From Octopus vulgaris (taxonomy: Eukaryota), in NCBI GenBank assembly GCA_951406725.2, contig OX597831.1, positions 64,294,001-64,358,000 on the forward strand: a stretch of DNA of 64,000 nucleotides, read 5' to 3'. Both the position numbers and the translations under genes were made by a program. The notes beneath the pieces are model-generated. The model had not been told where the DNA came from. It was given only the letters and a program-made list of their open reading frames with translations, and ran no database searches. Within the stretch, counting starts at the first letter, position 1, and the number at the start of each line of letters is the position of its first letter. This document shows, piece after piece, positions 1 to 64,000 of this stretch.

Positions 1-95
1 TAAAATTTTTGTTGTTTTTACATTTTGATAGTAGTACCATACTTCCAATTATAACGATAAAGAGACATATGTGAATTAAATCAAAACTAAGGTAA

Positions 96-374
96 TCTAT
101 ATATATAAAACTGAGAATGTGTGTCTGTCTGTATCTATGTGTGTGAGTGTGTATGTGTGCATCACTAAAACTCAAGAACTAACCAACCAATTTCATTCAA
201 GTTTTACACATGCATTACTTAGGATCCATGGAGTGTTATGGGCCAAAAACATTTTCAACTTCTTGCCTAATGCAAGCCCTAAACAATCGCTTAGATTATT
301 TCAGTATAATGGTATAACGTGTAAAAAAAGGGAAACAATAACATCTCTATTATAATGTGATAGAATAGTTTCAC

Positions 375-413
<39 letters not shown>

Positions 414-480
414 TTGTTTGTATATATATATATATTAATACTTTCACTTGTAATACTTCCATTTCTTTTAGTTTCACTAT
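96..480 (+). mobile_element. Non-autonomous Helitron, 5' portion (3' end not seen)
   Basis: A|TCTATATATATAAAA start, then a (GTCT/GT)n tract and AACCAATTTCATTCAAGTTTTACAC, typical of Helitron-N 5' ends; no hairpin+CTAG terminus found. Confidence 0.5.
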
Positions 481-612
481 GTATATATATATACATGTTT
501 GGAAAATGATGCGTGGCGTTCGATCATATAATAATATAAATAATATATAAATATATGCATATATACATATACATATGCACATACCTACGTACATATGTAT
601 ATATACATGCAT

Positions 613-939
613 ATGGCCCCCGTGCTGGTGGCACGTAAAAAGCACCATCCAACCGTGGCCGTTTGCCAGCCCCGTCTGGCACCTATGCCGGTGGCACGTA
701 AAAAGCACCATCCAACCGTGGCCGTTTGCCAGCCCCGTCTGGCACCTATGCCGGTGGCACGTAAAAAGCACCCACTACACTCACGGAGTTGTTGGCATTA
801 GGAAGGGCATCCAGCCGTAGAAACACTGCCAGATCAGACTGGGCCTGATGCAGCCTTCTGGCTTCTCAGACCCCAGTTGAACCGTCCAACCCATGCTAGC
901 ATGGAAAGCAGACGCTAAATGATGATGATGATGATGATG
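613..939 (+). mobile_element. SINE family B ((GAT)n tail, modular 5' repeats), 5'-truncated
   Basis: Two tandem ~68-bp GGTGGCACGTAAAAAGCACC modules, TTGGCATTAGGAAGGGCATCCAG core, (GAT)n tail; >10 copies in window. Confidence 0.85.
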
Positions 940-1027
940 ATATGGGTACAGGACATATTTGGGATTTTTTGCAGAGGGTAAAAGTGGTAACAAGAACAGG
1001 ACAATAAGAACAAAACAGTAAAAACAA

Positions 1028-1340
1028 TGGGCAAGTGTCTTCTACTACAGCCTCAGGCTGACCAAAGCCTTGTGAGTAAATTTGATAGGTGAAAACTGAA
1101 AGAAGCCTGTCATGTGTGTGTATGTGTCTTTGTGTCTGTGTTTGTCCCCCACCACTGCTTGACAACCAGTGTTGGTGTGTTTACATCCCCATAGCTTAGC
1201 AGTTCAGCAAAAGAGACCAATAGAATAAGTACCAGGCTTAAAAAGAAAATAAATACTGGGATCAATTAGTTCGACTAAAATTCCTCAAGGCGATGCCCCA
1301 GCGTGGCCACAGTCTAATGACTGAAACAAGCAAGAGATAA
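1028..1340 (+). mobile_element. SINE family A, 5'-truncated diverged copy
   Basis: Matches family A from GGGCAAGTGTCTTCT to the GACTGAAACAAG tail. Confidence 0.8.
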
Positions 1341-1815
1341 ATGGTAAATGATCAAAATACAAATTGCAAAAAAAAAAAAAGTAGGGTGTAAATTTATTTT
1401 TTAAACTATACCAGAGGAATGAAAAAGGTTGGGAACCCCTAATTACAGCATTTACAAGGGTTTTGTTATTGTTTTTTCTCATTTACAAGAGTACAAATTT
1501 GTTAGGGCAGGGATAGTGAAATGAAGTGACTCTAGTACATGACTATACCTTGTTTTATCCATCCTAACAGATGAATGAACAGAGTGAATCCAAAGAGATT
1601 TGAAATCCCTGATGTAGCAGCACAGCAAAAAAAACACTATAATATTTCATCAGATACTTTGCCACATCTGCTAGGAAAGCGATTACAAGATGTCCATATA
1701 AGTAAAACACAATAGATAAGATCTGCTGATGTGTCAAAAGAAGGCATATCTAATCTACCTTCAACAGATGAGGGACAAGAGAGTAGGAAGACAGAGATGC
1801 CTGTTAAAGCTTTTA

Positions 1816-2219
1816 GGCGCAGGAGTGGCTGTGTGGTAAGTAGCTTGCTAACCAACCATATGGTTCTGGGTTCAGTCCCACTGCTTGGCATCTTGGGCAA
1901 GTGTCTTCTGCTATAGCCCCGGGCCGACCAATGCCTTGTGAGTGGATTTGGTAGACGGAAACTGAAAGAAGCCTGTCGTATATATGTATATATATATGTG
2001 TGTGTATGTGTTTGTGTGTCTGTGATTGTCCCCCCTAGCATTGCTTGACAACCGATGCTGGTGTGTTTACGTCCCCGTCACTTAGCGGTTCGGCAAAAGA
2101 GACCAATAGAATAAGTACTGGGCTTACAAAGAATAAGTCCCGGGGTCGATTTGCTCGACTAAAAGGCGGTGCTCCAGCCGCAGTCAAATGACTGAAACAA
2201 GTAAAAGAGTAAAAGAGTA
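1816..2219 (+). mobile_element. SINE family A (tRNA head, CORE-like box, internal (TA)/(TG) microsatellite, (GTAAAAGA)n tail), full length
   Basis: A-box-like TGGCTGTGTGG, B-box-like GGTTCAGTCC, CTTGGGCAAGT CORE-like motif; >20 copies in window. Confidence 0.9.
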
Positions 2220-2421
2220 AATGTACAAACTAGAGAAAAGGAATTGATGATTACCTTCATAGAAAAATGTTGATCAAATACTTTGGAAAATATACCCAGA
2301 GTCTCCAGCTGAGATTCTTCCTTAATGGACTGAATCCTAAAATAAGATTGAAACAAAAGAGGTAATTAGCTTTTCAAAACAATCATATTACAATATTAAC
2401 TGAAATGAAATTATGTAAATA

Positions 2422-2785
2422 CTAGCACTATGACCCGGCGTTGCCAGGTCATAGTGCTAGCGTATGCATATACAACTGCGTGCGTGCGCACATACACGTG
2501 AGTACTGTCCAAATCTCCAACCAATCACATACATCTAGTTGGTATTCAATTGGTGTATCAAGTTTCGGGCATTTTGATTGGGTTTTGGATAGAAAATTCA
2601 CAAAGAAGTCACTTCTATTGCTTTTTTAATGGCTTTGCGGGGTGACTGGGGAAATGTAAAGATGTGCACGACCACCCTTGGACGCTTTTAAATGACCATA
2701 GAAAGTGTGAGCCCTCTAACTGAAAAGTTGTGGATTTGTATAAAGGACATACACACAGACATTTTGCTGTTTATATATAGAGAGA
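2422..2785 (-). mobile_element. Non-autonomous Helitron, complete
   Basis: Minus strand A|TCTCTCTATATATAAAC...hairpin CTAGCACTATGACC(T/C)GGC-aac-GCCGGGTCATAGTGCTAG|T: TC start, CTAG end, AT target, no TSD. Confidence 0.8.
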
Positions 2786-3717
2786 TGTATTTGATTTTTT
2801 TTTGTTTTTTTATTATCAAGTTCAATAAGTTCATATAGATTATTTTTTATTGTCATTTGTTGCATGAAGAAACTCCACCGATTTAACGTTTAAGTAATTT
2901 AATCTTTGGAGTTCAACTTCTTGTCTCCCGTGAAAAAGATACTGTCTTTAGCACTAACGACTTTTCTTCTCGTTATGGGTTTAATATAAACTGTCTAAAA
3001 ATTATTTTTGGCTCTTTTACACTAAATATGTTAGCCTGTACTTAATTACTGAAAAGTGTCCCTTTAAAAAAAATAATTTTTCTCCATTAGAAAAAGCAAG
3101 GTGACCATAGATTTAAATCAACACTTGTTTACAACACGTTCCTCTCCAATGGAAGTGGTAGTAGTGGCAGTGGCAGCTGTGGTGATGACTAAAAATAACC
3201 TATTGATATAAAATTTCTAGATTATGTTAAGGTATTATGAATGAAATACTGTCATTTCTGTACGAAATTCTGAATTTTTATTACAAAAAATAATATTGAT
3301 AAAATAGATAACTGATCATCATTTTCAATTTTTAAATAAATATACATGATCTGACTGCTAGTTTTCAATGTAAACAAAAAGCACAGCAGTCAAAATTGTA
3401 CCTAGAAATTCATTGGAATAAAAAAGCTGGTTGTACACTGTAAAGAGTATAGAAAGAATTCAATGAGAAATTGAATAAATATAGTTTTGAATAAGAAACA
3501 AAGTGTTAAGTAGAAGTGATGGCCTTTGTGTGTAGAATACATGTAAGCCATCATGGTTGAAGAAAGGAGGAAAAACTATGATTTATTCAACATTTTGCTT
3601 TGTAGAAGTTTGTGATAATATCCTTTCCAAAGAATGATACAAGGGTGGGGAGAGTTTCTTGGTGCTATCTTTCACAAAAACCATTTTAATAATATCAAAC
3701 CAGTTGACAGCTATAAA

Positions 3718-4040
3718 TCATCATCGTTTAACGTCCATTTTCCATGCTGGCATGGGTTGGACGATTTTGACTGAGGGCTGGCGAACCAGATGGCTGCACC
3801 AGGCTCCAGTCTTGATCTGGCAGAATTTCTACAGCTGGATGCCTTTCCTAACGCCAACCACTCCGAGAGTGTAGTGGGTGCTTTTTATGTGCCATCGGCA
3901 TGGGGGCCAGCCAGGCAGTACTGGCAACGACCTCGTTCAAATCTTTTTACACATGCCACCGGCACAGGTGCCAGTGAAGCGACGTTGGTAACGATCACGC
4001 TCAAATGGTGACCTTTTACGTGCCACGGGTACAGAAGCCA
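3718..4040 (-). mobile_element. SINE family B
   Basis: Reverse complement of family B core, modules and (GAT)n tail. Confidence 0.85.
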
Positions 4041-4217
4041 TTTATCAAGCCGTTTATGTTTATCAATATATTTATCATTACCACACAACACCCCAGGCAT
4101 CATTTCACAACAAATATAAACAGAACCATATATGTTTTAACATTTTTGGTATCAGCCCTTCTGCGACAGCAGCTCCTGGTCCCATGGGACAAAGGCTTTC
4201 ATTTTTAAGTGTTCATA

Positions 4218-5068
4218 TTTAAGCCTTTATTCATATTTATTCCTTTATTCTGTCAAATGTAATGCATATTTATTCACATTGTTTTCAATTAATTATAAAT
4301 TATCTCATACCTTCAAGATTTAAATGAGGGATTGTTTATTTCTAGGATGACATTGTAGAGTAGGTGTGGGAGGCCAGATCTCTCTTTACTCTTTTATTTG
4401 TTTCAGTCATTTGACTGTGGCCATGCTGGAGCACCACCTTTAGTCAAGCAAATCAACCCCAAGACTTATTCTTTGTGAGCCTAGTTCTTATTCTATCAGT
4501 CTCTTTTGCCGACCCACTAAGTTACGGGGACGTAAACACACCAGCATCGGTTGTCAAGCGATGTTTGGGGGACAAACACAGACACAAACACACACACATA
4601 TATATATACGTATACATATATACGATGGGCTTCTTTCAGTTTCCATCTACCAAATCCACTCACAAGGCTTTGGTCAGCCCGAGGCTATAGTAGAAGACAC
4701 TTGCCCAAGGTGCCACGCAGTGGGACTGAACCCAGAACCATGTGGTTGGTTAGCAAGCTACTTAACACACAGCCACTCCTGGCCAGTTTCATCATAAAAC
4801 AGGTAGAATACTTTGGCTGACTTCAATGCTAAAGTGTTAAGCCTTTAGCATTCAGATTACTCTGTCAAATGTACTGCTTAGTTATTCACATTGTTTTGTT
4901 TTTTTAATTAATCATGCATTATCAAGTAACTTCAAGATATTGATGAGGTGATTGTTTATTTTTAGAACGACATTGTAAGGTAGATGGGAAAAGCCAGATC
5001 TGGTTGGTTTGAATGTAAAACAAGAATAACTGGGTCAGGTATGGTCAGTTTAAATGTTAAATGGTTAA
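4218..5068. mobile_element. Two adjacent piggyBac-like MITEs (family P2); the first is split by a SINE A
   Basis: TTAA-flanked CCTTTAGCATT...AATGCTAAAG(G)G ends; same body at 7723-7948 and 29836-30058. Confidence 0.65.
4381..4780 (-). mobile_element. SINE family A
   Basis: Reverse complement of family A, nested in a P2 MITE. Confidence 0.9.
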
Positions 5069-5217
5069 ATTAAAACCTTCTATAAAAAAAAAAGATCATG
5101 TTAAAATATTTGCAAAATACCAACTCATAGTGAAAAAAACTTATACCCTACACCAAACTTGCTGGCTCTGAGCCAGAATTTGAAACCATTACTATTATTA
5201 TTATTATTATTATTATT

Positions 5218-5672
5218 AAGGTGGCAAGCTGGCAGAATCATTAGCACACCTGGCAAAATACTTACTGGCATTTCATCCATCTTTACGTCCTGAGTTCAAA
5301 TTCCACCAGTCGACTTTGTCAGGTGCCAGTTGAGCACAGGAGTTGAGTAATTGATTATTTCCCTCCCCCAGAAATTCCAGGCCTTGTGCTTATTGTAAAA
5401 AGGATTATTATTATTATCATTATTATTATTATTATTATTATTAAGTGAGCTGGCAGAACCGTTAGCACACCAGGCAAAACACTTAGTGGCATTTGATTTG
5501 TCTTTATGTTCTGAGTTTCAATTCCGCCAGGTCAACTTTGCCTTTCATCCTTTTGGGGTCGATAAAATAAGTGCCAGTTGAGTAAAGGGGTTGATGTAAT
5601 TGACTTACACCCACCGCACCCCACCACACACATACATACAATTTCATTGCCATGTGCCAATAATAGAAAGGA
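5218..5672 (+). mobile_element. Two SINE family C copies (tRNA head + Nin/Deu-like domain) in (ATT)n
   Basis: GAGCTGGCAGAA..GTTAGCAC head, GAGTTCAAATTCC B-box, GCCTTTCATCCTTTNGGGGTCGATAAA domain. Confidence 0.8.
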
Positions 5673-5724
5673 TTATTGTTATTATTAATTACTACTACTA
5701 CTACTACTACTACTACTATTTATT

Positions 5725-6192
5725 TGTTTGGTAGCTTTAGCAAAAGAGGTTGTGTGGTAGACCAGAGTGAATGGGCTAAAGATAGCTACTTTCCTCTTTG
5801 GTCAAGCCCTCATCAACTTTTTTCAAGTTTCACTTGAAAAGGAAAGTGAAAGTAGAGAAGGAAGTGCCACCTTCCAGTAATTTTGTTGAAAAGTGGACGA
5901 ATGTAGCAAGAATGGTCCGAGTGAACAGACCTCCTCTAAGCATGCACCTATAGATTAAAGGAAGACAATATGGAAAGGGCGCTTGCCTGAGAGGTCAGGA
6001 CAACTGTGGTTTTGTGGAGTTTCCGCAAGCTGCTCTAGAAAATCTCCTGCTTGGGGGGAATTATTCATCATTAAAATTTATGTTGTTACTGTTTTTCTAC
6101 TTTTTACTCGCTTTTTTATGTAACCTTACATTGTATAGTTCTGTACTGTCCCCAACATTTTTGTGAACCCTTAGTGGTGAATAGAGAAAGCA
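5725..6192 (+). mobile_element. Tx1/L1-like LINE 3' end (decayed ORF2 C-terminus + 3' UTR)
   Basis: Translates AKEVVW*TRVNGLK...LINFF/KFHLKRKVKVEKEV...FVEKWTNVARMV with a stop and frameshift; T-rich UTR ending TGTCCC...CCCTTAGTGG..AATAG; clade assignment by motif resemblance. Confidence 0.55.
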
Positions 6193-6240
6193 TTATTATT
6201 ATCCCCTCCCCCAAGCTGCCCTTGTGGCAAAAATTTGAAA

Positions 6241-6270
<30 letters not shown>

Positions 6271-6272
<2 letters not shown>

Positions 6273-6834
6273 GAATGAGAGAGAAACGCATGCCATCAGA
6301 GTGACACTGGGGTGCAAATATATAAGCCCAATATACCCATCATGGCTACCCATCTGATAAAGGTACGTCAGGCACATGCATTACAACCATATGAGTGCGA
6401 CATGACAATCTCATATCAAGATAAACAGTGCATGACCTTCAAGTTGAAAAAACTCGACTTGAATTTTCTTCAAGTCGAGTAGCCCATCCTGCTCAAAAGG
6501 CCCCTGAATAAGGTTTGTTTTGAGGATGATGAACAAAACACCCAAGTTTCCAGAGATGAATAATTCAAATCCCAAAGAATTCCTCTCAACACATGGCTAT
6601 AATGCTCCCCTACTACTTCTGCTCATGGTCAGAGATGCACATATCGTCAGACACCAAGGGACATGCTCAACTGGTTATGGTCAAACAAATGACAAGCAAA
6701 TCTGTGGTATTGAGCAGAATATTTGCTGTAGCCCATCTTTTATACCAAGACAAAACAATGTACATGATGACACATCCAATCAGTTAAGATCAGAAGCTGT
6801 GAGAACCACTAACTAGTATTGTATCAGGTCGTTT
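6271..6834. mobile_element. Unclassified ~560-bp insertion inside an (ATT)n tract
   Basis: Complex non-coding sequence with (ATT)n on both sides; single copy here. Confidence 0.45.
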
Positions 6835-6850
6835 ATTACTATTATTATTA

Positions 6851-7185
6851 AGGCAGTGAGCTGGCAGAATCATTAGCATGATGGGCAAATTGCTTTTCAC
6901 CCACCTTGACATTCTGAGTTCAAATTCCACTGAAGTGCCTTTCATCCTTTCTGGGGGTTGATGTAATCAACTATCCCGCTCCACCAAATTTCAGGCCTTA
7001 TGCCTAAAGTAGAAAGGATTATTTTTATTTTTATTAAGGCGGAGATCTAGCCAAACAATTAGTATGCTGGGAATAATGCTTAGTGGCATTTCAACATTCT
7101 GAGTTCAAATGTTGACAGTGCTTTCACCCTTTTGGGGTCAATAAATAAGTACTAGTTGAACACTGGTGGGTGGGGGGGGGTCAAT
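6851..7185 (+). mobile_element. Two diverged SINE family C copies
   Basis: AAGGC..GAGCTGGCAGAATC head and GCCTTTCATCCTTT domain. Confidence 0.7.
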
Positions 7186-7371
7186 GTGGAGTTTTAGCAA
7201 CTGTCAAGCCTTGAAATATTTAGAACTCTTTAGATTTATAAGTTCAGATCTCAACCTATCGTTATAGACTGCTCTTCATTCTAGGGTTTCTTCACTGCAG
7301 AACAGGGAATTATGTATCAATAACAAGAACATAAAGGGCCGATACAGACAGACAATTTTTCTTTAAATTTG

Positions 7372-7662
7372 TTTTTTGTTTGTTCCTTCTCGAGCCCTGC
7401 CTGGCTCATAAGGGCCGGTTTCCCGGTTCCCCACATGGACGGGGCGCCGGTCCGTCGCAGGTGAGCTGCAAGATGCAGGAGGAAAGAGTGAGAGAAAGTT
7501 GTGGTGAAAGAGTCAGCAGAAGTTCGCCATCACCTTCTGCCGGAGCTGCGTAGAGCTTAGGTGTTTTCGCTCATAAACACACACATCGCCCAGTCTGATA
7601 TTCGAACTCGCGATCCCTCGACCGCGAGTCCACTGCTCTAACCACTAGGCCATGTGCCTCCA
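7372..7662 (-). mobile_element. SINE family D (tRNA-Arg-like head; resembles octopus OR-type SINEs)
   Basis: Minus strand GTGGAGGCACATGGCCTAGTGGTTAGAGCAGTGGACTCGCGG...GTTCGAAT; tail GGGAAACCGGCCCTTATGAGCC; imperfect TSD ACAATT(T/C)TTCTT. Confidence 0.8.
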
Positions 7663-7722
7663 CAATTCTTCTTAAAACTAATTATTTCTTCATGGAATTC
7701 TATTTGAACCAATGACCCCAGT

Positions 7723-7948
7723 TTAACCCATTAGCACCCATTCCTTTATCAAATGTTATGCTCATTTATTTATATTGCTTTGAATTAATCATGCATTATC
7801 TTGTAGCTTTCCGATTTCAATGATGTGATTGTTTATTCTTCAGAATGACATTGCAGGGCAGGTGTAAGAGACCAGATCTGACCAGCTTGAACATAAAGCA
7901 CGTAGAATATTTGAGCCTGGTATGGCTGATTTAAATGCTAAAAGGTTA
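7723..7948. mobile_element. piggyBac-like MITE (family P2)
   Basis: TTAA-CCCATTAGCA...TGCTAAAAGG-TTAA. Confidence 0.7.
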
Positions 7949-8359
7949 AAATCACCTGCTATGGAGCTGATATCTCTAACAGAATTTTTAAGATAAAATA
8001 AATTTCCTTGCATGGCTTTTCAACAATTCATTGTACCTGTAGTTTCACTATAAGTATATGAGTAAAAATTCTTATATAGACACAAGGTCAGAAATGCTAT
8101 GAGAAGAAAGAGCTGATTAAACCAACCTCAGAACTTCACTGGCTTTTTATTTTATTGGTCCAAAAGAATAAGAGGCAAAGTTGACTTCAACAAAATTCAA
8201 ACTCAGCTCTTAAAGAGCTGGTATAGGTATAATTTTGTCTAACACTAATATTTCTACCGATATGCCATCCCTGTAAGCACATAAGCAGTAAAAGTTTATT
8301 ACAAAAGACAAGAAAACCTAAAGCATGAGTGTAGTGGTGACAGGAAGGAAGCTTCAACA

Positions 8360-8530
8360 GTGTGTCTGAACCACTAGAAATGGCAGCCAAATCTCCCCAA
8401 GGTAATATCCTACCATCTTAAAGAAAACAATAAAGAACATATTATGTAATGTAGTTCTAACTATATGATTTATGGTGAAAAAAAAAGAAGATGGAATGGT
8501 CATGGCCGGAATGATTTTGATTATGATCAA
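8360..8530 (+). mobile_element. Old dispersed repeat family E (SINE-like)
   Basis: CTAGAAAT(A/G)GCAGCCAAATCTCC...GGTCA(T/C)GGCTGGAATG motif recurs at ~15190-15570, 22240-22385, 24230-24830, 31060-31250, 42985-43090, 47270-47420, 50640-50810, 52355-52520, 53230-53400. Confidence 0.6.
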
Positions 8531-9027
8531 GGTTGATCAGATTGGAGCCTGGTGCAGCCTTCTGGCTCGCCAGCCCTCAGTCAAACAGTCCAACCCATGC
8601 CAGCAAGGAAAGCGGACGTTAAACAATGATGATGATGGTGATGTTGATCTGGGACTAAACAACAATTTTGGCATGACCTCACTTGTCATTAAAACTCTAC
8701 AAAGATGAAAATAAACAAACCATTGCAACTTAACCTTTATTTGAATCACGAGGGGTGGTGGCGGCAGCGGCGGCGGTGGTGTGGTGTAGTGGAGTGGAGG
8801 TGGAGATGGTGGTAGTGTGGTAGAGAAGGAGGTTAAAGCTATCAAAGCCACAATTTTAGCTGTGTGTGTGGGGGGAGGGGGTCCATAGATGAAGAAGACA
8901 AAGTTGAACGAAGGAAATTATAACAAGTAATAATTAAGAACAGGCTTTAGTCTGACAATCCAGAAATGACAGCCATTTAGTAGGGTTCGCTGGGAGATCT
9001 GATCAGGAAAAACATACAGATAACATA

Positions 9028-9199
9028 GGTGCAGGAGTGGCTGTGTGGTAAGTAGCTTGCTAACCAACCACATGGTTCCAGGTTCAGTCCCACAGCGTGG
9101 CATCTTGGGCAAGTGTCTTCTGCTATAGCCCCGGGCCAACCAATGCCTTGTGAGTGGATTTGGTAGACGGAAACTGAAAAGAAGCCCGTCGTATATATG

Positions 9200-9232
<33 letters not shown>

Positions 9233-9449
9233 TTGTGTGTCTGTGTTTGTCCCCCTAGCATTGCTTGACAACCGATGCTGATGTGTTTATGTCCCCGTTA
9301 CTTAGCGGTTCGGCAAAAAAGACCGATAGAATAAGTACTGGGCTTACAAAAGAATAAGTCCCGGGGTTGAGTTGCTCGATTGAAGGCGGTGCTCCAGCAT
9401 GGCCACAGTCAAATGACTGAAACAAGTAAAAGAGTAAAAGAGTAAGAGT
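9028..9449 (+). mobile_element. SINE family A, full length
   Basis: Head-to-tail match to family A. Confidence 0.9.
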
Positions 9450-9882
9450 ATATCACATAATCAGGATGAAAATGCGGTGGAATTAGGATTGCAGAGAGGA
9501 GCGGGGTACAGGCTTCTGAGATGGTAATGCAAACAGGATAAAACATGGAAACAAAAGGGAGAAGGCGGCGGTGGTGGTGGTGGTGGTGGTGGAGGAGTAC
9601 CTGCCCCCTATAAACACACACACACCTTCCGTGCACACATACATATATGTGTCTATGTATAATCCGCTCATACTGAATAATGGTCAATACTGAAATGATA
9701 CCAATGGCCATGAATAGAGGTGAGAAAAGGTGGGTATAGGAACTGTAAGAGCTGACCAGAAGGGATTGGAACTGGGTGAATTCACTGGGTTGAGGAAGGG
9801 AGAGAGAGAAAACACTAATAAAAAAAAAAGGGATGGAAATACACACATTAACAGCAGCAAGCAAGCTAATGGGATAAAGCAT

Positions 9883-9883
9883 A

Positions 9884-9934
<51 letters not shown>

Positions 9935-9966
9935 GGCACACAAACACACACACACAAATACACACA
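9883..9966. repeat. (CA)n microsatellite
   Basis: Long CA run. Confidence 0.95.
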
Positions 9967-10764
9967 TATCAGCTGGTACCAGTTTTTTTCTTTCTTTCAG
10001 CTACCACTCCCTTACTTTGTTCAACATTTCCTCTTCCCACAAACCCCCTGCTCCCCTACAACACCCACCCACCCACACCCACACACTGTCCTCCTATCCA
10101 AGCCTTAGAATTATTGAAAGGTGGGTGGAGGAGGAGAAAGGAAGTACAAGAGAGTAATAAAAGAAGATGGAAGTAGGAGAAAGAAAGGAAGAGAGAGAGA
10201 GAGAGTAAGAAGAGTAGTGGTTTCGAATGAGTTCCATTCATGATTCACATTGAATCATTTCCATCCCAGCATAATCCCTATTTTCTTTTCCAGCTGGGCA
10301 GGCTGTTTCATCTGCTCTCCTTTATTATAACACCAGTCTCTCTGTGTGATGTATGCCAGTTCCAACCTCCAGCAAACACTTCACTATATACACTCTCTCA
10401 TCCCTCGCTTCCCATCTCTCTCTCTCTCTCTACTTCATACACACGCATACAGCCTCCAACAATCTTAATACACGGAAAATTAGGATCATTTACTGCGCCG
10501 AGTTTTCAACACTTGCAATCCTGCACTGATTTACTGCACAGTTTTTGTTATTCAGACGTTACGCACAAACGAAACGGAGACAGTAAAACTGAAGTAGCCA
10601 ACTAGGTAAATCATCACACTGCCTGCCCATGAATCACAAGTTCAAATCCACTGCAAGTGCTTTTCTGTGTTCCTGGGGCAGAAAGAACACTTGATTCAAA
10701 TTTGCATTACTTAACCTGTCAGGCAAATCACCTTGAAAATTTATTTTCAAATATCTATTTATTT

Positions 10765-11555
10765 GGCTGTGTGGTAAGTAGCTTGTTTACCAACCACATG
10801 GTTCCGGGTTCAGTCCCACTGCGTAGCACCTTGGGCAAGTGTCTTCTACTATAGCCTCGGGCCAACCAAAGCCTTGTGAGTGGATTTGGTAGACGGAAAC
10901 TGAAAGAAGCCCATCGTATATATGTATATATATGTATATATGCATGTGTGTGTATGTGTATCTATGTTTGTCTCCCTAGCATTGCTTGACAACCGATGCT
11001 GGTGTGTTTATGTCACCCGTTACTTAGCAGTTCGGCAAAAGAGACCGATAGAATAAGTACTGGGCTTACAAAAGAATAAGTCCCGGGGTCGAGTTGCTCG
11101 ATTAAAGGCGGTGCTCCAGCATGGCCGCAGTCAAATGAGTGAAACAAGTAAAAGAGTAAAGAGAGTATTGATGCAGGCATGGCTGTATGTTAAGAAGCTT
11201 GCTTCTCAACCACATGTTTCTGGGTTGAAGCCCACTGCATGGCAACTGGAGCTAGTGTCTTCTACTATAGTCTCGGGCCAACCAAAGCCTTGTGAATGGA
11301 TTTGGTGGATAGAAAATGAAAGAAGCCTCTCTCTCTCTCTCTCTCTTTGTTTTTGTCCCCCACAACCACTTGACTACCACTGTTGGTATGCTTATATCCT
11401 GGTAACTTAGCAGTTTGGCAAAAGAGACTGATAGAATAAGTAACCAGGCTTTAAAAAACTAAGACCTGAGATCAATTTGTTCAACTAAAACCTTTCAAGG
11501 CAGTGCCTCAGCATGGCCACAGTCAAATGACTGAAACAAGTAAAAGATAAAAGAT
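10765..11555 (+). mobile_element. Two tandem SINE family A copies (young + diverged)
   Basis: 10765-11166 and ~11169-11555 both match family A. Confidence 0.85.
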
Positions 11556-11947
11556 GCTTATTTTGAAATCTAATTCAAACACTTATGGAGAGATATATTC
11601 TTGCTAAAAATACGAATGCAGAAAAGGTTAATGCTTATAGATCTTTAAGAATTTGATTGGGTTTCCCAAATATGATTTTTCATTAAGCAGGCTAGTTACT
11701 GGTTAGTAATTGTTGTCAGCCCTCTCAGATACTGTTTCTGTACTACATGTCCTGCAACTGTTCAAAAGGAATATTAATTGATCTGAGAGGGTCTGTAAAA
11801 GTCATAGCCACAGTCCCTCTTCCCTGGAAAAATAAGAAAAAGTTGACATTTGCTGGAAAACTGTGGGATGAGTGGAAACCCCAGAGGGTTTGAGAGTAAG
11901 GATTGGGAATTAAACTGTAGGGGCGATGGGAGTAGGAAAGACAGGTG

Positions 11948-12345
11948 GGATCTTTTTGGTTAACATAATTTCTAGGTAACTAAAAAATTTTAAACTTCGT
12001 ATACTGGTAGAATGTGTTTATAAAACATCTTTTTCTCTTGGCTTTATTGAGAAAATTCTATGGTTTGTAAGATATTTGTTGTTTTTTTTCTTCAATTTCT
12101 GCAATTTCAACCACTCACTGATGTCTATTGAGGTAAAAAAAACATTCTGTGCCGTATGAATATGTCCCTCATTTAAGAAACAGATTGGGTTTATTTACAT
12201 TTGTGAAGAAAAAAAGATACCCTTCCCCCACCCCTAACCCTAAAACAGATTGAAATGCAATAGATCGATACTAGGGTCATAATTATGGGTGACAATTTCA
12301 TATGACACCGCTAGAAAAAAACTGCCGTTCAAACCAAAAAGATCC
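11948..12345. mobile_element. Merlin-like MITE (GGATC..GATCC TIRs)
   Basis: Perfect 8-bp TSD GACAGGTG (11940-11947 / 12346-12353); left TIR internally deleted. Confidence 0.85.
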
Positions 12346-12509
12346 GACAGGTGTGTTGGATAAAAGTAACATGTAACCAGCTAGTTCAGGTGAGCATAAG
12401 CAAATGTAGTAATGACAGAAGAGACAGAGAAATGAGGTAATATGCCTGTAGGTTTGGGATTGTAATATGAGCTATGTAAAGTCTTGTTCTTTAAATATTT
12501 AATGTAAAT

Positions 12510-12720
12510 CAGGGGTTTCTCAACCATTTTTCATCTATGGACCTCTTTGATTACTATTTCATTCTGGTGGACCCCAATAGCCATTCAATGTTTAAAAACT
12601 AGTTTTATTGAAATTTCTTTCATATTTCCTGTTTTGTTTTTCACTAATTAACTTGTATAGGTTGAACTATGCAAAATGTTAGAGATAGAAATTTCTTGCA
12701 ATACATACACCTAAATAAAA
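12510..12720. mobile_element. hAT (Charlie-like) MITE fragment
   Basis: CAGGGGTTTCTCAACC terminus; body shared with 30716-30983 and ~46316-46590. Confidence 0.55.
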
Positions 12721-12727
12721 ATAAATA

Positions 12728-12897
12728 AATGCGCCCTTTTAAAGCCTAGCCAGGCTCATGGGCCCGGTTTCCCAGTTTCTATGGAGTATGTGTTCCCCAG
12801 CTGAACGGGGCGCCAGTCCATCGCAGCATTACTCATTTTTGCCAGCTAAGTGGACTGGGGCAATGTGAAATGAAGTGTTTTGCTCAAGAACACAGCG
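12728..12897 (-). mobile_element. SINE family D variant, 5'-truncated
   Basis: Reverse complement of 61612-61858 from the CORE-like box to the tail. Confidence 0.75.
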
Positions 12898-14066
12898 TTA
12901 CAAGATGCAAAGGATGTGTGTGTGGTTTGAAGAAATGGGGTGGTGCTACTGGCTGATATTTTTAGCATGTCAAACATACACACTGAGGCTTCCATGTTGT
13001 CATTCAAAAAGCATTACACAAGAGCAAATGAACAAACAAGTTCCATAACTTCTGGAGTGTTGGGGGTGGGGTAGTAGAGGAAATCTCTGGGAAGGTATTT
13101 TTCAGGCAGAATTATGAAAAATATGAAAAAAAAAAAAAAGAAAGAAAATGAAAAGGGGTGAGATGCTTATTCAACACACCTGCCCTTTTTGTTTGTTGGT
13201 CCCAATTTCCATCATGAAAATAGGAATGACTGTCAGTCATCATCATAATAATAATCATTTAACATCTGTTCTCTATGCTGGCATGGGTCATACGGCTTCA
13301 CAAGAGCTGGCCAGCTGCCCAGGCTTCATTAGTCTGTTTTGGCACGGTTTCTCTGACTGGATGCCAACCATTTTACAGAGTGTACTGGATGCTTTTACAT
13401 GGCACTGGCACAGATGCTAAAAGCACCAGCACCCACAAGTCTGCAAGACCAGGATCTCTCAGGTGCAAGTGAGTAGTAGAGGATGTGCAGCTGCAATTCA
13501 TGGAACAATTACAGTTTTACTTAGTTTGATATGTCTTCTCGTGCACAGCAAACCACTAGAAGTCTCAGTCCCTTGTTGTCTCCTCACTGAGGCCCAATGT
13601 CCGAGGATCCTTTCTCATCACTTCCCTCCACAATTAGAGATCGGCACTTCTTGACGCAGCTGTATTCAAGGTATCATATTAAGCAGCATGGGGTAGGTTG
13701 AAGGAAGTGGTGCATTGGGTGGATGTAGATATAAAGGGAAATATTAGCAATCAATCAGTGCTTTCAGCACCAAATTTATACTTTTCGAAACAACACTAAA
13801 CAAATAACACAAAGTAGTAAGAAATTCTAAGGTGAGTTAAACAGCATCCCCCACCCCACCACACTCCTCATGCAAGTGTTTTGGCCCTTAACTCCTTACA
13901 CTAAGGGAGCAAAGCTGCATCCCAATCATATTCCTTGGAGATCCCTCAGCTGCTATACTCTATGCTAGTGTCTGCACTGCAATACCCCTAGTTAATTAAG
14001 GTGCCCCAGAGCCAAGGTACCTGGGGTATTGTAATCAGTTCAGCCTGAAATACTAGATGACTATAG

Positions 14067-14196
14067 GATGCCTGTATCCCCTCCAGGGATACAGGCATCT
14101 AGCAACAGGACCTCCGTAATGCTATGATGGACCGTGAAGTCTGACGTAGCATAGTAAATTCCATTGTCTCAACCACGGTCGAACAATGATGATGAT
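14067..14196 (+). mobile_element. RTE-clade LINE 3' end with a 5' fold-back
   Basis: Reads RDTGI*QQDLRNAMMDREV*RSIVNSIVSTTVEQ* (MxDRxxWR-type terminus) followed by (TGA)n; same tip recurs at 58211-58238. Confidence 0.75.
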
Positions 14197-14592
14197 AGGG
14201 TAAATTATACATTCTGAAATTCAACAAGGTAATTTTAATTAAAAAAAAAACAACCCAGTTAATCTATTTCCTTACCAGTGTGTATATCTTTCAATGATAT
14301 GCATCACAAAGAAGGAAAGGTCTATTTTACATGTAGTTTCTTAAGGTTTTACCATTTACTATTTTATATTTATTTCTCTGCAGTGAAATTCTCAGCTGAA
14401 TTATTGTAAATGCCACCATTTTAATGTTAGCAATGAGGGAGCCTCTCTACATCAGTAGTTTTCAACCAGGGTCCGTACAGGCCTTTAAAGTGCCTATAAA
14501 ATTTTGATAAAAATTCTTGTGTAGTAAACTGGTTATATTTCTACAATACACAAACTATTTAAGCATTTTTTTCACACAATTCCTAATAATAT

Positions 14593-14815
14593 TTACTCTT
14601 TTACTCGATTCAGTCATTTGACTGTGACCATGCTGGAGTACCACCTTTAGTTGACCAAATCGACCACAGGACTTATTCTTTGTAAGCCTAGTACTTATTC
14701 TATCGGTCTCTTTTGCCGAACCGCTAAGTTAAACACACCAGCATTAGTTGTCAAGCGATGTTGGGGAGACAAACACAGACACACAAACATACATACACAT
14801 ACATACATCTATATA

Positions 14816-14853
<38 letters not shown>

Positions 14854-14873
14854 CACATACATACATCTATATA

Positions 14874-14918
<45 letters not shown>

Positions 14919-15081
14919 GATGGGCTTCTTTCAGTTGCCGTCTACCAAATCCACTCACAAGGCTTGGGTCAGCCAGAGGCTATAGTAGAAGACACTTGCC
15001 CAAGGTGCCACACAGTGGGACTGAACCGGGAACCATGTGGTTCATTAGCAAGCTACTCACCACACAGCCACTCCTACGCCT
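14593..15081 (-). mobile_element. SINE family A nested in a hAT-like MITE (~14452-15190)
   Basis: Family A reverse complement; flanks CAGTAGTTTTCAACC...GATTGGGAACCTCT. Confidence 0.85.
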
Positions 15082-15956
15082 ATAAACATAAATATAATAG
15101 TTTTTAGACACTGAGTGGCTATTTTACTCAACCTTGAGTAAAATAGGAATCAAAAGGGTCCATTGGCAAAAAATGATTGGGAACCTCTACTCTACGTAAT
15201 CAGTCAACTTGCTAGAAATAATAACATATTCCAACTCATATCACCATCTACCACCCATCAGACAAGGTGGTCCTAGATTTTTCTCCTAAAAAGCAGTATG
15301 GTCATGGTTGGAATGCCTTTGATCATGGGATTATTTGATCATGACTAAACTGGGTCAAAACGACAACCAACAAAGAAACCTCTATATGGTCACTCAACGT
15401 TTTAGAAACATCAGCTCACTCTACCTTAAATCACACATTACTCTCTTAAAAGGACATCTATAAAGACATTTCATAAACGCTGTAAGAGGGGGGAAAAATA
15501 AATGGATGATCATGAATGGACTATTTTTGAGCCCTGCTCTGCCCAACTGGTATTAACTTGTAGCTACACATCAACAAGTTGGATTCTGGCAACAGGCCAA
15601 CAACAACGAGCTGTCAAACAAGGCATTTTACTTACTCATACCAAGGTCATCCAAACTAGATATTAAGCTTTAGTTCATCTCAAGAGTTGACCAACTAATA
15701 CTACAAGTCAGGCAAGTGATGATGTACCGAATGACCTACTCAAAAAGATTCTCAATGTACTGGAAGAGAGCAAAAACTTAACAGGGAAATTTCACTTAAT
15801 TCTGCAATTTTGACAAATATCATTCAGTACATCACCATCTACCATACCTTAAGTCATGCTATAGGCTAAGTTGAGTTATTTCCCTTAGCTCACTCTTGTA
15901 TTTTTGTGGGGTGGGGGAGAAGGAGCAGGAGTAATTTTTTCATACTACACCCTCCT

Positions 15957-16385
15957 CATCATCATCATCGTTTAGCGTCCGCTTTCCATGCTAGCATGGG
16001 TTGGACAGTTCAACAGGGGTCTGGGAAGCCAGAAGGCTGCACCAGGCCCAGTCTGATCTGGCAATGTTTCTACGGCTGGATGCCCTTCCTAACACCAACC
16101 ACTCCGTGAATGTAGTGGTTGCTTTTTACGTGCCACCGGCACAGGTGCCAGACAAGGCTGGCAAACGGCCACGATCGGATGGTGCTTTTTATGTGCCACC
16201 GGCACCATTTAATGCCTGTTTTTTATGCTGGCATGAGTTGGATGGTTTGACAGGATCCAACAAGCAGCAGGGTCACATCAAGCTCCGATGTCAGCTTAAG
16301 CATGGTTTCTATAGCTGGATGCCCTTCCTAATGCCAACCACTTTACAATGTGTACTTAAGTGCTTTTCTCATGCCACCTGCACTA
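15957..16385 (-). mobile_element. SINE family B, one young and one diverged copy
   Basis: (CAT)n, GGATGCCCTTCCTAA twice. Confidence 0.8.
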
Positions 16386-16842
16386 GTGGGGTTACCAAGA
16401 AGAAAATTGTCAATTGTCATATATTCAACAAGTAAACTTTTTTATCTTTACGTTTTTTTGGCATGCTATGTTAAAAGATAAGTCATAAGGAAGTTGAAGA
16501 CACAATTTATATTGAATCAGAGAAAAAAACATTTAGAGATTTCTACTAAATAATTAGAAATATTAAATTTCTAAATATCTCAGAGAGATATGAGCAGTGG
16601 TGGAGCGATAGAGTGGTTGTATACTGTCAACTTAACATGACAGTCCCGTAAAGGGAATTACACCATCCTAGGAAGCATCAACGCTTCCTGTTGGCCTTGA
16701 CACATTTCCTGTGTCCTTATATATTTACGAAGGAGAGACAAGCACCCCCAACAGCTAGGCCTGCATCTAGATAATGTTTTCTAAAAAATGTTTTCTTATC
16801 AAGACTTATGCATTGGCCATTTTACAATTGTATCACATTTTT

Positions 16843-17038
16843 GCACGTAAAAAGCAGTGGCACATAAAAAGCACCCACTACACTCTCGGAGTGGTTGGCA
16901 TTAGGAAGGGCATCCAGCTGTAGAAACTCTGCCAGATCAAGATTGGAGCCTGGTGCAGCCATCTGGTTCGCCAGCCCTCAGTCAAAATTGTCCAACCCAT
17001 GCTAGCATGGAAAGCAGACGTTAAATGATGATGATGAT
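16843..17038 (+). mobile_element. SINE family B, 3' part
   Basis: Core and (GAT)n tail. Confidence 0.85.
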
Positions 17039-17210
17039 TTTTTAATGTAAATGAAAGAAGCTGCAACAGAAGTATGTGCAGTGAGTATGGTTATGAAGAT
17101 AGTTGAGATTCTCTATGACACAGCCAGTCTCAAATCCATGAGTCCAAATATTATCTGATAAAGAACTCAATACTCAAATTAGAGTATTATTATTATTATA
17201 CACATGTGCT

Positions 17211-17437
17211 AAGGCAGCAAGCTAACAGAAGCATTAGCAGGCCAGGCAAAATGCTTAGAGGTATTTCATCCATCTTTACATTCAGAGTTCAAATTCCACC
17301 AAGATCGACTTTACCTTTCATCCTCTTGAGGAGGGAGTCGATAAAATAAGTATCAGTCAAGTACTGGGGTTGATATAATTGACTGGCACACCCCTTCCCT
17401 GAAATTTCAGGCCTTGTGCCTATAGTAGAAAGGATTA
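17211..17437 (+). mobile_element. SINE family C
   Basis: Head, B-box and Nin/Deu-like domain. Confidence 0.8.
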
Positions 17438-17755
17438 TTACACAAATGCACGTATATTATTATATATATATATATCCATTTAAGTATACTACACACGCAC
17501 ACACACACGTGAGCCTTAGGTGCAAAACAAAATGGAGAAAATAGTATTTGAATACCAAAGGTAGAGTAAAATAATGCTTCTCAGCTTCAAAACACACACA
17601 CACACACACAAAGACAGACAGACTGACAAACAGACAGATATATACATATACAAAATTAATCCAAACATGAAAACACAAAGAGAAAACACAACAACGTGAG
17701 GACGTGGAACAAACATAGTATTATTGGATGCTCAGGAAGGAAGGGAAAAAGGAGG

Positions 17756-17790
17756 GTTTCACGTTTTGAGCGGAGCTCTTCGTCAGAAAC
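17756..17790 (-). ncRNA. Decayed minimal hammerhead ribozyme
   Basis: GUUU-CUGACGA-A-GAGC-ucc-GCUC-AAAA-C-GUG-AAAC; G12>A and a GUG site predict inactivity. Confidence 0.55.
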
Positions 17791-17875
17791 ATAGGAAAAG
17801 GAAAGATCCAAGGAAGGGAATACGGAGAAAGAAAATCGCCAATGATACACATGCGGTCATCAGAACAATATATTT

Positions 17876-17940
<65 letters not shown>

Positions 17941-18037
17941 ATCCAAACATGAAAACACAAAGAGAAAACACAACAACGAGAGGACATGGAACAAGTATGT
18001 GTTATTGGGCGCTCAGGAAAGGAAAGAAAGAAGGAGG

Positions 18038-18072
18038 ATTTAACGTTTCGAGCGGAGCTCTTCGTCAGAAAT
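18038..18072 (-). ncRNA. Minimal type I hammerhead ribozyme motif
   Basis: AUUU-CUGACGA-A-GAGC-ucc-GCUC-GAAA-C-GUU-AAAU: intact core, 4-bp stems I and II, palindromic ACGU stem III. Confidence 0.7.
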
Positions 18073-18466
18073 ATAGAAAAAAGAAAGGAAGACAGAGGAA
18101 AAAAATTGCCAACGGTACACACGCGGTCATATATTACAGATGCAAGTTTGACTGTCAGGTTAAAAACTTATTTCCCAACCATGTTGTTACAGGCAAGTAT
18201 CTTCTACTATATCCCAGAGCTAACGAAAGACTTGTGAGTGGATTTGGTAGACAGAAACTGAAAAAAACCTGTTGTTCACTTACTTATGTGCACACGCGCG
18301 TGTGTGTGAGTGCATGTACACCCTTGGTTGTAGTAGTAAAGATAGTAAACAAGCATCACTATCATGCAAGCAATGTTGTTTGTTTCCAGTTGTTCATGAA
18401 AAATATGTCTGCAAGCATGGTAATCTAGGTATGAAATGATAATATATATGTTTGTGTGTGTGTGTA

Positions 18467-18960
18467 ACTTACATTGGTTTCAGCCATTATTGGCCCAGGC
18501 CATGAATAACTCAATAGCACCACCTGGAAAAATCTTTTGGTTAATTATTTTGGGACACCATGGACCACCCAAGCAGAGAGTTGTTGTTGACTGAGACGTA
18601 TCCAAGTGTAGTGGTTTATCCGGTATTTCCTGGAGGGATTTGTCCAGATACCATTTGAAAGTTTATGGGGTCCTTTTCTACTTTAATTTCTTTCAGGATA
18701 ACATTGAAAAGAGCAGCACCATTTGCAGTGAAGAAATTATCATTTGGATAATATTAGTGGAATATTTTCCGCAAGGTGCAAATAACGTATTGCTCACGGC
18801 AGTGTTGCAGAAAAGTTGCCGTCAACAGTTACACCTAAGTCTCTGATATCCAACGGTTTGAGTAAGTCTCCTGACAATAGTGTATATGGTTGTTTGAGTG
18901 TGCCCTCTTCACCAAAGTGGATGAGCTCAAACTTCTCTTCATTCAGCTGCATATTTTTTT
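18467..18960 (-). mobile_element. CR1-clade LINE relic (RT C-terminal piece + ORF2 end + 3' tail)
   Basis: KKNMQLNEEKFELIHFG...RDLGVTVD, then NFFTANGAALFNVI...FKWYLDKSLQEIPDKP...NNSLL, both characteristic of CR1 ORF2; internally deleted. Confidence 0.8.
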
Positions 18961-18989
18961 TTGTTACTGTATTCATATATATATATATA

Positions 18990-19302
18990 TCTTTCTTTGT
19001 GCCCTTTTCAAGCCTAGCCAGCCTCATGGGCCTGGTTTCCCGGTTTCTGTGGCATATGTGTTCCCCCCCAGCTGGACAGGACGCCAGTCCATCGCAGCGT
19101 TACTCAAGAAACAGGAAGAGAGAGTGAGAGAAAGTTGTGGCGAAAGAGTGCAACAGGGGTTGCCACCACCCCCTGGCGGAGCCTCGTGGAGCTTTTAGAT
19201 GTTTTCGCTCAATGAACACACACAACGCCCGGTCTGGGAATCGAAACTGCGATCCTCTGACTGCGAGTCCACTGCCCTAACCACTGGGCCATTGCACCTC
19301 CT
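18990..19302 (-). mobile_element. SINE family D
   Basis: tRNA-Arg-like head GGAGGTGCAATGGCCCAGTGGTTAGGGCAGTGGACTCG; tail as 7372-7662. Confidence 0.8.
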
Positions 19303-19304
19303 CC

Positions 19305-19345
<41 letters not shown>

Positions 19346-19717
19346 ATATACACATGTGTTTTTGTTTCTCTGTCTTCGCATTATGCACTGATTGTTACTT
19401 AACAAACCTCACCACTCTACAATCTTCCATGAAACATTTGTGTTCAAAGGGCTAGAGGAAATATTCCCTTGCATGGAAACAGGTGAAAATTAGCATCAGG
19501 AAGAGCATCTGACTATAGGCAACAAATTTTGTCTGACCCAAGCAAGCACGGAAAATAAGATGTGAGGAGGAGGAGGAGGAGGAGAGATATAAGTACATGC
19601 CTACACAGACACAAATATATATACAATGGCTACTTTCTTATTGATACTAAAGGAAGAAACAGAGAAAAAGACAGCATGGGGTATGTAGCATAAATATTGA
19701 GTGAAATAGTAATATAT

Positions 19718-19900
19718 ATTTCTCTATTGTCCACAAGGGGCTAAACATAGAGGGGACAAACAAAGACAGACAAAGGGATTAAATCGATTACATCGACCCC
19801 AGTGCGTAACTGGTACTTTATTTATCGACCCCGAAAGGATGAAAGGCAAAGTCGACCTCGGCGGAATTTGAACTCAAAACGTAACGGCAGGTGAAATGCT
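19718..19900 (-). mobile_element. SINE family C, 5'-truncated
   Basis: Nin/Deu-like domain plus TTGTCCCCTCTATGTTTAGCCCCTTGTGG tail. Confidence 0.85.
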
Positions 19901-20189
19901 AGCATATTGAGTGGCCACTTGCTAGCTGTGTGTGTATGTGTGTGGTCTACACATATTTCTCTCATTGTCTGTGTACCTGCATCTCATCTCTGTCTACCCA
20001 TATATTTCCTATTTCACCAATTGTCTTATAACTCTTGTCTAAACAGCTGTCTATCCCAACTTTCTGTTTCATTAACTGTCTAACCTCCAGCACCTCTGTA
20101 TATCTCTATAATAGCATTACTTATGTTAGCAAACAGAGACAGCAATTCAGTTCAAATGTATGCCGTTCATGACAGAGAAGACACTAGAC

Positions 20190-20598
20190 AGATCTTTTCG
20201 GTTTGAACGGCAGTTTTTTCTAGCGGTGTCATATGAAATTGTCACCCATAATTATGACCCTAGTATCGATCTATTGCATTTCAATCTGTTTAGGGTTAGG
20301 GATGGGGGAAGGGTATCTTTTTTTCTTCACAAATGTAAATAAACCCAATCTGTTTCTTAAACGAGGGGCATATTCATTCGGCACAGAATGTTTTCACCTC
20401 AATAGACATCATTGATTTGTTGAAATTGCAGAAATTAAAGAAAAAAAACAACAAATATCTTACAAATTATAGAATTTTCTCAATAAAGCCAATAGAAAAA
20501 GATGTTTTATAAACACATTCTACCAGTATACGAAGTTTAAAAGTATTTAGTTACGTGGAAATTATTTTAAAAAACTGCCGTTCAAACTGAAAAGATCC
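20190..20598. mobile_element. Merlin-like MITE
   Basis: ~29-bp TIRs; TSD CACTAGAC/CACAAGAC. Confidence 0.85.
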
Positions 20599-20599
20599 C

Positions 20600-21295
20600 A
20601 CAAGACTGTTAATGTGACAGATGCAAGTAGACAGTTAATGAGACAGGAGTAGGTGACAGCTAATGAGATGAGAAAGACAGAGGTATGTAAACAGTTAAAT
20701 GAGAAATGGTTGGGCAGTTAACAAGACAGACAACAGAGTCAGGAAATAGAGGTAGATAATGAAATAGGAGATACAGGTAGATATTTAATTGAGAAAAGAG
20801 AAAGAAGTAGGTTGTTGATGAGAGGGGGGATAAAAGTAGATAGTTAATGAAAGATGAGACAGGTAGATTTTTAATAAGAAAGATCTAGAGGTACACAATT
20901 AACAAGGTAGATGATAGTAGATATAATGAGACTGGAAGCAGAGATAGAAAGGTAAAGAGACAAAAGACACAGGTAGGTAGTTAACGAGAGGAGAAAGAGA
21001 TAGATGGTCAATGACAGACAAGAATAGGTAAATTGTTAATGAGTAAGATCTAGAGGTATACAATTAAGAAGACAGAAAACAGAAGTAAACAGGAAGTGGA
21101 GATAGGCAGTTAATGAGACAGAAAAGAGACAGGAATACTTAAGAGGTAATGAGACAAGAGACAGGGAGATATTTAATGAGAAAAAGCAGACAGTTAATGA
21201 GAGAAGAGACAGAGGTAGACAGCTAATGAGACCAAAGGAGACAGAGGCAGAATTAATTAGTGAGCAAGAAACAGAGATAGAAAGTTAATGAAACA
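20600..21295 (+). repeat. Degenerate purine-rich minisatellite (core RGGTAGACAGTTAATGAGA)
   Basis: About 20 diverged ~30-bp units; resumes at 21720-21795 after a SINE; inverted units at ~19960-20110. Confidence 0.65.
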
Positions 21296-21714
21296 TTACT
21301 CTTTACTCTCTTTTACTTGTTTCAGTCATTTGACTGTGGCCATGCTGGAGCACTACCTTTAGTCAAGCAAATTGCCCCCAGGACTTATTCTCTGTAAGCC
21401 TAGTACTTATTCTATCGGTCTCTTTTGCCGAACCGCTATGTGACGGGGACGTAAACACACCAGCATCGGTTGTCAAGCGATGTTGGGAGGACAAACACAG
21501 ACAAACACACACACACACATATATACATACACATACATACATACATATATACGACGGGCTTCCTTCAGTTTCCATCTACCAAATTCACTCACAAGGCTTT
21601 GGTCGGCCCGAGGCTATAGTAGAAGACACTTGCCCAAGGTGGCATGCAGTGGGACTGAACCCTGAACCATGCGGTCGGTAAGCAAGTTACTTACTACAAA
21701 GCCACCCCTACGCC
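21296..21714 (-). mobile_element. SINE family A, full length
   Basis: Reverse complement of family A. Confidence 0.9.
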
Positions 21715-24372
21715 TATATAGAGGAAGTCAGCTAATGATACAAAATTAGAGATAGACAGTTAATAAAACAGGGGTAGACAGCTAAAGAAACAGCTCTCTT
21801 TCAATAAAAAAAGGGAGAGGCAGTATTTTTAGCTGTGATAGTAGAAGATGGACTAACAGAATTTAGTGATAAGAATGTCAAAACTAAGAATTAGGAAAAG
21901 ATGAGCAAGAAGTGTCTGATACATTCTTTGTTGTTGAACAAGATCAACTCTGTTGGAAACCTACAATAAAAACTATTCAACCATGACCAACTACCCTCAT
22001 ATGTAGACAGGCTCTAAATTAAAATCTTTCACCAAACTTTTTCATGATTTTATGCTTCAAACACCAAATTAATAACAATAAAGTTTATTTTACTAAAGTC
22101 TTCATTATTTTCGAAATTAATTTAAACAAAAGCAGTGTATTTTAATAGAAATGTGGTAACTGATAACAAAGGGTTAAAATGGTAGGGTATGATTCAATTA
22201 TTTTGATTATTATTTCTAGAAAAGTAAAAGACCACATACAGGCCACCTTATTAAATTATTAAAGTCTTGATAGAATAGACAGATCTACGATTAAAGGCAT
22301 TCCAGCCTTGACTGTGAAGTCTTTTAGTATGAAGAGTGATTTGAGGGTGAATTTGGTTGCTATTTCTAGAAATCAAATGACCACCCCAAAATATATTTAT
22401 TTACATCAACGTTATCCCCTTGATTCAAATAGAAGAAAATCATAGATAACAGGGAACACATTTTTTATATAATTTTATGTAAGTCTAATGAGTCTTCATT
22501 ACCTCCAAGAATTTCATATTTGCCCCACTTGGGGTAACTTACCTCGGTTTGCCAAACCCCTAACAAAGAGCTTCCTTAGATGGTGTTGCTGTTCATGAAT
22601 TAGACCATAAAGTAAAGGATTCAAGCCATGGCCATTACATCTTTTTAAATGTATATCAGGAACTGATAATCCAATTTACTCTTTAAGATGGTGGTGGTGG
22701 TGATGGTGTGTTGGGGGGGGGGGGGTAGAGATGAAGTTTCCATGGAGTGGGGTGTGCACAATGGGGTTAACAAGTAGTAACAAATCAGGGCCAATATATT
22801 AATAAAATATATAACTGTATAAGGGGTCTGTATATAAAAGAAGGAAAAAAAAAGGGGGAACTGATAAAAAAAAAGACAGTGTGGAGGATGGGGATATAAA
22901 TAGTTCCCAAGGGTGTATGTCACAGGCAGAGTTCAGCTTCAAAACATCACTATTGTATTCTATGAACCACATCTAGCTTTAATTCTCTGTCAAGTGAGAT
23001 ATTATCCCTGGGGCTAAGAGAAAGCCTCAAGGGATTTTAACATAATCTTTTCATCACAGAAATGGAGGATTTTTTTTGTGTCTTCAGCACATTCCACACA
23101 CTACGCTTAGTGTTCTCCATCTATAATTACAGGACAGGAGTGTGAAGGAGTGTGGAGGTTGTATGTTTAAGGAAAAGAGGGGAAAATGATGTGTATGCCT
23201 GTGTATGTAAAATAAACACACCATGTTTTTGTAAGAACCTATACAAAGCAATGTATGTAAATAAGAAAGAGTGTTGACTTTAAAGACAAGATCCACTCCT
23301 ATCTTTTAGTTTCCAAAAATTTCAATTAGTTGTCATTTATTGCTGTTATCTCTCTTGCTTTTTGTACCTTTAGGGTCTAAAACCCTCTGGGGGAAGATTT
23401 TGTCTACTAAATCTATGGATAATTGCAGTAAATCGAAGTCTTTTATCTGACAGTATTACAGATGTGAGACTTTACAGTGTGTGTGTCTAGTACGTAGAAT
23501 TTTCCCTTAGGTATTTCCTTCAGTCTGTGTTGATAGGAAGATGAAGATGAGAACATGTGGAGGATGGCAGATAAAAATTTTTAAAAAAACCCAGAAAGAT
23601 ATGGTTATTAAATGAGATTGTATGTAGGAGAGAGAGTTGTGTGTGTGTGTCTGTGTGAATGAAGTAGAAATGGATGAATAAAGGTATTGTATTGTGTGAA
23701 GGGTAGGGTGTATATGAGTGGGATAATGAGGAACAAAATGTGTATGGCTATGTCCACATGTGAGAGACACAAAGTGATATATATATATATATACAAGTAT
23801 ATATATATATATAAGTATATATGTACACAGACACAAGTGTGTGTGTGTGTGTGTGCGTGTGTGTGCATGACATAACAGGTAATGGAGAGAGATTGTGTGT
23901 GGGTGTGTGAAGTATAGGAAGTGCATATATCTGTGATAGAAAATGCAACACAAAAAGACTATGGAAGAGTGTGTGTGTATGTATGTGAAAAAAGATGTTT
24001 TATATGTGATACAGTAAGATTGAGTGTGTGGGGGATGAGAGAGAGGGGTGGGTCTGTCAGTGATAAACTATGTAAGACAAAAAGATGGTGTAGGTGTGTG
24101 TTCAAGAGGGAGGGAGAGAGTGTGTGTGTGTATATGTGTGACTGTAACTTCCTTGGTATAAAACTGAGCTTCCTAAAATTAAGGTTGACTTCTGCTTACG
24201 TAATACTGTGTAATACCATCAGAGCTATTGTGGTTTAGCTCCAGGTCAGCCCTGACCAAATAAACCAATGACCAAAGGCATTTAAACTATATAATTAGGG
24301 GTATCCAAGACTACATTATCCAATGTATCCTTACCTTTTCGAAAATAAGGTATGATTTGTGAGACATTTGAT

Positions 24373-24782
24373 GGATCTTTTCGGTTTGAACGGCAGTTTT
24401 TTCTAACGGTGTCATATGAAATTGTCACCCATAATTATGACCCTAGAATCGATCTATTGCATTTCAATCTCTTTTAGGGTTAGGGGTGGGGGAAGGATAT
24501 CTTTTTTCTTCACAAATGTAAATAAACCCAATCTGTTTCTTAAATGAGGGACATATTCATACGAAACAGAATGTTTTTTACCTCAATAGACGTCACTGAT
24601 TGGTTGAAATTGCAGAAATTGAAGGGAAAAACCCAACAAATATCTTACAAACTATAGAATTTTCTCAATAAAGCCAAGAGAAAAAGATGTTTTATAAACA
24701 CATTCCACCAGTATACGAAGTTTAAAATTTTTTAGTTACCTAGAAATTATGTTAAAAACTGCTGTTCAAACCGAAAAGATCC
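24373..24782. mobile_element. Merlin-like MITE inserted in a family E repeat
   Basis: TIRs GGATCTTTTCGGTTTGAACGGCAGTTTTT; TSD CATTTGAT/TATTTGAT. Confidence 0.85.
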
Positions 24783-25020
24783 TATTTGATTGCTACTTCT
24801 AGGAGGTCATGTGACCACATAGAGGTTTATTTGTACAATACTGCGATTGGGGTAGGTGGGTGTATGCATGTATATGAGTAGATATATGTATGTGTATAGA
24901 TGGAATTGAGAAGAATACTCTGTTGATGTTAGTACACCGCCAACCCTTTTGTTACCATTAATGTGTCTGTTGGCATACACCGTCTTTGTTTCAATTAATT
25001 TTGAAAATAATTGTGAAGAA

Positions 25021-25535
25021 ACTCTACTTGTGAAGACGTGTTGAGGCAAGTGAGGATCAGAATCAAAATCGATCAATGGAAATTGCGGATGTGCTACCAG
25101 TGCCGGTGGCATGTCAAAACTCTGCTTGTGAAGACCCGTTGAGGCAAGTGAGGATCAGAATCGAAATCGATCAATGGAAATTGCAGATGTGTTACCAGTG
25201 CCGGTGGCATGTAAGAGAACTTTCCGTTTCGCGACCGTTGCCAGCACCGCCCCGTTTCGTGTCCGTTGCCAGCCTCGCCTGGCCCTCGTGCCGGTGGCAC
25301 ATAAAAAGCACCATCCGTTCGTGGCCGTTTGCCAGCTCTGTCTGGCACCAGTGCGGGTGGCACGTAAAAAGCACCCACTACACTCACGGAGTGGTTGGCG
25401 TTAGGAAGGGCATCCAGCCGTAGAAACACTGCCAGATTTGACTGGGCCTGATGAAGCCTTCTGGCTTCACAGACCCCAGTAGAACCGTCCAACCCATGCT
25501 AGCATGGAAAACGGACGCTAAACGATGATGATGAT
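25021..25535 (+). mobile_element. SINE family B, long copy, inserted in a piggyBac-like MITE remnant
   Basis: Two 98-bp tandem units, then 60-70-bp modules, core and (GAT)n; TSD TGAAGAA; flanks match the P1 MITE. Confidence 0.85.
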
Positions 25536-26247
25536 GAAGAATTTAGTAAAATAACTGTCGTTATTATGGCAGTATTTTGTCGTTCTGAGTTCAAATTCCG
25601 CCGAGGTCAACTTTGCCTTTCATCTTTTTGGGTACTTAGTTGCATATTGAGGTCGATGTAATTGATGAGCCCCACCCCCAACATTTCAGGACTTGTGCAT
25701 TTAGTAGAAAGGATTATTAAGCTTGTTGTTATAAGGCTATAGTAGAAGACACTTGCCCAAGGTGCCATGCAGTAGGAGTGAACCCAGAACCATGTGGTTG
25801 GGAAGCAAGCTACTTACAACAGAGTCACGATGGTGTCTATAAATATAAAATTAAATAAATAAAAAGCTTTAAAATATGTTTCAATACCGATACAAAAAAA
25901 TATAATCTATGACTGATGAGAAAAAAAAGGTGGATTAGTGTAGTAGGGATCTAATTTGATGGGTGGGTAATGAGGGGCAAGGGCATTAGCAAGAGGTCAT
26001 TGAACTGAAGAATGGCAGGGTAGCTTTGTAAGACTTTACATTCACATAAGTGTACATGTAGGCGTAGGAGTGGCTGTGTGGTAAGTAGCTTGTTTACCAA
26101 CCACATGGTCCCGGGTTCAGTCCCACTGCATGGCACTTTGCGCAAGAGTCTTCTACTATAGCCTCGGGTCGACCAAAATCTTGTTAGTGGATTTGGTAGA
26201 CAGAAACTGAAAGAAGCCCATCGTATATATGTAAATATATATATATC

Positions 26248-26365
26248 GCTTATGGCCATATCACGTTGAAAGCACTGGTTCTCGTCTGATCACCAAAGTT
26301 AAGCAACGTCGAGCCTAGTCAGTACTTAGATGGATGACCGCTTGGGAAACCTAGGTGCAGTAAGT
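26248..26365 (+). pseudogene. 5S rRNA-derived sequence (pseudogene or SINE head)
   Basis: GCTTATGGCCATATCACGTTGAAAGCACTGGTTCTCGTCTGATCACCAAAGTTAAGCAACGTCGAGCCTAGTCAGTACTTAGATGGATGACCGCTTGGGAAACCTAGGTGCAGTAAGT: box A and box C recognisable, CpG-type decay, no oligo-T terminator. Confidence 0.85.
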
Positions 26366-26434
26366 GTAACACATTGTTTCATGGCGGTGCCCCAGCATGG
26401 CCACAGCAAGTGAGCTGAAACTTGATGAAATGAA

Positions 26435-26436
<2 letters not shown>
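26248..26436 (+). mobile_element. 5S rRNA-derived SINE (SINE3-like) or 5S-LINE-tail chimera
   Basis: Full-length 5S-like sequence followed by GGCGGTGCCCCAGCATGGCCACAG..GCTGAAAC..(TGAAA)n, homologous to the family A tail. Confidence 0.75.
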
Positions 26437-26483
<47 letters not shown>

Positions 26484-27474
26484 TGTATGTATGTATGTAT
26501 GTGTCTGTATATGTTTGTGTGTCTGTGTTTGTCCCCCTAACATCGCTGGTGTGTTTACATCACCGTAACTTAGCGGTTCAGCAAAAGAGACCAATAGAAT
26601 AAGTACTAGGCTTACAAAGAATAAGTCCTGGGGTCGATTTGCTCGACTAAAGGCGATGCTCCAGCATGGCCACAGCCAAATGACTGAAACAAGTAAAAGA
26701 GTAGAAAAAGTATGTACACAGATAAAAGAATTTGCATCTGTTTATGAGACGAATATATGTGTGAGTAGAGTGCATGAGGAAAAGAACATCTGTAATAGTA
26801 AGTGTATTTGAGAGAGTATACATTTCCATTATTTTTTTTATTTTATTCATTATTATTTTTTTTTAATTTTACATGAGAAGGGAAGGGCTCACAACATATT
26901 TTGGTGCCTTCATAACTAGTATGAGGAAGGAAGTTACCCCCCAAACAGAAGACTGGCTTAAACGCTTCCAGCAGGGTGGATACCACTAAAGCCCAGATAA
27001 GCCAACCCCTTCAGGTTTGAGAGGCAGAGAGAGTCTGTTGTCTGTACTAATGTATTGTTTGGGGTTTCTTTTTCTTTTATTCTTGAGTGTGAGTATATGC
27101 CTATGTGTAATGGAGTACATGCATTCAGAGGGCAAAGTACATACTTGTATATGTGTACGAGCAAGAAGGGTAGAAGATATGTTTGTCTGTGTATTGGGGG
27201 TCGAGAGCCACTCTGCTATTGGTGTAACTGTGCATGTGTATATAGAAACATATTTGTAAGTATAGATATAACTGCACCTGTGTATGTAGCTATGTATACA
27301 CACCTAGGGATAGAAATGAGTGTCATCCTAAAAGCAGAGGAGATGATTTGCAGGAGCAATAGCTTACAAAATATAAACAGTACCTGTTTACATATATTTC
27401 AAAATTTAATTCTAACATACAGGCAATGTATGAAAACTGATAAATATGTATTAAAGGAACCTTCAGGATGAGAG

Positions 27475-27508
<34 letters not shown>

Positions 27509-27519
27509 TAATTATTATT

Positions 27520-27835
27520 GCCTCGCCTGGCCCCCATGCCGGTGGCACATAAAAAGCACCATCCGATCATGGCCGTTGCCAGCCTCGCCTGGCCCCTGTG
27601 CCGGTGGCACCTAAAAATCAGCATTCGACCGTGGCTGTTTGCCAGCCCTGTCTGGCACGTAAAAAGCACCCACTACACTCACGGAGTGGTTGGCGTTAGG
27701 AAGGGCATCCAGCCGTAGAAACATTGCCAGATCAGACTGGGCCTGGTGCAGCCTTCTGGCTTCCCAGACCCCAGTTGAACCGTCCAACCCATGCTAGCAT
27801 GGAAAGCAGACGCTAAATGATGATGATGATGATAA
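27520..27835 (+). mobile_element. SINE family B in a (TAA)n tract
   Basis: Modules, core, (GAT)n tail. Confidence 0.85.
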
Positions 27836-27996
27836 TGATAATAATAATAATAATAATAATAATCCTTTCAACTGTCAGCACAAGTACAGGACATCACCAA
27901 CAAGTGAAAAATATGTAAACACATAATAAGAGACAAACATAATAATGGGACAAAATAGCAAAAGAAGTTTAACCCGTCCTCAGTTGTCGAGCTACG

Positions 27997-28783
27997 AGGT
28001 GCAGGCATGGCTGTGTGGTAAGAAGCTTGCTTACGAACCACAGGGTTCTGGGCTCAGTCCCACTGTGTGACACCTTGGGCAAGTGTCTTCTACTGTAGCC
28101 ACAGGCCAACTAAAGCCTTGTGAGTGGATCTGGTAGATGGAAACTGAAAGAAGCTTGCCGTGTGTGTGTATGTGTTTGTGTCTTTGTGTTTGAGTCTGTC
28201 CCCACCACCACTTAACAACCAATGTTGATGTATGTAAGTCCCTGTAATTTAGGGGTTTGACAAAAGTGACTTCTAGAACAACAAAACAAATGAGTACTGG
28301 GGTTGATTCATTCAACTAAAAAAAAAATATTCTAAGCAGTTCCCCAGCATGATCACAATCTGAAACTAAATATATATTTTTAGTGGTGTGGCTGTGTGGT
28401 AAGTAGCTTGCTAACCAGCCACATGGGTTCAGTCCCACTGCGTGGCATCTTGGGCAAGTGTCTTCTGCTATAGCCTTGGGCCAACCAATGCCTTGTGAGT
28501 GGATTTGGTAGACGGAAACTGAAAGAAGCCTGTCGTATATATGTATATATATATATATATATGTATGTGTTTGTGTGTCTGTGTTTGTCCCCCTAGCATT
28601 GCTTGACAACCGATGCTGGTATGCTTATGTCCCCGTCACTTAGCGGTTTGGCAAAATTGACCGATAGAATAAGTACTGGGCTTACAAAGAATAAGTCCTG
28701 GGGTTGATTTGCTCGACTAAAGGCGGTGCTCCAGCATGGCCACAGTCAAATGACTGAAACATGTAAAAGAGTGAGTAAAAGAG

Positions 28784-28785
<2 letters not shown>
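27997..28785 (+). mobile_element. Two tandem SINE family A copies
   Basis: 27997-28360 (diverged) and 28385-28785. Confidence 0.85.
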
Positions 28786-28849
<64 letters not shown>

Positions 28850-29226
28850 AGAATTTAAAATGGCATATAATTACACCCAAACTGAAGAGACACTTGAGAA
28901 CAAAAATGGGTTTCTGAGAGTAAATGGATCATAAAATATCTTGATGTCTGATGATACATCTAAGGTGGTAATAACAAAGAGTGTTGTGAGAGAATTTTAT
29001 GGCTTGTATCAAACTCTGGTATTAAACATCAAGATCACAAGAAGACTTAATTTGTTTGCAAAATAGTTAGAATACTTTACAATGTGAGCCTGAATTACTA
29101 AAATTAAGAATGAAATTAACTTACAGAAATGAACTGCTTTAGTAACTGCAGGATAAAAATAAACCTAGCAATCATTATGAAAATATTTTTTCTGTACAAA
29201 GCATTTTAGCAGAGAGCTCAATAAAT

Positions 29227-29370
29227 CATCATCATCATCATCATCATCGTTTAACGTCTGCTTTCCATGCTAGCATGGGTTGGACGATTTTGACTGAGGG
29301 CTGGCGAACCAGATGGCTGCACCAGGCTCCAATCTTGATCTGGCAGTGTTTCCACAGCTGGATGCCCTTC
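29227..29370 (-). mobile_element. SINE family B 3' fragment
   Basis: (CAT)n through GGATGCCCTTC. Confidence 0.8.
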
Positions 29371-30144
29371 ATTGAAAATAAATCAAATTGAGAGTAATGA
29401 TAGAATATTTAAAAGTAGAAACTAAACAAGGCATTCAAAAATAAAATCAAGTTGTGTGTGTGCGCGCGCATGCACACACAAGGCTTCCACATAGTTTCTT
29501 TCTGTCAAATTCCATCCATATTGGTCAACCTTGAGGCTATAGAAGAACTTGCCCATAGTGCTATGTAGTGGGATCAAACCCAGAACAACATCATTGCAAA
29601 ACAAACTTCTTAACCAGACATTCATGCTTGCATCCAACACAACCATTATTTCACTCTCTCCCACCACTTACATGGCTGTACTAGGGGCTGTTTTTTTGCA
29701 TATTTGTAACCTCCGACATCTAAAACAAAGGGATCCAAAAAAAATTTTTTTTAGAAAAAATGCCTTTTTCAAGGAGAGGTATGAAACTGCATTAGCACCG
29801 GACTATTTTAACCAAGGTGTCCTTTCTGTATTTATTTAACTTTTTAAGCTTCAGATTATTGTCAAATGTAATGCTTAATTATTCACATTGTTTTTAATTA
29901 ATCATGCATTATTTCATAGCTTTGAGATTTCGATGTGATTGTATATTTTAAGAATGACATTTTAGGGTAGGTTTGAGAGACCAGATCTGGCCAGTTTGAA
30001 CATAAAGCAAGTAGAATATTCTGGACAGATATGGCCAGTTTAAATGCTTAAAGGTTAAGATAGTAAGGTTGAGGGAAGTTTTTGGCTGCTATTACTAGCA
30101 GGTGGAGCAAATTGCTAAGAAGCTCTTTTACAAAGATGAACAGT

Positions 30145-30328
30145 GGTGTAGGAGTGGCTGTGTGGTAAGTAGCTTGCTTATGGACCACATGGTTCAGGGT
30201 TCAGTCCCACTATGTGGCACCTTGGGCAAGTGTCTTCTACTATAGCCTCAGGCAGTACAAAGCCTTGTGAGTGGATTTGGTAGACGGAAACTGAAAGATG
30301 CCCGTCATATATATATGTGTATATATAA

Positions 30329-30370
<42 letters not shown>

Positions 30371-30585
30371 TTGTCTGTGTTTGCCCCCCCCCCCCCCCCA
30401 ATCGCTTGACAACCGATGCTGGTGTGTTTACGTCCCCATAACTTAGTGGTTCGGCAAAAAAGAGACTGATGAAATAAGTACTAGGCTTACAAAGAATAAG
30501 TCCTGAGGTCGATTTGATCGACTAAAGGTGGTGCTCCAGCATGGCCACAGTCACATGACTGAAACAAGTAAAAGAGTAAAAGAGT
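30145..30585 (+). mobile_element. SINE family A, full length
   Basis: Head-to-tail match. Confidence 0.9.
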
Positions 30586-30715
30586 GTAAAAAAATACGTA
30601 AATGACAAATCAGTTCTTTCCAGGATGGGTGGGGAGAGGGGCACAAAAGAAACATTCCCTCAGGCCAAAAGAATTACTGGGTAACCACTGGAGATTTTCC
30701 TCTTTCTGGAGTGCC

Positions 30716-30983
30716 AGTGGTTCACAAGCATTTTTTTCCTAAGGACCTCTTTGATTTCTATTTTACTATGGTCATTCATAGCTATTCAATGTTTAAAAAA
30801 AATCCTATTACATTTTATAATTAAATATTATTAGGAAATATATAAAAAATAAATTGTTAAAATAGTTTGTGTATTATAGAAGTATAACCAATTTACTGCA
30901 TGTAATTTTCAACAAGGAAATCTCATATGGACATACCCCCCCTCCTCGCCAAAGGTCACGTGGTCTCCAGTTGAGAATCACTG
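30716..30983. mobile_element. hAT (Charlie-like) MITE
   Basis: CAGTGGTTCACAA...TTGAGAATCACTG ends; approximate 8-bp TSD CTGGAGTG/CTGCAGTG. Confidence 0.6.
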
Positions 30984-31469
30984 CTGCAGTGTTTCACAAA
31001 TAAAACCAGCCTGTTATAGCCTATTGTTATCAAGGCCAGTATATCCTGCTTTAAATCACAGATGCTGTTGCTGTCTGGTTCCAAGTAGGCTCTGATCAAA
31101 GGGATTTTAGTCATGACCATCCCATTTTTCCTCAGACATAATATACATCATCCAATGTCATTTCCGTTTCTTTTCTTTTTTTTCTACTGTTTGGAGTGAT
31201 TTGATATGTGACAGCTATTCAAGCAAGATGAGTCACCACATAGAAGATTCCTTGTTGGCTTGTCACACATATAACAGAACAATTAAGTAAAAGTGGTTCT
31301 TATGGAATAAAGCCTGCATCACTGACTTAGTCTACCTCTTTACAAAAAATCCTAACCAATAAACTCGGTATATTACTAATATTTATTTTAGTGATTCTGT
31401 AAGAATAAAGAGCAAAAAGTGAGTTAGTGTGATTTTAATTTAGATCAGCAAAAGGTTGAACTAGGTATG

Positions 31470-31864
31470 ATAACACCGCCAATCGCCGACTTCGCCTGTC
31501 TCTGCAGCCCCTTCCATCTGTCCTTCTGCAACGGCGCTTGCGGTGGTTTGGCCATGCATGTAGGCATCCAGTGGGTGAACTGAGCTATGATGTCCTTCTC
31601 CCAACTCCACTTCCCAACTGGCGGAAACGCACAGGCGGGCAGCTGAAGACCTGGGTTATGACGATCAAGGAGGACCTCTCCGTGCTCACGGGTCCGCAGG
31701 TGGTCGGCCTGCGCCGATGAAACTGTGACTGGCTCGCTATCTCCAGTGAACTGGCGCAGGACCGTCGTACTGTGGGCTGCCATGGTTCGAGATGCCTCAA
31801 GGGTGGTAGAAGAAGCTGACTCAACCCGCCCAGGGTGAATGTCACCACAAGTACAAGTACAAGA
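31470..31864 (+). mobile_element. RTE-clade LINE 3' end, 5'-truncated
   Basis: RRLRWFGHACR...WRKRTGGQLKTW..TIKEDL...ELAQDRR..WAAMVRDA, tail (CAAGTA)n; GC-rich relative to flanks. Confidence 0.85.
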
Positions 31865-32292
31865 TAACATATCTACACTAGCTCTCTATCTTCTGCAATC
31901 TCATTGTAATAATGAAGAAATAATAGTCTTTTCTTTTATTTCCACAAGGGTATCAAACAAGGAAGGCATTACAGGGACAGATTACAAAACATGTGATGTT
32001 TACAAAGAAACTTGTTGATAAAAAAAATAATAGTATTCATTGTACACAAATATGTTGACTCCAAGAGTTAGTAGATAGAGAAGAGATGAGAGAAGTCATC
32101 CCTGACAGTTGAAGCATGTGATTCAAAATAATTCTGATAGCCATTTTAGTCTGACCACCAAGCAGATGCCAGTGTACCCCAAAGAAATGGGTCTCTGAAA
32201 ACAGGACCAAAACTGATTGTAGTGAGAATCAAAACTGACTGCAACAATGGTTGACCTATTCAAAACCGTTTGATTAATTCCAGCTGATCAAA

Positions 32293-32686
32293 ACTCTTTT
32301 ATTTGTTTCAGTCATTTGACTGTGGCCATGCTGGAGTACCGCCTTCAGTCAAGCAAACTGACCCCAGGACTTATTCTTTGTAAGCCTAGTACTTATTCTA
32401 TCAGTTTCTTTTGCCAAACCACTAAGTAACGGGGGCATAAACACACCAGCATCGGTTGTCAAGCAATATTGGGGGAACAAACACAGACACACAAACATAC
32501 ACACACACATATATATACATATATACAACGGGCTGCTTTCAGTTTCCGTCTACCAAATCCACTCACAAGGCTTTGGTCGACCCGAGGCTTTAGTAGAAGA
32601 CACTTGCCCAAGGTGCCACGCAGTGGGACTGAAACTGGAACCATGTGGCTGGTAAACAAGCTACTTACCACACAGCCACTCCTACA
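32293..32686 (-). mobile_element. SINE family A
   Basis: Reverse complement of family A. Confidence 0.9.
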
Positions 32687-32957
32687 CTGATCATAACTCT
32701 ACAAAAGCTAAGTTTGTATCACACCCTCTAAATCAACATGCAGCAGAATTTTGAGCCCAAACCCATCATCGGGGTCCTTTTGAACTACCAAATTTCAGGC
32801 CACAAAACTGAGAATTCTCCCATTCGTCCGCTTTTCTACTACCACCAACAAACATGTGCCAGGACATCTAAGATTTCCAACACAGACACAAGACCACACA
32901 GAGAGAAGTGAGGAAACACACTAAGACCAGTAATGGATATCAATTTAAGACAGCTAC

Positions 32958-33170
32958 AGGTACAGACATGGCTGTGTCGTAAGAAGCTTGCTTCCCAACC
33001 ACACAGTTCCAGGTTCAATCCCACAGGCCAATCAAAGCTTCTTTCAGTTTTTGTCTACCACAAGTCTTTGGTCAGCCTGAAGACACTTGCCCAAGGTGTC
33101 ACACAGTGGGATTGAACCCAGAACCATGTGGTTGGGAAACAAGCTTCTTACCACACTGCCAGCCACACCT
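32958..33170. repeat. Inverted pair of SINE A heads
   Basis: + head 32958-33027 facing a - head ending ~33170. Confidence 0.7.
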
Positions 33171-33796
33171 TGTGTCATTTGTACTTATTTCATTGACCAA
33201 AGGAAGATGGATGCAAATTGAATTCCACAGAGATTTGAATTCTTCAATTCTCAATGTACTCAAATATGCCAGGATTCGGCCATCCACTGCCACTTGTCAT
33301 GATTATATTGATTTCTTTAACTAAGACACAAAGGTTGGAGGTAGGATGCGGTCAGTTAAACTGACCTTACTACAAGAGTGTTGTAGTTCGCTTGAAATAC
33401 TATAGTACAAAAGTGGAAAAAGAAAAGAGAAATAAAGAAAGCTTCCAGCAATGCAGAAAGTTGGTGGAGCAAAAAAAAATAAATGTGCCTGAAATATAAA
33501 AGATTTTTACCTAATGGTCATGAATTAAAATCCTTAACTTAAAGTGGCCATAGGTGCACAGAAAGTGATGTAACTGCTTCCAACTTCTTGCATCGTCAGC
33601 CAACCTCATCTGCTCCATCTTCGTGTCCATTCCTTAATGTTACTCAACCTTCAGAGTTTTCTTTCATTCTATTTTCACCTAGTGGGGGAGGGGGGACTGT
33701 CCTGTACTAGTACTTCTTTTATCAATGCCAGAGAAATAAAAGTCAAATTAAAATCCTGTGTGATTTCAACTAGACAAAATTAAATAGTTATTCGTT

Positions 33797-34024
33797 TAAC
33801 CCTTTCGTTACTGTATTTATTTTGAGATGCTCTGTATTTCTTTCAATTATTTTAAATATAACAAAGAATTTAGTAAAATAACTTAGTTATCATTAAGCTA
33901 ATGTTAGGAACATAAATTGTTACTAAAATTTGATGGAAGATTTTAATTCAAAACTTATGTAAACAAGACATTTGTACTACAGAGCCAGAGCCGGTTTTGG
34001 CCAGGTTGGTAAAGAAAGGGTTAA
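33797..34024. mobile_element. piggyBac-like MITE (family P1)
   Basis: TTAA-CCCTTTCGTTAC...GTAAAGAAAGGG-TTAA; second copy 47420-47647. Confidence 0.8.
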
Positions 34025-34627
34025 GTAGATGCTCTTCATAAGATCCACACCAGTGGAACTTGAATGCAGTTCATAAACAGATGTAACTAAATATCATTTA
34101 GATGTTTTTTTTCTGTTGCTCCATCAACTCTGCCTCTTCACCACACTTCCATAATAATAATCCTTTCTACTACTATAGGCAAAAGGCAAGAAATTTTGGG
34201 GGAATGGCATCCAATTGTAGAAACCAAACCGAATCAGACTGGAACCTGGAGCAGCTCTCTGACTTACAAGCTCTGGTCAATGATGGACCCCAATACTCAA
34301 CTGGCACTTATTTTATTGACCCTGAAAGGATGAAAGGCAAAGTCGACCTTGGCAAATTTTGAACTCAGAACATGCAGACAGACAAAATGTTAATAATAAT
34401 ATGATTTCAAAGTTTGTCACAAGGGCAGCAATTTTGGTGGGAAGGGATGAATCAATTACATCAATCCTAGTGTTCAACTGGTACTTATTTTATTGAGCCC
34501 AAAAGGATAAAAGGTGAAGTGGACCTCAGTGGAATTTGAACTCAGAACATAATGACAGGAGAAATATCACTAAGCATTTCACCCAACATACTAACAATTC
34601 TGCCAGCCTTAATAATAATAATAATTA

Positions 34628-34875
34628 ATTCGTTTATTGGCCACAAGGGCTGACAAAAATAAATTAAAACATAAAGGGACAAAACACAGGACGAAAGTTA
34701 CAAAGGGTTTTGTCCGTTTGCAAAAAACTGTGTAAAAATTCCAGAGAAAACAACGAAAATATAACAATTGAAATTCCCAATAGGGGGAGGCGCTTCGAAA
34801 GGTTACTCGTGGAAAAACCCATAAAAGCCACGGGAGCCTAGTCAAAATGGGGGTAGAGAGCCCCTTTCTCCTTTT
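34628..34875 (-). mobile_element. 3' UTR of a Tx1/L1-like LINE
   Basis: Minus strand ends TGTCCC...AGCCCTTGTGGCCAATAAA; organisation resembles the UTR at 5960-6192. Confidence 0.5.
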
Positions 34876-35708
34876 ATAATACCTTTTTATACTACAGGTG
34901 TATCCTCAGAATTGGTCGATTTATACTGGCCATTCTTGCGACATTTACCCACCTTTCAGTAAACTTGCTATCAGACAGCACATAATAATAATAATAATAA
35001 TAGTTTCAAATTTTGGCACAAGACCAGCAATTTTTGAGTGGGGAGGGGCGAGGGTAGGTCAACTGTATCGACTCCTGTGCTCAACTGGTACTTATTTCAT
35101 TGACCCCAAAAGGATGAAAGGCAAAGTGAAGCCTGGCACCAGTTGAACCCAGAATGTAAAGACAGATAAAATGCCTCCAAGCATTTTTCTCAGTCTGCTA
35201 ACAATTCTGCCAGTTCACTGCCCTAATAATAATAATATTAATGATTTCAAATTTTGCCACAAGAGCAGCAGTTTTGGGGGAGGGAATAAGTCGATTACAT
35301 CGACCCCAGTGTTTCATTAGTATTTAATTCATCGACCACAAAAAGATGAAAAGCAAAGTCAACCTTGGCAGAATTTGAACACAGAACGTAGTGATGGGTG
35401 AAATACCACTAAGCATTTCGTCCTGCATGCCAACAATTCTGCCAGCTCGCTGTCTTAATAATAATAATAATAATAATCTTTTCTACTCTAGGCAAAAGGC
35501 CTGAAATTTTGGGGGAGGGGGCCGGTCAAGTAGATCAACCTCAGTATGCACTGGTACTTAATTTATTGACCCCAAAAGGATGAAAGGCAAAGTCAACCTC
35601 GGCGGAATTTGAACTCAGAACATAAAGACAACCGTTAAGACAAATACGCATTTCGCCCAGTGTGCCAATGTTTCTGCTAGCTATCTGCCTTTTTAATAAT
35701 AATAATAA

Positions 35709-36069
35709 AACAAGAGCACTCAGAGAGCGCAAATCAACACCAATGTCAAATCAACACCAATGTCCTCTCAACGATTAACTAAAGATGATTTTTAAAATGA
35801 GAATATCTGAAATAAACTAAACTGCTCTCACAAACAAGAATACTAAATATAAACTGACTGCCCTCAAAATTTAAGTAAAATAAAGGAAAAAATAATCCAG
35901 AATCCTTGTCCAGTACCGAATCAATCCCAAAATCTAATCAGTCCATACTGGTCATGAGGTCAAGCATCCCTGAAAGTTTCATCAGAGGTTCTTGAGATAT
36001 CTTGTCCACAGACAAACTAACAAATATGACTGGAAACAAAACCTCCGCCTTCACTAAGGCGGAGGTAAT
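35709..36069 (-). mobile_element. Helentron-associated element (HINE/DINE-1-like)
   Basis: Terminal palindrome ACCTCCGCCTT-cact-AAGGCGGAGGT, adjacent GTCT/GTTT tract, other end stem-loop GCGCTCTCTGAGTGC followed by T's. Confidence 0.7.
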
Positions 36070-36170
36070 AAAGGTTTCAAATTTTGCCACAAGGGCAGCA
36101 ATTTTTGAGGACAGGATGAATCAATTTCGTCGACCCCAGTTTTCCAGCCTTGTCTGGACCTATCTGTGTG

Positions 36171-36209
<39 letters not shown>

Positions 36210-36494
36210 ATATATATAAACACTCACAACGCCCGGTCTGGGAATCGAAACCACGATCCTACAACCGTGAGTCCGCTGCCCTAACCACTGGGCCATTGTG
36301 CCTCCATATATATATATATGTGTGTGAGTGTGTGTGCGATGGGCTTCTTTCAGTTTCTGTCCACCAAATCTATATACAAGGCTATAGCAGAAGACACTTG
36401 CCCATGTGGCCATGCAATGGAACTGAACATGGAACCATGTGGTTGAGAAGTAAACTTACCATACAACAACGCCTGCATATACACATATAAATCA

Positions 36495-36672
36495 TGAATG
36501 CGGTCATGCTGGAGCATTGCATTGGGGGCAGTCAAAGAATCGATCCCAGGACTTATTCTTTGTAAGCTTAGTACTTATTCTAACGGTCTCTTTTTCCGAA
36601 CCGCTAAGTTAGGGCACATAAACGCAGCAGCATCGGTTATCAAGCAATGGCAGGATACACACACACACAACT

Positions 36673-36711
<39 letters not shown>

Positions 36712-36860
36712 CTACAGGCTTCTTTTAGTTTCTATCTACTAAATCCACTCACAAAGTTTGGTCGGCCCGAGCTACAGAAGACACTAGCCTAAGGTGTCAC
36801 GCAGTGGGACTGAACCCGGAACCATGCCTTTGGGAAACAAGCTTCTTACCACACAGCCAC
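36495..36860 (-). mobile_element. SINE family A (diverged)
   Basis: Reverse complement of family A; further A and D fragments at 36225-36478. Confidence 0.8.
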
Positions 36861-36878
36861 TATATATACACACACATT

Positions 36879-37092
36879 AAGGCGGCGAGTTGGCAGAAAC
36901 GTTAGCACGCCGGGCGAAATGCGTAGCCGTATTTCGTCTGCCGTTACGTTCTGAGTTCAAATTCCACCGAGGTCGACTTTGCTTTTCATCCATTGGGGGT
37001 CGATAAATAAAGTACCAGTTTCGCAGGGGTTCGATGTAATCGACTTAATCCCTTTTTCTGTCCTTGTTTGTCCCCTGTGGGCAGTAAAGAAA
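36879..37092 (+). mobile_element. SINE family C, full length, CpG-intact
   Basis: AAGGCGGCGAGTTGGCAGAAACGTTAGCACGCCGGGCG...GTGGGCAGTAAAGAAAT. Confidence 0.9.
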
Positions 37093-37702
37093 TATATATA
37101 TATATACACACACACACACCATGCGTTTGAGTTTTCCCACACACACATCTCCGTATACAAGCTTTCCCAACACCTCATATACTTTCTTTCCTTTATTATT
37201 AATAAACTTGTTATAATGTATATCGACCCTTGTATCCATTTACGCTGACCTACACCGACCTATATTATGAATAGATTTTTTTTTTCTTCTAATGAATAAC
37301 TGTCCCTATCCATCCCGCGAGATCTAGTTTGTGCTTCCATCTCTACCCACAAAGCCAGACGGGTCTGATACCTCTTGAACCAATCAAATCGATCCCCCGT
37401 TTTAATATCCTCGGAGAAATAAAAATTATGGTGTAACGACTTTTTGTTTACGTTTTTACAGCAAGGCTAAACTCCTATAAAACATGATACGCATCTCTTA
37501 TATTTCACATTATTCAACAATACTGTGTGATGCACTAATGATGACTAAATTAATCTGTTGGTATGTTTCGCAAGTGTGAAGATAGGGGTGTGACGGTGTG
37601 GGTGGGATTCGTTTGTGCAGACGAACAACTGTGATTGTTGCTTTGCATTAAAATTAGTAAAGGGACCAGTCGTGGCCATCACGTTCAGTTTCTTTTTCTT
37701 TT

Positions 37703-38115
37703 GGATCTTTTCGGTTTGACGGCAGTTTTTTAAAATAATTTCCACGTAACTAAACACTTTTAAACTTCGTATACTGGTAGAATGTGTTTATAAAACATCT
37801 TTTTCTCTTGGCTTTATTGAGAAAATTCTATGGTTTGTAAGATATTTGTTGGTTTTTTTTTCAATTTCTGCAATTTCAACCAATCAATGACGTCTATTGA
37901 GGTGAAAACATTCTGTGCCGTATGAATATGTCCCCCGTTTAAGAAATAGATTGGATTTGTTTACATTTGTGAAGAAAAAAAGATACCCTTCCCCCCACCC
38001 CTAACCCTAACCCTAAAACAGATTGAAAAGCAATAGATCGATTCTAGGGTCATAATTATGGGTGACAATTTCATGACACCGCTAGAAAAAACTGCCGTTC
38101 AAACCGAAAAGATCC
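37703..38115. mobile_element. Merlin-like MITE
   Basis: TIRs present; TSD ambiguous in T-rich flanks; internal (CCCTAA)3. Confidence 0.85.
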
Positions 38116-38132
38116 CTTTTTTTCCCCTTATA

Positions 38133-38483
38133 GACGCAAGGCGTGGTTGTGTGGTAAGAAGTTTACTTCCAAACCACATGGTATCGGGTTCAGTCCCACC
38201 GCGCGGCACCTTGGGCAAGTGTCTTCTGTTGTAGCCCCGGGCCGACAAAAAGCCTTGTGAGCGGATTAGGTAGACGGAAACCGAAAGAAACCTATCATAT
38301 GTATGTGCGTCCCCTATAGCGGCTTGACAACCGATGCAGGTTCGTAACTTAGCAGTTCGACAAAGATACCCCCGCCAGAATAAGCACCAGTTTCTTAAAA
38401 AAGTACTGGGGTCGAATTGTTCGACTAATTCCTTCAAGCCGTGCCCCAGCATGGGCGCAGTCTAATGACCGAAAGAAGTAAAA
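38133..38483 (+). mobile_element. SINE family A, diverged and CpG-rich
   Basis: Head, CORE-like box and tail recognisable. Confidence 0.8.
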
Positions 38484-39249
38484 GGTGGGGGGAAAGACAC
38501 TGTGTACCGAGAGCAACAATAACACGATGCGTTCTTCCCTTTTTATAAGCAAGATTTGATTTCGTGTTTTAAGAATGCTTTAGCTGTTATTTCTAGCAAG
38601 TCGAACGGCCACATAGAGAAGGATCTTCATTGCTTTGGATGGTGAATATATATAAATGTACTGATGGCGAGAAAAAGGAGTAGGGAGAAAAGGTTGTAGG
38701 GTTTAAGGGGGTACCCGGTCAAGCTAAGGACCTTGTTCTCAAAACCCCTTGTATGGGAGCAGGGGACAGGGGAGTAACCTGCCAGTCAGCAGTAGCAGCA
38801 AGTTGCTGTGGGCTGACAGCTGTAAAAGAAGGGAAAGAGAGAGATTTAAAAACCAACATTTCTAGAGCGCGGGCACCTTTAAGAACTACAAACAACGAAT
38901 TGGATGGAAAGCAGTCAAGCTTTAGCTTTTGCAACTGCCAGTCAGCCAGCAATGGTAATCAGCCAGCCAGCTGTATGGATGGATGAAGTGTTGACAACGG
39001 AATATATATATATATACACTCACTCATACATGGACACGGACACATTCACGCAGGCTGTGTATGTAGTGTTTAGACTGGACATTCACCGTAACGCTCGGAC
39101 GACATATCACAACACAAACATACACACACACACTCAGAGATAGCCACTAACTATACACTCGTATGCAAACATCTCTCTATCATTCTGTTTTTGTTATTTA
39201 CACAGATTTATATTCGTAAGCAAAGGAAAATAACACTAAATACACAAAC

Positions 39250-39870
39250 ACCATATACGTGTATATAAATACATATATATATATACACCCACACACAATA
39301 TATATACATATACATGTATATAAATACATATATATATATACACACACAATATATATACATATACATGTATATAAATACATATATATACACACACATATGT
39401 ATATAAATACATATATATACACACACATATATATATATATAAATACATATATACATATATATACACACACACACATATATATATATACATATATAAATAT
39501 ATATGTATATAAATACATATATATACACACAATATATATACATATACATATATATAAACATATATACACACACACAATATATATATACATATACATGTAT
39601 ATAAATACATATATATACACACACAATATATATATATACATATATACACACAATATATACATATACATGTATATAAATACATCTATATATACACACACAA
39701 TATATATACATGTATATAAATACATATATAAACACACACACAATATATATATACATGTATATAAATACATATATAAACACACACACAATATATATATACA
39801 TGTATATAAATACATACATATACACACACACACAATATATACATATGTATATACATGCAAATATATATAT
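39250..39870. repeat. Compound (TA)/(CA) satellite with a higher-order ~40-bp unit
   Basis: Recurring ACACACAATATATATACAT...ACATGTATATAAATACAT. Confidence 0.9.
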
Positions 39871-40301
39871 AAAAAGAGAGATCAGACAAACCAGCAAATA
39901 ATGGAGCTACATGTGAAGAACATGGAGAACCACATGGTTTCATGGCATAACTGACGGTGGTTGGTTTGTATTCTGAGCTTATACACCACACACACACACA
40001 CACATGGTGATCATTTGAACTTTGTACACATATCAAGACGGGCCAAAAAGTGAAACACAAACTGTACCGATTCCATCCAAATAAAGGATAAACAAACAAC
40101 CGCTAATTAATCGGAACTATTCGACGGAGCAGTAAGCGACAATGCACGCAGCAATTCGTAAAATGTGCTTCATTCATATTACTTTCATTGTTTTTAATAA
40201 TTTAACTGGAATGTAGTTATGCCGGACACTAACGTGTAATGCATAAGGCCATACAAACATAATACAATGCTTACATACACACTTATATATATATATATAA
40301 G

Positions 40302-40411
40302 TGTCTTGGGCAAGTGTCTTCTCCTATAGCCTCGGGCCGACCAAAGCCTTGTGAGTGGATTTGGTAGACGGAAACTGAAAGAAGCCCGTCGTATATATGT
40401 ATGTATGTATG

Positions 40412-40491
<80 letters not shown>

Positions 40492-40703
40492 TATATGCGT
40501 GTGTGTGTTTGTGTTTGTCCTCTTAGCATTGCTTGACAACCGATGTTGGTGTGTTTATGTCTCCGTTACTTAGCGGTTCGGCAAAAGAGACCGATAGAAT
40601 AAGTACTGGGCTTACAAAAAGAATAAGTCCCGGGGTCGAGTTGCTCGATTAAAGGCGGTGCTCCAGCATGGCCGCAGTCAAATGACTGAAACATGTAAAA
40701 GAG

Positions 40704-40704
<1 letters not shown>
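40302..40704 (+). mobile_element. SINE family A, 5'-truncated
   Basis: From CTTGGGCAAG to tail. Confidence 0.9.
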
Positions 40705-40735
<31 letters not shown>

Positions 40736-41284
40736 AGCTGTATAAGCAGGTTATTTTCATTTCGTCATATATGTACAAAGTTCGAAAGCTTGTTCTATAT
40801 GTATATATAAATGTGTTTATGCGTTTGTGTAACTATATATGCATGTATATAGATGTGTATGTGTGTATTTATATGTGTGTGCTTACTTTATCAGTTCTAT
40901 TGGTCAAACTGCTAACTATGGTTCATAAAGGAGCAAAACAGACAATACTGGTTTTATCCGATGGCCAAAACATCTGTTTGCTCTCTATCAAATTCTACTC
41001 ACAAGGTATTGGTCAACCTAAGACTCTGGTAGAAGACAACTTGTCTGAGATGCTGTTTGATGGGTTGCGAAGCAACATTTTTCACCTTGCATTTTTGGTT
41101 CTGGTGAGAAACTCATTAACAGGTGCTCACAAACATATACAACAGAGATACCAGCATCAGGGTTATCTAATTCAAGTCTTGTAGTTGTAAAACATGTAAA
41201 TGGAAAACATAAATATACAGGCATACATAGGATGTAGAATGGTACAACAACAGTTGTATTATAAACCAATACTTAAATATACCT

Positions 41285-41707
41285 ATTTTCTTTACTACCC
41301 ACAAGGGGCTAAACACAGAGAGGACAAACAAGGACAGACAAACGGATTAAGCCGATTACATCGACCCCAGTGCGTAACTGGTACTTATTTAATCGACCCC
41401 GAAGGGATGAAAGGCAAAGTCGACCTCAGTGGAATTTGAACTCAGAACGTAGCGGCAGACGAAATACCTATTTCTATTTCTTTACTACCTACAAAGGGCT
41501 AAACATAGAGGGGACAAACAAGGACAGACAAACGGATTAAGTCGATTATATCGACCCCAGTGCATAACTAGTACTTATTTAATGGACCCTGAAAGGATGA
41601 AAGGTAAAGTCGACCTCAGCAGAATTTGAACTCAGAACATCGCGGCAGATGAAATACTGCTAAGCATTTCACCCGGCGTGCTAACGATTCTGCCAGCTTG
41701 CCACCTT
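41285..41707 (-). mobile_element. SINE family C dimer (full unit + headless unit)
   Basis: Two ~190-bp direct repeats joined at GACGAAATACCTATT. Confidence 0.85.
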
Positions 41708-41999
41708 AATAAACCAATATTTAAATATACCAAGGACACTATATATAGAGACAGACGTGTATACTTATATGCATACATGGGTATGTTTAGGTGGAAATAT
41801 GTGCCTTGTCCACTTTAGGTGGTCATTAAAAACAGGAAAACTAATGCCTCCCACATGCAGGTACAATCATATTTTGTAAAAGAAACACAAAGATAGCCCA
41901 CAATAATTTTTACCTCCAGTCTATTGCTAGTATTTTAATTTTCTAACTTGGAGAAATGAAAGGTGATATTAACCCTAGCAACATCTGAACACTGGAACA

Positions 42000-42410
42000 T
42001 AGGACATGTAAAAGACACCCAGCACACTCTGAGGAGTGGCTGGCATTAGGAAAGGCTGCCGGTGGCACGTAAAAAGCACCATCCGATCGTGGCCGTTTGC
42101 CAGCCTCGTCTGGCAACTGTGCCGGTGGCAAGTAAAAAACATCCACTACACTCACGGAGTGGTTGGCGTTAGGAAGGGCATCCAGCCATAGAAACATTGC
42201 CAGATCAGACTGGGCCTGGTGCAGCCTTCTGGCTTCCCAGACCCCAGTTGAACCGTCCAACCCATGCTAGCATGGAAAGTGGACGCTAGACGAAGAAACC
42301 AAGCTAAAACAGACAAGTGGAACCAGGTGCAGCCCTCCAGCTGACCAGCTCTGATCAAACTGTCTAACCCATGCCAGCAAGGAAAACAGACATTAAATGA
42401 AGATGAAATG
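42000..42410 (+). mobile_element. SINE family B nested in an older B-like copy
   Basis: Young copy ~42057-42288 interrupts a diverged copy. Confidence 0.75.
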
Positions 42411-43500
42411 AATTAAGGGTACTGCTTCAGTGTGTGGTCTACCACAGTACCCATAGGCTATGCTGTGAAATGACCTGATCTAGGTTAGGATTAAACTGTA
42501 CCCCAAAGTGTAAAAGGTCAAGTAGGTTGCACACTAAAATGGCACCAAATTAAGTCCCATTCTTCATGTCTCCACATCATTGGACCCAGAGAGTGAGAGA
42601 GAAAAGCACACATCCGTCATATGTGTTTTCCTATTAGTGTATTCCATAACCAACCCACCAGAAAAATCTTTGCCTGAAATTACAATGAAAGAAAATGAGA
42701 TTTCAATATGTAATGAATTATCTTTCATCAAGTGAATCATTCCATTAAACCTTTCATAATTCTCATTATTTCGGAAATGAGAAAACAAAGGTAGGAGGTA
42801 CATGGTGACATTTCGTAGCCACCATCCCATCTCAAAATGCCTTTCTTTGTTCAAAAAGAAGGCTTATTCAATCAAGAATAACCTAGAACTAAAAAAAGTG
42901 AGTTTAAAACCTGTGATGTGGCCACACTAGAAAATAAAGTCTTGCTTCTAATTTTTACAACTTACGCCTATCTAGACAAGAAAAGAGCCTCTACGTGGTC
43001 TCTTGATCTGCTAGAAATAGCAGTCAAATCTCTCAAATCACTCCCTCCTGTCTTAAGTAAAGAAATGCATACTGGATAGTGTAGTCTTGAATGGATAATG
43101 TGCTTCTTTCAGTTTCTTTCTACCAAATTTACTCACAAGGCTTTTGTCAGTCAAGAGCAATGATAGATGGCACTTGCTCAAGGTACCATGTAGTGGGGAC
43201 AGAACCCAAATGCACATGACTGGGATGTTAACTTCTTATGTACAGTGATGCTCATGCCTTTTCTTGACATAAAAGTATTTCCTATGAAGTGACAATTTGT
43301 TATGATAGCAGAGAGAGAGAGAGAGCATTATAAACAACCATTTTCAGAAGTTCAAAGGTATCACAAAATAAAAGACAAAACAACAGTTTCTGTTTCCACA
43401 CAAACAGAGGCTAAAACATTACGCCATTGGCCTACAAGTGTCATGAGAGGTTCACACCACCTTCTAAAGTCTACTGTGATGAGCTCATAAGTAATATATA

Positions 43501-43922
43501 GGATCTTTTCGGTTTGAACGGCAGTTTCTTAAAATAATTTCCACGTAACTAAACACTTTTAAACTTCGTATACTGGTAGAATGTGTTTATAAAACATCTT
43601 TTTCTCTTGGCTTTATTGAGAAAATTCTATAGTTTGTAAGATATTTGGTGTTTTTTCTTTAATTTCTGCAATTTCAATCAATCACTGACATCTATTGAGG
43701 TAAAAAAAACATTCTGTGCCGTACGAATATGTCCCTCGTTTAAGAAACAGATTGGGTTTATTTACATTTCTAAAGAAAAAAAGCTACCCTTACCCCCACC
43801 CCTAACCAACCCTAACCTTAAAACAGATTGAAATGCAATAGATCGATACTAGGGTCATAATTATGGGTGACAATTTCATATGACACCGCTAGAAAAAACT
43901 GCCGTTCAAACCGAAAAGATCC
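43501..43922. mobile_element. Merlin-like MITE
   Basis: TIRs; TSD AATATATA/AAGATATA. Confidence 0.85.
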
Positions 43923-44254
43923 AAGATATATCGTCATCTACCCTCAGTCAGTATCTCTAAAAACATAGGTGCTCTCATCTATAGTCTGCTTCAACACAGG
44001 CTGACATGAGGTTCAACAAGTACAACAGGTGTACCCTCAATCCGAAGTTAAACACTAAAACAGTTGTTCTATTCATTTATATGGAAAGAATCTGAGTTTA
44101 CATGAAAAAATAAAGGGTTTCTTACATCATCTCATGAGTATGAAAATCAGCACAGTGACCCTTTTTTTTTTCCATTTTGAAAAAATGTGTTATGAAAACT
44201 ATCTTTATGTATGTATATGCCTGAATGGTTAAATTCATATGAATATATAGACAT

Positions 44255-44845
44255 CTTTTTATCTTTTATTTGTTTCAGTCTTTAGATTGCTGTCTTCAAG
44301 ATTTTTAGTTGTAAAGCTTGGGACTTATTCTAGGAGTCACTTTGCCAAATCACATCACTAAGGGGACATAAACACACAAACAGCAGTTGTCAAGCAGTGG
44401 CAGGAGACAGGCAGATACAGAAACACATAGACACACATACATATATATATATGGGTTTCTTTCAGTTTCTGTCTACCAAATCCACTCACAAGGCTTTGGT
44501 CAGCCCAAGGCTAAAGTAGAAGACACTTGCTCAAGGTCCCACACCATGTGGTTGGAAAGCAAGCTAATTTTTTTTAAAGCCTGATACTTATTCTATCGGT
44601 CTCTTTGCCGAACCGCTAAGTTATGTGGACGTAAACACACCAACACTGGTTGCCAAGTGATGGTAGGGGACAAACAAACAAACACATGACAGACTTGTTT
44701 CAGTTTCTGTCTACCAAATGCACTCACAAGGATTTAGTTGGCCTGAGGCTATAGTAGAAGACACTTGCCCAAGGTGCCACGCAGTGGGACTGAACCCAAA
44801 ACAATGTGATTGGGAAGCAAGCTTCTTACCACACAGCCACGCCTT
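44255..44845 (-). mobile_element. Two SINE family A copies
   Basis: Reverse complement matches at 44255-44565 and 44570-44845. Confidence 0.8.
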
Positions 44846-45261
44846 TACTATTAATAAAAAACAACTTGCCAGTAGAGCAAAACAACCATGAAACTCTGAA
44901 CTAATGACACCATAAACCACATAGAAATACCTATTCGATGCATTGTAAGTGACTGAGTATTCCAGACACTTGTATCCTTGATATAATTCTAAGGCAGAAA
45001 TGGAACAGCGCTACGAGTGATGAAGCTGACCCTTCAAATGACAGGCACAGTTTGTCTAAAGGTCTTCTTCTGCCAGTTTCCAAAAATCTAATTTTACAAA
45101 GCTAAGTCAATCCAACACAGAAAATCCTAGTCCAATGATGACATACAATGGAATACCTGAGAAACAACTCAATCACTGGACTATACTTGTGCTCTATTTT
45201 TAGTGTGCATTACATAACACACCTTGAGTAACTAGATCAAAACACTGTTTTATCATACATT

Positions 45262-45748
45262 GTGCCAGTGGCACTTAAATGGCACCATTCGAGCGTGATC
45301 GTTACCAGCGTCGCCTTACTGGCACTTGTGCCCGTGCTAGTAGGGTGCCAAGAGCACCATCCGAGCGTGTTCATTGCCAGAGCAGCCAACTGGCTTCCAT
45401 GCCAGTGGCACGTAAAAGGGCACCATTCAAGCGTGATCATTACAAACGTCGCGTTACTGGCACCTGTGCTGGTGGCATGTGTAAAAGGATTCGAGCGAGG
45501 TCATTGCCAGTACTGCCTGACTGGCCCCCGTGCCGAGGGCATGTAAAAAGCACCCACTACACTCTGTGTAGTGGTTACTACACTCTGTGTAGTGGTTGGC
45601 GTTAGGAAGGGCATCCAGCTGTAGAAACTCTGCCAAATGAAGATTGGAGCCTGGTGCAGCCATCTGGTTCGCCAGCCCTCAGTCAAACTCGTCCAACCCA
45701 TGCTAGCATGGAAAGCGGACGTTAAACAATGATGATGATGATGATGAT
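45262..45748 (+). mobile_element. SINE family B, long modular copy
   Basis: About five ~60-bp modules, 21-bp duplication CTACACTCTGTGTAGTGGTT, (GAT)n tail. Confidence 0.85.
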
Positions 45749-46594
45749 TGTATAGGTGCAGATTTTATCATACACTTCATAGGTGCTACATTGTAAAAAG
45801 TTTCCTTCCCAACTATATAGATTCTAGTTCAGTCTCACTGCATGGCACCACAGGCAAAGCTCTGTGAATTTGGTAGAGAGAGACTGAAAGAAGCCCTGTG
45901 TGTGTGTGTATGTATGAGTGAGTGTTACTGTCTCTTTGCCTTAACTTCATGTGATGTAAATGTGTGTCACTTTCACGATGCAAGCATGTCTTTTGTTTTC
46001 AATCTTCTATGAAAACATATCTGGCCAAGGGAAAATATTGCCATACTTGGAAACAGATAAGGGTTGACATCAGGGAGGCTATCCTGCTGTAGAAAATCTG
46101 GCTTGACAAATTCAATCCAACTCATGCAAGCATGGAAAAGCAGATATCAAAAAGATGCATAATGATATATAACTATAACATAACGATACACCACATTCAA
46201 TATTGTTTAATATGCAAAAGGTGAGATTTAGTTGTGTGGAAAGACCCTTTATACCACCAGCTTTGCATTGTGAATAAACATCTACTGCTGCATCTATACC
46301 CAACATTATTTAACAGTTATTCGCAATTAGGGGCACATGCAAGCAAAATAATAAATTGGATACCCACAGTAGTATATTAAGGGTCCATGAAAAAATTTTG
46401 CTTTAGATGTATTTATGGCAAGAAACAGCTGTTACTCTCTCTAACATTTTACATGGTTCGATCTACACAAGTAAATATGTGAAAAGCAACATAAGAATTT
46501 TGGAAGTATCTATAAAATTAGTTTTTCAACTTCCAGTAGCAGTGGGGGTCCAACCAGAGTAAAATGGGAATCAAAGGGGTCCATAGATAATAAA

Positions 46595-47000
46595 TGTGTG
46601 GTAAATAGCTTGCTTACCAACCACATGGTTCTGGGTTCAGTCCCACTGCGTGGCACCTTGGGCAAGTGTCTTCTACTATAGCCTCAGGCCGACAAAAGTC
46701 TTGTGAGTGGATTTGGTAGACGGAAACTGAAAGAAACCCGTCATATACATGTGTCGTATACATATATATATGTATGTATGTGTGTGTGTATATGTTTGTG
46801 TGTCTGTGTTTGTCCCCCAACATCGCTTGACAACCAATGCTGGTGTATTTATGTCCCCGTAACTTAGCGTAACTTAGGCAAAAGAGACCGATAGAATAAG
46901 TACTAGGCTTACAAAGAATAAGTCCTGGGATTGATTTGCTCGACTAAAGGGCGGTGCTCCAGCATGACCGCAGTCAAATGACTGAAACAAGTAAAAGAGT
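46595..47000 (+). mobile_element. SINE family A nested near the end of a hAT-like MITE
   Basis: Family A match. Confidence 0.9.
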
Positions 47001-47419
47001 AGCCACTGATTTAACCCAACGCCTTCTTTTAACACTAATTACACTGAGTACCTAGTTTTATCACATGTCATGAATTGAAATTTATCATTGTTTACATAAC
47101 ACACCTAGATGATGCATTTTACACTACACAATCCACCTGCCTCTCTAACACAACACACCTTTCTGTATTACACAACACATCTAGTTATCTATTTCTACTA
47201 CATAATAGAGGTCTTCATTGCACAACATAACCTAAGCAAACAAAGCAGCTTCTTCATAGTTGTGCATTTTGCTAGAGATAGCTGCCAAATATCCCTTTAA
47301 AATCATATCTCATTATCTTAAAAAAAAAAAGGTAGGACAAATTGTGTAATATATTTCAAGATACACAATGGCTTAAAATGGATTGCTTGGTCACAGCTGG
47401 GTCAGGATTGTCTTGAGAC

Positions 47420-47647
47420 TTAACCCTTTAGTTACTGAATTTATTTTGAGATGCTCTGTGTTTCTTTCAATTACTTTAAATATAACAAAGAATTTAGTAA
47501 AATAACTTGGTTATCATTAAGCTAGTGATAGGAACATAAATTGTGACTAAGGTTTAGTGGAAGATTTCAATTCAAAACTTATGAAAACAAGACATTTGTA
47601 CTCGTTGCTAGAGCCAGTTTCAGCCGGGTTGGTAACGAAAGGGTTAA
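47420..47647. mobile_element. piggyBac-like MITE (family P1)
   Basis: TTAA-CCCTTTAGTTAC...GTAACGAAAGGG-TTAA. Confidence 0.8.
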
Positions 47648-47662
47648 ACAAGAATATTGACA

Positions 47663-47900
47663 TGCAAAAGCACCAACCGATTGTGGCCGTTTGCCAGCCT
47701 GCTCTGGCCCCTGTGCTGGTGGCACATAATAAACACCCACTACACTCACGGTGTGGTTGGCGTTAGGAAGGGCATCCAGCTGTAGAAACACTGCCAAATC
47801 AGACTAGAGCCTGGTGCAGCCTCCATGGCTTACCAGACCCTGGTCGAACCGTCCAACCCATGCTAGCATGGAAAACGGACGTTAAATGATGATGATGATG
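47663..47900 (+). mobile_element. SINE family B
   Basis: Module, core, (GAT)n tail. Confidence 0.85.
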
Positions 47901-48308
47901 AACACTACACTTGTCTGCATTTCACATATGATGTGTGTGTGTGTAGGTTGACAGACAGGCAGATAGATATTTCTACATACAACTGGTGTTCTTTTGAAAA
48001 CTTGAAAACTCCTTGAAGAGGAGATTGTGTGTGTGTGTGTGTGTGTGTTATGAAATTGTTGCTAACAAAGAGAGATACACACAATGATGTCAGTTCTATG
48101 TAGAAATCGGCAGAACAGGCTCTCTGCCCCATTAGCAACTTGCTCTGTTTCTGTAAATACTCAAACACCAACACTGTTGTGATAGGAAACAGCATGCCAT
48201 TCAGTAATTAGCACTAATTGATTAGACCGTGCAAGTACGCTTTTGTTTACGTGTTCCGACAGGAAGTCAATGCTAATCTGGCACCTTGTGCTTTAAGTCC
48301 CTACATAG

Positions 48309-48342
<34 letters not shown>

Positions 48343-48451
48343 AGTATGTGTGTGTGTGAGTATGTGTGTGTATGCGTTTTTGAATGCAATCTCTTATTAT
48401 AATCATTTATAAAGAATTGCCTAAACTCAAACGATGTTGTTTATTACTCAC

Positions 48452-48586
48452 GACTTCAATTCTGTCTGGAAATAATGACAGCCGGGAGAGGGCAAGTGCC
48501 CGAACGGGAAGATGATCAGAGTCTTCCTCATCCTCCTTAGGTGACGGCACTCCATCCCCCTTTGGTGTGGTATCTTTGTTTACATT
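48452..48586 (-). CDS. Internal coding exon of an unidentified host gene (phase 0-0, 45 codons)
   Basis: Minus strand catcgtttAG|AATGTA...GAAGTC|GTGAGT; 135 nt, open: NVNKDTTPKGDGVPSPKEDEEDSDHLPVRALALSRLSLFPDRIEV; GC-rich unique sequence. Confidence 0.75.
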
Positions 48587-48732
48587 CTAAACGATGAATT
48601 TTTAAACAATTTTTTTCTTATGGTACAATGAACTTTGCCTCTTTTGCGCTTATTGTATATATATATATATATACACCCCAACATGTTTGTTTATTATCAT
48701 TTTGTGTATCATCATTTTCTGTGGCCAATAAA

Positions 48733-48772
<40 letters not shown>

Positions 48773-48827
48773 GGTAGTAGTAGTAGTAGTATGATCATAT
48801 ATACATACATATGCGTATACACACACC

Positions 48828-48990
48828 AGTAAACACAAATGCAAAACAAGGTGGAAAAAAAGTAGTACTCAAATACCCAAGGTAGAGTAATATGCTTTTA
48901 TTAAAGCTGCGAAAATCTTCACAAATTGTTACTCGGAGTTTCACGTTGCCTTTCTTAGGACAGTCGTAATTATACTGAATTAAAATTGTG
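48828..48990 (-). mobile_element. Short Penelope-like repeat with a decayed hammerhead fold, next to (TA)n
   Basis: Minus 48925-48964: ACUGU-CCUAAGA-aaggcaacgu-GAAA-CUC-c-GAG-UA-ACAAU; flank homologous to 17517-17580. Confidence 0.45.
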
Positions 48991-48994
48991 ATTT

Positions 48995-49054
<60 letters not shown>

Positions 49055-49941
49055 AACATACACATATAAACTGGAGTATAAAACTAGAGCATATACATAT
49101 GTAAACTGTAGATGCAAACAGCATCATGTTTCTCGTGGAAAGATTTAGTTGTGGATGGTGTTTACAAATTCTAGATAACAATTAATCAAACGACTATAAT
49201 ATATAATAAAAGTAATATGTACGTGTGTGTGTGTGTGATTTATTAAGGAAGCTGCAATGGGTGGAAAAGGAATGTGGCCATCTGCTACTGCAATCGAACG
49301 ACAATATGCATGCGTGTGTATATATGTGTGTGTGTGTGTATGCACGTATGTATGTGGTGTATCTGAAGTGTATGTCGTGCGTGCGCCAGTGTGCCGCACT
49401 GTTGAACAAACAGAGAACAGCTCCGTCGCCATCAACAAATATACCGAGATTTGCACAGGGATCATTAAAAAAAAAAGAAGCAAGTTGTGTTATTTCCGAC
49501 TTATTAATACATAAAAATTCACTTTTGAGCGATTATTTTTTTTTTTATATATATTTTACTTTATTTTATTCATATATTTTTATTTCTTTTAGTTTGTTTT
49601 TTTTTTGCGCCTGTGCTCTTTGTAAAGCGCGCGTGTGTATGCGTGTGCCTGACAATACGATTTACATTAGGGAACAGGTGCTAACAACATACAGGTAATT
49701 GTGTTAACGTATGTCATCAGTAGACAATAAACACAGGAGTGAAGAACAGGTTTCAAGGTAGAAAACGTATTTAGACAGGCTTGTTCTTATTTCTTTATCG
49801 CTTCAATCGACATTACGTCAGTATTAGAGAAGAATCCTGATAATTCTATATGGCAAATCCAATAACCAAACATTATAAATTTCTTCACTTGTTGGTTGAC
49901 TTTTTATCATATCACTAATAATAATAATAATAATAATAATA

Positions 49942-50335
49942 ATTCTTTACTGCCCACAAGGGGCTAAACACAGAGAGTACAAACAAGGACAGACAAACGG
50001 ATTAAGTCGATTACATCGACCCCAGTGCGTAACTGGTACTTAATTTATCGACCCCCGAAAGGACGAAAGGCAAAGTCGACCTCGGCGGAATTTGAACTCA
50101 GAACGTAACGGCAGACGAAATACGTATTTCTTTATTACCCACAAGGGGCTAAACATAGAGGGGACAAACAAGGACAGACATCGATCCCAGTGCTCAACTG
50201 GTACTTTATTTATCAACCCCGAAAGGATGAAAGGCAAAGTCGACCTCGGCGGAATTTGAACTCAAAACGTAACGGCAGACGAAATGCCGCTAAGCATTTC
50301 GCCCGGCGTGCTAACGATTCTGCCAGCTCACCGCC

Positions 50336-50337
<2 letters not shown>
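49942..50337 (-). mobile_element. SINE family C dimer in (TAA)n
   Basis: Same junction (GACGAAATACGTATT) as 41285-41707; CpG-intact. Confidence 0.85.
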
Positions 50338-50382
<45 letters not shown>

Positions 50383-50824
50383 TTAATAATAATAATAAAA
50401 TGTCTCTTGATTTATTAAAACATTTTCAGAGTTTTGCTTTCAATAAAATCAAAGCGATGAGAGTCGTTAGAAAACGATAGAATCAATTTTCTCTTTTGTC
50501 TGCCCTCTCCGCCACACGTCACTGCTCACCGAATGTTTTTTTGCTATTTATGTGTTGTATGTGAAACATTATTGCATTTGTGTTAATATTGAATTAAATA
50601 GCTGTACTACTTGATTCAAAAACACTTTCCAAACAAATCGGTCTGCGGTCAATGACCTGTGGGAAACAGAAACCAAATCTTCCACGTTGTTCTTAGATAA
50701 AGAAAGTACATATTAGATAGATAACATAATCGTGCATAGTTCTAAAAAGATGAGATGGTCACAGCTAGAATGCATTTGACCCTACATCAGAGTTGATTTG
50801 GAGCTGAACAACAACTTCAATATT

Positions 50825-51040
50825 GGTTTCAAACTGTGGCACAAGGCCAGCAATTTCGAGGGAGGGGCTAAGTCGATTAAATGACCTCAGTGCTCAACTA
50901 GTACTTATTTTATCGACCTCGAAAAGGGTCAAAGGCGGAGACGATCCCGGCGGCATTTGAACGCAAAACGTGAAGACGGACGAAAAGCCGCTAAGCATTT
51001 TGCCCGGCGTGCTAACGAGTCTGTCAAAGCTTGCTGCCTT
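50825..51040 (-). mobile_element. SINE family C (diverged)
   Basis: Head and domain recognisable on the minus strand. Confidence 0.75.
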
Positions 51041-51398
51041 AGTGCTGTCGAAATAAAACCATTCCAATAGAGGATCGTGAAAAGAACAGCTTCATATGAC
51101 CAATATTATTTTGCAATTCCTTTTGACAGCATCAATTCCCTTCTCACTTATCTTCACAATTGGAAGAATAAAATCTTTAACGACCTGTACTTATAATAAA
51201 TGAACAGAGGGCTGCCTCACACTTAACCCGGGGTAAGCCGCCAGCTTTATCACAAACAATATTCCTATCTCAAGCATCTACATTTCCTAAATATGTAAAT
51301 AAATGAACTGGAACAAAACGTCCAATTCAGCCACGACGAAATTGAAGTAGCTGTTTGTGAGTGGACCCTGTCTGTTCTATGAGACCCAGAACCTAAAC

Positions 51399-51601
51399 CA
51401 GTGCTTTTCAACCTTTTTGCTGGAGCGGAACCCCAAAGAAACATTCCACTGGCTCGAGGAACCCCTGTGCAATAATTTAATTGTCTTATATGCACACATA
51501 TCTGCACAGGAGAATTAAAAATTACTGTCGATTTTAGCATTTTTGTAACTTCTTGCGGAACCCCTGGACTGTACTGGCGGAACCCTGGTTGAAAACCACT
51601 G
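51399..51601. mobile_element. hAT (Charlie-like) MITE
   Basis: TIRs CAGTGCTTTTCAACC / GGTTGAAAACCACTG; perfect 8-bp TSD ACCTAAAC; subterminal GGAACCC repeats. Confidence 0.9.
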
Positions 51602-52049
51602 ACCTAAACCCTCGTAAGTACTAAAACGAGTACATTTGTTAGGTTAATTAAGGTAAAGGTATACAACAAATTATGGCAACCTGTGGAAGAAGCCTTAATT
51701 TAATGCTTCAACGTTGTACCTTCCCAAACTGATGAAACGATACCTTTATCGGATTTGATTGGGGGTAATTAACATGCACTGTGGAACTGTAGATGCTTTA
51801 AATTATCACTTCAAAAGCGGTCGAGATAGGAAGAAAGTGTACAGCGGCGAACAAGTAAGATTTCAGCTTATAGTTACATCCTTCGAAATCCCGCCGAGTT
51901 CGAACCCTAGCAGTCTTAGTCTTTCAATCCTTATCATTTCATCCTTTCAGGATCGATAAAATTCAGAACACTGAGTTCGATGCAGACAACTATACAAATT
52001 TGTGAGATTGTGTTATATATATGATAGTGGTTTTATCTCTAATTCATAT

Positions 52050-52055
<6 letters not shown>

Positions 52056-52115
<60 letters not shown>
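52056..52115. repeat. (TA)n microsatellite
   Basis: Pure TA run of about 60 bp. Confidence 0.95.
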
Positions 52116-52118
<3 letters not shown>

Positions 52119-54552
52119 TCGTAACAAAGCTAAATCTGAAGAAGAAATTATTGAATTTTGAGATTTCAACCTATGAAACCTCAAATCAAAGCTTGTAATT
52201 CTCGACGGCACGTATCTGCCCCTTCCTTCTCGTTGTATGGGCCCTCTTGATTGAGTTCTTCAACGCAACAATATCGCAAACTAGTCTTCGATAAATAGTT
52301 GCAATTAAAGAACATAATTAGCGAATGCAAATATGTCGGGATCAAGCTAACAATGAAGTCTCTGTATGGCCGCGTTACCTGCTAGAAATAACAGCCAAAA
52401 CTCACTCAAACGACACCCCACCACCACCGTCTTAGAAAAGGTGCAATGAGGTTCTGGATTCCTTGGGCACAGGAAAAAGACAGAGTGGTTGATAGGGGAG
52501 TCTTTGTTTCCAGGTTTGCTTCATCAGTGATGACCCAGGGCTACACAATAAAAACTGTCGGTATTATTAAAATAACTTTTTGTAAGGGTTCGGAAAACGA
52601 ATTCCCAATCAATACAAATATTTAATATTGACCTATATAAAAATGATTTTTGTCTTAATATATCCGTATGTATATATATACAGGTATGTGTGTATAATGT
52701 ATTCATGTATGTGGATACATATATATATATATATATATATATGCATACACATGAATGATCCTCATCGAAAAAGTCAAAGAACAAACTTCAGACATGTACC
52801 ATACCATATTATATTATCAGTGATCTAATCATATACACAGGGTATATATAGATGTGTGTATGCTTGCAAATTGTATACATTGTATGCTATATGTTATTAA
52901 AGTAATCTTTAAAATAATACAAGAACTCCCAATGAGGCGATTCGGAATCAATATTATTTTTTCTTCTTCTTTCCAGAAAAATCTAACAAATGGTTGAATG
53001 TTGCTTTTATGAACTGATGTCAGTTAACTTTCTCCATTCACCACCGAGCTAAGTGAATCGCGACTACAATGTATGTCTTGTCATGTGTTGAAATAATACA
53101 ATAAAGTTTAAACATACAAAACTAGTTCAAAACCCAGACAACTTCCCTATCAATTCACTGCTTAACATTATTAAACATTATATAAGCAACATTTATTTGT
53201 GTTTAATCACAGGCATTTCTGATGTCGTTTAAACCCAAATAAGCTCTGGTCGAGTACGTCTACAAAGACAAAGACATTCCAGTCTTACCCACCACGTCGT
53301 TTTGTTTATCAAGACATATCTAGAACTTTCCTTTCTTTAAAACGGCAGCATATGATTTGAGATAAAGCATGACCATTATTTTAACAGGTCTAGCGACAAA
53401 CTCCCTTAGGTTTCTTGAGATGGATGGCACCGCATTCATTTGCTGTCTTCTTCATATTCTGGCATTAATAAAGTGTTGAGGTGTTAGTTAACCAATGAAA
53501 CTTAACTATAGTTAAATGAGAGTTTAAAGGAGGAGAATTAACAAACACTTTGGAATTTGATTCGAGCGAATCCAAAGACTGAGTCTTCGGTGAAGCAATG
53601 ATAGATATATTCAGCCTTGACTGCTCGACAGAATACAGTCCATATGGATGTTTTGGTATAAGGTATTAGGGTTTGGTTAAATTTTAAGAATGTTTACGAT
53701 AACCTGATGTCAGACTTGACAACTGAATATAAATCTGATAATACATCATTAGATTATTTACACATGTGTTTATTTACCTGAGTATCTCATAAAACAGGTA
53801 GATAAACGAATACACTTGTGCGTGGATGTGTATATATGCACATACAGATCGCATACACACTCAGACTGATGGTTCCTTGCTATTCTATACTTTATCCTAT
53901 AGAATATTATAAATAGCCCGTCCTAAAAGATAGATGAAAATATTTACGCCAACAAATGCGATAACAATACAGTCTATTCCAAAAGTTTAAATATAGTAAT
54001 TTATATAAATATAATGATTTGATTTATCCTATTTCTCATCGTAATTGTTATGTGCAACACAAGCACAACTCTTTATATACCAATTCACCAAATTCTAATT
54101 CTATAAGTAAATATGGAAATAAATGACGTTATCCTTATATGAAATAAGGAAAGATTGTTCAATTAAACTAAAGATAATATCATTTTCAAAGTTCATCCAT
54201 GTACATACATTCATCGATTATGGATTCATTCAGCTTTAACATGGATAGAAATTAGTGGTAAGACGGTAGCGTTGTTCCCAAAGTACAAGGCCATATGTTT
54301 AAAAGTTACTGGTAGCTTTATGAAAAGATATTCAGCCGATGCAGTTCCACATCTGATAAAAATGGTACAGTCTCCACTTCATTGTTTACAGACTGGAATT
54401 ACAAAAGGCGTACAAAACACCTGCTTCAATTCAAATGTAAGATTGCACGGCATCATAATATGGAATTAAAAAAAGATTAAATTACGTAAATATATATATA
54501 AATATAAACACATAGTTATGTGTATGCGATAAGTCTCAATAAATGTATGACT

Positions 54553-54753
54553 ATTATATATATATATACATACATACATACATATATATACATACATACA
54601 TACATATATACACATATATACACATACATACATATATATATATACACATACATACATACATATATATACACATACATACATATATATACACATACATACA
54701 CATACATACATATATATACACATACATACATATATACACATACATACATATAT

Positions 54754-54792
<39 letters not shown>

Positions 54793-54820
54793 CATACATA
54801 CATACATATATATACACATA
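54553..54820. repeat. Compound (TACA)/(TA) microsatellite
   Basis: Continuous TA/CA/TACA units. Confidence 0.95.
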
Positions 54821-56256
54821 GAGAGAGTCGTACACATGTAGGGGCTTACCGGAATGTGTATATATATTTTAATATTTCACTTCGGTAGAGCGAGTCATAG
54901 ATATATATAGACTTATCGGAATATACATACACACACGTGCGTGTGTGTGTATTACTGTATATGCGGGTCCAAAGAAATTATATGTGGTAGACAATCATCA
55001 TCGACCTCGAGGGATTGCAGACGTCGGATATACATTTGTCTATAATCATAAGTATGTGTATATGACTATATACCTGTGTGCGTGTATATATATGTGTGTG
55101 TGTGTGTGGTCAGATGTGTTTGTATAAATGACTACATAGACATGATGAAAATGTATGTCCGCGCCTGTGTCTGGGTGTGTATATATGTGTGTATATATTC
55201 TCGGCCCTCACTGATTGAATGGATCGTTACATTTTCAAATAGAAACAATCCGAGGAATTAATGTTCAACCGAGAAACATTTTGACAAATTTTCGCAGAAA
55301 TTATTTAATTTCTGTTTAAGGTGCGTGTGTATTTAGCTGTATATTTATCGGTTTATATATACAAGTCATTCATCTATAATTGTATACACATATACACGCA
55401 AACACAAAAACGCATATACACACTGTATGTGTGCGTATGGCTCAATATACTTATGCGTGAGTATATAGTTACGTATGCTTAAATATACGGCAATACTTTC
55501 TATGTGAATGTGTGATTATGTTTATATATATATATATATGCATTACATATTTTGTAAATACTATTATATAAACATAAATACACACATACACACACGTGTG
55601 TATATCTGTATACACGCACACCACATCATTTGTAAATGAGAGCCCGTCCCATCATTGATTTCGTATTTCCACCGTATACGAACTCTGGACTGAAAATTCA
55701 GATTTACCCATGGATCAATTTTGAGTTATTTTGTCTTGTAGACTTTATTAAATTAGTCTCTATCGAACTTAGACTAAAATTACAGTGTTTGTTAAGCAAA
55801 TATAGTATAGCGATGAAAACGCTCTCAGGTCCCCCCATGCAACATATATATATATACACACGCTACTCACAGAAACTGTTCACAAAGCAAGGGGTTGCAT
55901 TTAACCCCGTCACTCAAAAATAGCTTTCTCCGGGCATATTGTTAGTGAATGGGGGTATTGTTTTCTGACAATATTTTAATTAAAAAGTAATAGACTCTGA
56001 TATCGAGGCCAACAGATATGCAGAAATTAACGTGAAACCGATCTCTTTAACACATACACACGCATAGATACGTACACATACATAACACTGAAGTGGTAGC
56101 AGTAGCATGCCATTCGAGAGACGGAATTTCCTCAAATTCTATCTGTAATAATACCATCGGATCGAACCTATCGCGGAGACTAAAGTACTATAGACGTTGA
56201 GAAAGGAATCAGCAAGGATTTGATACTTTAATTACGACATTTAACGACTAACTTAC

Positions 56257-56313
56257 CTTGAAAACATCAAAAACATACTGGATGAGGGTAAAACCATAAC
56301 ACCTGACGGCCAT
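56257..56313 (-). CDS. Candidate first coding exon of the minus-strand host gene
   Basis: aacATGGCC...TTCAAG|GTAAGT: 19 codons MAVRCYGFTLIQYVFDVFK, consensus donor, phase 0 compatible with 48452-48586; could instead be a 5' UTR exon. Confidence 0.45.
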
Positions 56314-56339
56314 GTTCTTTACTGCTGGCAAAGTCGGAC

Positions 56340-56380
56340 ATTTTGATTGGACGAAATCTCAAAATTTCAACCAATCAGAG
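56340..56380. promoter_or_regulatory. Candidate promoter with two opposed CCAAT boxes
   Basis: GATTGG at 56345-56350 and CCAATCAG at 56371-56378, just upstream of the candidate exon, at the edge of a CpG-retaining zone. Confidence 0.45.
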
Positions 56381-56967
56381 AAACTGACATATAATGGTAG
56401 TAAAGGAAGATAAGACAACTCAAACTTGAGAAGACCTCCCCTTTCCATCTCTAAAAATGATACATAATTTTTTGTACTTTGACTCTGTTTCCTAAAAATG
56501 TTCTTTCAAATATGTTTATGGATGGAAGAGACTTTACAAATTTGATTTCTACTTATTTATTATTGCAGAACAAATTGGAAGTAAACTGAGAAAGTATTTT
56601 CTTATCCCTTTCTGTGTGATAGTTGACAGTAAAAAGAGAACTTTTGTTAAGTTTAAAAAGAACAATTACTTCCTCTGCATCAGTCTAAATGGTAAAATTA
56701 ATTTGGGAAGAGGAATAACTGAGTGACATTCTCAGAGATAATGTTTACTTTCAACTCTAAGTGTGTAGTAATTGAAGGACAAAACATACAGAAAAGGTAG
56801 TTTCAGAAAGATCAGATTCTGAGGAAGAAAATAATAGAAAGGCCAAGAGGATGAGAGAACAGTGAAACTATTAAGTTTTTATATAGCAGTGGTAATACAG
56901 TCAATAAGAAGCTGGGAGGCCTTTGCTGAAGCAGTAGCAGGAGAGAGAAAGGACAAACTCAAACTAT

Positions 56968-57369
56968 TGTGGTAAGAAGCTTGCTTCCCAACCACATGGT
57001 TCCGGGTTCAGTCCTACTGCGTGGCACCTTGGGCAAGTGTCTTCTGCTATAGCCTCGGGCCGACCAAAGCCTTGTGAGTGGATTTGGTAGACGGAAACTG
57101 AAAGGAGCCTGTCGTATATATGTATATATATATATATATATATGTACGTGTGTGTATATGTTGTATATCTGTGTTTGTCCCCCCCCCCACCATCGCTTGA
57201 CAACCGATGCTGGTGTGTCTATGTCCCCATCACTTAGCGGTTCGGCAAAAAGAGACCGATAGAATAAGTACTAGGCTTACAAAGAATAAGTCCTGCGGTC
57301 GATTTGCTCAACTAAAGTTGGTGCTCCAGCATGACCGCAGTCAAATGATTGAAACAAGTAAAAGAGTAA
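56968..57369 (+). mobile_element. SINE family A
   Basis: Family A match. Confidence 0.9.
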
Positions 57370-57595
57370 TTGAAAAATATTTGTGAGGGAAAGGAAAAGT
57401 TTGACAAATAGCTGGATGGATGTTTTCAAGATACAATCCAGAGTAGGTAAATGTGTGTAGGGGAGAGACAGACAGACAGCAAAAGAAATAGGGGTGAGTA
57501 AAGGACATTTGGGCTCAGTATGCCAGCTGTCTGAACACTACTGCAGTGTTTGACAAACTTTATATAGGGATCAGTAACATTTCAAACCTTAACTA

Positions 57596-57939
57596 AGACC
57601 CTCCACCCTTCGGTCATGACACAGACCATGGGATTGCACCTAGAAAGTTACCCTCCCAGGCACAAGTCTGGGCAAGGTTGTTTATGGAAGGCCAGCAGTC
57701 ACACATGCATACCGGCCTCCCCTCTCCATGCCATCAGTGTTATCCAAGGGAAAGGCAAAGGGGCCGATACAGCTTGGCACCCGTGACGTCGCAACTCATT
57801 TCTACAGCTGAGTGAACTGGAGCAATATGAAATAAAGTGTCTTGCTCAAGAACACAACACACAGCCCAGTCCGGGATTCGAGCTCACAACCTCACGATCA
57901 TAAGCTCAATGCTCTAACCACTGAGCCATGCGCCTTCAC
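57596..57939 (-). mobile_element. tRNA/CORE SINE family H, full length
   Basis: Head GTGAAGGCGCATGGCTCAGTGGTTAGAGC, TTGAGCAAGACACTT CORE-like box; 12-bp TSD AAACCTTAACTA. Confidence 0.9.
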
Positions 57940-58312
57940 AAACCTTAACTATTTTTTGTATATTAATGATACAGATCAATGAAGTATATGAAGTATTTTG
58001 CCTTAAAAAGTCATCAGATATTGTAAAATATTGTGCAGGATGTGTGAGAGTCCCAAGTGTTGGTTATTCAGAAATAATAATGATGTAGTTATAAGTGTTA
58101 TAAGAAGCAGGTTACCAACTTTCCATTCTGCTTTTGTTTTAACAGTTTCGGCTCATAAAAGATGTGCATACCTGCCAAGAATTATTGAGGTTGTGTTACT
58201 GAGGTCTGAGTACCACGGTCGAACAATGATGATGATGACAAGGGAAGTAGGAGTGTAGATACATTAGAGAACCTGCAACTAAAACAGCGACAAGATCATT
58301 AATGAGGGTACA

Positions 58313-58653
58313 CGAGACCCCCTTCGGTCAGACACTGACCATGGGCTTGCACCGAGAAAGTTACCCTCTGAGGCACAAGTTTATGCAAGGTTGTTTTATG
58401 GAAGACCAGCAGTCACCCATGCATACTGGCCTCCCCTCTCCACACCACCAGTGTTATCCTAGGGAAAGGCAAAGGGGCCGATACAGCTTGGCACCTGTGA
58501 CGTCGCAGCTCATTTATACAGCTGAGTGAACTGGAGCAATGTGAAATAAAGCGTCTTGCTCAAGAACACAACATGCAGCCCGGTCCGGGGTCCGAACACA
58601 CAACCTCACAATCGTAAGCTCGATGCTCTAACAACTGAGCCACGTGCCTTAAC
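58313..58653 (-). mobile_element. tRNA/CORE SINE family H, full length
   Basis: Second copy; 13-bp TSD TAATGAGGGTACA. Confidence 0.9.
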
Positions 58654-58933
58654 TAATGAGGGTACAACTACCAATGTAATTAGTTGTACCTTAGAATAAT
58701 TCTTTTACTTGTTTCAGTCATTTGACTGCAACCATGCTGGAGCACTGCCTTAACGGATTTTTTTAGTTGAAGAAATCAACCCCAGGACTTATTCTTTGTA
58801 AGCTTAGTACTTATTCTACTGGTCTCTTTTGCCAAACTGCTAAGTTATGGGGATGTAAACAGGCCAAGATCAGTTGTCAAGTGAAGGTGGGGGGGACAAA
58901 CACAGACAAAATCACACTCACATAAATATATAC

Positions 58934-58968
<35 letters not shown>

Positions 58969-59050
58969 ACAATTGCAGCGTGGAAGGTGTTTGTAAGCCA
59001 TTTAAGAAACACACAAAAGCCGTTCGATTCACTTCAACATTTAAGTTTAA

Positions 59051-59101
59051 TTTGTCAAAATATTTTCGTCACTTTAAGACTGCGACCTGTTCACTGACAA
59101 A
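59051..59101 (-). ncRNA. Hammerhead ribozyme-like motif, G3:C8 core variant
   Basis: UUUGUCA-GUGAACA-G-GUCGC-agucuuaaa-GUGAC-GAAA-AUAU-UU-UGACAAA. Confidence 0.6.
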
Positions 59102-59291
59102 AATCCGTGCTGCATCTGAGAAAGTAACAGTTAGTTCGTTATATATATGTATGTGTGTATGTATGTCTGCACACATGTATGCATGCGTGCATACATACAT
59201 ACATATGCATGCATGCATACATACATACACACATACATACGTACATATATATAACGAACTAACTGTTACTTTCTCAGATGCAGCACGGATT

Positions 59292-59342
59292 TTTGTCAGT
59301 GAACAGGTCGCAGTCTTAAAGTGACGAAAATATTTTGACAAA
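59292..59342 (+). ncRNA. Hammerhead ribozyme-like motif, G3:C8 core variant
   Basis: Identical fold on + strand: 7-bp stem I, 5-bp stem II, palindromic AAUAUU stem III. Confidence 0.6.
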
Positions 59343-59618
59343 TCAAACTTAAATGTTGAAGTGAATCGAACGGCTTTTGTGTGTTTCTTAAATGGCTTAT
59401 AAACACCTTCCATGCAGCAATTGTTTTCGTTTCAGCACACGATCTGAGATCAAATCACTTGGTATGCAAGTACATCTCCATAACATATATATATATATGT
59501 ATGTATGTATGTAAACATATATATAAATATATATATATATAGATAGATAAAAACATATATAAATATAAACATATATATAAATATATATATATATATATAA
59601 ACATATATATATATAAAC

Positions 59619-59649
<31 letters not shown>

Positions 59650-59654
59650 AAAAC

Positions 59655-59690
<36 letters not shown>

Positions 59691-60124
59691 GATGAGCTTC
59701 TTTCAGTTTCTGTCTACCAAATCCACTCACAAGGCTTTGGTCAGCCTAAGGCTATAGTAGAAGACACTTGGCCAAGGTTCCACATAATGGAACTGAACCT
59801 GGAACCATACAGTTGGGAAGCAAGCTTCTTACCACATTGGAAACAGTTTCTTTGTGCAAGTGTTGTTAATCAAAGCTTCCAGATATCAGATGCTTTTAAA
59901 TTCTCAGAGACTTTCAGGAGAGAATGAACATTTTTGGGAGTCCTTCTTTTCAGTGCATTACAGTGTACTGGCACCCCATCATTGACATGAGGCTCCACCT
60001 CCTGGCCTGACTGACTAGTATTCAAGCTAAATCCATTTTGGGATCATCACGACATGCAAATAATGGAGTCATGCAGGTCTGATTTGCACCATAGCCAAAC
60101 AGGTCCTTGCCTCACACCTATACA

Positions 60125-60950
60125 TACCTCTCCAACCAGGTTTCATCCCTTTTCACCAATATCCAATAGCTGGCTCTTTCAACTGTTGACTAGATTTGTT
60201 TCAAGATGGTGTTTGATGATGATTGATGCTGACTGATAGCAGCCACTGCCTAAGTGTCTAAGTCCAGTTCCAATAAAGCCTCCATGTCCATCTTCTACAA
60301 GAAAGTGGGTGCAGGAGTGGCTGTGTGGTAAGTAGCTTGCTAACCAACCACATGGTTCCAGGTTCAGTCCCACTGCATGGCATCTTGGGCAAGTGTCTTC
60401 TACTATAGCCCCGGGCCGACCAATGCCTTGTAAGTGGATTTGGTAGACGGAAACTGAAAGAAGCCTGTTGTATATATGTATATATATATGTATGTGTTTG
60501 TGTGTCTGTGTTTGTCTCCCTAGCATTGCTTGACAACCGATGCTGGTGTGTTTACGTCCCCGTCACTTAGCGGTTCGGCAAAAAAGAGACTGATAGAATA
60601 AGTACTGGGCTTACAAAGAATAAGTCCCGGGGTCACTTTGCTCGACTAAAGGCGATGCTCCAGCATGGCTGCAATCAAATGACTAAACAAGTAAAAGAGT
60701 AAAGAGTAAAAAAGAGTCGTACTCCAGTGAGCATCTTTACAATCTTCTAGTCACACCTCATAACACTTGGCTTTCCTAACCTGAGCAGCATTGATATTAT
60801 CCTCATGTGGAACAGTTTATTCAACAAGGTCTACTATCTTACATTCCTCAATCAGAATACCATATCAGGCTTTTTCCTTACTCATATTGGAAAGAGGTGT
60901 TCATACCCTAAAAGATCTACTGTTACCTCCCAAACTCCATATCAGTTCTC
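60125..60950 (-). mobile_element. HERO-like non-LTR retrotransposon relic (restriction-like endonuclease C-terminus), split by a SINE A
   Basis: WEVTVDL...FPI*VRKKPDMVF*/KIVDLVE*TVPHEDNINAAQVRKAKCYEV*LEDCKDAHW [SINE] FLVEDGHGGFIG...ERASYWILVKRD: PD...E-x-T-V-P...K..Y RLE pattern. Confidence 0.75.
60308..60717 (+). mobile_element. SINE family A, full length
   Basis: Head-to-tail match. Confidence 0.9.
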
Positions 60951-61609
60951 AATATTCACAGCTTTCCCCTCCTGTTTTAGGCAACCATCTTGACCCTAAT
61001 GAATAAATGATAGCTAATAACTCTCATGAAAAAAAAAGAGATGACAGAGGTGGAAAAAGTTTTTAGGAACTAGAGAAATAAGGTCCATGTGGCCAAGGCT
61101 TGGCAAGGATATGGGAACAGACACCATAAAGCCCATCCTCTTTTTCATGAGTTTAAAAGTTGTAGATCACCATTCCCCAGCAGATGTACAATATACGTCT
61201 GAAAGAGTTTGGTCTCTGAAAATTTTTAAGTTATAAAATTCTTGAAAGTTGTTGGAAATCTTTTCTAAGAGATCTGTTAATGTCTGTATTTTATTTCCTA
61301 AAATTACAAGCTTGCTGAATGGGCTCATAGAAAAAACATTATATGATTTCCAGATGGCAGATGGGAATATTCCACCCCCTCCCATTTCTATTGCTGGCTA
61401 CATGTGTATAACAAAGATGTTCTCTCCTAAGCTTTGCACCACACCATCTCAAGAATCAAAGACTTATTTTTAAAAATGCAGTTTCAAAAGTATTTAAGCA
61501 TATCATAGTTTACTATGAATTTACAATAATCTTATAATTTTCAAAATAACTGTGGAGTTAACATGGATACAGCTAGTTGTTTATGATTTAACTTTTGTTT
61601 ATTCTATAT

Positions 61610-61858
61610 TGTGGAGGCACGTGGCTTAGTGGTTAGGGTGTCAGCACCATGATCGTAAGATTGTGGTCTCAATTCCTGGACCAGGTAATGCGTTGTGTCC
61701 TTGAACAAAACACTTCATTTCACGTTGCTCCAGTCCACTCAACTGGCAAAAATGAGTAACGCTGTAATGGACTGGCATCCCGTCCAGCTAGGGAACACAT
61801 ACGCCATAGAAACCGGGAAACCAGACCCATGAGCCTGGCTAGGTTTTAAAGGGCTCAT
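61610..61858 (+). mobile_element. tRNA/CORE SINE (family D variant), full length
   Basis: GTGGAGGCACGTGGCTTAGTGGTTAGGG head, CCTTGAACAAAACACTT box, ATGGACTGGCATCCCGTCCAG tail. Confidence 0.85.
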
Positions 61859-62192
61859 TTATTATTTTTATTCTATATTATCTTTTCTACAACTACAAGG
61901 ACAGACTACTAAATATATGGTAATGTACCAAGGGGCTGACTGCTACCTAGAACAAATCAATGAACCCTACCTATCCAGGATCATTTTGACTACCAATGAT
62001 AAGTGCCCTCCCCCAGCAGTCATTCCCCATTAATCAAGTGCATGCAGGGTGTAAGTTCATACACTTTGGACATGCTCTCTGCTCTCATTCACGTTTAAAA
62101 ATTTTACAGAGATGCAGTCTTCTTTAACACCACTTTCCTTTCTAAGTAGAATATTAAAAATTTGGTGAGATTTTTGCTAAAGTAGAAAGTGT

Positions 62193-62611
62193 GGATCTTT
62201 TTGGTTTGAACGGCAGTTTTTTCTAGCGGTGTCATATGAAATTGTCACCCATAATTATGACCCTAGTATCGATCTATTGCATTTCAATCTGTTTTAGGGT
62301 TAGGGTTAGTTAGGGCTAGGGATTGGGGCAAGGGTATCTTTTTTCTTCTTCACAAATGTAAATAAACCCAATCTGTTTCTTAAACGAGGGACGTATTCAT
62401 ACAGCACAGAATGTTTTTTACCTCAATAGACGTCATTGATTGGTTGAAATTGAAGAAAAAAACAACAAATATCTTACAAACCATAGAATTTTCTCAATAA
62501 AGCCAAGAGAAAAAAATGTTTTATAAACACATTCTACCAGTATACGAAGTTTAAAATTTTTTAGTTACCTAGAAATTATGTTAAAAACTGCCGTTCAAAC
62601 CGAAAAGATCC
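62193..62611. mobile_element. Merlin-like MITE
   Basis: TIRs; TSD GAAAGTGT/AAAAGTGT; expanded TTAGGG tract. Confidence 0.85.
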
Positions 62612-63149
62612 AAAAGTGTTTGTCCTCAGCCTTTTCAAGTGCATCTGTCTCTTTTGCCTGAGCTACCAGATAAACCAAAGCTGCCTGTCATTCCTAGCTT
62701 GCCAAGGAAGGCAACAGGGAAGTTTTTGCAATGGATTCAATCGATAGCTGAATCTGTTTTACACATGTCAACACCTTTTATCAAAACATCACAAGTCAGC
62801 AATGCTTGGACTCTGAACGAATACATACACAGCAATTTCATCACTCTGAATACATCGTGAATGGGCCCCATTGATTATGCCTGTAGAATTTTTCTTAATT
62901 GAGCAATGACCCCCCCCCCCCCACTCCCTTGCAGTTTTGCAGAGCAAAGAATTTCTGAGTTATCAAAAGTCTTTAAGGCAAATGAAAGTTCTTCAGAATA
63001 AACTAGTCAGTTGTTTCTTGTTGACTCTCAGAGTTTGCCCAAGAACGCCATCACAGCCCACCACCACCACCACACCTCTAGCTACCTATAGAATGCCAAC
63101 ATGAAGGTTCCACCAGCCTCATTGCACTGCTAGTAGAGGGCTGGGAGTG

Positions 63150-63900
63150 TCTGAGAGCATTTCAGACGTCATGCAACAAGTCCTCCTCTAACAAGTCCCA
63201 AGGTTGCTGCACCATCAAAGTAAGACTTGCTAGGGAAAATGTACTTTCTGACAAACAGTGATCAAAGCTCGTCTTCAAAGAATCTCTGTAGACACTGCAG
63301 CCTTGGCATTTGTGCATCATTTTCCAGGAAATCCCCAATTTTCTATGAAGAGAAAGTTGGTAACAGAAGGATTGCCTAGCCAATAGAATGTGTTCTTTCC
63401 ACAGGTGGAAGGTCAATCACTCCAGTTTGACCAGACAAGAACTGAGACAAGGAAAGATGGTCAAACGATAACGTAGATGATATACAACTTGCTGACTCTG
63501 CAAGCCATTTTAGAGACTGTTATCTCCTCTCAGCTCATTATTGGGTAAGACTGGCTATCCTGCTCATAATCTCGTCCCATTTCTTATTCCTTAAAGGTTC
63601 ACACCAAACCGTATTCCAAGCAACTTCACCAGTCTTTCACAGAAGCAACCCAAAATATTTGTCTACAGTATGGTCTTATACTTTCAGTTGCTGAGCTGCA
63701 AGTAAGCTGAGTCACCATGTTACACTTTGCTCCTGTTGCCACCTCACATTTGTTTAGATGATGCTGGTGGTGTCGTTCACATAGACCAACAAGACCCTCC
63801 ATAGTTTTGGACAGTATGCCCCTCAACAATCACAGTTTTTTTCCATTAATGACTCAACAGTCAAAACACATAGAAGGTAACCGAGTGTGTGATGTAAAAC
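63150..63900 (-). mobile_element. Highly decayed RTE-like reverse transcriptase relic
   Basis: Frameshifted remnants resembling CxNYRG, RP..TVDKIF..L.EK and RKLGISWK in the expected order. Confidence 0.35.
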
Positions 63901-64000
63901 AGATCCATTTGGTGGCCATTTTTTCTGTCAGCTGAGCAAACATGATTCAGCTTCTGGAAATAGGACCAAAACTGACTATTCTAAGAGCAGCCGCCAAGTA

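Follow-up and report, generated by a model that had tools for sequence, protein, structure and literature searches.

Analysis of a 64,000-nucleotide stretch of Octopus vulgaris DNA (referred to here as the window) identified two ~200-bp units on the minus strand, 282 bp apart, each with one minimal type I hammerhead ribozyme (HHR). The best explanation of the pair, to which we give a probability of about three in four, is that both units are HHR-bearing pseudo-LTRs (pLTRs) of a Penelope-like element (PLE), that they likely represent separate insertions into one TA repeat, and that they are likely whole cDNAs of a capped, uncut RNA starting ~80 bases upstream of the ribozyme. Judged by its sequence, the element is of the Neptune/Nematis type, a known kind of PLE.

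Copy 2 (17936..18135, minus strand) is a short pLTR/3′-end PLE copy that belongs to the G·U/U4 subfamily and has lost 12 bp on the 5′ side of its ribozyme. Its HHR (18038..18072, read from 18072 to 18038) has an intact core, built from the successive segments ATTT, CTGACGA, A, GAGC, TCC, GCTC, GAAA, C, GT, T and AAAT. The pair listing places stem I at 18072-18069 with 18041-18038 and stem II at 18060-18057 with 18053-18050; the ACGT palindrome that would form stem III lies at 18046-18043, and cleavage is predicted after GUU, at 18042/18041. Copy 1 (17653..17860, minus strand), likewise a short pLTR/3′-end copy, is of the G-C/U4 subfamily, with G·U-like letters at three 5′ sites, and holds the counterpart of the copy 2 motif 282 bp lower (17756..17790), with stem I formed by GTTT and AAAC. 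The copies share 164 of 190 aligned columns (86%; 81% by BLAST). Between them lies a 69-bp (TA)n tract (17868..17936; 34.5 copies by TRF), the putative insertion target or tail. The copy 1 core carries two disabling changes, G12 to A at 17767 and a G at position 17 (17760), which falls outside the NUH rule, and this HHR is predicted to be inactive. In a test of the core (CUGANGA ... GAAA ... UH plus stems I and II), copy 2 passed and copy 1 failed at G12 and N17. The window contains two matches to the core pattern, where 0.03 were expected, and none of 100 shuffles reached two. An earlier, sequence-only reading of this DNA had proposed a minimal HHR in each unit, which the sequence and the pattern test confirmed, and had noted the loss of G12 in copy 1, which stands, while overlooking the second lesion at position 17.

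The window HHR has an unpaired base between positions 9 and 10.1, a G10.1-C11.1 pair and a palindromic 15.2-16.2. In the sections of Cervera and De la Pena 2014 (PMC4209133) consulted, minimal HHRs of PLEs are characterised by the extra base between A9 and G10.1, and the G10.1-C11.1 pair and the palindrome are listed among their traits; the lack of loop 3, the 4-bp stem I and the prevalence of single motifs from truncated PLEs, with a few motifs flanking a full ORF, are also shared. The octopus family differs from those HHRs in its stem II of 4 bp rather than 7-8, in its majority core CCGANGA (U4C), which those sections do not mention, and in a modal short class of copies with an extra G. As had been anticipated, the palindromic stem III (ACGT, with no loop 3) would need a dimer in order to form. 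In a 480-nt window RNA the HHR fold was not favoured (stem I pairing <0.01), and the pair is predicted not to self-cleave. An Rfam search of the window, a check proposed in the sequence-only reading, returned no hammerhead at gathering score or at E<=10.

Assignment to a PLE is based on the longer relatives of the units, which form a nested 5′-truncation series reaching into a CA-rich 3′ UTR while the 3′ end stays fixed. One locus, L063, contains a 1008-codon stop-to-stop frame with a reverse transcriptase (RT; YIDD), a CX4CX2C linker and a GIY-YIG-type endonuclease (EN) motif, LIYC..C..YVGQTGR, and this frame sits between two 766-bp repeats that are 99.5% identical and carry the same HHR. Pfam placed RVT_1 on the frame at E 0.002, below the cut-off, and gave no GIY-YIG match, so that the EN assignment is motif-based. 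Window-type ends lay on the same strand 0.9-1.9 kb behind broken RT-EN frames in 8 of 17 ORF regions, with none clear in the other 9, and the end at one such locus (L097) was 87-89% identical to both window copies. A same-strand HHR pair corresponded to a full element in one of three such regions (L063). These sequence comparisons firmly place the units in this family and link it to RT and GIY-YIG frames, and the connection to Penelope pLTRs drawn in the earlier reading was borne out by the same end flanking such frames.

The L063 protein had at least 72 scored matches at 94-100%, including full-length tandems. A trimer and a dimer of this young PLE were found: three near-identical ~6.2 kb copies head to tail at G000:C10:97806499-97825100 (L305-L307), and two at G000:C16:15981000-15993500 (L308-L309). 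In several of the young copies the frame is shifted within its C-rich 5′ part, which leaves 883-898 codons from stop to stop in place of 1008. The family thus shows the features of an EN+ PLE, with an RT and C-terminal GIY-YIG frame, pLTRs or partial tandems with an HHR, and a fixed 3′ end. It has the CX2-5CxxC linker and (TA)n target of Neptune, the linker being found in Nematis as well, and domain order, linker and target would fit either clade. The parts of Craig et al. 2021 (PMC8557442) covered here describe Neptune/Nematis EN+ PLEs with a C-terminal GIY-YIG domain after the RT, a Cys-rich linker and an EN motif containing two Cys, and also partial tandems, a preference for (TA)n and an HHR near the 3′ end, all as here; the octopus family differs in its ~2-kb CA-rich 3′ UTR. 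Other PLE frames were also encountered. L065:1180-3265 holds a different RT and GIY-YIG frame, split by one frameshift, in DNA unrelated to the window-family ends. A tandem of three degraded PLE frames, spaced by ~6.2-6.4 kb, occupies G000:C8:24514000-24538000 (L098-L100), and no window-type end or HHR was detectable there.

A genome-wide search (2.8 Gb) with a 29-letter exact core gave 11,261 matches, 3,238 with U4 and 8,023 with C4, and a 34-letter pattern 3′ of the cut gave 8,338; the reversed controls gave none. The large family that had been proposed, and for which a genome-wide collection of copies had been suggested, is therefore real. Three samples were taken from contig C1: 60 of the first 68 U4 matches listed (7 were already in the set and 1 was skipped), the first 30 C4 matches listed, and the first 30 matches listed for the 3′ pattern (the 3′-anchored sample), which partly overlaps the C4 sample. 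Family copies throughout the genome end alike at the 3′ side, in TTTGGATTAA followed by a TA repeat, and this comparison establishes a fixed 3′ end in (TA)n. Neighbours within 2.7 kb were seen at six of the 60 U4 loci (3 direct, 3 inverted, no triple), and a neighbour within 1.5 kb at 6 of 30 loci in each of the C4 and 3′-anchored samples, some of them counted twice; a nearby second copy is common in this family. No same-strand pair within 1 kb occurred among the first 100 core matches listed. Head-to-head inverted pairs of short copies, 60-150 bp apart, were observed at L024, L064 and L135, a known inverted-pLTR layout of PLEs. A second minimal HHR family was found in four loci (L004:127-193, L016:2129-2198, L082:171-237 and L214:2238-2304), with the same core, extra A and ACGT palindrome, an ACAC/GTGT stem I, a 5-bp stem II and a loop of ~10 nt.

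The two window copies differ in their origin. A tree of 94 units formed a ladder of subfamilies with copy 1 in the G-C/U4 group and copy 2 in the G·U/U4 group. Seven diagnostic sites lie 3′ of the cut, and at 7/7 of them copy 1 was of the G-C type and copy 2 of the G·U type; at three sites 5′ of the cut, copy 1 was of the G·U type at 3/3. No private change was common to the two copies beyond the trimmed 5′ columns. Copy 1 had its best relatives elsewhere in the genome, at 92-95% identity, and copy 2 had relatives elsewhere at 87-91%, agreed with the majority of its group at 172 of 182 positions and was 87% identical to the ORF-linked end in L097. A topology test did not reject the two copies as sisters (p-AU 0.113; 93 of 94 rows, one short row being omitted). 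Since the copies are of different subfamilies, an origin that the diagnostic sites firmly indicate, and have no private change in common, they were likely inserted separately into one TA repeat.

The outer pair of stem I in 93 sampled units was G-C in 59, G·U in 25 and A-U in 6, states that are compatible with pairing, and was unpaired in 3. A covariation test, in whose alignment four rows from the second family were misaligned, found one pair with a two-sided change, and 357 of 500 shuffles scored as high. The stem I difference between the window copies, which had been read as covariation, is real, but by sequence it consists of subfamily states (G-C, G·U and A-U) that would have arisen in two inherited one-sided steps through G·U, and it lies within the range of the shuffles and is weak evidence.

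The HHR core varies between branches. U4C is the majority variant genome-wide, and was present in 98 of the first 100 young copies listed and in 17 of 18 full-length loci fetched; C4 is also found in an older branch (L106, L113), so it may be a state that is tolerated and not a step that weakens the ribozyme. A further group of 165 copies carries G17. The C3-to-U16.1 block agreed between the old and the young groups at 25 of 26 positions, compared with 112 of 179 in the flanks and 79% in ORF DNA, and after the U4C change at 26 of 26 compared with 113 of 173 (65%) in the flanks. On these comparisons the HHR motif is under constraint. The young branch carries GUC, the best hammerhead cleavage triplet. 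The U4C change of the youngest branch is predicted to weaken the ribozyme; in a viroid, U4C cleaves more weakly in vitro yet suffices in vivo, according to the portion of PMC3088659 consulted. Our reading is that HHR cleavage in this family would be low and gated.

Two alternative accounts of the ribozyme were weighed. The sequence-only reading proposed that the pair is a non-LTR retrozyme and a source of ~282-nt unit RNA and circles (given there as ~280 nt), and the two same-strand HHRs 282 bp apart, together with the derivation of animal retrozymes from PLE pLTRs (Li et al. 2026, bioRxiv 10.64898/2026.07.22.740005, as far as covered), speak for it. This account was rejected and is now very improbable. 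Family members are mostly single copies linked to PLE RT-EN frames, the window copies differ in subfamily and lack a common private change, and the spacer between them is a microsatellite. In a cross-copy dimer stem I would have A·C and G·U as its outer pairs, the copy 2 core would meet G17 and the A·C pair, and the copy 1 core has G12A, so that both sites would be crippled. Animal non-LTR retrozymes, as described in the parts of PMC7229834 and Li et al. 2026 consulted, resemble the family in that they are short units related to PLEs, do not code for protein, carry a type I HHR and include many monomers, but the window family has no tandem arrays of short units: a direct neighbour was present at 3 of 60 loci, with no triple, and no array of at least three short units occurred among the sampled loci. 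With G12A and G17 in copy 1, the pair does not comprise two complete HHRs as Li et al. describe, and the motif is minimal, without an Rfam match, rather than a canonical HHR with contact between loops 1 and 2. A second account, which we consider unlikely, holds that the conserved 26-nt block no longer cleaves and is kept for another job, such as protein binding or as a promoter or RT signal. The prevalence of U4C among the young copies listed, the G17 group and an HHR fold that is not favoured in window RNA all point in this direction, and Craig et al. raise the possibility that HHRs parasitise PLEs (PMC8557442, in part). Against it, the second family retains the core with different stem I and stem II pairs, the young branch has kept its GUC triplet, the less active U4C still supports a viroid (PMC3088659, in part), and an anole PLE HHR cleaves only with protein (PMC11167929, in the sections covered).

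The 5′ ends of the copies carry the evidence for the RNA template. Relative to the start of TTTC, 51 of the 60 U4 loci (52 after one alignment correction) had their 5′ end at -83 to -49, with 7 longer and 1 shorter, and 18 of 30 loci ended at -81 to -59 in both the C4 and the 3′-anchored sample. The A of TCATTC forms the upper edge; this word is initiator-like when set against the initiator consensus. The letter before ATTC at (TA)n junctions, counted by hand in the first 100 of 104 matches listed, was G in 53, C (the templated letter) in 24, A in 16 and T in 7; in a control three bases further in, G was absent from the first 100 of 653 matches listed. After TATAT in the window the ratio of A to G was 1242:165, and the ratio of G to A at the junctions is thus 25-fold over the window background. 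The 5′ edge at TCATTC is therefore sharp and bears an excess of untemplated G. In the 3′-anchored sample 1 of 30 copies started near the HHR cut, with no pile-up there; patterns that require the core are blind to cut templates, and these 30 loci are the only sample that tests for them. For L1, an extra G is the mark of capped, full-length inserts (PMC11702581, in part), and in Penelope the upstream pLTR is where transcription begins (PMC2377424, in part). Because of the sharp edge, the untemplated G and the absence of a pile-up at the cut, most older copies are likely to be whole cDNAs of the first ~215 nt of a capped RNA, made across an uncut HHR.

The youngest branch differs. Among 70 of its 618 copies, 34 measured at least 1.4 kb, whereas 6 ended within 100 nt; 4 had their end at the site homologous to the edge, and a clear extra G was present in none. 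This branch is mostly without the short class, which counts against generality; either older masters had a stronger start at TCATTC, or the short copies themselves acted as masters.

The latter possibility can be extended to a SINE-like, non-autonomous family in which solo ~215-bp copies are transcribed from +1, with flanking (TA)n as TATA box, and mobilised in trans by the PLE protein. We regard this as possible but rather doubtful. Short copies dominate the older subfamilies (about 85%) and not the young autonomous one (9%), rotifer pLTRs carry TATA and Inr motifs (PMC3846280, in the part covered), and an A17 sub-branch has a long upstream extension in 0 of 20 copies; other older groups also have only ~4% extended copies, however, so that 0 of 20 is not distinctive, and the short copies follow the subfamily ladder of ORF-linked or long copies, several extending 10-25 nt past the edge. 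It is quite improbable that the edge reflects an RT pause, or microhomology of ATTC or TATGTG with TA/TG repeats, rather than a transcription start. Many ends do lie at TATGTG (-73 to -76), and most edge junctions read simply TAT-ATTC, an outcome that (TA)n microhomology could promote as well, but neither the element, which has C at this position, nor pure (TA)n offers a source for the G in 53 of 100 junctions listed, and few old copies reach the upstream CA/TA-rich 3′ UTR, which is equally microhomologous.

Copying of a capped, uncut RNA remains the preferred reading, and has a close parallel in the anole Poseidon element PAc. In the sections of Frangieh et al. 2024 (PMC11167929) consulted, this PLE primes internally and inserts uncut RNA, and HHR mutants leave insertion in vitro unaffected; it shares with the octopus family a fixed 3′ end downstream of the HHR, an AT-rich target and, probably, an uncut RNA template. 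PAc belongs to another clade, and its RT start lies inside the ORF whereas that of the octopus element would lie upstream of it; the octopus case is known from genomic sequence only. In the mechanism that we propose, an ORF-bearing element would be transcribed by Pol II from its upstream pLTR, beginning at the A of TCATTC. The element protein would nick (TA)n, and reverse transcription would begin at an internal site ~135 nt downstream of where the ribozyme begins. Use of the first such site would give ~215-bp stubs, and use of the second, in the 3′ pLTR, would give long copies. Selection would keep the ribozyme in the master lineage, likely tuned low by its loopless stem III, 4-bp stem I and, later, U4C, so that most template RNA would stay whole.

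The sequence-only reading had put the pair on the strand of a host gene and probably inside its intron. The one exon candidate with clean signals, an open stretch of 135 nt with AG and GTGAGT at 48586-48452 (minus strand), lies 30 kb upstream of the pair and has no Pfam match; a scan for splice signals gave no convincing exon downstream of the pair, and Pfam had no match among 150 of 252 candidate frames in the window. Contigs aligned to positions 8000-27900 in search of RNA evidence were dominated by repeats and yielded no usable sign of splicing, RNA ends or circles. A single 5S rRNA-like sequence (26248-26366, plus strand; 101 bits) lies among repeats and is likely a pseudogene or the head of a 5S-derived SINE. 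Broken LINE remnants without Pfam match are present at 18560-19100 (minus strand) and 31450-31880 (plus strand), which from their RT 3′-end motifs we take to be CR1/L2-like and RTE-like, respectively.

In the texts covered by the literature search, neither this family nor U4C in a PLE nor short PLE copies with a cap-derived G were reported. Lunse et al. 2016, on PLE HHR dimers, may already cover molluscan or core-variant cases. The main text of an octopus repeat paper (PMC13282606), in the part covered, mentions neither ribozyme nor hammerhead.

The window pair itself is ordinary debris; what matters is the family to which it belongs. In its furthest-reaching form, which we consider speculative and on balance unlikely, the lineage would spread from capped, uncut RNA with its hammerhead tuned down, leaving tens of thousands of ~215-bp complete cDNAs that run from the cap to the internal RT start, some Pol II SINE-like masters would borrow a TATA box from (TA)n, and the U4C ribozyme of the active branch would be a protein- or dimer-gated switch. 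The role of PLE hammerheads is an open question in the parts of PMC8557442 and PMC11167929 consulted. This family provides genome-scale evidence for uncut integration templates and a transcription start predicted to the base, and its near-identical full-length elements that differ at U4/C4 make cleavage and mobility directly comparable, so that it is a useful test case for the role of the hammerhead in PLEs.
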